Assembly (NCBI GenBank): GCA_951406725.2
Contig: OX597833.1
Coordinates: 62,186,001-62,250,000, forward strand
Length of the DNA: 64,000 nt
Source: Octopus vulgaris
Taxonomy: Eukaryota
Reading direction: 5' to 3'
Numbering within the stretch: the stretch's first letter is position 1; the number at the start of each line of letters is the position of its first letter. Shown piece after piece: positions 1-64,000 of the stretch. A program made the position numbers and the translations under genes. Below the pieces are notes generated by a model that did no database searches, was not told where the DNA came from, and saw only the letters and a program-made list of their open reading frames with translations.

Positions 1-82
1 CGCCTATCTCCCTTCTTATTTCCCTCTCTCTATAATTACTATCTTTCATAACACACCCTCGCTTGCGCCGTTACGTATGACT

Positions 83-130
<48 letters not shown>

Positions 131-132
<2 letters not shown>

Positions 133-442
133 CCTTTCTGCTACAGGCACAAGGGCTGGTATTTTGGGGGAGGGGCTAGTCGGTTACATCGACCTCCGTA
201 CTCGACTGGTACTTATTTTATCGACCCCCGCCAAAAAAAAAAAAAAAAAAAAAAAAGAGCTGCTAGGCAAAGTCGACCTTGGCGTAATTCGAACTCAGAA
301 CATTAAGGGTCGGAAAAAAATGCCGCTAAGCAATTTTGTCCGGCGTGCTAACGACTCAATTATCCCTACTTTTTATAATAATAATAATAATAATAATAAT
401 GATAATAATAATAATAACATCAACAACAACAATAATAATAAC

Positions 443-475
<33 letters not shown>

Positions 476-800
476 TTCTTTACTACCTACAAGGGGCTAA
501 ACACAGAGGGGACAAACAAGGACAGATATCGACCCCAGTGCGTAACTGGTACTTAATTTATCGACCCCGAAAGGATGAAAATAATCATAAATAACCATAA
601 TTCTTTCTACTGTAGGCGCAAAGGCCTGAAATTTGGGGGCAGTCGATTACATCAACCCCCCTCTGGTACTGATTTCATCGACCTCGAAAGGATGACAAGG
701 CAAAATCGATCCCGGCAGAATTTGAACTCAGAACGTAGAGTCGGAAGAAATGCCGCTAAGATATTTCGTCCGGCATGCTAACGATTCTGCCATCGCCGCT
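131..800 (-). mobile_element. Cluster of SINE family A copies with (AAT)n tails
   Basis: Reverse complement of the family A core (GAGTTCAAATTCCGCCGAGGTCGACTTTGCCTTTCATCCTTTCGGGGTCGATAAATTAAGTACC) in three partial copies. Confidence 0.8.
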
Positions 801-834
801 TTTTATAAATGCTCCGACTTGTATCACTAAAGAC

Positions 835-874
<40 letters not shown>

Positions 875-1545
875 CTTTACTCCCCGCCGTCTCCACCATA
901 CTCCTTCACTCTGTCTCTCACTCACTTAATCACGCACTAACACCCTCAATTAACAGCGTCACTCTTACTCATTCACCGTCTCTCACACTCTCTCTCTATC
1001 ACGTTCTTTCTATCTCTATCTCATGCTTATACTTCCCCTCTCTCTCAAAAATCTGTCTCAGTCTCTTTCCCTCCAACTATCCCTTTCTGTCACTCCACTT
1101 CCCTCCGTCTCTCATTCTACTCTGTCTCCTCTTCCCACTTTGACTCTCACCTCTTCTATCTCTCTCTCTTTCTGTCTCCTCCTCTCTTATCTCACTTGCT
1201 TCCTCTCTCTCTCCTTATATGTAATCACTTCCTCCCTCCCTCTCGCTTATTTCATTTGCTTCCTCTTTCTGTATACGTAATCTCTCTTCCTCCGTCTCAA
1301 TCTCAATCCCTTCCCTCTCGCTCTTCCCCTTACTGTCTTTTCCTCTCTCTTACTCATTTCTCTCCCTTCCTATCACTTACTTCCTCCTCTATATATTTAT
1401 ATTACCCTCTCTCTGTCCCTCTCAATCCGTTCTCTGCCTCTCTCCCTCTCTCTCTCCCGCGCTCCATTCCCCTCTATATCTTTCGCTTCCCCCCCCTCTC
1501 TCTACGCATGTGTTGTTGTGTGCCGACTGCGAAGCCGTCTCCCAC

Positions 1546-1556
1546 TACGTCAGTCG
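1546..1556 (+). promoter_or_regulatory. Candidate core promoter/initiator of the G-alpha-s gene (TCAGTC Inr overlapping a CRE-like TACGTCA)
   Basis: TCAGTC at 1550-1555 matches the invertebrate Inr TCAGTY. It sits at the end of a ~650 bp CT-rich tract (838-1500), in a locally CpG-rich patch, ~435 bp upstream of the ATG. TSS assignment is inference. Confidence 0.35.
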
Positions 1557-1986
1557 GTCTACTGTTACCGCCACCACCACCAACCTCTTGCGCGCACGCT
1601 CCACCAGAGGATTTTTTTAAGCTCGTCGTTAGCACACGTTTTGCTTTCTGCCCTCTGTCGTGGCCCCCCAAAAATAACAGCATCTCTTGTTTTTTTTTTT
1701 TAATTCCCCCCCTCCCAACCCTCTTCTTTCCACCACCACACACACACACACACAAACACACATCTGTACATATATAAATATATATATATGTATATATAAA
1801 TATACACACAATCACATATATATATATATATATATACATACATATATATATATATAAGGTGTAACATTTTTTTTTTTCAACTGTTCGATTCGGCTTGGCT
1901 TTTTTTTTTTTTTTTTACCAATTCTTTCATTCGGGGTCGATCACACACCAGCCATCAAGCTGAATTCCTTGTTCTTTCTCTCCAAG

Positions 1987-2116
1987 ATGGGGTGCTTCCG
2001 CCGTACCAGGGAGGACGAAGATGATAAACTACGCAAAGAGCAGAATAAGAAGATTGAAAAGCAACTGCAAAAGGACAAACAAGTCTATAGATCTACACAC
2101 AGACTCTTGTTACTAG
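1987..2116 (+). CDS. GNAS: G protein alpha-s subunit, coding exon 1
   Basis: AAGATGG strong Kozak context. Translates [43 protein letters not shown](G); [23 protein letters not shown] is the G-alpha-s signature. 130 nt, phase-1 donor G|GTCAGT. Confidence 0.97.
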
Positions 2117-2335
2117 GTCAGTGTCTTTGAGAAGAATGAGACATTTTTTTCTCTCTCTTCTTTCTTCCTCTCTTCTTCTTCTTCGCCTTCCTTTGGTGCT
2201 TCTCTCTCTCTCTCGCTGGTGTTCTCTCACTTTCCTTTTTTTTTTTCCCTCCCTTCTTTGTTTATTTATATTTGAAAGGAATATCTGTATGTTTGTTTGT
2301 TTTTTTTTCTTTTTACCGATTCGTTCCGAGACATC

Positions 2336-2371
<36 letters not shown>

Positions 2372-2490
2372 TATCTCTCTACTTACAAAATACATATCTA
2401 TATTCAGACATCACATCTTTCTACTTCTATTCACACACGCCTATACATACATTCACAGATATATATATATAATGTGTGTGTGAGTATGTG

Positions 2491-2551
<61 letters not shown>

Positions 2552-3754
2552 ATATACATACACATTATATATGTGTTTGTAATACATACACTTAAATTTG
2601 TAATGACATAAACACGCACTTAAATATCTATTGACATAGGTATGTGTACAAGTATATACACACATGTGTGTGTGTACATTAAGTCACATAGACTGTCATA
2701 CAGGTTACACATGTACACACAAACACAGATCGGCATACCTATACATATATGCACTCGCCCACTGACATGTAGTCATACACAAATAGTAATTTGACAATCA
2801 TACACACACGTCTGACATATAACTATGTATTTACAGAAGTAACAGTTATATATACACACACATATATACGCACAAACATGACATACACATGTACACACAC
2901 ACACACACATATATAGGTATACATATGCATACACACAGCTGACATAATCATATACAAGTATAGACACATACATAACTGACATTTACTCATACACACACAT
3001 TCGATATAATCATATACATATAGAACTGACAGTCGTATACACATATACACACTGGACTGATATACAGTTATACAGCACATATATATACACTGGACTGATC
3101 ATGGTGTCACACACTCTAAATTAATGTATTGTCATTCACATATACACCTACACAGAATTGGTATATATATATATGATGATGATGATGATATATACACACA
3201 CACACAAGGTTAACAAATATATGTATACACCCGTGTACTCACACACGCACACACATATATACAGACACAGTGAACTGATATATATGTTGTCATACACACA
3301 TTGAGCTGACACAAATCATACACGTACATACATGCACATATAGATGACATACAGTTAGTCTTTCCATATATACACACCTACCTTTAGATACACACACACA
3401 CGCTTACAGTTGTCCATCAGCTCATATGTGGAGCTTTTGAAGACTGCATCTCAATCGTTTATACTTTACATACATCTATACATACATTATGTATGATCAC
3501 AAGTAAAACGGACATGTCATACACGTAGATACCACAAATACATAAGCATGGACTCGAATTAATAGCCATACGTAGATGACATACACGAAGATAGTTCTAC
3601 ATGTATGTCATATAGAATTGCCATACACTGTCACACACGATCACGGCATACAAACCATCATACACACAGCAGTGGCGTAGTTATACTCACATACATACAT
3701 TACTGTTATATATGGCCATACACACATACCTAATCTACTGAGTCATAAATTTTA

Positions 3755-3790
<36 letters not shown>

Positions 3791-4449
3791 TATATATACA
3801 GCCATACATATATATATATAGTCATACACTGACATACGTGAATAACACTGACTTACAGCCATGCACACATATTGTTGCTATATATAGCCATATACACTCA
3901 TACGTATTACTGTTATATATAGCCATACACATACACGTACATACGTATTACTGCTATGATACAGTCATACACTCGCTTAATTACACTGACATAACCCAAC
4001 ATCACAGCCATACGTACGTTTGTATGTATGTATGTATGTATGTATGCATACACACTGCTGTATAGCCATACACTCATATATGCTCGATCGACTCTTTATA
4101 AATATATATATACATATATATATAACACAGTGTTACTAAATCTCTGATTTCCTAGAAAATTTTCATTTATATCTGGTTTCCCTATTCGCGTTGTCGTCAC
4201 ACCCCCTCATTTATTTATATTCCCTTTAAAACGAAAACAACAGCTTAACTCCCGTATACATTAAAAGATGAGCGATTGTGTGTGTGTGTATATATATATA
4301 GAGATATATATTGTATGTGTGAAGAAAGACAAGAAAAGGTTAGACTGTTATAAATTATATGACTATAACATACATCTAACTGGTTTTCTCATTTCCCCCA
4401 TTTTATAATCTGTTTCACCGTTAAAGAAATTATATAATTGTATATTTAG

Positions 4450-4501
<52 letters not shown>

Positions 4502-4724
4502 TGTGTATGTGTGAGTGAGTACATAGACATTTGTGTGTTTATATATATACACACACACACATACACACGCATTTATATATATTTGTATACATATATATAT
4601 ATCCCCTGTAATATATTACTGTATATATTATATAATATATATGTTAATGTATATTATGTTTATAAAAGCACTAATGTAAAATATATAAGGGTTGCGAGTT
4701 GTCTTTAATTAGATTACCAAGAAA

Positions 4725-4790
<66 letters not shown>

Positions 4791-5228
4791 ACTTCAGTTC
4801 TAAATATATACACAGCTGTTTATTCTGTCCATGATTGTCACAAATTTATCTGTATCTATAATCGATATAATATTTTTTTATATAATATATATATGAGTGT
4901 AACAGTTTAACGTGCCTCATCTGTTTATATATATGTATTTATATGTATATATATTTATACATCTATATATATGTACGTATACACAGCCAGCCAGCCAGAC
5001 ATACATGTGTGTATGTGCGTATGTTAAGTCTACATACGTCTATACTGTTTGTGTTTATGCATTTAATTCGCTACTATATATACACACCCACTCAACATCC
5101 ATGTGTATTGTTGTGTGTGTGTTGGTGTATTTTTGCCAGCCAGAGGTTTGCAAAAATACTGCCTTTACTTGTGATGATGGCTGCTTTTAATAAATATTAT
5201 ACATAAATATATATCATACATATGTGTG

Positions 5229-5262
<34 letters not shown>

Positions 5263-5280
5263 TATATATATATATATATA

Positions 5281-5430
5281 CCGGAGTAAACACATAAATG
5301 TGAAACAAGGTGGAAAAAAGAGTACTCAAATACCAGTGGTAGAGTAATATGCTTTATTTAAAAGCAGCAGAAAATTCAACAAAACCTGTTACTCTGAGTT
5401 TTGTTGAATTTTCTGCTGCTTTAAATAAAG
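5281..5430. mobile_element. Foldback element, internally deleted copy of the 42281-42537 family
   Basis: Same GGAGTAAACACATAAATGTGAAACAAGGTGG start as 42281. Inverted arms CTTTATTTAAAAGCAGCAGAAAATTCAACAAAAC / GTTTTGTTGAATTTTCTGCTGCTTTAAATAAAG. Inserted in (TA)n. Confidence 0.8.
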
Positions 5431-5800
5431 TATATATATATACATATATATATATATACAGATAGATTGATAGACAGATTCAAATTTTGCTTTATGTGTG
5501 TGTGTATGTATTTAGATATGTCAAATGATTATAAATGTGTATATCTTGGTATTTGTATGTATGTATGTTGTGTATATATATATGTATATATATCTATATG
5601 GCTATACACACATACCTGTGGATGTATATATACGTGTGTATTTAGATTTAATAGTTATTTTAACCCTTCCAATGTATATATATATATATCCGCCAACAGC
5701 CAATGTACCCCGCCCTTTAATCTTCCTGCTATTCTTAGCCTTATTCCTCCTGAATTAAATAAATCATCTTTTTACGTATCTTTTACATCAACTCTCTTGA

Positions 5801-6083
<283 letters not shown>

Positions 6084-6181
6084 ATCATTGTTGTTTTTAT
6101 TTATTTTCTAGCTTGCCGTTAATTATTATTATTATTATTAATTATTATTATTATTATTATTGTTACTTTTTTTTCATCTAA

Positions 6182-6301
<120 letters not shown>

Positions 6302-6834
6302 TAAGTGTCAACACAAAAATAAAAACCTTCTCCCTCTCTCCTCTCTTCTCCCTCTCTCTATCTATTTCTCCCTTTCGCTTTCTCTCTCACTCCATGTCTC
6401 TCTTTCACTGTATCTCTCTCTTTCTCTCTCTCCGTTTCTCTGTCTTTCTATCCGCATCTTCTCTCTCTCTCTCTCTCTGTCCCTTTTTTTTGTTTCTCTT
6501 TCTCTTTCTCTCAATTTCACATCCCTTTCTGTCTTTCTCTCTCTCTCTCTCTCCTTCGTCTTTATATCCTTACTCTTTCTCTCTCTATTTCTGTCTGTCT
6601 ATCTTGTCTTTTCTTCTCTCCGTGTATTTCTCCGTCTCTCTCTTTCTCTCTCCCCCTCGTTCTGTGTGCTTCTCTCTTTCGCCTCTCTCTCTCTCTCTCT
6701 CTCTCTCCATCTCTCTCCTCTCTCTGCCTGTCTCTCTCTCTCTCTCTCTCTCTCTCATAGTATAATACACTATTTTTCTCAACGTGCTTCTTTTTTGTCT
6801 TCTTCCGTGCAACGATAGATTTAAGAGCAATAAT

Positions 6835-6867
<33 letters not shown>

Positions 6868-7386
6868 AATAATAATGTAACGTTTTGACACAACACTCTC
6901 CTCCTCCTCCTCCTCTCCTCCTCCTCATCCTCCTCTCCCCCATCACTACACTTGTTCCCCTCCCCCTCATCACCATCCTCAAAACTGGAGCACTGTTTAT
7001 TATTATTCAATGCACCTTACATCATAGAACACACCATTCATTGTTTGATCATCATCATCATCATCATTATTATTATTATTATTATTATTATTGTTGTTGT
7101 TGTTGTTGTTGTTGTGAATAACACTTGTACTCGATTTTTCTCTCTCCCCCTCCCCTTTTTTTTTCATCGTTTCTGTGGCGCGGGCGGGGGTGGGGGTGGG
7201 GGTGATCGATAAAGTAAGATACCAATCAACCCCCCCCCCCCCCCGAAAGCAGGCGGGTAGGGGCTGTGGGTTGGGGGAAGGTGGGGGAGGTCGGTAACCT
7301 TGTGCCTAATAACGACAAAATCATCATTATTATCATTATCATCATTTTTCATCATCAGCTTATTAGGCCCCTCTGTCCATGCTACA

Positions 7387-7426
<40 letters not shown>

Positions 7427-7674
7427 GTTATTATTATTATTATTGCTCCTTGAGGGTAAGGTTGGGGGTGGGTGGGGTCAACTTCGCATAGTCTTTCATC
7501 TTTCCTTTCCCGGGTGGGGTGGGGGGCGGGCAGGCCGATCAAACAAGTCGCAATCGATTCCACCAGGGATCGATCCCACCCCCGCCCCATCAAACCCAAG
7601 TCCCTGACCTGGGACTTACAGAGAAAAAAAAAAAACAATCATCATCATCATCATCATTATTATTATTATTATTG

Positions 7675-7708
<34 letters not shown>

Positions 7709-8425
7709 AAATATTGTTCTTAGGGAGGTGATGGCCGACTGAGCTTTTCTGTTTTTGTTTTTATTTTTTTTGGGGGGATTTTTTTTTTTTCATTCTTCCG
7801 GGATCACGGAGATCGATAAAATCAAAAACAAAAACAAAACAAAAAAAAATACCAGTCAAGGTACAAGAGGGTTCGATTATGTCGACTCTGTGCTTCTTCT
7901 CCGCACTTCACTCTCTCTCTCTCTCTCTCTCTCTGTCCTCCCCCCAGCCTCTCTCTGTCTCCAACTAAAATGTCTGGCCTTGTGCCAATATTTAGAAATC
8001 ATTATAATTTGCTACCAATTCTAACAGCCTCTGCATGTCTTTGAGTTCATTCTCTCTCTCTCTCGCTCTCCCCCACAAACTAATGTATGCATGATTTTTC
8101 AACAACCACCCTCAATTCTCCACATAACAATATCACCATTATTGTCATTATTATTATCATTATTATTATTATTATTAAATTATTCTTGTTATGATTATTG
8201 TTGCGTTTGTTTTTGCTTTGAAGAAAAAAATTAAAGGGAAAAAAGAAGGGGGCCTCCCCTCCCCAACCTCATCTCCCCCCCCCGGGGAATATCACAAAGA
8301 AATTAATTAATTAAACGAATTATGAAATACATACATTATGTAAATATAAGGTTAATTTAAAACTGTTAAATGTATTTGTTGTAATAGTGGAGGAATTAAA
8401 ATGGTTTTTCTTCTAATTACTATAG

Positions 8426-8480
8426 AGAGAGAAAGTTGAAGATTGAAGACATAAAAAGGAATATCAGAGATGCAATATTG
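8426..8480 (+). CDS. GNAS: G protein alpha-s subunit, coding exon 3 (start of helical domain); gene continues beyond the window
   Basis: TTTTCTTCTAATTACTATAG acceptor. Translates (E)ERKLKIEDIKRNIRDAIL, homologous to vertebrate EKATKVQDIKNNLKEAIE. 55 nt, phase-0 donor TTG|GTGAGT, in frame with exon 2. Confidence 0.95.
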
Positions 8481-8571
8481 GTGAGTAAAACTACTCGAAG
8501 ACACACACACACACACACACGTTTTCCAAATATACATACACACACATTGTGATGGATATGCAAGCATACAT

Positions 8572-8602
<31 letters not shown>

Positions 8603-8706
8603 ATATAACGTGATCAACATTCGCGAAACCCAGAGTAGTAATAGAGAATCTATCTATCTGTCTGTCTGTCTATCTCTCTCTTTCTATCTGTCTGTCTATC
8701 TATCTT

Positions 8707-8789
<83 letters not shown>

Positions 8790-8942
8790 GTCTATCTATC
8801 TGTCTTTCTATCTGTCTGTCTGTCTGTCTATCTGTCTGTCTGTCTATCTGTCTTTCTATCTGTCTGTCTATCTATCTTTCTATCTATCTATCTATCTATC
8901 TATCTAACCACACGCACTTATGTGTGTGTCTGTGTATTTTTG

Positions 8943-9001
<59 letters not shown>

Positions 9002-10440
9002 GGGATTGTGTGTGTGTGTGTGTGTGAGGGGGATTGTGTGTATATGTGTACGAGCGCGTGTGTATATATATATATATATACATACATATATATAACTGAT
9101 GTGGGGAAGAGCAGGAAATCGCACCAAGACTTAACCACATAACTCATCTGTTTCATTATCTTCGTTTTAATTAATATTGTTGCTATTGTTGTCATTAATT
9201 AAAATCCTTAATTTATTTATTTTCCAACACACACACACACTCACCACCACCACCACCAACAACAACACCTCGCTTCTCTTCGTTCTTCGTCTATTTCTAT
9301 ATTTATTTATTTATCATCTTCTCCGCCATACAAGAGAAGAACCATTCGCAGACTTCCAAGATTCTATATATATATATATAAAGGCACCACCACCATTCGG
9401 AATGTTGTCGGCTCCTAGTGACAATAATATATTAAAAACAGCACTTCCTTCCGCATCGTCGTGGTCTTCCCCTACCCCCGTTTCGTGTATTCTCTCTTAT
9501 ATATATATATTTTTTTTTACTGTTTTTGTTTTGGTTTTGGCTTTCGTTTTTTTGGTTTTTCTTTTGGTTCAGCCAAAATATTTCTACGTGTGTCTCTACC
9601 TACAGCCATGATTCCAATATGGCCGTCTCTGCAGTGCTTAGAGTAGTTCATGGTAAGAATGCCGACCTGCTGATGCTGTTCTGAGTGCGCGCAGCCGGCA
9701 TTAAAAAGCTTGCCCTCTCTCTCTAACTATCTATCTATCTAGCTAGCTATCTATCTATCTATCTATCTACCTACACACATACATACATACATACATACAT
9801 AAATACACACGCTCACACAGATATATATATCATCTGTAGCTATCTATCTATATATATATTTATTAATGAAGGCTTGTTTTTGCTGCTAAAAGTAAAAGAG
9901 GAGACACACAGAGAGAGGGGAGAAGGCCAAAAACGCGAGAGCTAAAAAAACACCCAACGAAAAGAACGAAATAAACACAAGTGCCCAATTAATTCGACCG
10001 TTTATTTTCTGGCGAAACTGTTTAAATAGTTTTTCGTCAAAATTTGTTGCGTTGTCGACGTTCTTTACCGACGTCGACTTCGACGTAACGTCAATACGGC
10101 TGATGTTATTACATACGTACATACATACATATAGATAGATATGTGTGTGTGTATAATGCGTATATACATACACCCAACGTTACCTCCTCGGTATATATAT
10201 GTGTGTGTGTGTTTGTGTAATATTTTGCGTAATATATTACATTTGTGTGTCTCGTGTTTGTAACGTGTGTGGTGTGCGTGTGTATATGTAGAATACATTT
10301 GATGTGTGTATATGTGTATATATATATATGCACTATATTTAATATATGTATGAATACAATATCTACGTACATATATGTATGTATATATATATATATATAC
10401 ACACACGCACACACACATATCTTTGCCCCTTCGCGCGCGC

Positions 10441-10483
<43 letters not shown>

Positions 10484-11989
10484 GGTATAGAGAGATTATA
10501 TACACGTATTTATATATACATGTATATAATCTCTCTATACCATACATTTGGATAGATGTATTTGTGTGTATGTGAGTATGTATATATGTATGGTAGTATA
10601 CACACGTATACTCTGTGTGTGTGTATATATATATATGAACGTAGGCATTTACCATTTTGTGGATATATTACGTTCCTGAAAGTCTTGTCATAACACGAAA
10701 CCTTTTGTTTTTCCATTGACTTTGATGTTTTATGGACGTTGATGGGCAAATACATTTCGAGATAACGAAGCACACATCAGACCAAGTTTTGGGGGCATGC
10801 AATACTTTCGTAATGTGGGGGGTGCTTGTATACGAAATATATCGTCTTCATCGTTGTTTTAACGACCTTGATTCCACGCTTGGATGGGTAAGGCGGAATT
10901 TTGCCGAGGCAGATTTTCTATAGCCGGATGCCCTTATTGTTGCCAACCTTCATCTGTTTCTAAGCATGGGATATTTCCTCGTGGTAGGGCATGTTTTCAT
11001 GGAAGATTGGAAATCGATGACATTCGTTTACTGCTGTTAAACAGTGTCATGACAAGGGGCTACAAACGGTCCCTTACACATATCTACATATATATCGTTT
11101 TTTTTTTTAAATTTTCATACTTGTTTCAGTTATTAGACTCTGGCCCTGCTGGGGTACCACCTTGAAGTGTTTAATTGAACAGATCAATCTCAGAATTTAT
11201 CCTTTAAATCTGGTACTTTTTCTATCAGTTTCTTTTGCTAAACTGCTAAGTTAATGGGCCATAAACAAACCAACATCAATTGTCAAGTGGTGTGGTGAGA
11301 ACACATGTTCATATATACATACAAACGATGGGCTTCCTTCACTTTCTGTTCACATTCATTCACTCACAAGTCTTTGGTCAGCCCGAGACTATCGAATAAG
11401 ACACTTGCCCAAGGTGTCATGCTGTGAGATTGAACTCAAAACCACATGGTTTGGAAATTAACTTCTTATCCACACAACCAAATATATTGATTTTGAATTT
11501 TGGTACAAGGCCAGGAATTACGTCCAACCCATGCCAGCATGGACAACGGATGCTAAATGATGATGAAGTGAATATGTTGATTACATCGACTCCAGGACTT
11601 ATTTTATCAGTCCCGGAAAGATGAAAGGCAAAGTTGACCTCAGCAGAATTTGAACTCAGAATGTAAAGACAGACAAAATGCCACTGGCAAACGGAATTAT
11701 TAAAAACACAACAATGTTCCCATTTAATATTTTATTGTTTTTTTTCCCCCTCTGTGTACCAACCCTCTGTAGTTTGTTTGGAACAATGAAGTTCCAAATT
11801 CATTTTCATCAGTATTGCCTTTCTATCTCAGCCACATATTCAGGACGTGGAGTCGTGTTGGCTTCTGCACAAAACCTTGGACAAATCTTTTATTATGGTC
11901 CCGTGGATTTTGTTGATTTTTTTATCTAGAAGCCTGCCATGTGTGTGTGTGTGTGTGTGTGTGTGAATGTGCATGTGTGTTTTTGTGGA

Positions 11990-12276
11990 AGCGCCATCCA
12001 ACCAAAATGCAAATATATGGGAAACTACCACCTGTATCATCTCTTGTGAAAGGTAGGAGAGTTCAGTTTGCTGGACATTGTTGTAGAGCTGAAAATGAAG
12101 CAATTTCTACTATTCTCCTCTGGAAGCCATCTGCTCGCAATACCAGAGGGCGCACACTCTTCCTACCCTGATGTAATCTCCAGGGATACAGGCATCCAGC
12201 AACAGGACCTCCGTAATGCCATGATGGACCGTGAAGTAAATTCCATCGTCTCGACCACGGTCGAACAATGATGATG
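11990..12276 (+). mobile_element. 3' end of RTE-like LINE with (ATG)n tail
   Basis: Encodes PTKMQIYGKLPPVSSLVKGRRVQFAGHCCRAENEAISTILLWKP...YPDVISRDTG...AMMDRE, typical of an RTE-type ORF C-terminus. Ends TCGACCACGGTCGAACAATGATGATG. Confidence 0.8.
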
Positions 12277-13009
12277 TGTCTGTGTGTGTGTGTGTGGGGG
12301 GGCATGTGTGACATGGTGGTTAGGTTGTTGCGCTCACAATCACAGGATTGTAGTTTCAAATCCCAGACCAGGCAGTACATTGTGTACTTGAGCAAAACAT
12401 TTCACTACACATTACACATTGCTCCGATCCACTTTGTTTTAAATAGGTAACCTTGAGACAGACAGACAGGCATCCTGTCCAGGATGAACGTTGGTATACC
12501 CACCTAGGCACCTGGGTGACATCATTCAAAAGCTAAAACAATGCATTGTGACTAGCAGTATATAACATCATCTGATGACACTCTGGTCGATACAGTGATG
12601 TGTGTGTGTTTGTGTATGTTTTTGTTTGTTCCTAGATTTTTGACAACTGCTAGTTTGTTTACATCCCCTGTGACTTAGTAGTTCATCAAAAGGAGACCAG
12701 TATATGGTATCAGACATTCAAATGACACTGGAGTTGATTTGATTGATCGAACACGTCAACGCTCAAAGCACTGCATGGCCCGAATCCAATGATTGACACG
12801 TTCCCTTATGACTATCACACAAAGGGGACAGTAACGCATGCACACACACACACACACACACACAAAAGGAACAGCTTCTTTGGCTTCTGTCTAGAAAATC
12901 CATTCACAAGGCTTTAGTTGGCCCCTATGCTATAGTAGTAGGCTCTTGTACAAAGTGCCATACAGTGGGATTGAACCCAGAACCATGTGGTGGGGAAGCA
13001 AACTTCTTA

Positions 13010-13047
<38 letters not shown>

Positions 13048-13759
13048 CCATAAATCAAAATGGAAATTGTAGTTGTGGCCGATGCCAGTGCCGCCTGACT
13101 GTGCTGGTGGCTTGTAATAAGCACCATTCAAGTATGGGTCAATACCCATGCCACCTGACTGGCTCCTGTGCCAGCGGCATGTAAAAAGCTCCCACTACAC
13201 TCTCGGAGTGGTTAGCATTAAGAAGGGCATCCAGCTGTAGAAACCTTGCCAGATCAGATTGGAGCCTGGTATAGTCTACTGGCTTGCTGGACCTCTGTCA
13301 AACTGTCCAACCCAAGCCAGCATGGGAAGCGGACATTAAAGATGATGATGATGATGACTCCCCCACACACACACATAAAGGCCTCATAGTTAACTCAAAC
13401 CTCAAACTAATAAGTAGGAGAGAAGTTTAGATTCTTATTTCTTTACTACCCACAAGGGGCTAAACACAGAAGGGACAAACAAGGACAGACAAACGGATTA
13501 AGTCGATTACATCGACCCCAGTGTGTAAATGGTACTTATTTAATCGACCTCAAAAGGAGGAAAGGCAAAGTCAACCTCGGCAGAATTTGAACTCAGAACG
13601 TAACGGCAGACGAAATACTGCTAACCATTTCACCCGGCATGCTAACGATTCTGCCAGCTCGCTGCCTTCATTTAGATTCTTCGTTTAGAGAAGTTTAGAT
13701 TCTGTTAACATAAAAAAAAAATGATAGGAAAGTTGTAGGTAGGGATATCATTTAGCGCA

Positions 13760-14670
13760 CCCTACATAAACTGAAAGCGCAGGGGTGCAGTGGAATCACA
13801 GGCAAGATAACAGGGGAGATACATTTCACATGCTGCAGATGCATAGGAGCAATATGCTCTGAGGGCCCATGGGAAATGGACTCTATTAAATTCCCAAAAC
13901 ATTCCCCCAAAGTAGTTTAATAGCTTTTGGTTGCTAATTAACCTAATTAGTAATGGGGATGGGTGTTTGGGAGAGCATAGCAGCCAGAGGAAGGGCGGGT
14001 TGGAAAAAGTTCTGTGAGTTGTTACCTCTGCTGGTAATGAAGAGCTTTTCCCTAATGGCAAGGAGTAGACTGTGCAATGTGTGCAAAGTTCAGTGATATG
14101 TAGTTGTTTGTTTGTTCCTTTTCGAGCCACGCCTGGCTCATAAGGGCCGGTTTTCGGGTTTCCTTGGCGCATAGGTTCTCCACCTAGATGAGCTGCAAGA
14201 TGCAGGAGGAAAGAGTGAGAGAAAGTTGTGGCGAAAGAGTCAGCAGAAGTTTGCCACTACCTTCTGCCAGAGCCACATGAGTCTTTTGTGATCCGCTCAT
14301 AAACACACACATCGCCTGGTCTGAGATTCGAACCTGTGATCCCTCAATCGTGAGGCCGCTGCTCTAACCACTAGGCCATGTGCCTCCACAGTGGTGTGTA
14401 GCAGTGAGACATGGTCCTTGATTACAGAGGATCTGCAGAGACTAGAAAGAAATGAAGCAAGCATGCTTTACTGGATGTGTAATGTTGATGTGCATAAATG
14501 GTGTACTGTTAATGACTTGAGGGGAACAAACTGGGTATAAGAGAAACCAGTTATTCTGTGCTAGAGAGGAGACTGAGATGGTATGGACGTGTGATGTGTA
14601 TGGATGTAGACAATGGCATATTGAAGTACTGCATGCTCAAGGTTAATGGTATCTATGGAAGGTGGCGAAC
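13760..14670 (+). mobile_element. Decayed RTE-clade LINE fragment interrupted by a tRNA-derived SINE (14104-14388, minus)
   Basis: Remnant peptides CSGITGK...CCRC, RAGWKKFCELLPLL, SETWSL..EDLQRLERNEASML, RRLRWYGRVM. The SINE is flanked by degenerate direct repeats CAGTGATATGTAG / CAGTGGTGTGTAG. Confidence 0.75.
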
Positions 14671-14684
14671 TGGCAGAAACATTA

Positions 14685-15125
14685 GCTACTACTGCTACTA
14701 CTACAACTACTACTTGACAGCATTCACCCGGGGTGGGTTGAGCTGGCTTCATTCATCCTCAATGCTGCATCTCTCACCAACACCGACCAGGCCTGGCAAT
14801 TTGAGGCTAACGACCGCGTGATCTCCAACCACTCCTTATTCCAGTGGCAAACGCCGTAGATATGGGGGCCTAGGTTGGGTTCCAGATCAGCCTTGACTGT
14901 CATCAGCCAGGTTTTTCGTTGTCCACCACATCGCTTTCGCCAACTCTGAAGGGGAGCTGGGGCAATTGCTTCGTAGATGAATTCTCCTGGTTGACGAGAG
15001 AGGGCATGACCCAGCCAACACAGACGTTTCATTAGGATGACTTGTCAGAAGGGGTTGATTCTGCACTGGTGTCGCACTGAATTGTTGGAGACAAAGTGAT
15101 GCCATTGGATACGAAGGATGCACCT
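14685..15125 (-). mobile_element. 3' end of a second RTE-like LINE
   Basis: KRLCWLGHALSR...RKRCGGQRKTWLMTVKADLE...W followed by a stop and a (GTA)n tail. Confidence 0.75.
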
Positions 15126-15129
15126 TCAA

Positions 15130-15468
15130 AACGTTAGCACACCGGGCGAAATGCTTAGCAGTATTTCATCTGCCATTACGTTTTGAGTTCAAATTCCGCC
15201 GAGGTCGACTATGCCTTTCACCCTTTCAGGGTCGATAAATTAAGTACCAGTTATGCACTGGGGTCGATATAAACGACTTAATCCATTTGTCTGTCCTTCT
15301 TTGTCCTCTCTGTGTTTAGCCCCTTGTGGGCAATAAAGAAATAGGTATTTCATCTGCTGTTACGTTCTGAGTTCAAATTCCGCCGAGGTTGGCTTTGCCT
15401 TTCATCCTTTCGGGATCGATTAAATAAGTACCAGTTACGCACTGGGGTCGATATAATCGACTTAATCC
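15130..15468 (+). mobile_element. SINE family A, tandem dimer (second unit truncated)
   Basis: B-box GAGTTCAAATTCC present twice; unit junction AAGAAATA|GGTATTTC at ~15336-15351. Confidence 0.85.
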
Positions 15469-16274
15469 AATATATTAAATTTTAAATCATTATCTGTTGT
15501 CCTTGGGAAGTTATTGTCCATGGGGAGTAAATGTCCTAGACTCATTTCTCTCACACATCCTAGATCTCTGTCCTTGCTCTTATCTTCTGACTTGTGTTCT
15601 CTTCTATAATTGTCCTGTCTTCTTGGACACGTTGTCTTATGATATGTACATCCCATGATATCCACATGTCCCTCTTATCTCTCATCACTATCATTCATGT
15701 ATCTATCAATCATGCTTCTCACCCTGTTAAAAAAAAAAAAAGGTTAGCAAAGAAGCAGACTCATAGAGTCATGACGTCCCTTCAGACATGATGAGGACAT
15801 GGCTTCCTCTCTGGTAGTGGCGCACTTAGTACACTCTGTTTGGTTGGGGGTCCTCTTTGTTCTTGTTGACATGACACCTCTCTAGTGTTGGTGCCATGAA
15901 AATACTGCAGCCAGTGAACTCTGCTGGTTGTTGCATTTTGGAGACTTTCCCACATCAATAGAGAAGGAAACTCTCTCAGCTACATTGATGTCATTGGCAG
16001 ACACATGCAACATGTGAGGATATACCGAAATTAATAGGGAGCAGAGGTTCTTGGACTGGCATGGAGAAATACATCCTTGTTGCAGTTGCTTGAAATGTGT
16101 GTGTGTATTTGAAGAAAGGGTTTCTCAAAAGTCATTTACTACTTGTAAAAAAAAGCTTAGAAAAACAGAATGATATGAACATGTCAGTCGTGTACTTAAA
16201 AAACCAAACAACAAAGGTGCTTACACTCACAATACAAAAGCTTCATTTCAAAAGGTTTGTGTCAGTCTGTTTTT

Positions 16275-16637
16275 CCAGAGCGTGATTGTTGCCAGAGCAG
16301 CCAACAGGCTTCCGTGCCAGTGGCACGTAAAAGGGCACCATTCTAGCGTGATCGTTACCAACGTCGCTTCACTAGCATCTGTGCCGGTGGCATGTGTAAA
16401 AGGATTCGAGTGAGGTCGTTGCCAGTACCGCCTGACTGGCCCCTGTGCCGGTGGCACGTAAAAAGCACCCACTACACTCTCGGAGTGGTTGGCATTAGGA
16501 AGGGCATCCGGTTGTAGAAACTCTGCCAGATCAAGATTGGAGCCTGGTGCAGCCATCTGGTTCACCAGTCCTCAGTCAAAATCGTCCAACCCATGCTAGC
16601 ATGGAGAGCGGATGTTAAACGATGATGATGATGATGA
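16275..16637 (+). mobile_element. (GAT)n-tailed element family C with internal ~60-66 bp unit array
   Basis: Units GCCAG..CTGGC..GTGCCGGTGGCACGTAAAAAGCACC, then GTTGGCGTTAGGAAGGGCATCCAGCTGTAGAAAC...AACGATGATGATG. About 20 copies in the window, e.g. 13050-13356, 21885-22156, 26110-26480, 27520-27920, 29250-29728, 30540-30830, 36525-36845, 38155-38700, 47078-47520, 59260-59686, 59728-60065. Confidence 0.85.
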
Positions 16638-17055
16638 TACTTTTAAGAAAATCTTTCTTCAAATATTGTCTGCATGAAGTATTTTTTGAAAAAATACTTT
16701 TAAATAAATGAGTGAATACACACACACTCTCTCTCTCACACATACACACACATATATACGCACGTTGCATGCATGCACATACCATCATCATTTAATGTCT
16801 ATCTTCCATACTGGTTGGATGTTTGATGGGATCTGACAGGTTGGAGGACTGTTATTCCCCAATGTCTGTTTTAGTATGGTTTCTGTGACTTAATACCTTT
16901 CCTGTTGCCAACCACTTTACCGAATGTACTCTGTACTTTTTCCATGGAACAAACACCTGTCAGATCATCCAACTTGCAAGACTAGGATCCCTCCCAACTG
17001 AGTGAGACTATAGTAGAGAGGGAGGCAGTTTTATGCTGGGAGTTAAGAGGTTTAA

Positions 17056-17525
17056 CCCTTTCGTTACTGTATTTATTTTGAGATGCTCTGTGTTTCCTTC
17101 AGTTACTTTAAATATAACAAAGAATTTAGTAAAATAACTTCGTTATCGTTAAGCTAGTGTTAGGAACATAAATTGTGATTAAGGTTTGGTGGAAGATTTT
17201 AATTCAAAACTTATGAAATCAAGACATTTGTACTGAGTCAGAGCTGGTTTCAGCTGGGTTGGTAACGAAAGGGTTAAGAATTGTTTCTCTATTATATATT
17301 TCAACCCATTTGTTAATGTATTTATTTTGAGAGGCTCTGTGTTTCTTTCAATTACTTTAAATATAATAAAGAATTTAGTAAAATAACTTAGTGATCATTA
17401 AGCTAGTGTTAGGAACATAAATTGTGACTTAGGTTTGGTGGAAGATTTTAATTCAAGACTTATGAAAACAAGACAAATGAACTACAGAGCCAGAGGCGGT
17501 TTTGGCCGGGTTGGTAATGAAAGGG
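17056..17525. mobile_element. Two adjacent piggyBac-type MITEs (17056-17273, 17305-17525)
   Basis: TTAA|CCCTTTCGTTAC ... GTAACGAAAGGG|TTAA termini; the second copy is a slightly decayed repeat of the first. Confidence 0.85.
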
Positions 17526-17719
17526 TTAAAACTTGACAGAATGCACAGGAACAGGTCTTTTGTTGTAGAGGTGATAGACACACGGCAGCCTTGCATTATA
17601 TAAGGATCAAGAGAGATTGGAAAGGAGATGAAAATGGTGGGGGTGATTTGTCAGTGTATCCTTAAGGTGTAAGTAGGGTGAATGGAAGAGAGAGTGGAGA
17701 CAGAAAACGAGAAAGGTGG

Positions 17720-18505
17720 GGCCTAGGCCAATGACTTTGTTTCTCTGCTGTTCTGTGTGCTGTCTTTTCTCCTTCTTTCCAGTTGGGTCCCTACTTTTGT
17801 CAGCTCAGCCTCAGAATCCTCTCCAACTGTTTTTAGGGTGTCCTCAGCAGGGCCAAATATGTAATGCAGGATGCTTGCTTCCTTTCAAACCTTTCTGTTC
17901 TACATCATACGCTTCCCCGAAGGAAGGCCTTCCTTTCCCAGGTCTTGTTAGTTTTGAATCATCATCAATGCTTCTATATGGAGCTGCAATGGCCCAGTGG
18001 TTAGGGCAGCGGACTCGCGGTCAGAGGATCGTGGTTTCGATTCCCAGACCAGGCGTTATGTGTGTTTTTTGAGGGAAAACACCTAACAGCTCCACGAGGC
18101 TCTGGCAGGGGGTGTTAGTGACCCCTGTTGTACTCTTTCGCCCCAACTTTCTCTCACTCTCTCTTCCTGTTTCTTGAGTAACGCTGCGATGGACTGGCAT
18201 CCCGTCCAGCTGGGGGGGAACACATACACTACAGAAACCGGGAAACCGGGCCCATGAGCCTGGCTAGGCTTGAAAAGGGTGATATTTATCATTTCATCAA
18301 TGCTTCTATTACTTAGCTTTCTCCTAGGTTGGAATGTTGGCCTTATGCAAACCCATTCTTACCTCTGAAAAGAAGTGATCCCTATTAGTCTGGACTCTGT
18401 TTGACCTGTCCAGCATGGGAGGCTCTACCAGAAGCTCGCTCTCCGCTGGCATAGCTCTCAGAGTCACTCCGAGACACACAAGCTACAACACTGCAACAGG
18501 CTGAG
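17720..18505 (-). mobile_element. Decayed, internally deleted RTE element (5' UTR ~18380-18505, 3' ORF remnant ~17720-17960)
   Basis: Minus strand reads CTGAGAGCTATGCCAGCGG...CTGGTAGAGCCTCCCATGCTGGACAGGTCAAA, resembling RTE 5' ends, and carries a GHPKNSWR..EAEL peptide remnant. Confidence 0.5.
17978..18293 (+). mobile_element. tRNA-derived SINE family D with 16-bp target site duplication
   Basis: A box TGGCCCAGTGG, B box GGTTTCGATTCCC. TSD TCATCAATGCTTCTAT at 17962-17977 and 18294-18309. Confidence 0.9.
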
Positions 18506-19216
18506 AGGTTCTCCTGGACATTTGAGAAAATCTATTTTCTGTGTATTCTTAACGTTTATTACTCATGCCCACATGCCACATACAAAGTCTGCTATCTCTG
18601 TTAACCTCTGCATGATTCCACGCCACTCCTTGTGTGTCCATATTTAAACTGGGTGCACCATATGGAATTTCTTCCCACTCTTTTCTACACACACACACAT
18701 GTCTATTGAATGTGTGTGTGTGTTATGTATGAAAAAGTTTAATAATAAACTGAATGAACCCTCAATACATTCCAGTAGAGCATAAGGTAAGGGTTAGCAA
18801 TGACCCTAAAGTTTTGGCTTACCAGACATCATTGCACTATCACCTAGACCATGTGAGGGCTGCTGGTAAGTTATACCCGGGGGCCTTAAGTAACACAAAG
18901 TTTCCCTCTTGATTTTTGGATCTGGAATTGGCAAAATAGGAAGGGCATCCAGCCATAGAAACACTGCCAGATCAGACTGGGCCTGGCGCAGCCTTCTGGC
19001 TTCCCAGACCCCAGTTGAACCGTCCAACCCATGCTAGCATGGAAAACAGATGTTAAACGATGATGATGAATACCAGAGAAATACTGGGGTCATTTTATCT
19101 GAATACAGCCCTCCATACTGGCCTCCTTGTGCTTAAATTAGAAATTATTCTACTTTGTTATACTCAACACAGCAATTGACTCAGTGCTGTTGTACTCAGT
19201 GCTATTAAACTATTAA

Positions 19217-19620
19217 ACTCAGCACTGCTATTTTACTCAACATTGATATTAAACTCAGCACTGATATCATACACTCAACATGTTATATGCAACAGTTATT
19301 ACTCAGTGCCAGTATTGTGCTCAACAATACTATTATATTCACTCAATATTGCTATTGTGCTCAACACTGCAATTTTGTCAACATTGTCATTATACTCAGC
19401 TGTAGTGTTGGACTCAGCACTGCTATTTTACTCAGCATTGATATTAAACTCAGCACTGATATCATACACTCAACATGTTATATACAACAGTTATTACTCA
19501 GTGCCAGTATTGTGCTCAACAATACTATTATATTCACTCAATATTGCTATTGTGCTCAACACTGCAATTTTGTCAACATTGTCATTATACTCAGCTGTAG
19601 TGTTGGACTCAGCACTACTT
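19217..19620 (+). repeat. 195-bp tandem duplication built from ~18-21 bp ACTCA-core subunits
   Basis: ACTCAGCACT recurs at 19217, 19412 and 19607, and the two units are nearly identical. Confidence 0.9.
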
Positions 19621-19884
19621 TTTCCCTCAAGACTGAGTCTTTACATTTGACATTCTTAGTGATGAAATCTATGACTTTTTTAAGGACCAAACTTCATAAG
19701 GACCACATTGTGTTTGATTCAACAAGGGAGTTTCTGTGTTGTTCAGCATGCTCAAAATGAGTTAAATCTCCCTCAAATTACATAGTCTGCTGTTTTGAAA
19801 AGAAGGGCACTTTCTATGGTGTAGGCTAGTGATGCTCGGCCTGGGGGGTCTATATGGCCCTGAAGGATCCATATAGGATTTTAG

Positions 19885-20314
19885 GGATCTTTTCGGTTTG
19901 AACAGCAGTTTTTTCTAGCGGTGTCATATGAAAATTGTCACCCATAATTATGACCCTAGTATCGATCTATTGCATTTCAATCTGTTTTAAGGTTAGGGTT
20001 AGTTAGGGTTAGGGGTGGGGGGAAGGGTATATTTTTTTCTTCAGAAATGTAAATAAACCCAATCTGTTTCTTAAACGAGGGACATATTCATACGTTACAG
20101 AATGTTTTCACCTCAATAGACGTCATTGATTGGTTGAAATTGCAGAAATTGAAGAAGAAAAAAAACAACAAATATCTACAAACTGTAGAATTTTCTCAAT
20201 GAAGCCAAGAGAAAAAGATGTTTTATAAACACATTCTACCCGTATACGAAGTTTAAAAGTGTTTAGTTACGTGGAAATTATTTTAAAAAACTGCTGTTCA
20301 AACCGAAAAAATAC
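19885..20314. mobile_element. MITE with GG-initiated TIRs, 8-bp TSD and internal TTAGGG repeats (Merlin-like)
   Basis: TIR GGATCTTTTCGGTTTGAACAGCAGTTTTT. TSD GATTTTAG at 19877-19884 and 20315-20322. Confidence 0.8.
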
Positions 20315-21850
20315 GATTTTAGAAAAATTTATGTACAATAAATTGTTTATATTTCTACAATACAAAATCTATCTTAATTTTTCTTAATTTTCCTAATAGT
20401 ATTTAATTATATAAATACATTGGGATGTTTTTAAACATTGGAAGCATCAAATGACTATGAGGGGCCACCTGAGTAAACCAGGATTCAAAGGGGTCCATCA
20501 TCATCATCATCATCATTAAAATCCACTTTCCATACTGGCATGGGTTGGACGATTTTGACTGAGGGCTGGCGAACCAGACGGCCGTACCAGGCTCCAATCT
20601 TGACCTGGCAGAGTTTCTACAGCTGGATGCCCTTCCTAATGCCAACCACTCTGAGAGTGTAGTGGGTGCTTTTTACATGCCACCCCCATAGGTAGAAAAA
20701 TGGTCAAGAACCACTGATGTAGACCAAGATAAGATAGACAAAGAAAAGACTTTATAACTGCTACAGCTCCTTCTTCTAGAACGGGTTCCCAACCAGTGGT
20801 CCCCAATATCCTGTCAGGGGTGGGGGTTGTGTATCCTTGCTACAAGTGGCTTGAGTTAATATTAACTTCAACTCATCAATTACATTTTCTATACTCTGCT
20901 GATAGTAGGGCGTCATGTGGGTTTCAAGCTTTTGGGTAAGGGGTTGCGAGTGCAAAAACTTCAGGAACCGCTGTTCTAGAAATAATAGCTATATGTCCTC
21001 AAATACACACACTGCTGTCTGAAAGTATGAAGATCACCTTGGAAAATGCAATATTTGTTATTTCGAAAAGACAGAATGGTCATGGCTGGCAAGACCTTTG
21101 TTCTTAGGCCTGTTTGATTGCAGCCAATCTGTGGGCTAAACAAGTGCTTTGTTTTTCTGTCTTTCTTTTCTGCTGGAGTGAGAGAGAGATTGATCTTGTT
21201 TCAGACTGTGGCCTTGCTGGAGCACCACCCAGAATTTTTAGTTGAATGAATCAACCTCAGTAGTTCTTTTTTAAAGCCTGGTACTTACTTTATCGGTCTC
21301 TTTTGCCGATATGGGGATGCAAACACACCAACACTGTTTGTCACCTACACACACACAAACATATACGACGGGCTTCTTTCAGTTTCCATTTACCAAGTTT
21401 TCACTCACAAGGCTTTGGTTGGATATAGTAGAAGGCACTTGCCCAAGGTGCCACACAGTGAGACCATGTGGTTGGAAAGCAAGCTTCTTACCACACAGCT
21501 GCTCCTATGTATAAATATATATATATATATGTGTGTGTATATATATATATATATATTCTTCTCTTTTATTCTTTTATTTGTTTCAGTCATTTGACTGTGG
21601 TCTTGCTGGAGCACTGCCTTTAGTTGAACAAATCGACCCCAGGACTTATTCTTTTGCAAGCCTAGTACTTATTCTATCGGTCTTTTTTGCCGAACAGTTA
21701 AGTTACAGGGATGTAAACACACCCAGCATTGGTTGTCAAGTGATGGTGGGTAGGGAGGACAGGCACAGACCCACACAAACACATACACACACACACACAA
21801 AGCCACTATTAGGCAAAAACTTAAGTTTGAATTTATTCCCTAATATTTAT

Positions 21851-21885
<35 letters not shown>

Positions 21886-22699
21886 CATCATCATCATCAT
21901 CATCGTTTAACGTCTGTTTTCTTCGCTAGCATGGGTTGGACGGTTCGACCGGGGTCTGGGAAGCCAGGGGCTGCACCAGGCTCCAGACTGATCTGGCAGT
22001 GTTTCTACAGCTGGATGCCCTTCCTAACGCCAACCACTCTGCGAGTGTAGTGGGTGCTTTTTACGTGCCACCTGCACAGGTGCCAGGGGGGGAGGGGTCT
22101 GGCATCGGCCACGATCGGTTGGTGCTTTTAACGTGCCACTGGCACGGAAGCCAGCCAGTATATATATATATATATATATATACACACGACAGGCTTCTTT
22201 CAGTTTCCGTCTACCAAATATATATATGTATGTATGTATGGAGAGAGAGAGAGAGAGAGTCAGAGCTGCCGATATTGTAAGTGTGAACTGTGTGAACCGA
22301 CATAACCTCAACTATTAGTGCCGCCAACACCATCACTTCACCACCACCACCACTGCTAGCCGGGGGGGGGGGGTAGGCAGGCAGGCAGACAGACGGGCCA
22401 TAGTAGCAGCAGACAACCACCATTACTGTATTCCTCCAAGAAGAAGAGATTCTCCTTGATAATTGTTTCAGTACCAACATTGTTAGATTTCTTTATATTT
22501 TGTTGCCTGGTGGTCGGTGGTGGTGGTCGTTAACCCACTTCCACCACCACCACCACCACCGCATTCTTCTTCTTTTTTTTCTCCTTCGTTCCTCCTCTTC
22601 TGTCTCCTCCTCCTTCGTTCCTCTTCTCTTCCTTCCTTCTTCCTCATCTCCTCCACTTCTTTTTCATTCTGCTTCCTCATTCCCCTCATTCCCCTTCAG

Positions 22700-22814
22700 T
22701 CTTTTGAATTCTTCCACTTCTTCTTCTTCTTCTTCTTCTTCCTCCTTCTTCTTCTTCTTCTTCCTCCTTCTTCCTCTTCTTCTTCTTCCTCCTCTTCTTT
22801 CTTCTTCTTCTTCT

Positions 22815-22859
<45 letters not shown>

Positions 22860-23179
22860 TTTTCTTCTTCTTCTCCTCCTTCTTCTTCTTCTTCTTCTTC
22901 TTCTTCTTCTTCTTCTTCCTCCTTCTTTCCTTTCTTCTTCTTCTTCCTCCTTCTTCCTTTCTTCTTCTTCCTCCTTCTTCCTTTCTTCTTCTTCCTCCTT
23001 CTTCCTTTCTTCTTCTTCCTCCTTTCTTCTTCTTCTTCTTCCTCCTTTTTTCCTTTCTTCTTCTTCTTCCCTCCTTCTTTCCTTTCTTCTTCTTCTTCCC
23101 TCCTTCTTTCCTTTCTTCTTCTTCTTCTTCCCTCCTTCTTTCCTTTCTTCTTCTCTTTCTTTCCTATTCCTTCTTCTCT

Positions 23180-23211
<32 letters not shown>

Positions 23212-23350
23212 ATTCTTCTTTCCTTTCTTCTTTCTTATTCCTTTCTTCTTCTTCTTTCTTTCCTTTCTTCTTCTTCTTCCTTCTTCTTCTTCTTCTTCTT
23301 CTTCTTCTTCTTCTTCTTCTTCTTCTCTTTCTTCTTTACTTTCTTCTTCT
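22700..23350 (+). repeat. Long (TTC)n-rich polypyrimidine tract
   Basis: About 650 bp of almost purine-free TTC/CTC repeats. Confidence 0.97.
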
Positions 23351-23351
23351 T

Positions 23352-23680
23352 GGACTACATTATCTAAGGTGTCCTTCCTTGTTGTTTAATTCTAGGTCAA
23401 CCCTGATCCATGACTAATGACATTCCAGCTGTGACCATCCCATTTTTTTAAAAATTCAAACATAGTGTAACTAGGATTATATTATCTAACGTGTCCTTCC
23501 TTATTGTTTTAACCTAGGTCAACCCTGATACAGCTGACCGATGACTAACGACATTCCAGCTGTGACCATCCCATCTTTTATTCAAGCATAGTGTATCTCA
23601 GACTATATTTAAGTGTTCTTCCTTGTTGTTTAGCTCTCATTCAAACCTAATCTAGCGGACCCATGATCAACAGCATTCTA
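23352..23680 (+). repeat. Tandem ~120-130 bp copies of a dispersed repeat (also ~43265, ~54600, ~54900)
   Basis: Recurrent TAGGTCAACCCTGAT...ACATTCCAGCTGTGACCATCCC...ACATTATCTAA.GTGTCCTTCCTT. Confidence 0.7.
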
Positions 23681-23692
23681 ACCTAAACCCTT

Positions 23693-23879
23693 TAATTATT
23701 TACATTATTTACATTTGACAGATATTTGTCCTCATCCTGTTTGTTAACACAATGTTTTGGCTGATATACCCTCAAGGGCTTCATCAGGTGTCTTGAGGGG
23801 AAATTTCGAACCTGGGTTCTCATTTCTAGGATATTTTTCGATGTTGTTGTTATCATAATTATTATTATTATTATTATTA

Positions 23880-23915
<36 letters not shown>

Positions 23916-24266
23916 TCACTGCCTGGAATTGAACTCGGAATCTTGGGGGTCAGTAGCCTGTTCTCTTAATCACTACGCCAAATGCCCACGGACATATGGT
24001 GTAGTGGTTAAGAGCATGGGCTACTAACCCCAAGATTCCGAGTTCAATTCCAGGCAGTGACCTGAATAATAATAATTATAAATATAATAACATCAAAAAA
24101 TACCCTAGGAATGAGAGCCCAGGTTCGAAATTTCCCCAAGACACCTGATGAAGGCTGGAGGTTATATCAGCTGAAACGTTGTGTTAACAACAAACAAGAT
24201 GAGGACAAATATCCATCAATTGTAAATAATGTACATAATTCCTCATCCCCTAAATATAGAACTGTA
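23693..24266. mobile_element. Palindromic tRNA-headed, hammerhead-bearing non-autonomous retroelement (Penelope-like tail)
   Basis: Arms 23694-23987 and 23990-24240 are reverse complements. Each arm is a tRNA-like head, then (AAT)n, then a ~150 bp tail. Flanked by CTAAACCC(C)TT direct repeats. Confidence 0.8.
24141..24184 (+). ncRNA. Minimal type I hammerhead ribozyme motif
   Basis: ACAC CTGATGA A GGCTG gaggttatat CAGCT GAA ACGT T GTGT: stem I ACAC/GTGT, palindromic stem III ACGT, GUU triplet. The inverted partner at 23747-23791 has GAAACG mutated to AAAACA. Confidence 0.7.
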
Positions 24267-24901
24267 CTAAACCCCTTAACATTCAAATTTCTCCATCAAA
24301 TGTTAGGCTTATTTGTCCATATTGTTTTTGAATTCATCATACGTCGTCTCGTGGTTTTGAGGTTTCAATGATGTGATTGTTCATTTTTAGAATGACCTTG
24401 TATGATAGGTGTGAGAGGTTGGATCTGGCCACTTTGAACATAAAACTAGTAGAATATTTGGCCTGGATATGGCTGCTTTAAATGCTAAAGGATTAAACAC
24501 CTTGCTTTCTTTTTAGGGGTCTAGTTTATGTAGGATTGCACTATTCAGGTGTCCTTGTTTTGTTTTTGTTAAGATGTTAGGGATGTGAAATGAGAGGGAA
24601 TTTAGCTGTTATTTCTAACAGGGCAACTGACCATGAAGAGCCTTCCTCATTAGTTCTGATGTAATCCTGTAGGCTGTGTGATTTGGGTTTGATATATGAC
24701 AGATTAAAGATTGATGGATGGATGGCCATCATTCATTATTCATGAATAGTGTAGAGCAGTGGTGGCGGTGGGGGTGAAGTGATAGAACTTGATCATCTCT
24801 GTATGTGAAAGGTTGGAATGAGACAGTTAGATGCTGATGGTTTTGCACGGCTGACTGAACATCCAACCTGTTTTGGAGATGGTACTTTTTGGCATACATT
24901 T

Positions 24902-25315
24902 AGGCGCAGGAGTGGCTGTGTGGTAAGTAGCTTGCTAACCAGCCACATGGTTCCTGGTTCAGTCCCACTGCGTGGCATCTTGGGCAAGTGTCTTCTCTAT
25001 AGCCCCGGGCCGACCTATGCCTTGTGAGTGGATTTGGTAGACGGAAACTGAAAGAAACCTGTCATATATATATATGTATATATATGTGTGTGTATGTGTT
25101 TGTGTGTCTGTGTTTGTCCCCCTAGCATTGCTTGACAACCGATGCTGGTGTGTTTACGTCCCCGTCTCTTAGCGGTTCGGCAAAAGAGACTGATAGAATA
25201 AGTACTAAGTACTGGGCTTACAAAGAATAAGTCCTGGGGTCGATTTGCTCGACTAAAGGCGGTGCTCCAGCATGGCCGCAGTCAAATGACTGAAACAAGT
25301 AAAAGAGTAAAGAGT
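24902..25315 (+). mobile_element. Full-length tRNA-derived SINE family B (CORE-like, internal (TA)/(TG) tract)
   Basis: Head GGCGCAGGAGTGGCTGTGTGGTAAG...GGTTCAGTCCC...TTGGGCAAGTGTCTT, tail GGCGGTGCTCCAGCATGGCC...AGTAAAAGAGTAAAG. Other copies at 44247-44670 (+), 63215-63600 (-), 53860-54260 (-), 21200-21790 (-), 61968-62135 (+) and many partial ones. Confidence 0.9.
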
Positions 25316-25369
25316 ACATACAGAGACACATGAGAGGGAGAGAGGTTGCAGTTTATTTATCTTTTATTT

Positions 25370-25959
25370 GCAGCGTGGAAGGTGTTTATAAGCCATTTAA
25401 GAAATGCACAAAATCCGTTAGATTCACTTCAAAATTTTAATTTAATTTGTCAAAATATTTTTGTCGCTTTGAGACCGCGACCTCTTCACTGCAGCACTGT
25501 TTTTAAGTGATCAAAATTAAAATGTTTCATCAAATTTTATGTAAATTTAAGTTCCAAACACCAGCTAAATAATAAGTTTATTTTAGGAAATTCTTCGTTA
25601 TTTTCAGAATTAACTAAAACAAATGTAGTGTATTTACTGAGATGTACTTGCATAGCAAGTGACTTGATCTGAGATCGTGTGCTGGAACGAAAACAATTGC
25701 AGCGTGGAAGGTGTTTATAAGTCATTTAAGAAATACACAGAAACCATTAGATTCACTTCAACATTAAGTTTTGTCAGTGAACAGGTCGCGGTCTCAAAGC
25801 ACTGAAAATATTTTGACAAATTAAATTAAAATTTTGAAGTGAATCTAAAGGATTTTGTGTGTTTCTTAAATGGCTTATAAACACCTTCCACGCTGCAATT
25901 GTTTTCGTTCCAGCACACGCTCTCAGATCAGGTCACTTGCTATGCAAGTACATCTCCGT
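25370..25959. mobile_element. Long-TIR foldback DNA element plus an adjacent partial copy
   Basis: ~120 bp inverted repeats GAGATGTACTTGCATAGCAAGTGAC... at ~25639-25761 and ~25834-25956; a third partial arm at 25370-25490. Confidence 0.75.
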
Positions 25960-28651
25960 AATATCTTTTATTGGTTTCAGTTATTTGGTTACAGCCATGC
26001 TGGGGCACTGCTTTGAAGAATTTTAGTCAAATAAATCAACCCCTGTATTTATTTTTTTTTTAAAGCCTGGTACTTATTTGAATGGTCTCTTTTGCTGAAC
26101 TGTTAAGTTATGGGAACACCGTTCAAGCATAGCCATTGCCAGTGCTGCCCGACTGGCTTCTGTGCTGGTGGCATGTAAAAAGTACCATTCAAGTGTGGTT
26201 GTTGCAGGTGCCACCTGACTGGCTCCTGTGCCGGTGTCACGTAAAACGCACCATCTTAACGTGGTCATTGCCAGTGTCACCTGACTGGCCATTGTGCTGG
26301 TAGCATGTAGAAAGCACCCACTACACTCTCAGAGTGGTTGGCGTTAGGAAGAGCATCCAGCTGTAGAAACTCTGCCAGATTAGATTGGAGCTTGGTGCAG
26401 CCTCCTGGCTTGCCAGTCCTCAATCAAACCGTCCAACCCATGCCTGTATGGAAAGTGGATGTGAAACGATGATGATAATGATAAACACATCAACACCAGT
26501 TGGTGTTGGGTGACACACAGACACACATGTGTGTGTGTGTGTGTTATGAAGGACGTCCCGCCATAGAAACCATGCCAATTGGCACCTGGACAGTTCTTTA
26601 GCTGGCCAGCTCCTGTCAAACTGACCAATCCATGCCAACATGGAAAATGGATGTTAAATGATGATGGTGATGATATACAACTGGCTTCTTTCAGTTTCCA
26701 TGTACCAGATCCACTGACAAGGATTTGGTCAGTCTGAGGCTATAGTAGAAGACACTTGCCCAAGGTGCCACACAATGAGATTGAACCCAGAACCATGTGG
26801 TTGGGAAGCAGACTTTTTACCATTCAGCCATGCCATGATTGACATAAACACCAGGAGAAATGCTTAGCTTGTATTTCATCTATCTTTATGTTCTGAGTTC
26901 AAATTCTGCCGAGGTCGACTTTGCCTTTCATCCTTTCGGGGTTGATAAATTAAGTACCAGTTGCATACTGGGATCAATCTAATTGACTTACCCCCCTCCC
27001 CAAACAATTTCGGGCCTTGTACTTAGAGCAGAAAAGATTATTATTAAAGTCAGGAAGCTAGTGGTGTCATTAGCATGCTGGGCAAAATACTTACTGGCCT
27101 TTTATCAATCTGCACAATCTGAGTTCAAATTCCACCGAGGTTGACTTTGCCTTTCATCCTTTGAGGGTCGATAGATTGAGTACCAGTGAAACACTAGGGT
27201 CGATGTAACTGGCTAGTCCCCCTCCCCTCAAATTTCAGGCCTTGTGCCTATAGTAGCTCTTTTTCTTCTTCTTACTGTTATTATTATATATCTGTAACCC
27301 CTAATATTACTGACCGCACAACCACTTGCATATACACGCAAACACCCTTATTCTATCGTTCATGCACATACATACACACACCTTATAGTACACTCACACA
27401 CAGACACTCACTCTTTCTCTCTCTCCCTCTCTCTCTTTCCTTTCTCCTCCCTCCCTTTCTCCCCCCCCCCTTTCTTTGTTTATCTGTCTTTAAAAGTGGA
27501 TCCCATCCAAAAGAGACACATCATCATCATCATCATCATCTTGTGTCCGCTTTCCATGCTAACATGGGTTGGACGGTTCAACTGGGGTCTGTAAAGCCAG
27601 AAGGCTGCATCAGGCCCAGTCTGATCTGGCAATGTTTCTACGGCTGGATGCCCTTCCTAACGCCAACCACTCCGTGAGTGTAGTGGGTGCTTTTTATGTG
27701 CCAGACGAGGCTGGCAAACAGCCACGATCGGATGGTGCTTTTTACGTGCCACTGGCACGGGGGCCAGGCGAGGCTGGCAACGGCCACGATCGGATGGTGC
27801 TTTTTACGTGCCACCGGCACGAGGCCAGTCTGGGCGGCGCTGGCAACGGCCACGATCGGATGGTTCTCTTACGTACCACCAGCACTGGTATCACAGCTGC
27901 AATTTCCATTGATGTTGATGGATATGAGATTAACAGAGAGAGAGAGAGAGTGTGAGAGATGTTAAACACAAACCTAAGCAGAGGTATGGCTGTGTGGTTA
28001 ACCCCTCAAGTCACGGATAAAAAAAGCAAAACTATTTTTTAAATCTTAATTTTTTTATTTATACCAAAATACAGGTAAATAACAGATATTGAGCAAATTT
28101 TTAAAGAATTCAATATTCAATATGCTTAATTTTTGGCAAGGATAAATAAAAAATGTTACTAACACTAGGCAAAGAAATACCAATTTACTTACATCTGTGA
28201 GATTTCTGAGAAGATACAGGCATCTTCTATGACTTGGAAGCAAACACTGAGTCAGAATCACATGGTCTTGGTTAGATATGCATTTTAGAGGTGTACAATG
28301 AATTGGTAAAAGTGACTCAGCTTAATTATCATAATTTATATTTCTTTGGTAATTTATGCTGAAAAATTGTCCAGTATATTGGACAAAGTGACTGAAGGGG
28401 TTAAGAAAACCCGATTCGCAGTCACTGCCTGGTATTTTGGGGGACTTCTGCTAATAATCTTGGACTGACCAGTGTTGTTATTATTAAGGTGGTGGTGAGT
28501 TGGCAGGATGGTGCGTTGGACAAAATGCTTAGAAGTATTTTGTTCATCTCTACATTCAGAGTTCAAATTCCACCTAGGTCCACAGTGCCTTTCATTCTTT
28601 TGGGGTCAGTAAGTGTCAACTGAGCAATGGGGTTGATGTAATTGGCTGTCC

Positions 28652-28748
28652 ATGGCGGTGCCCCACCAAAATGGCAGAGCCCCAGCAAAATGGCGATGCC
28701 CCAGCAAAATGGCAGTGCCCCAGCAAAATGGCAGTGCCCCAGCATGGC
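28652..28748 (+). repeat. 19-bp minisatellite derived from the SINE B tail
   Basis: About five units of ATGGCRGTGCCCCAGCAAA. Confidence 0.9.
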
Positions 28749-30848
28749 CACAGCTCATGAGTTGAAACTAGATGAAATAAAAAAAATGACCAATGCCTGA
28801 AGAGAGAAATTGGAGTGCAAAAATTAGGCGGAAGTTTATCCTCTGTTTGTGTATGCGATTGTGTGTGTCTATGTGTATTGCTTTCCAACCAGATGGTTTC
28901 ATGTTCAATGTTACTGCGTGACACCTTGGGCAGGTGTACTCTATTATAGCCCCAGGCCAACCAAATCCTTGTGAGAAACTGAAGTAGCCCATTGTTTGTG
29001 TGTGTGTGTCTTGCAAGTTTACTTCGTAAACTCACGAGTGCCAGTGGCACAAAAACACACTCAGAGTACTCTGTAAAGGGGTTAGTGTTAGGAAGGGCAT
29101 CCAGCTGTAGAAACCCTGCCAGAGCTGACATTGGAGCTTGCTGTGGCCTTGCAGCTCCCTGGATCCTGTCAAACCAGCTAGCCCATGCTAGTACCATGCT
29201 AGCATGGATATTAAGTGATGATGATGATGATGATATATACATATGTATGAAATCGAAATCAAACTTAGTGACTGGCATCCGTTGCTAGTGGAGCGCTAAG
29301 AGTACCATACGAGTGAGATCGTTGCCAGAGCAACAAGCTGGCCTTTGTACCAATGGCACGTTAAACACACCATTCGAGCGTGATCATTACCGCGTCGCCT
29401 TACTAGCACTTGTGCTGGTAGCATGTGAAACATTCGAGCGAGGTCGTCACCAGTGTCGCTGGACTGGCTCCTGTGCAGGTGGCACATAAAATGCACCATT
29501 TGGGCGTGGTCATTGCCAGTTCCACCAAACTGGCCCTTGTGCCGGTGGCACGTAAAAGCACCCACTACACTCTTGGAGTGGTTGACATTAGGAAAGGCAT
29601 CCAGCTGTAGAAACTCTGCCAGATCAAGATTGGATCCTGGTGCAGCCATCTGGTTCGCCAGCCCTCAGTCAAATCGTCCAACCCATGCTAGCATGGAAAG
29701 CGGACATTAAGTGATGATGATGATGATGCTGTATCTGTGTGTGCGTATGCTTGTGTCTCCTTGTCTTGACATTGCATGGTAGCTGTAAATGAGTGTCACT
29801 GTCATACAAGCAGTGTCGTTCATTTCCAATATTCTGCAAAAAAACATGTCTGGTCATGAGGAAATAAATATTACCTTGCTTTGGAGACAGTTGAGAGTTG
29901 GCAACAGGTAGGGGGTATCCAGCTATAGAAAACCTGACTCGGTAAACTCTGTCCAACCCATGCAGGCATGGAAAAGTGGATGTTAAAGTTCTAGGTGCCA
30001 TTTTAGTACATGTTCTACCTGATCATTTACACTTTAGCACACAGTCTAACCCTAAACCCTATTCCTGACCTTAAACCCTATCCTAATTCTAACTCTAACC
30101 CTAATTCAGATCAACTCATTTCACAGCATAGAATACAGATACTGCAGTGGCCGGCTTGCTAAAGTAGCTTTGCCCATCATGCATGTATACAGGGTATGGC
30201 AGAAGTAACACCCTTTTGTATATGAGTTTTCTAGTTTCTAATTGAGTTGCTTTTTTATTTCTTAAAAGACCATTGTAATGATATGTATGTGTATCTTTGT
30301 CTGTGTTTGTCCCCCACCACTGCTTGACAACCAGTATTGGTGTGTTTACATTTTGGTAACTTACCAGTTTTGGCAAAAGAGACTGATAGAGTAAGTACCA
30401 GGTTTTTAAAAAAAAATGTACTGTGGCCAATTTATTTGACTAAAAATTCTTCAAGTCGAGGCCTCAGCATGGCTGTGGTCTAATGACTGAAACCAGTAAA
30501 AGATAAAAGAATCCAAGGAAACTATACACACACATATATCATCATCATCATCATCATCGTTTAACATCTGTTTTCCATGCTAGCATGGGTTGGACGGTTT
30601 GACCAGGGTCTGGGGACCAGGAGGCTGCACCAGGCTCCAGTCAGATCTGGCAGTGTTTCTACAGCTGGATGCCATTCTTAATGCCAACCATTCTGTGAGT
30701 GTAGAGGGTGCTTTTTACGTGCCACTGGCACAGGTGCCAGGGGAGGCTGGCAACGGCCACGGCCACGATCGGTTGGTGCTTTTTTACGTACCACCGACAC
30801 GGAAGCCAGTCAAGGTGGTGCTGGCATCGACCCCATATACATACATAC

Positions 30849-30898
<50 letters not shown>

Positions 30899-31555
30899 TA
30901 TATTTTCCAGTTTCAGCTCTTGAGCTGTGGCCATGCTGGGGCACCGCCATATATATATATATATGCATGCACACATACACATATGTATATACATATACAC
31001 ACACATGTATATACATGTGTGTGTGTCTCTGTATCAATTTTCTCCTCCCTTATTCGTGTTACGAACACTGGACCGACTGTAAAGCTCCATTCACTCATCT
31101 ACAGTTCCGTATTCACCCGCCACACCACCGACACTTGTAATGTAAAAACAATACTTCTAAGCGAGGCTTTGTTTCTCTGAATACCGAAACACAACACCAC
31201 AACCACCACCACCACCACCACCACCACTGTTCATTGTTTTATTTATTTATTTATTTTGGTTGTTTTTTTTAGTTTCTGTTTTTTTTTTTTAAAATTTTGT
31301 TTTGTTTCGTTTTGTTTGTTTGTTAATGCCAAATGACATCCTGGTTTATATATCCTCACAAGACTATTTATTATTCAGTTTTGTTTTAAAACATTTCACT
31401 AGACACCCCACTTGAAGTGAACTGCTGCTCTTCAGGAATCTAAGCTCTCTCTCTCTCCATCCATCTCCTCCCCTCACTTTTGCTCTCTCCCTCCCTCCAT
31501 CTCCTCCCCCCTCACTTTTGCTCTCTCTCTCTCACGATCATACACACCCACATAT

Positions 31556-31596
<41 letters not shown>

Positions 31597-32573
31597 TGCT
31601 ATGATATCTAAATTTAGACATTTTCCAGGCTAAATTTATATACATCATCATCTCTCTCTCTCTCGCTTTCTCTCTGTTTTCTCCATCCCGTTCTCTCATC
31701 CTCATCTTTTCAAATCATCTTTCACCAGTTAACTCCTTCCTAACTCTCTTGTTTTTCTTTTGCTTTCCTTTCTCTCTCTCTTTCTCTCCCCTACTCCAAT
31801 CCCTCTTTCCCCCTCACTCTCTCCTCCTCTGTCTCTCTCTCTGTCTCTCTCTCCCCACTACTCCAATCACACGTTCCCCCCTCCCCTCCCCCTCTTCACA
31901 TACCATTTATTCATCATATCAGGCGCACAATCATTGTGGTCACGTTCTTGTTGTTGTTGTTGTCGTCGTTGTTGTAGTTGTTAACGAAATCCCTTTGCAA
32001 TGATGTGACGACCAGAGTTTGGTAACTGTAGTGAGGCCCTCATTCTTTAAAAGTGGACCTTATTAAAAGAAGACAATACACACACACACACACGCACATG
32101 CACATCTGCACACATACATACAAATTGAACACACACACACACACAAAAGTTTTGAGTAATTGGTTGTGTTGAAGAGAAAGGGAATAAATGAATGAGAGAG
32201 AGAGAGAGAGAGAAAGGATATGAATAAATGAAAGGGAAAGGAATAATTGGGTGAGAGGGAGAGAGGGGGAGAGCAGGGGAGAGAGAGAAGGAGAGAGAGG
32301 GAGGAGAGAGAGAAAGATAGTGTTTTTTTTTCTTCACACTAACTTTGGCTGACCCCCAAACCTTGTATGTGTAACTGGGAATATGGAAACTATGCAGAAG
32401 CCCAACAGGTGCACTGCATTTGTAACTTAAGGAACCAGCTTTCTCATTGACACACTGCATACTCTGATGCTTTGTTAGAATTACATTAAGTGTACAAGCC
32501 TCTGTGGAATACTCAACCACTTTTTAACTCAACAAGTAGGTCATTCTAGTTATTGAATAACAGGCATACTCAT

Positions 32574-32857
32574 TGCTGAAACAGATTTTGGGCCCACCAT
32601 CATTTAACATCCATTTTCCAAGCTGGCATGGCTTTGGTAGACCCAGGGCTATAATAGAGGACACTTGGTTAAGGTACCACACAATGGGACTGAACTCAGA
32701 ACCATGAGGTTGAATCTGCTGAAACAGATTTTGGGTCTACCATCATTTAACATCCACTTTCCAAGCTGGCATGGTTTTGGTAGACCCAAGGCTATAATAG
32801 AGGACACTAGGCTAAGGTACCACACAATGGGACTGAACTTGGAACCATGAGGTTGAA
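32574..32857 (+). repeat. 143-bp tandem duplication of SINE-derived sequence
   Basis: TGCTGAAACAGATTTTGGG at 32574 and 32717. Confidence 0.85.
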
Positions 32858-33415
32858 GACGCAATCTCCTTGCAACGCAGCCACACTTCATATCTCAAGT
32901 TAATCGTGAACCTTCATTTCAATCTCATTTGTTGGATTAAATCCTTCTTACTGACCAAAGAATACAGTGAGTAGGAATGTGTGTCTGGCGGTGGAGTTTG
33001 CTGAGCTTAGAGCACTGAACCACCAGGATTTTGTTGCTTAACCCTTTAGCATTCAAACCAGCCATATCTGGCCAAAATATTTAACCTGTTTTTTGCCTGG
33101 CTCCTGTGCCGGTGGCACGTAAAAAGCACCATCTGATCGTGGCCATTGCAAGCCTTGCCTGGCCCCCAGACCGGTGGCACGTAAAGAGCACCATCCAACC
33201 GTGGCCGTTTGCCAGCCCCGTCTGGCACCTGTGCCGGTGACACGTAAAAAGCACCCACTACACACACGGAGTGGTTGGCGTTAGGAAGGGCATCCAGCTG
33301 TAGAAACATTGCCAGATCAGACTGGGCCTGGTGCAGCCTTCGGGCTTCCCAGACCCCAGTTGAACCGTCCAACCCATGCTAGCATGGAAAGCGGACGCTA
33401 AACGATGATGATGAT

Positions 33416-33715
33416 CATCGTCATTGTTTGACCGTGGTCGAGACAATGGAATTTACTATGTTACACCTGACTTCACGGTCCATCATAGCATTACGGAGGT
33501 CCTGTTGCTGGATGCCTGTATCCCTGGGGATTACATCATTGTCGTTGACTGTGTGCTACGTATGTCAGTTGATACCATTTCTGGTAAGGGCTTTGAAATA
33601 AAACCTAGAAGTTCCAGACACCCAGCTGAATATTTAACAGACACTGACTTTGCTGACGACATCACTCTTATCAGTGATTCTCTCTCCAATGCCCAGTCTC
33701 TTTTACAGTCTCTTG
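33416..33715. mobile_element. 5'-inverted RTE-like LINE fragment (3' end on minus 33416-33537; RT motif on plus 33535-33715)
   Basis: The minus part matches 12170-12276. The plus part encodes IIVVDCVLRMSVD...YLTDTDFADDITLISDSLSNAQSLLQSLE with the RT FADD motif. Confidence 0.8.
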
Positions 33716-33845
33716 AACCTGTTTTATATTGAAACTGACCAGATCTCGCCTCTCACCCCAGCCCTACAATGTCATTCTAAAACTAAAAAAATCACATCAC
33801 TGGAATCTCTAAACTACAAGATAATGCATGATTAATTCAAACCAT

Positions 33846-34267
33846 GGATCTTTTCAGTTTGAACGGCAGTTTTTTCTAGCGGTGTCATATGAAATTATCA
33901 CCCATAATTATGACCCTAGTATTGATCTATTGCATTTCAATCCGTTTTAGGGTTAGGGTTGGTTAAGGGTTGGGGGAAGGGTATCTTTTTTTTGTTCAGA
34001 AATGTAAATAAACCCAATCTGTTTCTTAAATGAGGGACATATTCATATGGCACAGAATGTTTTCACCTCAATAGACATCATTGATTGGTTGAAATTGCAA
34101 AAATTGAAGATAAAAAGCAACAAATATCTTACAAATTATAGAATTTTCTTAATAAAGCCAAGAGAAAAAGATGTTTTATAAACACATTCTACCAGTATAC
34201 GAAGTTTAAAAGTGTTTAGTTACGTGGAAATTATTTTTAAAAACTGCTGTTCAAACTGAAAAGATCC
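33846..34267. mobile_element. Second copy of the TTAGGG-containing Merlin-like MITE
   Basis: GGATCTTTTCAGTTTGAAC ... GTTCAAACTGAAAAGATCC. 8-bp TSD CAAACCAT / CAACCCAT. Confidence 0.85.
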
Positions 34268-34828
34268 CAACCCATTTTAAATAAACAAACATCACATTTG
34301 ACAGAATAATCTGAACACTAAAGGGTTAAACCCTGATAATTTTTGAATTCGGTTTTCTTTTACCTATCTTTTCGCTTCTCTTGGTAGTTTGTCCTGTACT
34401 TGTCTTCATCGTGACCTTCAACTTATATCCCAAACCTATGTCTTTACTACCCACAAAGGGCTAAACACAGAGATGACAAACAAGGACAGACAGAGGGATT
34501 AAGTCGATTATATCGATCCCAGTGCGTAACTGGTACTTATTTAATCGATCCCGAAAGGATGAAAGGCAAAGTTGACCTCGGTGGAATTTGAACTCAGAAC
34601 GTAGCGGCAGACAAAATATCACTAAGCATTTCGCCCGACGTGCTAATGTTTCTGCCAGCTCACCACCTTCGTGTGTGTATATATATATATATATATACAT
34701 GAGAGTTTGGCGCGCTGTTGGTTGGGGCATTTGAATTATAACGTCGGATGTAATCAATTGAACCACACGCGTATTTATCGTTATGGTAAAATCTGGCGTG
34801 TGATTGAGTGGATTTCATCCAGATAGTC

Positions 34829-34904
34829 TTGGCTGACGAGCTACAAATGGATTATTGTAAGTAATATTACATTTAATTCATTAATAGCGAAACAATTGTC
34901 CCAA
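34829..34904 (+). ncRNA. Type I hammerhead ribozyme motif with extended stem II, inside a ~370 bp insert between (TA)n tracts
   Basis: TTGG CTGACGA GCTA-(41 nt AT-rich hairpin)-TAGC GAAA CAATTG TC CCAA. All core nucleotides are canonical; GUC triplet, predicted cut after 34900. Confidence 0.85.
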
Positions 34905-35063
34905 AATAATCTGTATTTTTGTTATTTTTTATTTGCCCTGTCCGTGTGAGCTAACAGTCGTACTGGCTTTCATGGGAAGCATGTATTTTCGTGGTTGAAA
35001 CCTTTTGGATTAACTGGTGCTAGAGTGATCAATATAGTGACCACTCTCTTATATTTATTTATT

Positions 35064-35102
<39 letters not shown>

Positions 35103-35201
35103 CATATACAAACTCATATACAAACACACACTTGCATACATATTTATATACGGACCACAAACACATACATATATGTGAGTGGTGAGTGCATATATACATA
35201 C

Positions 35202-35253
<52 letters not shown>

Positions 35254-35335
35254 TATCCTGTTGCTGACCTTGACTTTGTTCAATGACCATAATGATGGCA
35301 ATAGCTTGTGCTCAACATTGATCTAATCCTCTCCT

Positions 35336-35367
<32 letters not shown>

Positions 35368-37007
35368 TTGTCTCTCTCTCTCTGTGTTAGTCCATAGACA
35401 GCCTTTGTTTTGTCCATTATAAATATCTCTTCTCTATACCACATCACTTGTGGACATTGACTCCAGCTTACAGCTTAAGAGCACAATATCTTTTATTGGA
35501 GTGTTTGTGGCTGCACTCTTAAACCAGCTGTAAGCTTTGCCAGCCTACATACGTACATGCAGGATGTTTTTACGAGATCCCACTAATGTGGTTGGCTGTT
35601 GGCTGTTGGCTCACAACGATCTCATCCGTCCTTTGACAGGTCTTGTTTTCAGTCCTGCAGAGTGTCCGCAAACATCCTTCTCATCTGACAAGCCAGGTCG
35701 GGTAACTCGTTTATTCGATGACCATCTGACCATGAAACAAGTGGTATTGGGTTACGTATTACCAGCAGCAGGATTTTCCTGGCTTCTTTTGTTTTTTTTT
35801 TAACTTAGCAACCTCGCAGGGGCCCCGCCCAGTACTTGTATGTATTTTTTAAGCTTTGGTATTTATTTTATCAGCTTATTTTTGTCAAAAGGATGTAAAC
35901 ACTGGTTGTCAAGCAGTGGTTGGAGACAAACACAGACACAAAGAATCACACATATAGATATATGTACATACAATGGGCTTCTTTCAGTTTCTTATTTCTT
36001 TATTGCCCACAAGGGGCTAAACACAGGGGACAAACAAGGACAGACAAAGGGATTAAGTCAATTACATCGAACTCCAGTGCATAACTGGTACTGAATTTAT
36101 TGATCCCGAATTTGAACTCAGAACGTAGCGGCAGACGAAATACCTATTTCTTTACTGCCCACAAGGGGCTAAAAACAGAGAGGACAAACAAGGACAGACA
36201 AAGGGATTAAGTCGATTACATCGACCCCAGTGTGTAACTGGTACTTAATTTATCGACCTCGAAAGGATGAAAGGCTAAGTTGACCTTGGTGGAATTTGAA
36301 CTCAGAACGTAGTGACAGGTGAAATACCGCTAAGCATTTCGCCTGGCGTGTTAACGTTTCTGCCAGCTCGCCGCCTTTCAGTTTCTGCCTACTAAATCCA
36401 CTCACATGGGTTTGATCAGCCAGGGCTGTAGTAGAAGACACTTGCTCAAGTTGCCACACAGTAGGGCTGAACTCGGAAGCAGGTGGTTGGGAAGCAAACT
36501 TCTTACTACATGAACCTATATCTCATCATCATCATCATCATCGTTTAACGTCCACTTTCCATGCTAGCATGGGTTGGACGGTTCAACTGGGGTCTGGGAA
36601 GCCCGAAGGCTGCACCAGGCTCCAGTCTGATCTGGCAATGTTTCTACGGCTGGGTGCCCTTCCTAACGCCAACCACTCCGTGAGTATAGTGGGTGCTTTC
36701 TACGTGCCACCGGCACAGGTGCCAGATGAGGCTGGCAACGGCCAGGATCGGATGGTGATTTTTACGTGCCACCGGCACAGAGGCCAGGCGATGTGGCGCT
36801 GGCTACGGCTACATTCGGATGGTTCTCTTATGTGCCACCGGCACTGACAAGCTTCTTTCATTTTCCATTTACCAAGTCCATTCATAAGGCTTTGGTCAAC
36901 CTGGGACTAGAGTAGAAGACACTTGCCCAAGGTGTCATACAGTGGGACTGAACCCAGAACCATGTGGTTGGGAAGCAAACTTCTTAACCACACAGCTACA
37001 CCTCTGC

Positions 37008-37057
<50 letters not shown>

Positions 37058-38792
37058 TACACACAAAGTAAGTTAGTAGAGGCATGAATATCCTAGTAGC
37101 ATGCTTGTACAGACAAATGATTGGTAGATCAATTCATTTCCACGGCTACAATTTTACCTGTATTTGCTCCAAAAGCATTGATTAAAAACTGTCATCAATT
37201 TAGCAGCAACACCTGTTGTCTCTAATGCCACCACTTCAAAGAGACATGCGAAGCAGTTACGCGTACTAACACGACTTTGCCACCTCCCAGGCATTGTTGC
37301 AACGCTCACCTGAAGAACCATGGCCTCCAAACTGTAGCTGTCTGCGAAAGAGTTTGGTGACGAGAGGCCTGACCAGTGGTCATTCGTTGGTGTGAGTGTG
37401 GCGGGTGAAAGGAAAACTATGTGTACTTGTTGTCATATTCTGTAATACCACTAAGTTCCTAATGACCTTGACTGAGCTTAAATTATCTCGTAGACAGAGG
37501 TTAAAAGCCTATTCTTGTTGCTAATTGATCTATTCTTCTCTACCTTCGTTAATAATCTTCGTTAATCCCGATCGACCTGTTCATGTAAATGTTTCAAGTT
37601 GTATTTACTATTCTTGTTAATTCAGCAATTCTTTCATAAAACTGACATTGATCCTTCCTGGCTGCTTAACGAGGATTATACTAATTACTATAAATTAATT
37701 CATTCTCTCAAGAACAACAATGATTTCTTTCCCTGCTTTTATATTCTCTTAATTTTTCTTCAGATTTTCTTTTTTGTTGTTTTTACCAAAATATTTTCAT
37801 TCTTTACATATTTTTTTTTTTCATATTACCTTAAAAAACTCATTTTATTTGTTAATTACTTTTCTATTATTTAATTACATAATTGTATTGGCTGTGGTGC
37901 TGAGAGTAGGTAGCTAATTTGATTATGTAAAGGTTTTGGTGGTAGCAGAGGGGTATGGAAATAATTTGACCAAGGAGGCATGGCTGAGTGGTAAGAACTT
38001 TGCTTCCCAACCACATGGTTCTGGGTTCAGTCCCATTGTATGGCACTTTAGGTAAGTGTCTTCTACTATAGCACTGGGCTGACCAAAGCCTTGTGAGTGG
38101 ATTTAGTAGATGGAAACTCTTTTGTCTGTTTCCTCATTATGACCAAAAAGTCACAATCATCATCGTTTAAAGTCCGCTTTCCTTGCTGGCATGGGTTGGA
38201 CGATTTTGACCGAGGACTGGCGAACCAGATGGCTGCACCAGGTTCCAATCTTGATCTGGCAGAGTTTCTACAGCTGGATGCCCTTCCGAATGCCAACCAC
38301 TCCGAGAGTGTAGTGGGTGCTTTTTACATGCCACAGGCACGGGGGCCAGTCAGGCGATGCTGGCAACAACCTCGCTCAAATCTTTTTACACATGCTACCG
38401 GCACAGGTGCCAGTAAGGCGACACTGGTAACAATCACACTCGAATGGTGCTTTTTACGTGCCACCAGCACAGAAGCCAGTTAGCTGCTCTGGCAACGATC
38501 ATGCTCGGATGTTACCCTTGACATCCTACTAGCACAGGCACAGGTGCCAGTAAGGCGACGCTGGTAACGATCACACTCGAATGGTGCCTTTTATGTGCCA
38601 CTGGCATGGAAGCCAGTTAGCTGCTCTGTCTACGATCACACTCATATGGTTCTCTTTGCACCCTGCTAGCACGGATACCAGTCATGGAATTTGATTTTGA
38701 TTTGGTACTGTCTTTAACCTTTTAGCACTCAGATTATTCTGTCATATGTGATATTTATTTATTCACATTGTTTTGAATAAATTAAGCCTGTC

Positions 38793-38823
<31 letters not shown>

Positions 38824-39052
38824 ATATATATTAGGGAATATATATATATATATATATATAAAATAATTAGAGAACTGAGTAGTTGAATGAATTATCTTAC
38901 TTATGGATAATTCGGTTAACTCTAATAATATTTTATTATATATATATATAAATAACTGATACCTACCTGGGTAGCAAATTCACGTCAGAAAAACACGGTT
39001 GAAACTACATGCCTAGGGCAGAGATCACGTGCTATCGTGTAGAAATTTGTGT

Positions 39053-39112
<60 letters not shown>

Positions 39113-39924
39113 TATGATATTTCTAATATTTTTGGTTTGTGGTTTTGAGCAACTTGTTGCAATTAACCCTTTATTATAATTAATATAATCCTTACCAAAT
39201 ATGGTCATTTTCATACTGAAAAAACTACTAGGTGAAATTTATTAATTTTATTAAATTAATTATATTTCACCCTTTATGTGTATTATATATATATATATGT
39301 ATGTATATATGTATGTAAATATATCTATGTGTGTGTGTCTTTGAATCTGTGTTTGTCCTCCCCATCACTGCTTGACTACCAGTGTTGGTGATTCTATGTT
39401 CCCCTGTAACCTAGCAGTTCAGCAAAAGAGTCCAATAGAATGAGTACCAGGCTTAAAAAATAAATCCTAGGGTTGGTTCATTTGAATGAAAAATCAAGGT
39501 GGTGCCCCAGCTTAGCCGCAGTCTAACGACAAACAATTTAAAAAGAACAAAAAGACCTATATACACATCTTGTATTTTCTGGCATAGGGGTCAATATAAT
39601 AATATATAACGTAAATATTCAAAGACCATCACTAACTTTCCAAACGCTGCTGCTGTTTCCCATGGAATTTTTGGTCTTGCTACTAAGTCATATCAGTGTA
39701 TAAGACATATTACCTTTTCTGGGTGTAAATTGATTTGTAGGCTGGACAATACGATGTTTAAATTATGTATGCTTATACACGTGTGTATGCATGTATGTGT
39801 ATGTAAGTATATGTGTGCATGCATGTTTGTGTGGGTCTATATGTATATATATATATATAAATTCAGGGTGAAGCTTGAAACACGTGTACCGCGACATCCG
39901 TTGTGTTCTGTTTTTTATTTCATT

Positions 39925-39989
<65 letters not shown>

Positions 39990-40022
39990 CATACATATAT
40001 ACATACATATATATATACATAC

Positions 40023-40077
<55 letters not shown>

Positions 40078-40124
40078 CTTGTGTATATGCATCTGTGCAA
40101 ATATATGTGTGTTTATTGTGTATT

Positions 40125-40158
<34 letters not shown>

Positions 40159-40356
40159 TGTGTCCGTGTGTATATATATATATAAATATGTGTGTGCACA
40201 CACACACACACATACAAACACACACGCATACAAACACACACACACACATACAAACACACACACATACAAACACACACATACAAACACACACATACAAACA
40301 CACACACACAAACACACACACACATACAAAGATACACACATACAAACACACACACA

Positions 40357-40392
<36 letters not shown>

Positions 40393-40461
40393 AATTACCA
40401 TTATTTCAGTAATGAGTATTATTTCCACTTGTTGTCAAATTCAAATATATTTTATATTGTT

Positions 40462-40492
<31 letters not shown>

Positions 40493-40535
40493 GTATGTGT
40501 GTGTGTGTGTGTGAATAAACAATGTTGACTCAACA

Positions 40536-40574
<39 letters not shown>

Positions 40575-40707
40575 TTACTACAGCACCCAAGCTGGGTCAG
40601 TGTGACCTCCTCCCTTCTACTGGGATTGGAATATATAGGTAGAAGAATGGGCAATATATACGTTCATTGTATACTCTGCAAATGTCTATGTTTCTATCTG
40701 CATCTGT

Positions 40708-40746
<39 letters not shown>

Positions 40747-40816
40747 TGTGTGTGTGTGTTTCTGTGCACGTTTCAGCTGCCTTGTTCTCTCACTGCCAAT
40801 CTCTGTATGTCTGCTT

Positions 40817-40922
<106 letters not shown>

Positions 40923-41180
40923 GTCTCTCTCTCTGTCTGTCTCTCTCTCTCTCTCTCTCTGTCTCTCTGTCTGTCTCTCTCTCTCTGTCTCTCTGTCTGT
41001 CTGTCTGTCTCTCTCTCTCTACTGATCTATCCGCTTCACTATGTGTCTGTCTGTCTGTCTGTCAGGCCAACGACCGACCGGCAATCTTCCTATCCATCCA
41101 GCTGTCTGGCCATCCCACCAACCAACTCTCTGGCCATCTAAACAGCTGTCCACTACACACACACACACACACACACAAGA

Positions 41181-41213
<33 letters not shown>

Positions 41214-41317
41214 TCTATGGGTGTGTCCCCGTCCATTTTCCTACCTGAATGTCTGACGGTATTGGCCACTTACCTCCCCATCTGGCTCTCCCTAATCACT
41301 GTACATGTATGGAGGCT

Positions 41318-41735
41318 AAGAAGGCGAGCTGGCAGAAACGTTAGCACGCCAGGCGAAATGCTCAGCAGTATTTCGTCTGCCGTTACGGTCTGAGTTCAAA
41401 TTCCGCCGAGGTCGACTTTGTCTTTCATCCTTTCGGGGTCGATTGAATAAGTACCAGTTACGCACTGGGGTCGTTGTAATCGACTTAATCTGTTTGTCTG
41501 TCCTTGTTTGTCCCCTCTGTGTTTAGCCCCTTGTGGGTAGTAAAGAAATAGGTATTTCGTCTGCCGTTACGGTCTGAGTTCAAATTCTGCCGAGGTCGAC
41601 TTTGTCTTTCATCCTTTCGGGGTCGATTGAATAAGTACCAGTTACGCACTGGGGTCGATGTAATCGACTTAATCCGTTTGTCTGTCCCTGTTTGTCCTCT
41701 CTGTGTTTAGCCCCTTGTGGGTAGTAAAGAAATAT
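41318..41735 (+). mobile_element. SINE family A: head plus two 184-bp units, flanked by 57-bp direct repeats
   Basis: GTATT register at 41368, 41552 and 41736. Flanks 41259-41315 and 41736-41792. Other family A copies: 13435-13668, 26845-27255, 34437-34668, 35990-36378, 43362-43845, 51440-51860, 54750-54902, 62500-62913. Confidence 0.9.
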
Positions 41736-42280
41736 GTATTGGCCACTTACCTCTCCATCTGGCTCTCCCTACTCACTGTATATGTTCGGAGGTGCAGGTA
41801 TGGATGTGTGGTTAAGAAACTTGCTTCTCAGCCAGGTGGTCTTGGGTTCAGTTCCACCGTGCAACATTTTGGACCGGTGGTCATCTGCTATAGACCTGGG
41901 CTGACCAAAGCCTTGTGAGTGGATTTCCAAGATGGAAAACCGAATGAAGCTCGTCATATATGTATATCTCTGTGTGTGTGTGTGTGTGTGTGCTCTTGTC
42001 ATGACATCATGCACTGGCTGTAAACGTGCATCACTGTCATACAAGCAGTGTTATTTGTTTCCAGTCTTCCGTAAAAAACATGTCTGGCCATGGGGAAATA
42101 CTACCATACTTGGAAACAGGTAAGGTTTGGAGACAGGAAAGGCATCTAGCTGTAAAAAGCTGCTTTAATACTCAGACATGTAGGCTTGGAACGTGGACAT
42201 TAAAGGGTAATAATGTTGATTATGTGTGTGTGTGTGTGTGTGCATGTATGTACGTGTGTATATATATATATGTATATATA

Positions 42281-42531
42281 CTGGAGTAAACACATAAATG
42301 TGAAACAAGGTGGAAAAAAGAGTACTCAAATACCAGGGGTAGAGTAATATGCTTTATTTCAAAGCAGCAGAAATTCAACAAAACCTGTTACTCTGAGTTT
42401 CACGTTCCCGTTCATCGGACAGCTTTTGTTAAAAAAAAAGAATTTTTTTTTTTTGACAAAAACTGTCCGACGAACGGGACGTGAAACTCAGAGTAACAGG
42501 TTTTGTTGAATTTGTGCTGCTTTGAAATAAA

Positions 42532-42537
<6 letters not shown>
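42281..42537. mobile_element. Foldback element carrying two inverted variant hammerhead motifs (42385-42422 minus, 42463-42499 plus)
   Basis: Arms 42347-~42440 and ~42443-42537. Motif CTGT CCGAYGA ACG gga(a) CGT GAAA CTC a GAG TA ACAG. (TA)n on both sides. Confidence 0.75.
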
Positions 42538-42567
<30 letters not shown>

Positions 42568-42752
42568 TGTTTGTGTGCGTATATATATATACACTCTCGG
42601 AGTGGTTGGCGTTAGGAAGGGCATCCAGCTGTAGAAACACTGCCAGATCTGACTGGCCTGGTGCAGCCTTCGGGCTTGCCAGACCCCAGTTGAACCGTCC
42701 AACCCATGCTAGCATGGAAAGCGGACGTTAAACGATGATGATGATGATGATG

Positions 42753-42786
<34 letters not shown>

Positions 42787-44899
42787 ATATATATAAGTAA
42801 ATAGAAACATACAGCCTAAAAGGAAGCACCCGAAATCTCTCCAATGTGAATTTCTACAAAGCAGACTGGAAATCAATCCAAAATGAGATCCTGGTAAAGT
42901 CCACTATCGATTACTGACTTAACAAAAGGCAATCCTCTAACCAGAGAAACCGTGACTTGCATTCTGGGAAACAATCCTCTCTACTTCTCTCCTATAACTA
43001 CAAAGGCTGAAATTTTGGTGGGATTGGGGACAGACAGTCGATTACCTTGATCCCAATTTTTGGCTGTACTTTTTTTATAATTGACTCTGAATAGATGGAA
43101 GACTGAGTCAGCCTTGGCGGAATTTGAACTCAGAATATAACGACAGGCAAAATGCAGCTAGGCATTTTGTCTGGCGTACTAACAATTCTGCCAGCTTGCG
43201 TGGGAAACAGTCTTAACAACAAGAACGACACCAATAAATCCAATATCAAGGAATTGTAATGGCTGTTGTTGTTTAACCCCAGGTCAACCGTGTTTGAGCA
43301 GACCTATGATCAAAAGCATTCCAACATGACCATCCTCTCTGCTTAGGTATACCCTATACCAAGGTGGTGAGCTGGCAGAAACGTTAGCACACCGGGTGCA
43401 ATGCTTGGCGGTATTTCGTCTTCCTTTACGTTCTGAGTTCAAATTCTGCCGAGGTCGACTTTGCCTTTCATCCTTTCAGGGTCGATAAATTAAGTACTAG
43501 TTACGCACTAGGGTCGACATCATCATCATCATCGTTTAACGTCCGTTCTCCAAGCTAGCATGGGTTGGACGGTTCGACTGGGGATCTGGGAAGCCAGAAC
43601 ACTGCACCAGGCCCAGTCTGATCTGGCAATGTTTCTATGGCTGGATGCCCTTCCTAACGCTAACCACTCCGTGAGTGTAGTGGGTGCTTTTTACGTGCCA
43701 CCCACACAGGTGCCAGACGAGGCTGGCAAACGGCCACGATCGGATTGGTGCATTTTACGTGCCACCGGTATAATCAACTTAATCCCTCTGTCTCTCCTTG
43801 TTTGTCCCCTCTATGTTTAGCCGCTTGTGGGCAATAAAGAAATAGGTGTACCTATACCTACATTGTCCAATATGTCCTTTTCTTATTTAAGACAGGAAGT
43901 GTATTTGATGGCAATTTGGTTGCTATTTCTAGTAGGTCAGTGGACCATGTAGAGGTTCCCTCCTTAGCCTGTGGACCTTAATTAACCACTTCAGCATTTA
44001 AACCGGGCCAGATCTGACCCAAATATTTTATCTGTTTTATTTTGAAACCAACCAGCCTCTCACACCTACCCAACAATGTCATTCTAAAAATAGACCGTCA
44101 CATCATTGAAATCTTGAAGCTGTGAGATAATGGATGATTAATTCAGACCATTGGGAATAAAGAGAAATCTGAATGTTAAAAGGTTACTGGCATGAATGTG
44201 TATAGTTTAATAAAGTATAAAAAAGCAAATTTTTGTTTCAATTCATAGGCGCAGGAGTGGCTGTGTGGTAAGTAGCTTGCTTACCAACCACATGGTTCCG
44301 GGTTCAGTCCCACTGCGTGGCACCTTGGGCAAGTGTCTTCTGCTATAGCCCCGGGCCGACCAATGCCTTGTGAGTGGATTTGGTAGACGGAAACTGAAAG
44401 AAGCCTGTCGTATATATGTATATATATATATAGTGTGTGTGTGTGTGTTTGTGTGTCTATGTTTGTCCCCCACAACATCGCTTGACAACCGATGCTGGTG
44501 TGTTTACGTCCCCGTTACTTAACGGTTCAGCAAAAAGAGACCAATAGAATAAGTACTGGGCTTACAAAAGAATAAGTCCTGGGGTCTATTTGCTTGACTA
44601 AAAGGCGGTGCTCCAGCATGGCCGCAGTCAAATGACTGAAACAAGTAGTAAAAGAGAGTAAAAGAGTAAGAGGACATGGGGAGGGCAATGCCCTGAACCT
44701 ACAGAGGCTCTCCCTGGCTGAGGGAACTGATGTTACCTTGGTCTCTGGTTCAACTTTGTTGTTGTTGGTTTTTGTGTGTCGTGGTGAATCAATTAGAAAA
44801 TGGTGCTCGTTTTTTTCAAAACACTTTAATTGGTGACAGCAGCGAACAATAAACTGTGGTTCATAAACAATAAAAACTAGTGAATGTTGAACAGTTAAC

Positions 44900-45560
44900 C
44901 AAATGTGAAACAATGAATAGCAAATCATAAACATAAAAACAGTGGATAATAGTTAACAATATGCAGTGAATTATAAACATACAAACAGTGGACAGTGGTT
45001 AACTGTGCAGCAAATCAAAGGCATAAAAACAGTGAACAATTGTTAACAATACGCAGTGAATCATAAACATAGAAACAGTGAACAATTGTTAACAATACAT
45101 AGTGAATCATAAACATAGAAATAGTGAACAATAGTTAACAATACACAGTGAATCATAAACAGAAACAGTGAACAATAGTTAACAATACACTGTGAATCAT
45201 AAACATAGAAACAGTGAACAGTGGTTAACAGTACACAGTGAATCATAAACAGAAACTGAACATTAGTTAACAATACACAGTGAATCATAAACATAGAAAC
45301 AATGAACAATTGTTAACAATATGTAGTGAATCATAAACATAGAAAGTGAACAAAAAATAGTTAACAATACACAGGGAATCATAAATATATAAACAGTGAA
45401 CAATTGTTAACAATACGCAGTGAATCATAATCATAAAAACAGTGAACAATAGTTAACAATACGCAGTGAATGATAAACATAGAAACAGTGAACAATTGTT
45501 AACAATATGCAGTGAATCATAAACATAAAATGGTGGACCATGAACATAAAACATTGGATA
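44900..45560 (+). repeat. ~46-bp minisatellite, about 14 copies
   Basis: Unit AACAGTGAACAATTGTTAACAATACGCAGTGAATCATAAACATAGA; register at 45031 and 45077. Confidence 0.92.
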
Positions 45561-48060
45561 ATAACAATAACAGTTATCAATGCACAGGAAATCATCATCA
45601 TTTAATGTCCACTTTCCATGCTGGCATGGGTTGGATGGTTTGACTGAAAACTGGTAAGCCGGGGGTGGTGGGGTGGCTGTACCAGGTTCTGATCTGATTT
45701 GGCAAGGTTTCTATGGCTGGGTGCCCTTCCTAATGCCAAGCCTGAAGTGGGTGTTTTTTACGAGCCACCGGCACAGGTGCCAATGATCTGACTCCAGCAT
45801 TGGCCACAACTATGGTCTCACTTGGCTTGACAGGTCTCCACATGAGCATGATGTATCACCAAAGGTCTTGGTCACCTGTCATTGTCTCCCTGAGGCCCAA
45901 CATAAAATGAATAACAACAATATTGAGCAATGAACAATGGAACCTTAATCCAGTTGGTTACTAGAAGACTGGGTGAATATTCCTGGATGAAGCAGGAGAT
46001 GGAAACGTGAATTTTATATGAAAGCTTGGCATAAACTGACAGTGTGTGTCCCCTTTTATGTAGAATGACACACAAAATGCACAACATTGATGTTAAACAT
46101 TTCACTAACTGAATAACAGTAATATTTTGATTAATGAACTCAAGCCTTTTTACTAATTAAACATTCCAGGCCAGATCCCAAACCTGAATTTTTTTTAGGG
46201 GACTACACTAAAAACAGTAAAACACAAGTCAATTAAAAATTTATTATATTCATAGAGGGAAGACCATTGGGGGCCACTGGAAGGATTCTTGAGGGTTGCA
46301 TGCAGCCCTGGGGCCTGTGGTTGAAAACAGCTGTTTCTGGAGACTACCCAAACTCAATAATAATTACCCTTACATCATAGTTTTGTTTAGAAAAAAAATT
46401 CACGGTAAGCTGGTCTTTTAATGTCAGTTTATTAAAAACATTACCATGCCAACCACGAGCCAATAAGAAAATCTTTATGTTGTTGATCAGTGAACTAGAA
46501 ATAGCAGCCAATCACTACAGTCTTGTAGGTATGGTCGTACGTGTGTCAGCAGTGGTCACGTATACGTGCATCAGTAGTGGTCACATATACGTTTGTCAGC
46601 AGTGGTCACGTATACGTGTATCAGTGTGGTTGTATATGCATCAGTGGTCTTCCAGGTGCGGTTGTATACGCATGAGTGTTCTTGCAGGTGCTGTTGTATA
46701 TGCACAAATGGTCTTGTGGGTGTGGTTGTATACGTGTTTGTGGTCTAATAGATGTGTCATTTGAGAGAGAGAGAGGTGAGGCTACAGCTGTCAATGTGAT
46801 ATGGTCCAGTTCCAGGTGAGAAGACGAGCACATTCCATAACTACCGTAAATGTCTTTAATTCCACACGTAGCAACATTCACCTACCTTTGTATTGACAAA
46901 CTACTCTCGTGACTTTTATTTCAGCTCTTTACATTTGGAGTTTAAATTCACCTGAGCTTGACTTTGTCTTTCATCCTTCCGGGTTCGATAAAATAAAGTA
47001 GTTGTTAGGTTCTGGGGATCAATGGTATTTACTAATCCCTCCTCTTGGATTTCACCTGTTATGCCTATACTAGAAATCATCATCATCATCAACATCATTG
47101 TTTAACGTCCGTTTTCCATGCTAGCATGGGTTGGACGGTTCAACTGGGGTCCGGGAAGCCAGAAGGCTGCGCCAGGCCCAGTCTGATCTGGCAGTGTTTC
47201 TACAGCTGGATGCCCTTCCAAACGCCAACCACTCCGTGAGTGTAGTGGGTGCTTTTTATGTGCCACCTGCACAGGTGCCAGACGGCGCTGGCAAACGGCC
47301 ATGATCGGATGGTGCTTTTTATGTGCCACCGGCATGGGGGTCAGACCAGGCTGGCAATGGCCACAATCGGATGGTGCTTTTTACGTGCCACTGGCATGGA
47401 GGCCAGTCGGGACGGCGCTGGCAACGGCCACATTCGGATGATTCTCTTATGTGCCACCGGCACTGGTATCACAGCTACAATTTCCATTGATGTTGATCAA
47501 ATTCGATTTTGATTTTGATTTTCACTTGCCTCAACAGGTCTTCACAAGTAGGGTTTGTGTCACAAGAAGGAAAGGTATGCATAAGTGGGCTAAATAATTA
47601 TTTTAATTACTATTAAGGTGGCAAGGTGGCGCAACTGTTTGCATGTTGCACAAAACGCTTAGAGGCATTTCTTCTGCCTCGTTAGGTTATGAGTTCAAAT
47701 TCTGCCATGGCCAACTTTGCCTTTCACTATTTTGGGGGTTGATAAACTAAAGTACTCGACAAACACTAGCATCGATGCAATTGACTTGCCCCTCCATTCA
47801 TATTCCTGGCCTGGTGCCAAAAATTAGAGAGAATTATCATCATCATCATCATCATCATCAAGGTAGTGAAAGCAGCAAGCTGGCAAGATTCAGCCAAGGC
47901 TAACTTTGAGTTTTGACCTTTCAGTGGTCAATAAAATAAGTACCAGTCAATGAAATCGACTAACCTCCTCTCCCAAGATTTCAAGCCTTGTGCCTATAAT
48001 AGAAACGATTATTATTATTATTGTTATTATTATTATTGTTATTATTATTATTATTGTTAC

Positions 48061-48091
<31 letters not shown>

Positions 48092-49051
48092 ACAACAACG
48101 TTGTTCTAGGTATATACAGAACTGTGTTATTAAGGAATGTGATCTTATGCAACCTCTTGTGCTACAAGTGGGTGTCCACTACCATAACCCCAGACCAATC
48201 CCAACTCAGAGAGTGAAATTGAGTTGGTGGAAACTGTGTGGAAGCCCTTCTGATAGATTACAATTCCCAATTTAAAACCACTCAATGGACATGGTGTGCT
48301 TCTAGTGGAGTCTACTCTGTTATCAATATGCAGTCCAGATGTCTCCTATCTGAAGTTAGAAAATCCCACCATCCTCTATAAGGGGCCTCACGAAAAAGAA
48401 AGTGGGCCAAGGGTGCTGCCTTTCTTTCTTTGAGGATAAACAAATATCCCACATCCCAGGCTGTGTGGTTAAGACGTTCACTTAGTAACCATGTGATGTG
48501 GGGTTCATTTTCACTGTGCAACAGTTTAGGCAAGTGTCTTCTATTGTAGCCTGAAGCCAGCAAAGCTTTATGAATGAATTTGAGGGATAAAAACCCATGT
48601 AAAGGCCAGTGTGTGTGTGTGTGTGACTATATATATGTTTATCCTTTGCAGTCTTCTATGAGAAAAAAGTCTGGTCTTGGGGAAATTTACCTTTCCTGGA
48701 AACAGGTGAGGGTTAGCAACAGGGGGTAGAAAATCTGCCTCAGCAAATTTCATCTGATCTATGCAAGCACAAAAAAGTGGACATTAAATGATATCTATCT
48801 ATCTATCTATCTACCTACCCCAAACCCACCTACCTACCCACCCATCCACCCATCCATCTATCTCTCTGTCTGTCTACCTGCCTGTCTGTCTGCCTGCCTG
48901 TCTATCTATCTATCTATCCATTTATCTATCCATCCATCCATCTCTCTATCGATCTATCTATTGATCCATCCATCCATCCATCCATCCATCCATCCATCCA
49001 TCCATCCATCCATCTATCTATCTATCTATCTATCTATCTAATAAAGAAACA

Positions 49052-49144
<93 letters not shown>

Positions 49145-49789
49145 CTGTCACTATCTATCTATCTATCTATCTGTCTGCTTGTGTTGACATCAACAAATGT
49201 CAATTTTCATGGCTCCGCTACAAAGTGTAATTTGTTGACATTACTCCTGTCGACAAATTGTTTGTTAGCTCTGCACACTCAAAGACAACTGGAATAAAAC
49301 CTCACCCATTTGGTGGTGGTGGTGGTGGTGGGGTAAACATGTGAAGGTTAGCAACAGGAAAAGCATCCAGCTTTAAAAACAAAGTAATGCTTCAATAATA
49401 CATTCATCTGATCCATAATAGAATAGAAAAACAGACATGAACAGATATCATTTGCCCATACCGATACTGTTGTTTCTCCTCTCCGTAACACCCAGTGATG
49501 CCCTTCATTAGCAGCCACTCTCTCAATTCATTTCAACTCAATTACTTCACAGATGTTCATGAAATCTCTATCGCTCCTGTTTTGGAGGTGGTTTGTGGCA
49601 TGTGCCCTCCTTGTATCTGACTCAGCCATATAAAACCACTCGTTAGTGTTACATATCCTATAGAGTGATATCAGTGTTTCAGACCAGATATTCAGAGTTT
49701 ACATTTTTATATTTATTTTACGTTTCTATCTGTCTGTCTGTCTGTCTGTCTGCTTGTCTGTCTTTCTATCTGAATCCGTGTATTTATCT

Positions 49790-50270
49790 CTCTTTCTCTC
49801 TCCCTCTCTCTTTTCCTCTTTCTCTCTCCCTCTCTTTTTCTCTTTCTCTCTCCCTTTCTCTTTCCTCTTTCTCTCTCCCTCTCTTTTTCTCTTTCTCTCT
49901 CCCTCTCTTTTCCTCTTTCTCTCTCCCTCTCTTTTTCTCTTTCTCTCTCCCTCTCTTTTCCTCTTTCTCTCTTCCTCTCTTTTTCTCTTTCTCTCTCCCC
50001 CTCTTTTCCTCTTTCTCTCTCCCTCTCTTTTTCTCTTTCTCTCTCCCCCTCTTTTCCTCTTTCTCTCTCCCTCTCTTTTTCTCTTTCTCTCTCCCTTTCT
50101 CTTTTTCTCTTTCTTTCTCCCTCTCTTTTCCTCTTTCTCTCTCCCTCTCTTTTCCTCTTTCTCTCTCCCTCTCTTTTCCTCTTTCTCTCTCCCTCTTTTT
50201 CTCCTTCTCTCCTTCTTTCTCCCTCTCTTTTTCTCTTCCTCTCTCTCCCTCTCTTTTTCTCTCTCTCTCT
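49790..50270 (+). repeat. CT-only minisatellite (~22-24 bp unit)
   Basis: Repeats of CTTTCTCTCTCCCTCTCTTTT(T/C)CT; source of the S/L/F and E/R/K pseudo-ORFs. Confidence 0.92.
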
Positions 50271-50772
50271 CCACCTTGCAGTTTCAAATTTATTTTACTC
50301 ACATACGTGTGTGTGTGTGTGTGTATGTATGTTTATGTGTGTGTGTGTTTGTGTGTGTGAGCATATGGGTGTAATGCTTGTGAGGGATCGGCGCGAGATG
50401 TGTGTGTGTGTGTGTATGTGCTTGTTTGTATGAATGTGGATATGACTGTAAGGGTATGTATGTATCTATGTATGTTTACGTGTGTCTGTATGGGGAAATC
50501 AGTGTGTATAGGAGGAGTGCACATGTGTGTGTCTGTGTGTGTGATATCTATCAGTATGAATGTGTGGCCATTTGTGTAAGGATATATGTGAGTGTGTATA
50601 CATGTGTGTGTGTGTATACATGTGTGAATGTATGTATACATGTGTGTGTGTGTGTATTTATCTAGAACTTAAGTTTCAACATGAAGCATTTCAAATTTTT
50701 CTTCTGATAAACAGGATTAATTTTTCAAAGTCTGTCTGTGTACTCTTGGTATTGGTGTTGCCGTTATTGCCG

Positions 50773-51115
50773 GTGGTGGTGGTAGTAGTGGTGGTGGTGT
50801 AGGTGGTAGTAGTGGTGGTGGTGGTGTAGGTGGTAGTAGTGGTGGTGTAGGTGTAGGTGGTAGTGGTGGTGGTGGTAGTAGTGGTGGTGGTGTAGGTGGT
50901 AGTGGTGGTGTAGGTGGTAGCAGTGGTGGTGGTGTAGGTGGTAGTAGTGGTGGTGGTGTAGGTGGTAGTGGTGGTGGTGGTGTAGGTGGTAGTAGTGGTG
51001 GTGGTGTAGGTGGTAGTAGTGGTGGTGGTGTAGGTGGTAGTGGTGGTGGTGGTGTAGGTGGTAGTGGTGGTGTAGGTGGTAGTGGTGGTGTAGGTGGTAG
51101 TGGTGGTGGTGGTGT
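50773..51115 (+). repeat. (GGT)/(AGT)/(TGT) compound trinucleotide repeat
   Basis: Units such as GGTGGTGGTGTAGGTGGTAGT; source of the PPTPPL pseudo-ORF. Confidence 0.92.
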
Positions 51116-52730
51116 AGCCTTGTCGGTGCTTGTTGATGCGGTTATTGTTGTAGATGTGTTGGTGTAGCGTTGTTGTAGATGGTGGTGGTCATGGTGGTGT
51201 CGGTGTTGGTGTTGATGTAGCGTTGGTGTAAAGTTCTTCTTGCTGGTCGTGGTGGTGGTCATGGTGTGGGTAGTGGTTAGTGATGTAGGTCTTTGTGCTG
51301 TTGGTGGCAGTGGTGTCGATGTTTGCGGTGTTGTTGGTGTTTGTGTGGGTGTTGACCGTGGTGATATTGTAATCATTGATGTAGCTCTAGGTATTGGTGG
51401 TGTCATAGACACTGATAGTGTAGGAGGTAAGTGTAGATATACCTATTTCTTTACTACCCACAAGGGGCTAAACATAGAGAGGACAAACAAGGACAGACAA
51501 ACGGATTAAGTCGATTACATCGACCCCCAGTGCGTGTCAGGTGCTTAATTTATCGACCCCGAAAGGATGAAATGCAAAGTCGACCTCGGCGGAATTTGAA
51601 CTCGGAACGTAATGGCAGACAAAATACCTATTTCTTTACTACCCACAAGGGGCTACACACAGAGAGGAGAAACAGGGACAGACATAGGTATTAAGTCTAT
51701 TATATCGACCCCAGTGCGTAACTGGTACTTATTTAATTGACCCTGAAAGGATGAAAGGAAAAGTCTACCTTGGCGGAATTTGAACTCAGAATGTAAGACG
51801 GACGAAATACCGCTAAGCATTTTGCCCCGTGTGCTAACGATTCTGCCAGCTCGCTGCCTTGCAAACCTTATACCACCTTGCAAACAAAGGCCCTTATACT
51901 GAGGCTGAGCGGTCAGAGCCAAGCCTGTGGTTGCTGGTACCCCAGGCAGGATGTGTTTCAGCGTACATCATCATCGTTGTTTTAACATCCACTTTTCCAT
52001 GCTTGTATGGATTGGATGGAATTTTCTGGGGTAGATTTTCTGCTAACGTTTCTGCCAGCTTGCCGCCTTAGAAATACCATTGGTGAATGTGTCAGTAGTT
52101 GTGGCAGTGGTGGTGGTGGTGCTTGTACTGGTGTCGGTATTGATAGGCGTGTCCAGCAAAACTTCCGTCCTGGCTTCATCTCCGAGAGATCAGTACTGAT
52201 CCAGCTGATCCGTCTCTGCTCCGACAATGTAAGGCACCAGAAGCAGGGAGAAACCAAAGAAGAATGGGAAGAAATGTGTTGTGTCGGAGGACACACGCCT
52301 CAAACTTCTCAAGAGGGTGGATCTCCCAATAAGATGGTTCAGTATATCATTATTAGAACCATGATGTGGGTGGGGAGTTAGCAGAATTGTGAACATGTTG
52401 GTCAAAATACTTTTCAGTAATTCATCCATCTGTCTTTACATTCTGAGTTCAAATTGTGTTGAGGTCACCTTTGCCTTTCATCCTTTCAGGGTCAATGTAA
52501 TCAACTAGTGTGCCCTCCCACAAAACTTTAGGCCTTTTAGTATCTATTGTAGAAAGGATTATTGGAACGGTGGTGTTGGTGACGATGATAGTGGTGATGG
52601 TCATGGTGGTGGCAGTGATAATGATGGTATAGTGATGAGGTGTAGGTGATGGTGATGAGGAAGTGTGGTGAATGCTACAACAAAAGAGAATAAAACATTT
52701 ATTCAATAATTCATTGTAAACATTTCCTAA

Positions 52731-53086
52731 TCCCTCTATATATAAAGCTGAAGTTGTCTGTGTATGGCAAATTTGATAGCCTTCAACTAACACTATCTCC
52801 TCCGAGATCCTGCGGCGCAAGTTGACCAAAATTGAGAGTATGATAGAAGAATCGGACCATATTAAGACCTAAAATTATTTACATCAAAAAGGTGCTTTTT
52901 TTCTATGAAAATCCCTATTTTTTACGATCTTTTGACTGCTGTGTCGCCATTTTTCGGTGTATTTCAACCAGTAAAATGTTCACTTAAAAAGAATAACAAG
53001 CTACATAATGCAAAACTTTTACTTTTCAAAAATTCCAATTCTAAAGGGTCGAAACAAATCCGAGCAATGCCGGGCGATACTGCTAG
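52731..53086 (+). mobile_element. Non-autonomous Helitron
   Basis: A|TCCCTCTATATATAAAG start, subterminal CCGAGCAATGCCGGG hairpin, CTAG|T end, no TSD. Confidence 0.85.
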
Positions 53087-53144
53087 TTTAGAAATAAAAT
53101 CTTTAATGAAATATCAAATTCCAACGTAATCTCAAGGTCACATA

Positions 53145-53380
53145 CAGGGTGTGGTCAAAAGTCACCTGACAGTAAATCAAAACTATTTAATTCCAAGATT
53201 TATTTATGTTTAATGACTGAATGAATTTAATAAAAGCATCTGAATATGAACCCTCATGAAAATTGTTCAAACTGAAGTCCTTCTTGAGCGACACCATTTT
53301 TCCGTTCGAGTCAACACAGAATTAAAGTTAGTATTTATGGAATTTTAGATTTACTGTCAGGTGAATTTTGGCCAACCCTG
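53145..53380. mobile_element. Tc1/mariner-type MITE
   Basis: TA|CAGGGTGTGGTCAAAAGTCACCTGACAGTAAATC ... GATTTACTGTCAGGTGAATTTTGGCCAACCCTG|TA. Confidence 0.85.
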
Positions 53381-53825
53381 TATTTTGATGGGGGTTGGAA
53401 TGGAGGTCAATGAAATGACCTTGAAACTCCCTCCCCCCCACTTTCCCCAGTACTTAACTAATCTTTGCTTTCTTCTGTGGTTCCAGAAAGAACAGTAAAG
53501 TCAGCCGCATCTGGATTTAAAACTCAGAATGTAAAGGGTTGTACTAAACACCACAAGGCATTTTGTCTGACTCTCTACTTAGTCTGTTGAGTCATTGTCC
53601 TCTCAATAATACCACTCCTTTCTGCTATAGGCACTGGGTCTCAAACTTTGGTTGAGGGGGTCTCGTTTTTGGTTTCATTGACCCCCAGCACTCAACTGGT
53701 ACTTATTTCATCATCCTGAAAGGATAAGTTGACCTTGGAATGTAAAGCCAGAAAAAATGCTGCTAAGCATTTTATCCAGCATGCTGATGTTTCTGTTGGC
53801 TTACCTAGGTAGACACAAGGCTATC

Positions 53826-53856
<31 letters not shown>

Positions 53857-54065
53857 ATTCTTGTTTTAGTCATTTGGCTGTGGCCATGATGGAGCACCAT
53901 CTTTAGTCGAACAAATCGACCCCAGGACTTTATTCTTTGTAAGCCTAGTACTTATTCTATCATTCTCTTTTGTTGAACTGCTAAGTTATGGGGATGTAAA
54001 CACACCAATGTCAGACAAACATAGCTACACAAATATAAATATAAATATATATATATGTATGTATG

Positions 54066-54096
<31 letters not shown>

Positions 54097-55292
54097 ATAT
54101 GTATATACAACAGGCTTCTTTCAGTTTCCGACTACCAGATCCACTCATATAGCTTTGGTTGGCCCAAGGCAATAGTAGAAGACACTTGCCCAAAGTGCCA
54201 CGCAGTGGGACTGAAACAGAAACCATGTGGTTGGGAAGCAAGCTTCTTACCCCACAGCCATATATGTATATATATATATATATATATAAGGGGTTAGTGT
54301 ATGTGTGTGGAACATGTGCTGCTGGCACATGAAAAACAACATTTGTGCGTGGTCGTTGCCCTCGTGCCAGTGGCACATAAAAGCACCCACTACACTCACA
54401 GGGTGGTTTGCGTGAGGAAGGGCATCCAGCTGTAGAAACTCTGCCAGATCAGAATGGAGCCTGGTGCAGCCATCTGGCTTCCCAGTCCTCAGGCATCTTG
54501 AGTATTTGCCAGCAGTTGTTTGCAAATGTTCACACATTGTTGGGCCTGACTCTACCTGGTGTCTACGACTACATTATTTCATGTGTCCTGACTGTTATTT
54601 CTTAACCCCAGGTCAGTTCTGAAACAGCAGACTTGTGATCAAAGGCATTCCGGTTGTGACCATCCTTTCTTTTGATTCTCACATAATCTATCTTGGGCTA
54701 CATTGTCTAAAATGTCCCTCATTATTGATTAGCCTCGAGTCAGCTTTAACCCAGTGCGTAACTGGTACTTATTTAATTGACCGCGAAAGGATGAAAGGCA
54801 AAGTCGACCTCGGTGGAATTTGAACTCAGAATGTAACTGTAGGCGAAATACCGCTAAGCATTTCGCCCAGCATGCTAACGGTTCAGTCAGCTTGCTGTCT
54901 TAAAGTCAGTAGACCTATGGCCAAAGGGGTTCTAGCCACGGCCATCCTATCTTACATTCAGCCGTTGCATATCTAGGACAACATTATCTAATGCAAGCCT
55001 GTTATTATTGCCTTTTTGCTCCAGATTGGCCATACCAAAGGCTAAGTAAAATATATTGTGTTAAGTGTCTCGAAAACTTAACATTTGTCCTTAGTCAATC
55101 AGATATATCCATCTCGGCTGTGTGGCTGATGGTAGCTGTTGACAGCTGACTGGACTGAGGAGATGTTGCGAGTGTTAATATGTTGGGCATGTTACTCCAC
55201 TCACACCATTGCTACTAAACCGGATGCTACATAATACAGTACCAGCTTCAGCACAGAAACTTTGGCTGCAGCTGTGTGTGTGTGTGTGTGTA

Positions 55293-55325
<33 letters not shown>

Positions 55326-55400
55326 AATTGATAGTGCATGTGTGTGTGAGAGAGACAGTGTATGCGAATGTGTATGTGTGTGTGTGTATGTGTGTGTGTA

Positions 55401-55433
<33 letters not shown>

Positions 55434-56068
55434 CAGAGAAATAGAGTGCATGTGTGTGTGTGAGAGAGAGACAGTGTATGCGAATGTGTGTGTGTGTGTG
55501 TTGATGCATGTGTGTATGTGTTTGTGTGAGGTTGTGAGTATGCATGCGTGTGTATGACATCCTAGACATCCTATTGACCCAACCAGCTGTCTCCACATAT
55601 GTCGCATAACTATGAATAAATAATTATCTCTCTTATGTATGTATGTCACACACACTCACACACACACAGACACACACATATATATATACATAAATACACA
55701 CACATATATTGCATGTGTGTGTGTGTGTGTGTGGACAGAGAGAGAGAAAGAGAGAGAGAGATTCGTGTAGAAAGCTAAATAACTAAGCCATTGTTAGTTG
55801 CTACTGAAATAACTATGAACTTTGAATCGTCTAAAAATAGCAACATTCAGGACATAATTTAAACATTGTCTGAGTACAGTAAAGGTTAGCTGTGTTTGTG
55901 TTTGGTTGTTGATTTGATCCTCCTTTTAATGCACACATACATACACACACAAACACACACACACACACATACATACATACATACATACATGCATACATAC
56001 ACGTGTGTGTGTGTGCGCGTAGTTAAAATAGTTGAAGCATCTTCTACAAGTACTGTTTATTAATTCAT

Positions 56069-56102
<34 letters not shown>

Positions 56103-56412
56103 TATATGTATATATATATGTATGTATGTATATATATGTATATATATGTATGTACATATATGTATATATATATATGTATATATATATGTATGTATATGTA
56201 TGTACATATATGTATATATATGTATGTACATATATGTATATATATGTATATATATATGTATATATATATATGTGTATATATATGTATATATGTATATATA
56301 TATATGTATATATATGTGTGTATATATATGTATATATGTATGTATATATATATGTATATACGTATGTATATATATGTATATATATATGTGTGTGTATATG
56401 TACATGTATGTG

Positions 56413-56459
<47 letters not shown>

Positions 56460-58025
56460 TCGTAAGGGGAGAGAGAGAGAAGAGACAGACAGACAGACAT
56501 TCTAACCATTTAAAAAGACACAACAAAAACTGTTAAATTAATTTTTCTTGGTGTGTTAAAAATGTTTGTCGTACTGGTCAGCTTCATCACAAATTTAAAC
56601 AGACACACACTCATACACATCATTGTTATCATTTTTACATCTGCTTTCCATGTCGGCATGGGTTGGACATGTTCTGGTTTGAGACAGTTGTAGAGGGGCA
56701 CAGGACCCTGTCTGGCTTGTATTTGGCTCGTTTTCAATGGCTGCATGCCCTTCCTATTTCTGATCTCTTTACAGAGGACTCTATGTGTATTTTATCATGG
56801 TCCCCTGATGAAATGATATCAGTACTTAGGTGGTTGTGTCCTCGAAAAGGCTGAATATCTTCACTATGTTTGATTGATTGATTGATTCTAGTTTCAGCTT
56901 ATGAGCTGTGGCCATGCTGGGGCACCGCCATATTAAAAAATTGACACAAAGCCCCCAGTGCACCAGTTGCACTACAACAATTTTATGAAGAGCATTCTGT
57001 GTACTATATTGTAGCACCAGCACTAGTGAGGTTGCCTTGATCTCTGTACTAGACTTGAGAGTACTCACTACTCAAGAAAACATTGTGGCTAAGAAGGTAA
57101 ATAGAATGAGTGGGGTGAGGGGAGCAAAGGTAGTAAAAGTAGAATGACTGGGATGAGAGAGTGAGAGAGAGAGAGAAGGGGTGAAGGAAGTGGATAATGG
57201 TAAGAGTGAGTGATGGCTGTCAATAGCAAGTGGCTGGAGGAGCAGGAGTGATGACTGACAGTACAGAAGGAGTGGTTATGTTGTGTGTCAGCTATAGCTT
57301 CCTTAGTTACATCAGTAGAATAAAACAAAAAGATGAGTGGTGGAGAGAACGTTAGAGCTGTGCACTGGGGGAGGGGTGAATGGTGGAAAGATAAAGGATG
57401 CAGTGATAAGTGAAGGAGTGATGAGTGATGGGGAGATGAGTGATGGAAAGATGAATGATGAGATAAACATTAGAGAACTGAATACTAGAGACAGACAGAC
57501 AGAGAGAGACTAATGATAAGTGATGGACAGATGAACATTAGATAGCTGAACAACAGAGTAATAATGAGTGACAGGGAGATGAGTGATGGAAAGATGAACG
57601 CTAGATGAGTGTTGCAGATATGAATATTGGAGATGACGGAGCGATGAATGATAGAGAAGTGAGTGATGAAGAGATAAACATTGAAGAGCTGAACACTGGA
57701 GTGATGAGTGATAAGGATGTGAATAATGGCAGGGACAGTGTGATAAGGATATGAGTGATGTAGGAGTGATGAGAAGGCATCAGAGATACGTAATTCTACA
57801 TTGTGTTGTTACATTTGTTTTGATATTTTTGCATGTCTCTTTATTGTTGCCATGTCAACAACTCCACCTCCACTGTCCACTCACCCAGTCCACCATTTGT
57901 CCACATCAATCGGTCTTTAATCATAGCTCTACTCTGTAGCCTTCATCTGCCCTATGTGGTCCAGTGATTTCATACTCATCTAATTTTCTCCTGCTCCAAC
58001 TCTCCATATTCACATTTTATAATAA

Positions 58026-58405
58026 CTAGCAGTATTGCTTGGGTTTGTTTTGACCCTTTAGAATTAGAATTTTTGAAAAGTAAAAATTTTGCATTATGTA
58101 TCTTGTTATTCTCTTTAAGTGAACATTTTTCTGGTTGAAATACACCAAAAAATAGCGACACAGCAGTAAAAAAATTGTAAAAAAATAGGGATTTTCATAG
58201 AAAAAAAGTCCTTCTTGATGTAAATAATTTTTGGCGTTAACATGGTCCGATTTGAATTTTTTCTTCTACAGAAGGAAGAGCAAGCCTTCTTCTATCATAC
58301 TCTCAATTTTGGTCAACTTGCTTTGCAGGATCTTGGAGGAGATAGTGTTAGTTGAAGGCTACCAAACCTGTCACGCACAGACAACTTCAGCTTTATATAT
58401 TTAGA
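58026..58405 (-). mobile_element. Non-autonomous Helitron, same family as 52731
   Basis: Minus strand A|TC...CTAG|T termini and homologous body. Confidence 0.85.
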
Positions 58406-58677
58406 TTATAATAACCAAACATTATCAAGTCAGTTTCTTAGAACTACGATATAACTAATATAGATATAATAGATAAGTATGCTGGTGCCATATAAAAAGC
58501 ACCCAGTATATTCTGTTAGGTTGGTTGGCATTATTGAAGGGCATCAAGCTGTAGGAACAATGCCATAACACACAACTGGAACCTGGTGCAGCTCGCTGGC
58601 TTGCCAGCTCTTTTCAAGCTGTCCAACCCATGTCTGCATGGAAAATAGATGTTAAATGATGATGGATGATGGACTAA

Positions 58678-59065
58678 TCTCTCTCTATATAAAGCTGAAG
58701 TTGTCTGTGTATGGCAGGTTTGGTAGCCTTCAGCTAACAATATCTCCTCCGAGACCCTGTGGGGCAAGTTGACCAAAATTGAGAGTATGATAGAAGAAGG
58801 CTTGCTCTTCCTTCCATAGAAGAAATATTTCAAATCGGACCATGTCAACACCAAAAATTATTTACATCAAAAAGGTGCTTTTTTTCTATGAAAATCCCTA
58901 TTTTTAACGATTTTTTGACTGCTGTGTTGCCATTTTTTGGTGTATTTCAACCAGAAAAATGTTCACTTAAAGAGAATAACAAGCTACATAATGCAAAATT
59001 TTTACTTTTTAAAAATTCCAATTCTAAAGGGTCAAAACAAACCTGAGCAATTATATTACAACTAG
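58678..59065 (+). mobile_element. Non-autonomous Helitron, same family as 52731
   Basis: A|TCTCTCTCTATATAAAG ... CTAG|T; inverted relative to the 58026 copy. Confidence 0.85.
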
Positions 59066-60101
59066 TATTTATAACTATATTACAAATAGTATATTATAAC
59101 TGTATTGCAATAAGTGCATGATAATGTATGACTTTCAATACAGTTATAATTACAACTGTAGTAGTGTATTACAACCATATTATAACTACATTATGACTTT
59201 TGTATTGTAAACATGTTATAACTATCATATAGACATAACTATTGTATTACTAGTACATAATCGAAATCAAATTCGATGACTAGCATCTGTGCTAGTGGAG
59301 CACTAAGAGCACCATCTGAGCGTGATTTGTTGCCAGAGTGGCTAACTGGCGTTCGTGCCGGTGGCACGTAAAAAGCACCATTCAAGCGTGATCGTTACCA
59401 GTGTCTCCTTACTGGCACTTGTAAGGCGTGCAGGTGACATGTTAAAAAAAAAAACACGATTTTTTTCGTGGCCGTTGCCTGTACCACCTGACTGGCCTTC
59501 GTGCCAGTGGCATGTAAAAGAACCCACTACGCTCTTGGAGTGGTTGGCGTTAGGAAGGGCATCCAGCTGTAGAAACTCTGCCAGATCAAGATTGGAGCCT
59601 GGTGCAGCCATCTGGTTTGCCAGCCCTCAGTCAAAATCGTCCAACCCATGCTAGCATGGAAAGCAAACATTAAATGATGATGATGATTATAATAAATACA
59701 ACCACTGTAATATAGTGTATTATAAGGTAGTGCCCCCTGACTGGCTCCCGTGCTGGTGGCATGTAAAAAGCACCATCCGAACATGGCTGATGTCAGAGCC
59801 CCTTGACTGGCTCCCATGCTGGTGGCACGTAAAAAGCACCATCCAAACGTGATCAATGTCAGGTCCGTCTGACTGGCTCCTTTGCCAGTGGCACGTGAAA
59901 AGCACCCACTACACTCTCGGAGTGGTTGGCGTTAGGAAAGGCGTCCAGCTGTAGAAGCATTGCCAGATCAGATTGGAGCCTGGTGCAACCTACTGGCCTT
60001 CTAGACCTCAGTTTAAACCATCCAACCCATGCCAGCATAGAAAACATACACCAAACGATAATGATAACATTATCTGGTTATACTACCTTATGACTTATTA
60101 T

Positions 60102-60487
60102 GGGTGGAAGCACTCCGTCGGTTATGATGATGAGGGTTCCGGTTGATCCGACCAACGGAACAGCCTGCTCGTGAAATTAACATGTAAATGGCTGAGCACT
60201 CCACAGACACGTGTACCCTTAACGTAGTTCTCGGGGATATTCAGCGTGACACAGAGAGTGACAAGGCCGGCCCTTTGAAATACAGGTACAACAGAAACAG
60301 GAAGAAAGAGAGAGAAAGTTGTGGTGAAAGAGTACAGCAGGGATCGCCACCATCCCCTGCCGGAGCCTCGTGGAGCTTTTCGGTGTTTTCGCTCAATAAA
60401 CACTCACAACGCCTGGTCTGGGAATCGAAACCGCGATCCTACGACCGCGAGTCCGCTGCCCTAACCACTGGGCCATTGCCCCTCCAC
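60102..60487 (-). mobile_element. tRNA-derived SINE, family D head with an alternative tail, 13-bp TSD
   Basis: Head matches 17978. TSD TATGACTTATTAT at 60089-60101 and 60488-60500. Confidence 0.9.
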
Positions 60488-61261
60488 TATGACTTATTAT
60501 AACTATTTCATAACTATATTACTAAAACCGCAATATAATTATTGAGCATCAATTTCTAAAACTACTATATTAAAACTGCACTAACTATTACATTACAATT
60601 TCTGTATTAAAGCTGTTTATAACTAACTACTATATTATAACTAGTATATTGTAATAGTATATTGTAATAGATGGGGTAGAAAGGGCTCCTTAGCCATAGT
60701 GAAGGCAATCTATCTAGGGAGATAACCTTACAATAAATCACTGGGTCCGTAGCTTAGAAATACTGGGTTGACGTCCAGCGGGAACAGCTTTGTTTCATGG
60801 AGGAGGAAAGATATTCTTTAGTACTTGGTTGTACAATGCTTTCCAATGTGTGTAGTAGTGGCGCGCGCGCACATTATTAGCCATTTGAAAAGACTATGAA
60901 AGTCTCGACCACGGTCGAACAATGATGATGATGAATGATGTAATAGTACTAACTGTGAGAGAAGGCCTGAGTCGAGTTCTTCGTTAGTAACATTTCTGAT
61001 TTTAGCTCACGTACATATGCAAGTACGTTCATGCATGCACACATAGATACAATTTGTCTCACACTCACATAGTATTCACCTTTATGTGCACACACGGACG
61101 CACACATATACAAAGATACATGTGCACATATACACACACACATATATATACACACACATGCATACACACATGTCTAGTTCAACTGCTCAAGGACAACAAT
61201 CCACAGCAGTTGGTGTTGCTAGGTTATGAAACTAAATGTTATTTGACTCCAAATTGTGTCT

Positions 61262-61263
<2 letters not shown>

Positions 61264-61319
<56 letters not shown>

Positions 61320-61337
61320 ATGTGTGTGTGTGTGTAT

Positions 61338-61372
<35 letters not shown>

Positions 61373-61640
61373 GCTGTGTGTGCGTGTGTGTGTGGCTGTA
61401 TGTGTGTGAGTGCGTGTGCGTGTGTGTGTGTGTATGTGTGCGTGCGTGTGTGTGTGGCTGTGTGCGTGTGCATGTGTGTGTGTGTGTGTGTGCGTGCGTG
61501 TGTGTGTGTGGCTGTGTGTCTGAGTGTGTGTGTATGTGCGTGCGCACGCGTGTGGCTGTGTCTGTGTGTGTGTTTGTGTGCATATGCATGTGTATTTTCA
61601 TACATGTGCGTGTGTGCGTGTGTGTTTGTGTGTGTGTGTG
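61264..61640 (+). repeat. Long degenerate (TG)n tract
   Basis: Direct inspection. Similar TA/TG/CA tracts at ~39930-40390 and ~56070-56460. Confidence 0.95.
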
Positions 61641-62133
61641 TTAAGCCATGCTAGCAAGAGAAAAGAAAAAAAATGACACTAAACAAAACAAATATATAAA
61701 GTTGGACTGCCAACTCAGGTATTGCATTCCAATCCAGTACAGGTGTCTGATTGTATAAAGGGGAATTGTGTACACAGTGAGACAATGTATTCACTATACA
61801 ACGTGTTACCGTGAAACAGGGAAGTTAGTACACATTCGTTTTCTGCTGTTGGCTTTAACCAGTTATAGAACTATACGATAAAACAGTAAACTTTTGTAGT
61901 GTTACCAGCTATAGACTAGTGTCTTATCCAGGAGGTGAGATATCTCGTGTCCTTATACGGTAAATTGCAGGCGTAGGAGTGGCTGTGTGGTAAGTAGCGT
62001 GCTTACGAACCACATGGTTCCGGTTTCGGTCCCACTGTGTGGCATCTTGGGCAAGTGTCTTCTGCTATAGCCCCCGGGCCGACCAATGCCTTGCGAGTGG
62101 ATTTGGTAGACGGAAACTGAAAGAAGCCTGTCG

Positions 62134-62167
<34 letters not shown>

Positions 62168-62168
<1 letters not shown>

Positions 62169-62466
62169 TAATAATAAATATTAGGGAATAAATCCAAATT
62201 TACAGGGAAAAAATCAGATTTAGGATTAAATCCAATTTTATAGTAAAATATTATAAAATATTATTAGAGACAAAACCACTATTTTGCAAAACAAACAAGG
62301 AAAGACTTAATAATTTGAAACTGATATATTGGAAGTCCACCTGAAGATTGTCGATCAAGACAAGAAACAATTGTAGTGGCGGTTTTTTTGACTATTTATT
62401 AAAATTTTATGTATTGATTAAGTCTTTCCTTGTTTGTTTTGCAAAATAGTGGTTTTGTCTCTAATA

Positions 62467-62476
<10 letters not shown>
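62168..62476 (+). mobile_element. Penelope-like LTR remnant with 60-bp inverted repeat, inserted in (TA)n
   Basis: 62252-62311 is the reverse complement of 62417-62476 and the pair encloses the hammerhead. The terminus AATAAATATTAGGGAATAAAT also occurs inverted at ~21830-21855. Confidence 0.75.
62337..62379 (+). ncRNA. Minimal type I hammerhead ribozyme motif
   Basis: CCAC CTGAAGA TTGTC gatcaa GACAA GAAA CAATTG TA GTGG: perfect stems I and II, canonical core, palindromic stem III, GUA triplet, predicted cut after 62375. Confidence 0.9.
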
Positions 62477-62503
<27 letters not shown>

Positions 62504-64000
62504 CTTTACTACCCACCAGGGGCTACACACAGAGGGGACAAACAAGGACAGACAAAGGGATTAAGTCGATTACATCGACCCCAGTGCGTAACTGATACTT
62601 AATTTATCGACCCCGAAAGGATGAAAGGCAAAGTCGACCTTGGCGGAATTTAAACTCAGAACATAACGGCAGACGAAATACCTATTACTTTACTGCCCAC
62701 AAGGGGCTAAACACAGAGGGGACAAACAAGGACAGACAATGGGATTAAACCGATTATATCGACCCCAGTGCGTAACTGGTACTTAATTTATCGACCCCGG
62801 AAGGATGAAAGGCAAATCGACCTCGGCAGAATTCGAACTCAGAACGTTACGACAGGTGAAATACGGCTACGCATTTCGCCCGGCGTGCTAACGGTTCTGC
62901 CAGATTGCCGCCTCGAAAGTATAAGTTCGGCTTATACTAGAGGATAAAATGTGATGCAAATGTTTACCACAGACAGGTTGGTCAACCCGTAACCCAGTAC
63001 ACCTAATAAATCTTTGTACGCCTCTTACTGTAACTCGAGCTGACTGTCACAAATATTTCCAACTAAAAACTTGTATTTGGTGAATGTATCTAATATAATT
63101 AACCCTTTAATGTTCAGATTCCTCTGTCAAATGTGATGCTTATTTATCCATATTGTTTGGAAATCATCATGGATTCTTCTGTGGCTTTTGGATTTTAAAG
63201 ATTTGATTACCTCTTTTACTTGTTTCAGTCATTTGACTGTGGCCACCGCCTTTAATCAAGCAAATCGACCCCAGGACTTATTCTTTGGAAGCCTAGTACT
63301 TATTCTATCGGTCTCTTTTGCCGAACCGCTAAGTTACAGGGACGTAAACACACCAGCATCGGTTGTCAAGCGATGTTGGGGGTACAAACATAGACACACG
63401 AACATATACACATACATATATATATATACATATATACGACGGGCTTCTTTCAGTTTCCGCCTACCAAATCCACTCACAAGGTTTTGGTTGGCCCAAGGAT
63501 ATAGTAGAAGACACTTGCCCAAGGTGCCACGCAGTGGGACTGAACCCAGAACCATGTGGTTGGTAAGCAAGCTACTTACCACACAGCCACTCCTGCACCT
63601 ATTTACAATTGTTTACTTTTAGAATGACATTGTGTGTTAGGTGTGAGAGGGTGGATCTGGCCAGTTTGGACATAAAACGGCTGGAATATTTGGGCCAGAT
63701 ATGGCTGTCTTAAATGCTAAAGGGTTAACACAGATTAATCTAAAATAATCAAATACAAATTCAGTATAAACACTATATCATTGTCATCTTCATCATCATC
63801 ATTATTGTTGTTATAATGTCCACTTTTCCATGCTTCTGTGGGTCAGACAGAATTCATTGAGGCAGATTTTCAATGGCCAGATGTCATTCCAGTGGCTTGC
63901 CTTCTAAACAAGGTTATACTTCCCCTTGCCCTGACACTGCTTATAGGATGGTGATGCTCATTTACATCACATCATATCAAGGCAAGAGTATGCTCAAATA

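Follow-up and report, generated by a model that had tools for sequence, protein, structure and literature searches.

By definition SINEs parasitize LINEs, and RNA polymerase III (Pol III) normally makes short RNAs that are not translated. Insertions of Penelope elements are recognized by an inverted, 5′-truncated copy and by a tail at one end (PMC8557442), which in Penelope-like elements (PLEs) measures 30-40 bp (PMC8557442). Two internal start sites of reverse transcription, shown in vitro for a Poseidon element of the anole, explain this signature (PMC11167929). Animal non-LTR retrozymes have been proposed to derive from PLEs (PMC7229834; preprint 10.64898/2026.07.22.740005). For octopus, an annotation with 190 Penelope-like consensus sequences and a library on Zenodo has been described (PMC13282606), and the pseudo-LTR family reported here may itself be catalogued already, for example in that library. 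Here, a window of 64,000 nt of the Octopus vulgaris genome (contig OX597833.1, positions 62,186,001 to 62,250,000) was analysed around a palindromic insertion. Its best explanation, which we regard as likely, is a Penelope pseudo-LTR with a likely Pol III promoter yielding a short RNA that is copied by the element's own reverse transcriptase (RT)-endonuclease.

The insertion in the window and its parent element

The alignment of the arms within the window sequence places their head-to-head joint at 23983-23989 (Table 1). A preliminary description of the same DNA, made from the letters alone, had put this meeting point at about 23988 and had named an A box, a B box, an (AAT)n stretch and a hammerhead of the same sense in the right arm as well as flanking direct repeats, all of which were recovered. 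It had the right arm and its RNA begin at 23990, a start that has to be moved to 23983, and it had taken the tail for non-coding, where the open reading frame of the RT-endonuclease begins. TTTT is absent from the right (direct) arm, in agreement with the description, and the nearest downstream T4 is found at 24325. In the core of the left-arm hammerhead GAAA has become AAAA and ACGT has become ACAT, both changes being of the CpG type that had been noticed before; one CpG-type change was also found in the right arm, at the closing pair of stem II. The copy in the window has the make-up typical of Penelope insertions: a direct arm, an inverted arm that is about 26 bp shorter, and a 13-bp target duplication. 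On its left it is adjoined by three imperfect tandem units of 122-131 bp (23349-23701). At 24907-25120 the window holds the beginning of another tRNA-like A/B-box repeat, present in several unrelated loci and probably an abundant SINE.

Table 1. Parts of the insertion, in positions of the window
Feature	Position	Strand	Remarks
Target-site duplication, left	23683..23695	+	13 bp; from repeat search of the window and family-wide test
Inverted arm	23694..23987	-	pseudo-LTR positions 8-258 of 283, without the last ~26 bp (tail); (AAT)n expanded
Decayed minimal hammerhead, inverted arm	23746..23792	-	core GAAA and helix III with CpG-type changes; coordinates counted from the fold printout
B box to A box, inverted arm	23925..23980	-	from window sequence and arm alignment
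Junction, a short natural palindrome	23983..23994	+	pseudo-LTR positions 1-12; putative RNA 5′ end
Direct arm	23983..24266	+	full pseudo-LTR, positions 1-284; 95% identity to family consensus
tRNA-derived segment	23990..24064	+	A box at 23997-24007 and B box at 24040-24051; by its putative function likely a type-2 promoter of Pol III
(AAT)n spacer	24065..24091	+	length varies; in other copies often split by later insertions
First 52 codons of 835-aa Penelope RT-GIY-YIG ORF	24111..24266	+	same peptide pattern in homologs P0003/P0125 and P0136
Minimal type I hammerhead	24140..24185	+	stem I of 5 bp, a bulged A before stem II of 6 bp, helix III palindromic (ACGU); cleavage predicted after 24180
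Target-site duplication, right	24267..24279	+	13 bp, 12/13 identical to the left one

The 283-bp arm is almost certainly the pseudo-LTR of an autonomous element of the Penelope/Poseidon type. The family is large and dispersed, with 2,754 first-pass candidate copies in the genome (among 40 scored, the best were 87-94% identical), and the 283-bp consensus of 30 copies retains the CUGAUGA and GAAA core expected from the preliminary description. The lead to the autonomous element was given by one tail-selected locus with a Penelope RT-thumb fragment at the junction; the thumb runs on into a GIY-YIG-type endonuclease, a stop codon, about 25 bp and the whole 283-bp sequence including the tRNA-like head. 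In an independent set of 30 loci, picked by a foreign protein query only, 27 have the head immediately after the stop of the endonuclease, and most of 30 thumb-selected loci likewise have it behind the endonuclease. On its other side, the tail passes in frame into an ORF. The consensus of the unit has a length of 2,658 bp, its 835-aa RT-GIY-YIG ORF starts at pseudo-LTR position 129 (window 24111), and the order is RT-GIY-YIG ORF, stop, about 25 bp, tRNA-like A/B boxes, (AAT)n and the ATG of the next ORF, within which the hammerhead is placed. Because the head follows the endonuclease stop and the tail is in frame with the ORF, both are parts of the pseudo-LTR, and the separate family that had been proposed, a SINE head fused to a Penelope tail, dissolves into the autonomous element itself. 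The linkage of head and tail across the genome (44 of 56 head-selected arms extend past the hammerhead) was anticipated correctly, and the GIY-YIG/RT Penelope sharing the tail that the preliminary description had proposed to look for is the 835-aa ORF unit.

The assignment to Penelope/Poseidon follows from one ORF in which the RT is joined by a GIY-YIG endonuclease at the C-terminus, from an endonuclease with the CCHH motif and without the CX2-5CxxC linker (translation read by eye against the definition in PMC8557442), and from partial-tandem pseudo-LTRs with an inverted 5′-truncated copy and a one-ended tail of about 26-35 bp. One copy gave an RVT_1 match just under the cut-off (E 2.7e-6) and no GIY-YIG Pfam match, while homologs at 39-42% identity have PF01541; homologs at about 55% identity have the matching hammerhead-derived peptide near the N-terminus. 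Homologs in the range of 55-75% identity comprise P0001, P0003, P0125, P0136, P0153 and a cluster from barnacles. Family copies diverge by about 5% outside CpG sites, no intact full-length copy was seen, and the longest open frame in one copy comprises 569 aa. Other repeats have often landed in the (AAT)n inside the element and separate head from tail there (L062, L075, L113, L287, L307, L319 and L324). No relative was present in viral contigs. The top GIY-YIG matches were rejected as source element, since they belong to other PLE families and the tail was part of the element in none of 20 short and 20 longer loci. Among the other PLEs of the genome, a very young family (L085-L087) has a 781-aa open frame of identical length in many copies, a different pseudo-LTR and a Zn-finger-like linker, which makes it Neptune-like by the definition in PMC8557442. 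One metagenome contig contains a Penelope ORF and, about 2 kb downstream of it, six tandem 135-bp units (L202:8175-8942) that are tRNA-Cys-like by ARAGORN at relaxed threshold.

The hammerhead has the features described for minimal PLE hammerheads (PMC4209133), namely a CUGANGA/GAAA core, a bulged base before stem II, a short stem I and a palindromic helix III. Both the Penelope-type minimal hammerhead and the Penelope-type inverted insertion of the preliminary description are supported. Core positions are conserved at 79-99% across copies, and most of 19 listed motifs of related metagenome PLEs have the same layout with differing stem sequences. In a dimer co-fold the active conformation was absent, a result without bearing on activity. 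Among 65 arms starting between positions 126 and 240, 14 start at 199-209, right after the predicted cut, where about 6 would be expected from an even distribution; this excess hints weakly, and post hoc, at the cleavage of some templates. Of these starts, most belong to ORF-bearing loci and several represent internal deletions; positions 200-207 form an 8-bp palindrome. Since the predicted cut after position 198 would part the head from the RT start sites, short copies would need uncut RNA, and the term "ribozyme-processed" used previously does not suit them. Uncut RNA was also used by the anole element in vitro (PMC11167929).

Copy ends, copy number and the candidate Pol III promoter

The ends of the copies were surveyed in several sets of loci. 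The duplicated insertions L076, L286, L288, L303 and L321 were left out of the lineage, target-duplication and arm-end counts, L130-L133 were also left out of the comparison of short and ORF-linked arms, and L065 was dropped from the inverted-arm survey. Of 30 loci selected by the whole arm, 24 have an adjacent inverted arm, as do 23 of 33 loci selected by the tail. The 3′ ends of head-selected arms fall into two groups, at about 245-262 (21/56 arms) and about 275-295 (22/56), and 21 of 26 complete arm pairs combine one long and one short end. The two sites at which copies end lie at about 250-258 and about 280-290. Target duplications, mostly of 12-15 bp, scored at least 9 in 32 of 83 family insertions compared to 0-2 of 83 in five mismatched-pair controls; where the insertion included an inverted arm, they were present in 29 of 61 cases. 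The unequal ends, the inverted arms and the target duplications together match the PLE signature (PMC8557442, PMC11167929). Tail-less arms usually end with a repeated 9-nt unit (pseudo-LTR positions 239-258; window 23694-23713, minus strand). The diagnostic base was A in 35 and C in 3 of 68 tail-less arms (24 ended earlier), and A in 30 and C in 61 of 98 tail-bearing arms. The 9-nt repeat points to re-priming, or to the addition of repeats, at the site where RT starts, in a manner that recalls telomerase translocation.

For the analysis of 5′ ends, 60 arms were taken from the top of the exact-match list, and 56 remained after removal of duplicates. Among these head-bearing arms, 37 begin at positions 1-15 and 5 reach beyond -20. 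When arms joined at the head palindrome are set aside, 24 of the other 39 still begin at 1-15, and the stop rate per base is 0.067 at positions 1-15 versus 0.0056 downstream and 0.0037 upstream. A cut by RNase P at tRNA +1 (position 8) was rejected as the cause of these ends because many arms reach positions 1-6. Exact 17-mers were counted 986 times for the endonuclease, 1,253 times for the 3′ UTR, 6,502 times for the head, 13,472 times for the tail and 130 times for the ORF beyond the tail; since 17-mers are retained unequally (UTR 11/33, head 19/41), the true step from UTR to head is roughly 4- to 10-fold rather than exactly 5. Corrected for retention, a very rough estimate is 14,000 head-bearing and 35,000 tail-bearing arms.

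The head of the arm is, as in SINEs, a tRNA-derived segment with A and B boxes, scored here with an A/B-box pattern. It is collinear from end to end with genomic tRNAs, of which 27 distinct ones (five isotypes plus Ala and Cys singletons) were compared; tRNA-Arg was best, with 48 of 77 columns and a z score of 6.6. The head does not form a cloverleaf, and ARAGORN found no tRNA anywhere in the window; Rfam matched neither tRNA nor hammerhead, whether in the region itself or in six copies, and its miRNA matches are due to the palindrome. The boxes and the tRNA relationship of the head as described earlier therefore stand, and a tRNA fold does not. On the sense strand of the 2,658-nt consensus TTTT occurs 0 times where 2.9-4.8 occurrences are expected (P 0.009-0.03), compared to 8-9 per copy in 2,343 nt in three copies of the 781-aa PLE family of the same genome; this result is modest and sets a consensus against single copies, and one single copy of the family has 3 T4 runs with 3.1 expected. 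One of 59 long related ORFs is devoid of T4 although it is without any tRNA-like segment. The absence of T4 from this ORF (L199) was set aside as incidental, its UTR being T-rich and the tRNA-like segment absent. The phenylalanine content of homologs, used as a proxy for T4 avoidance, was uninformative (P 0.054), and A/B boxes near the ORF were found in 0 of 80 related metagenome PLE loci.

In two raw RNA-seq runs, read depth was equal on both strands and no pile-up was seen at the start or the cleavage site, so that the 5′ ends at 23990 and the cleavage ends after 24180 that had been predicted did not appear. The joint at 23983-23994 was the commonest opposite-strand joint among the RNA-read joints listed. 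Among the matches listed from a search of sequence runs, none is recorded as RNA; four contig sets from four organisms cover endonuclease, head and tail, and among the pieces listed none spans the stretch. The pile-up of 5′ ends, the jump in 17-mer counts and the missing TTTT nevertheless indicate that a Pol III promoter likely makes a short RNA and possibly the whole coding RNA, in line with the Pol III drive proposed at the outset. Judged from these sequence data, transcription of the short copies probably starts at the tRNA-like segment.

Proposed mechanism and alternative readings

If the pseudo-LTR indeed contains a Pol III promoter, Pol III would initiate near position 1-2, leaving about 13 nt before the A box. 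The RT-endonuclease of the element would cut both strands of AT-rich DNA about 13 bp apart, and reverse transcription would begin internally at two sites, as for the anole Poseidon element in vitro. Both cDNAs may then reach the RNA 5′ end or stop early, and joining by microhomology would give the palindrome with unequal ends. The template of the short copies would be uncleaved RNA, and the rarer ORF-bearing copies could result from copying that begins in the downstream pseudo-LTR of a longer RNA. If true, a Penelope with an internal tRNA-type promoter means that PLE machinery is able to amplify SINE-like RNAs and offers a direct path for Pol III hammerhead repeats to arise from PLEs. Both RT start sites and the putative 5′ end of the RNA are mapped by the abundant copies, and PLE integration can in this way be tested on sequence data. 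Repeat pipelines would probably divide the octopus family into 'SINE' and 'Penelope'.

A further-reaching reading, which we put forward tentatively and hold to be less than evenly probable, is that beyond the short RNA the entire 2.7-kb coding RNA is a Pol III transcript reading from +1 through tandem units; RT starting at the first pseudo-LTR would then give short copies and at the second long copies. It is consistent with a whole unit free of TTTT, although at P 0.009-0.03 only, with variants and age shared by short and ORF-linked copies (divergence 4.6% vs 5.3%, P 0.14), with ORF-bearing copies that begin near +1 (L177 at 11, L191 at 6), and with a tRNA-like segment that has the place of the D. 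virilis Penelope promoter, which lies upstream of the ORF within the pseudo-LTR (PMC2377424). It is opposed by the size of Pol III elements, which mostly stay below about 1.3 kb (PMC10886601), and by the need of an uncapped transcript for cap-independent translation of 835 codons. If true, it would be a testable case of a long ORF carried by a Pol III transcript. Possibly, but on balance doubtfully, a tRNA-derived Pol III promoter has here taken the place of the Pol II promoter in an autonomous coding retrotransposon, which has also purged terminators from its 2.7-kb unit and yields its own SINE as a by-product; the element would then be the missing link between Penelope and hammerhead repeats made by Pol III, like Sm-alpha of schistosomes.

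It is unlikely that the SINE head is captured, passive cargo in an ordinary Penelope, with all RNA being Pol II read-through and the 5′ pile-up being caused by RT stalling or microhomology joins. Two short palindromes, at positions 1-12 and at 24-47, do coincide with frequent junctions, the genome is rich in tRNA-derived A/B-box repeats, and the RNA reads resemble passive transcription of scattered copies. However, the pile-up remains in the arms not joined at the head (24/39), many ends at 1-9 are past the hairpin where a stall would be expected on its 3′ side, and the stop rate at head positions 16-39 is low.

An independent, non-coding, ribozyme-processed SINE/retrozyme lineage using the Penelope RT in trans is very improbable: short copies are several-fold commoner than ORF-bearing ones and each has its own promoter boxes, so that some may be secondary sources, and the starts at 199-209 give a post hoc hint, but these are mostly in ORF-bearing loci with the deletions and the palindrome mentioned above, the head lies within the autonomous element, tandem arrays of the 283-bp unit were absent from the loci examined, and the lack of any fixed diagnostic position between 81 short and 49 ORF-linked arms together with their similar divergence favours, in this small sample, common master elements over a separate SINE lineage. 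A search for free head-(AAT)n SINEs covered 16 arms ending before position 240, most of which look interrupted by later insertions or deletions. At L104:7275-7460 a hammerhead-like motif was observed with an A/B-box segment about 130 bp beyond it, which may be another element or a nested SINE.

Comparison with known systems

The literature searched yielded no autonomous PLE with a tRNA-derived promoter. Several described systems share individual features with the octopus element. Schistosome Sm-alpha and Sj-alpha are SINE-like repeats of about 300 bp in which a Pol III promoter is followed by a hammerhead (PMC6765202). They are described there as non-coding tandem repeats with an active hammerhead, whereas the octopus pairing is found in a coding autonomous element and in dispersed direct/inverted pairs. 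Animal non-LTR retrozymes are likewise short hammerhead-bearing units related to PLE pseudo-LTRs, but they are tandem and have circular RNA (PMC7229834; preprint 10.64898/2026.07.22.740005); in the octopus loci examined, head-to-tail tandem hammerhead units were absent and copies were single or head-to-head. The words tRNA, Pol III and promoter are absent from the main text of the preprint. TRIMp3 elements (Cassandra, Helenus, Ajax) also have a small-RNA-derived Pol III promoter in a retrotransposon terminal repeat, but are non-autonomous LTR elements of 0.3-1.3 kb (PMC10886601), in contrast to the autonomous octopus PLE.

With tRNA-derived SINEs, including OK, OR1 and OR2 of octopus (OR2 being a CORE SINE according to PMC4758252), the family shares a tRNA-derived head, short length and target duplications, a likeness by description and not by sequence. 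It differs in that its partner is a PLE and not a LINE, in that its 3′ end is ORF sequence instead of a simple-repeat tail, and in that it is not an independent non-autonomous family. Closest are Penelope of D. virilis and Poseidon PAc of the anole (PMC11167929), with RT plus, at the C-terminus, a GIY-YIG endonuclease with CCHH, no linker Zn finger, and a pseudo-LTR. Further traits shared with Penelope/Poseidon are a minimal hammerhead over the ORF start, two internal RT starts that give rise to the tail, and the inverted 5′-truncated copy. In the octopus element the pseudo-LTR has tRNA-derived A/B boxes and no T4, whereas D. virilis Penelope contains an intron and a LINE-like promoter that is TATA-less (PMC2377424); the octopus copies also pile up at a defined 5′ end.
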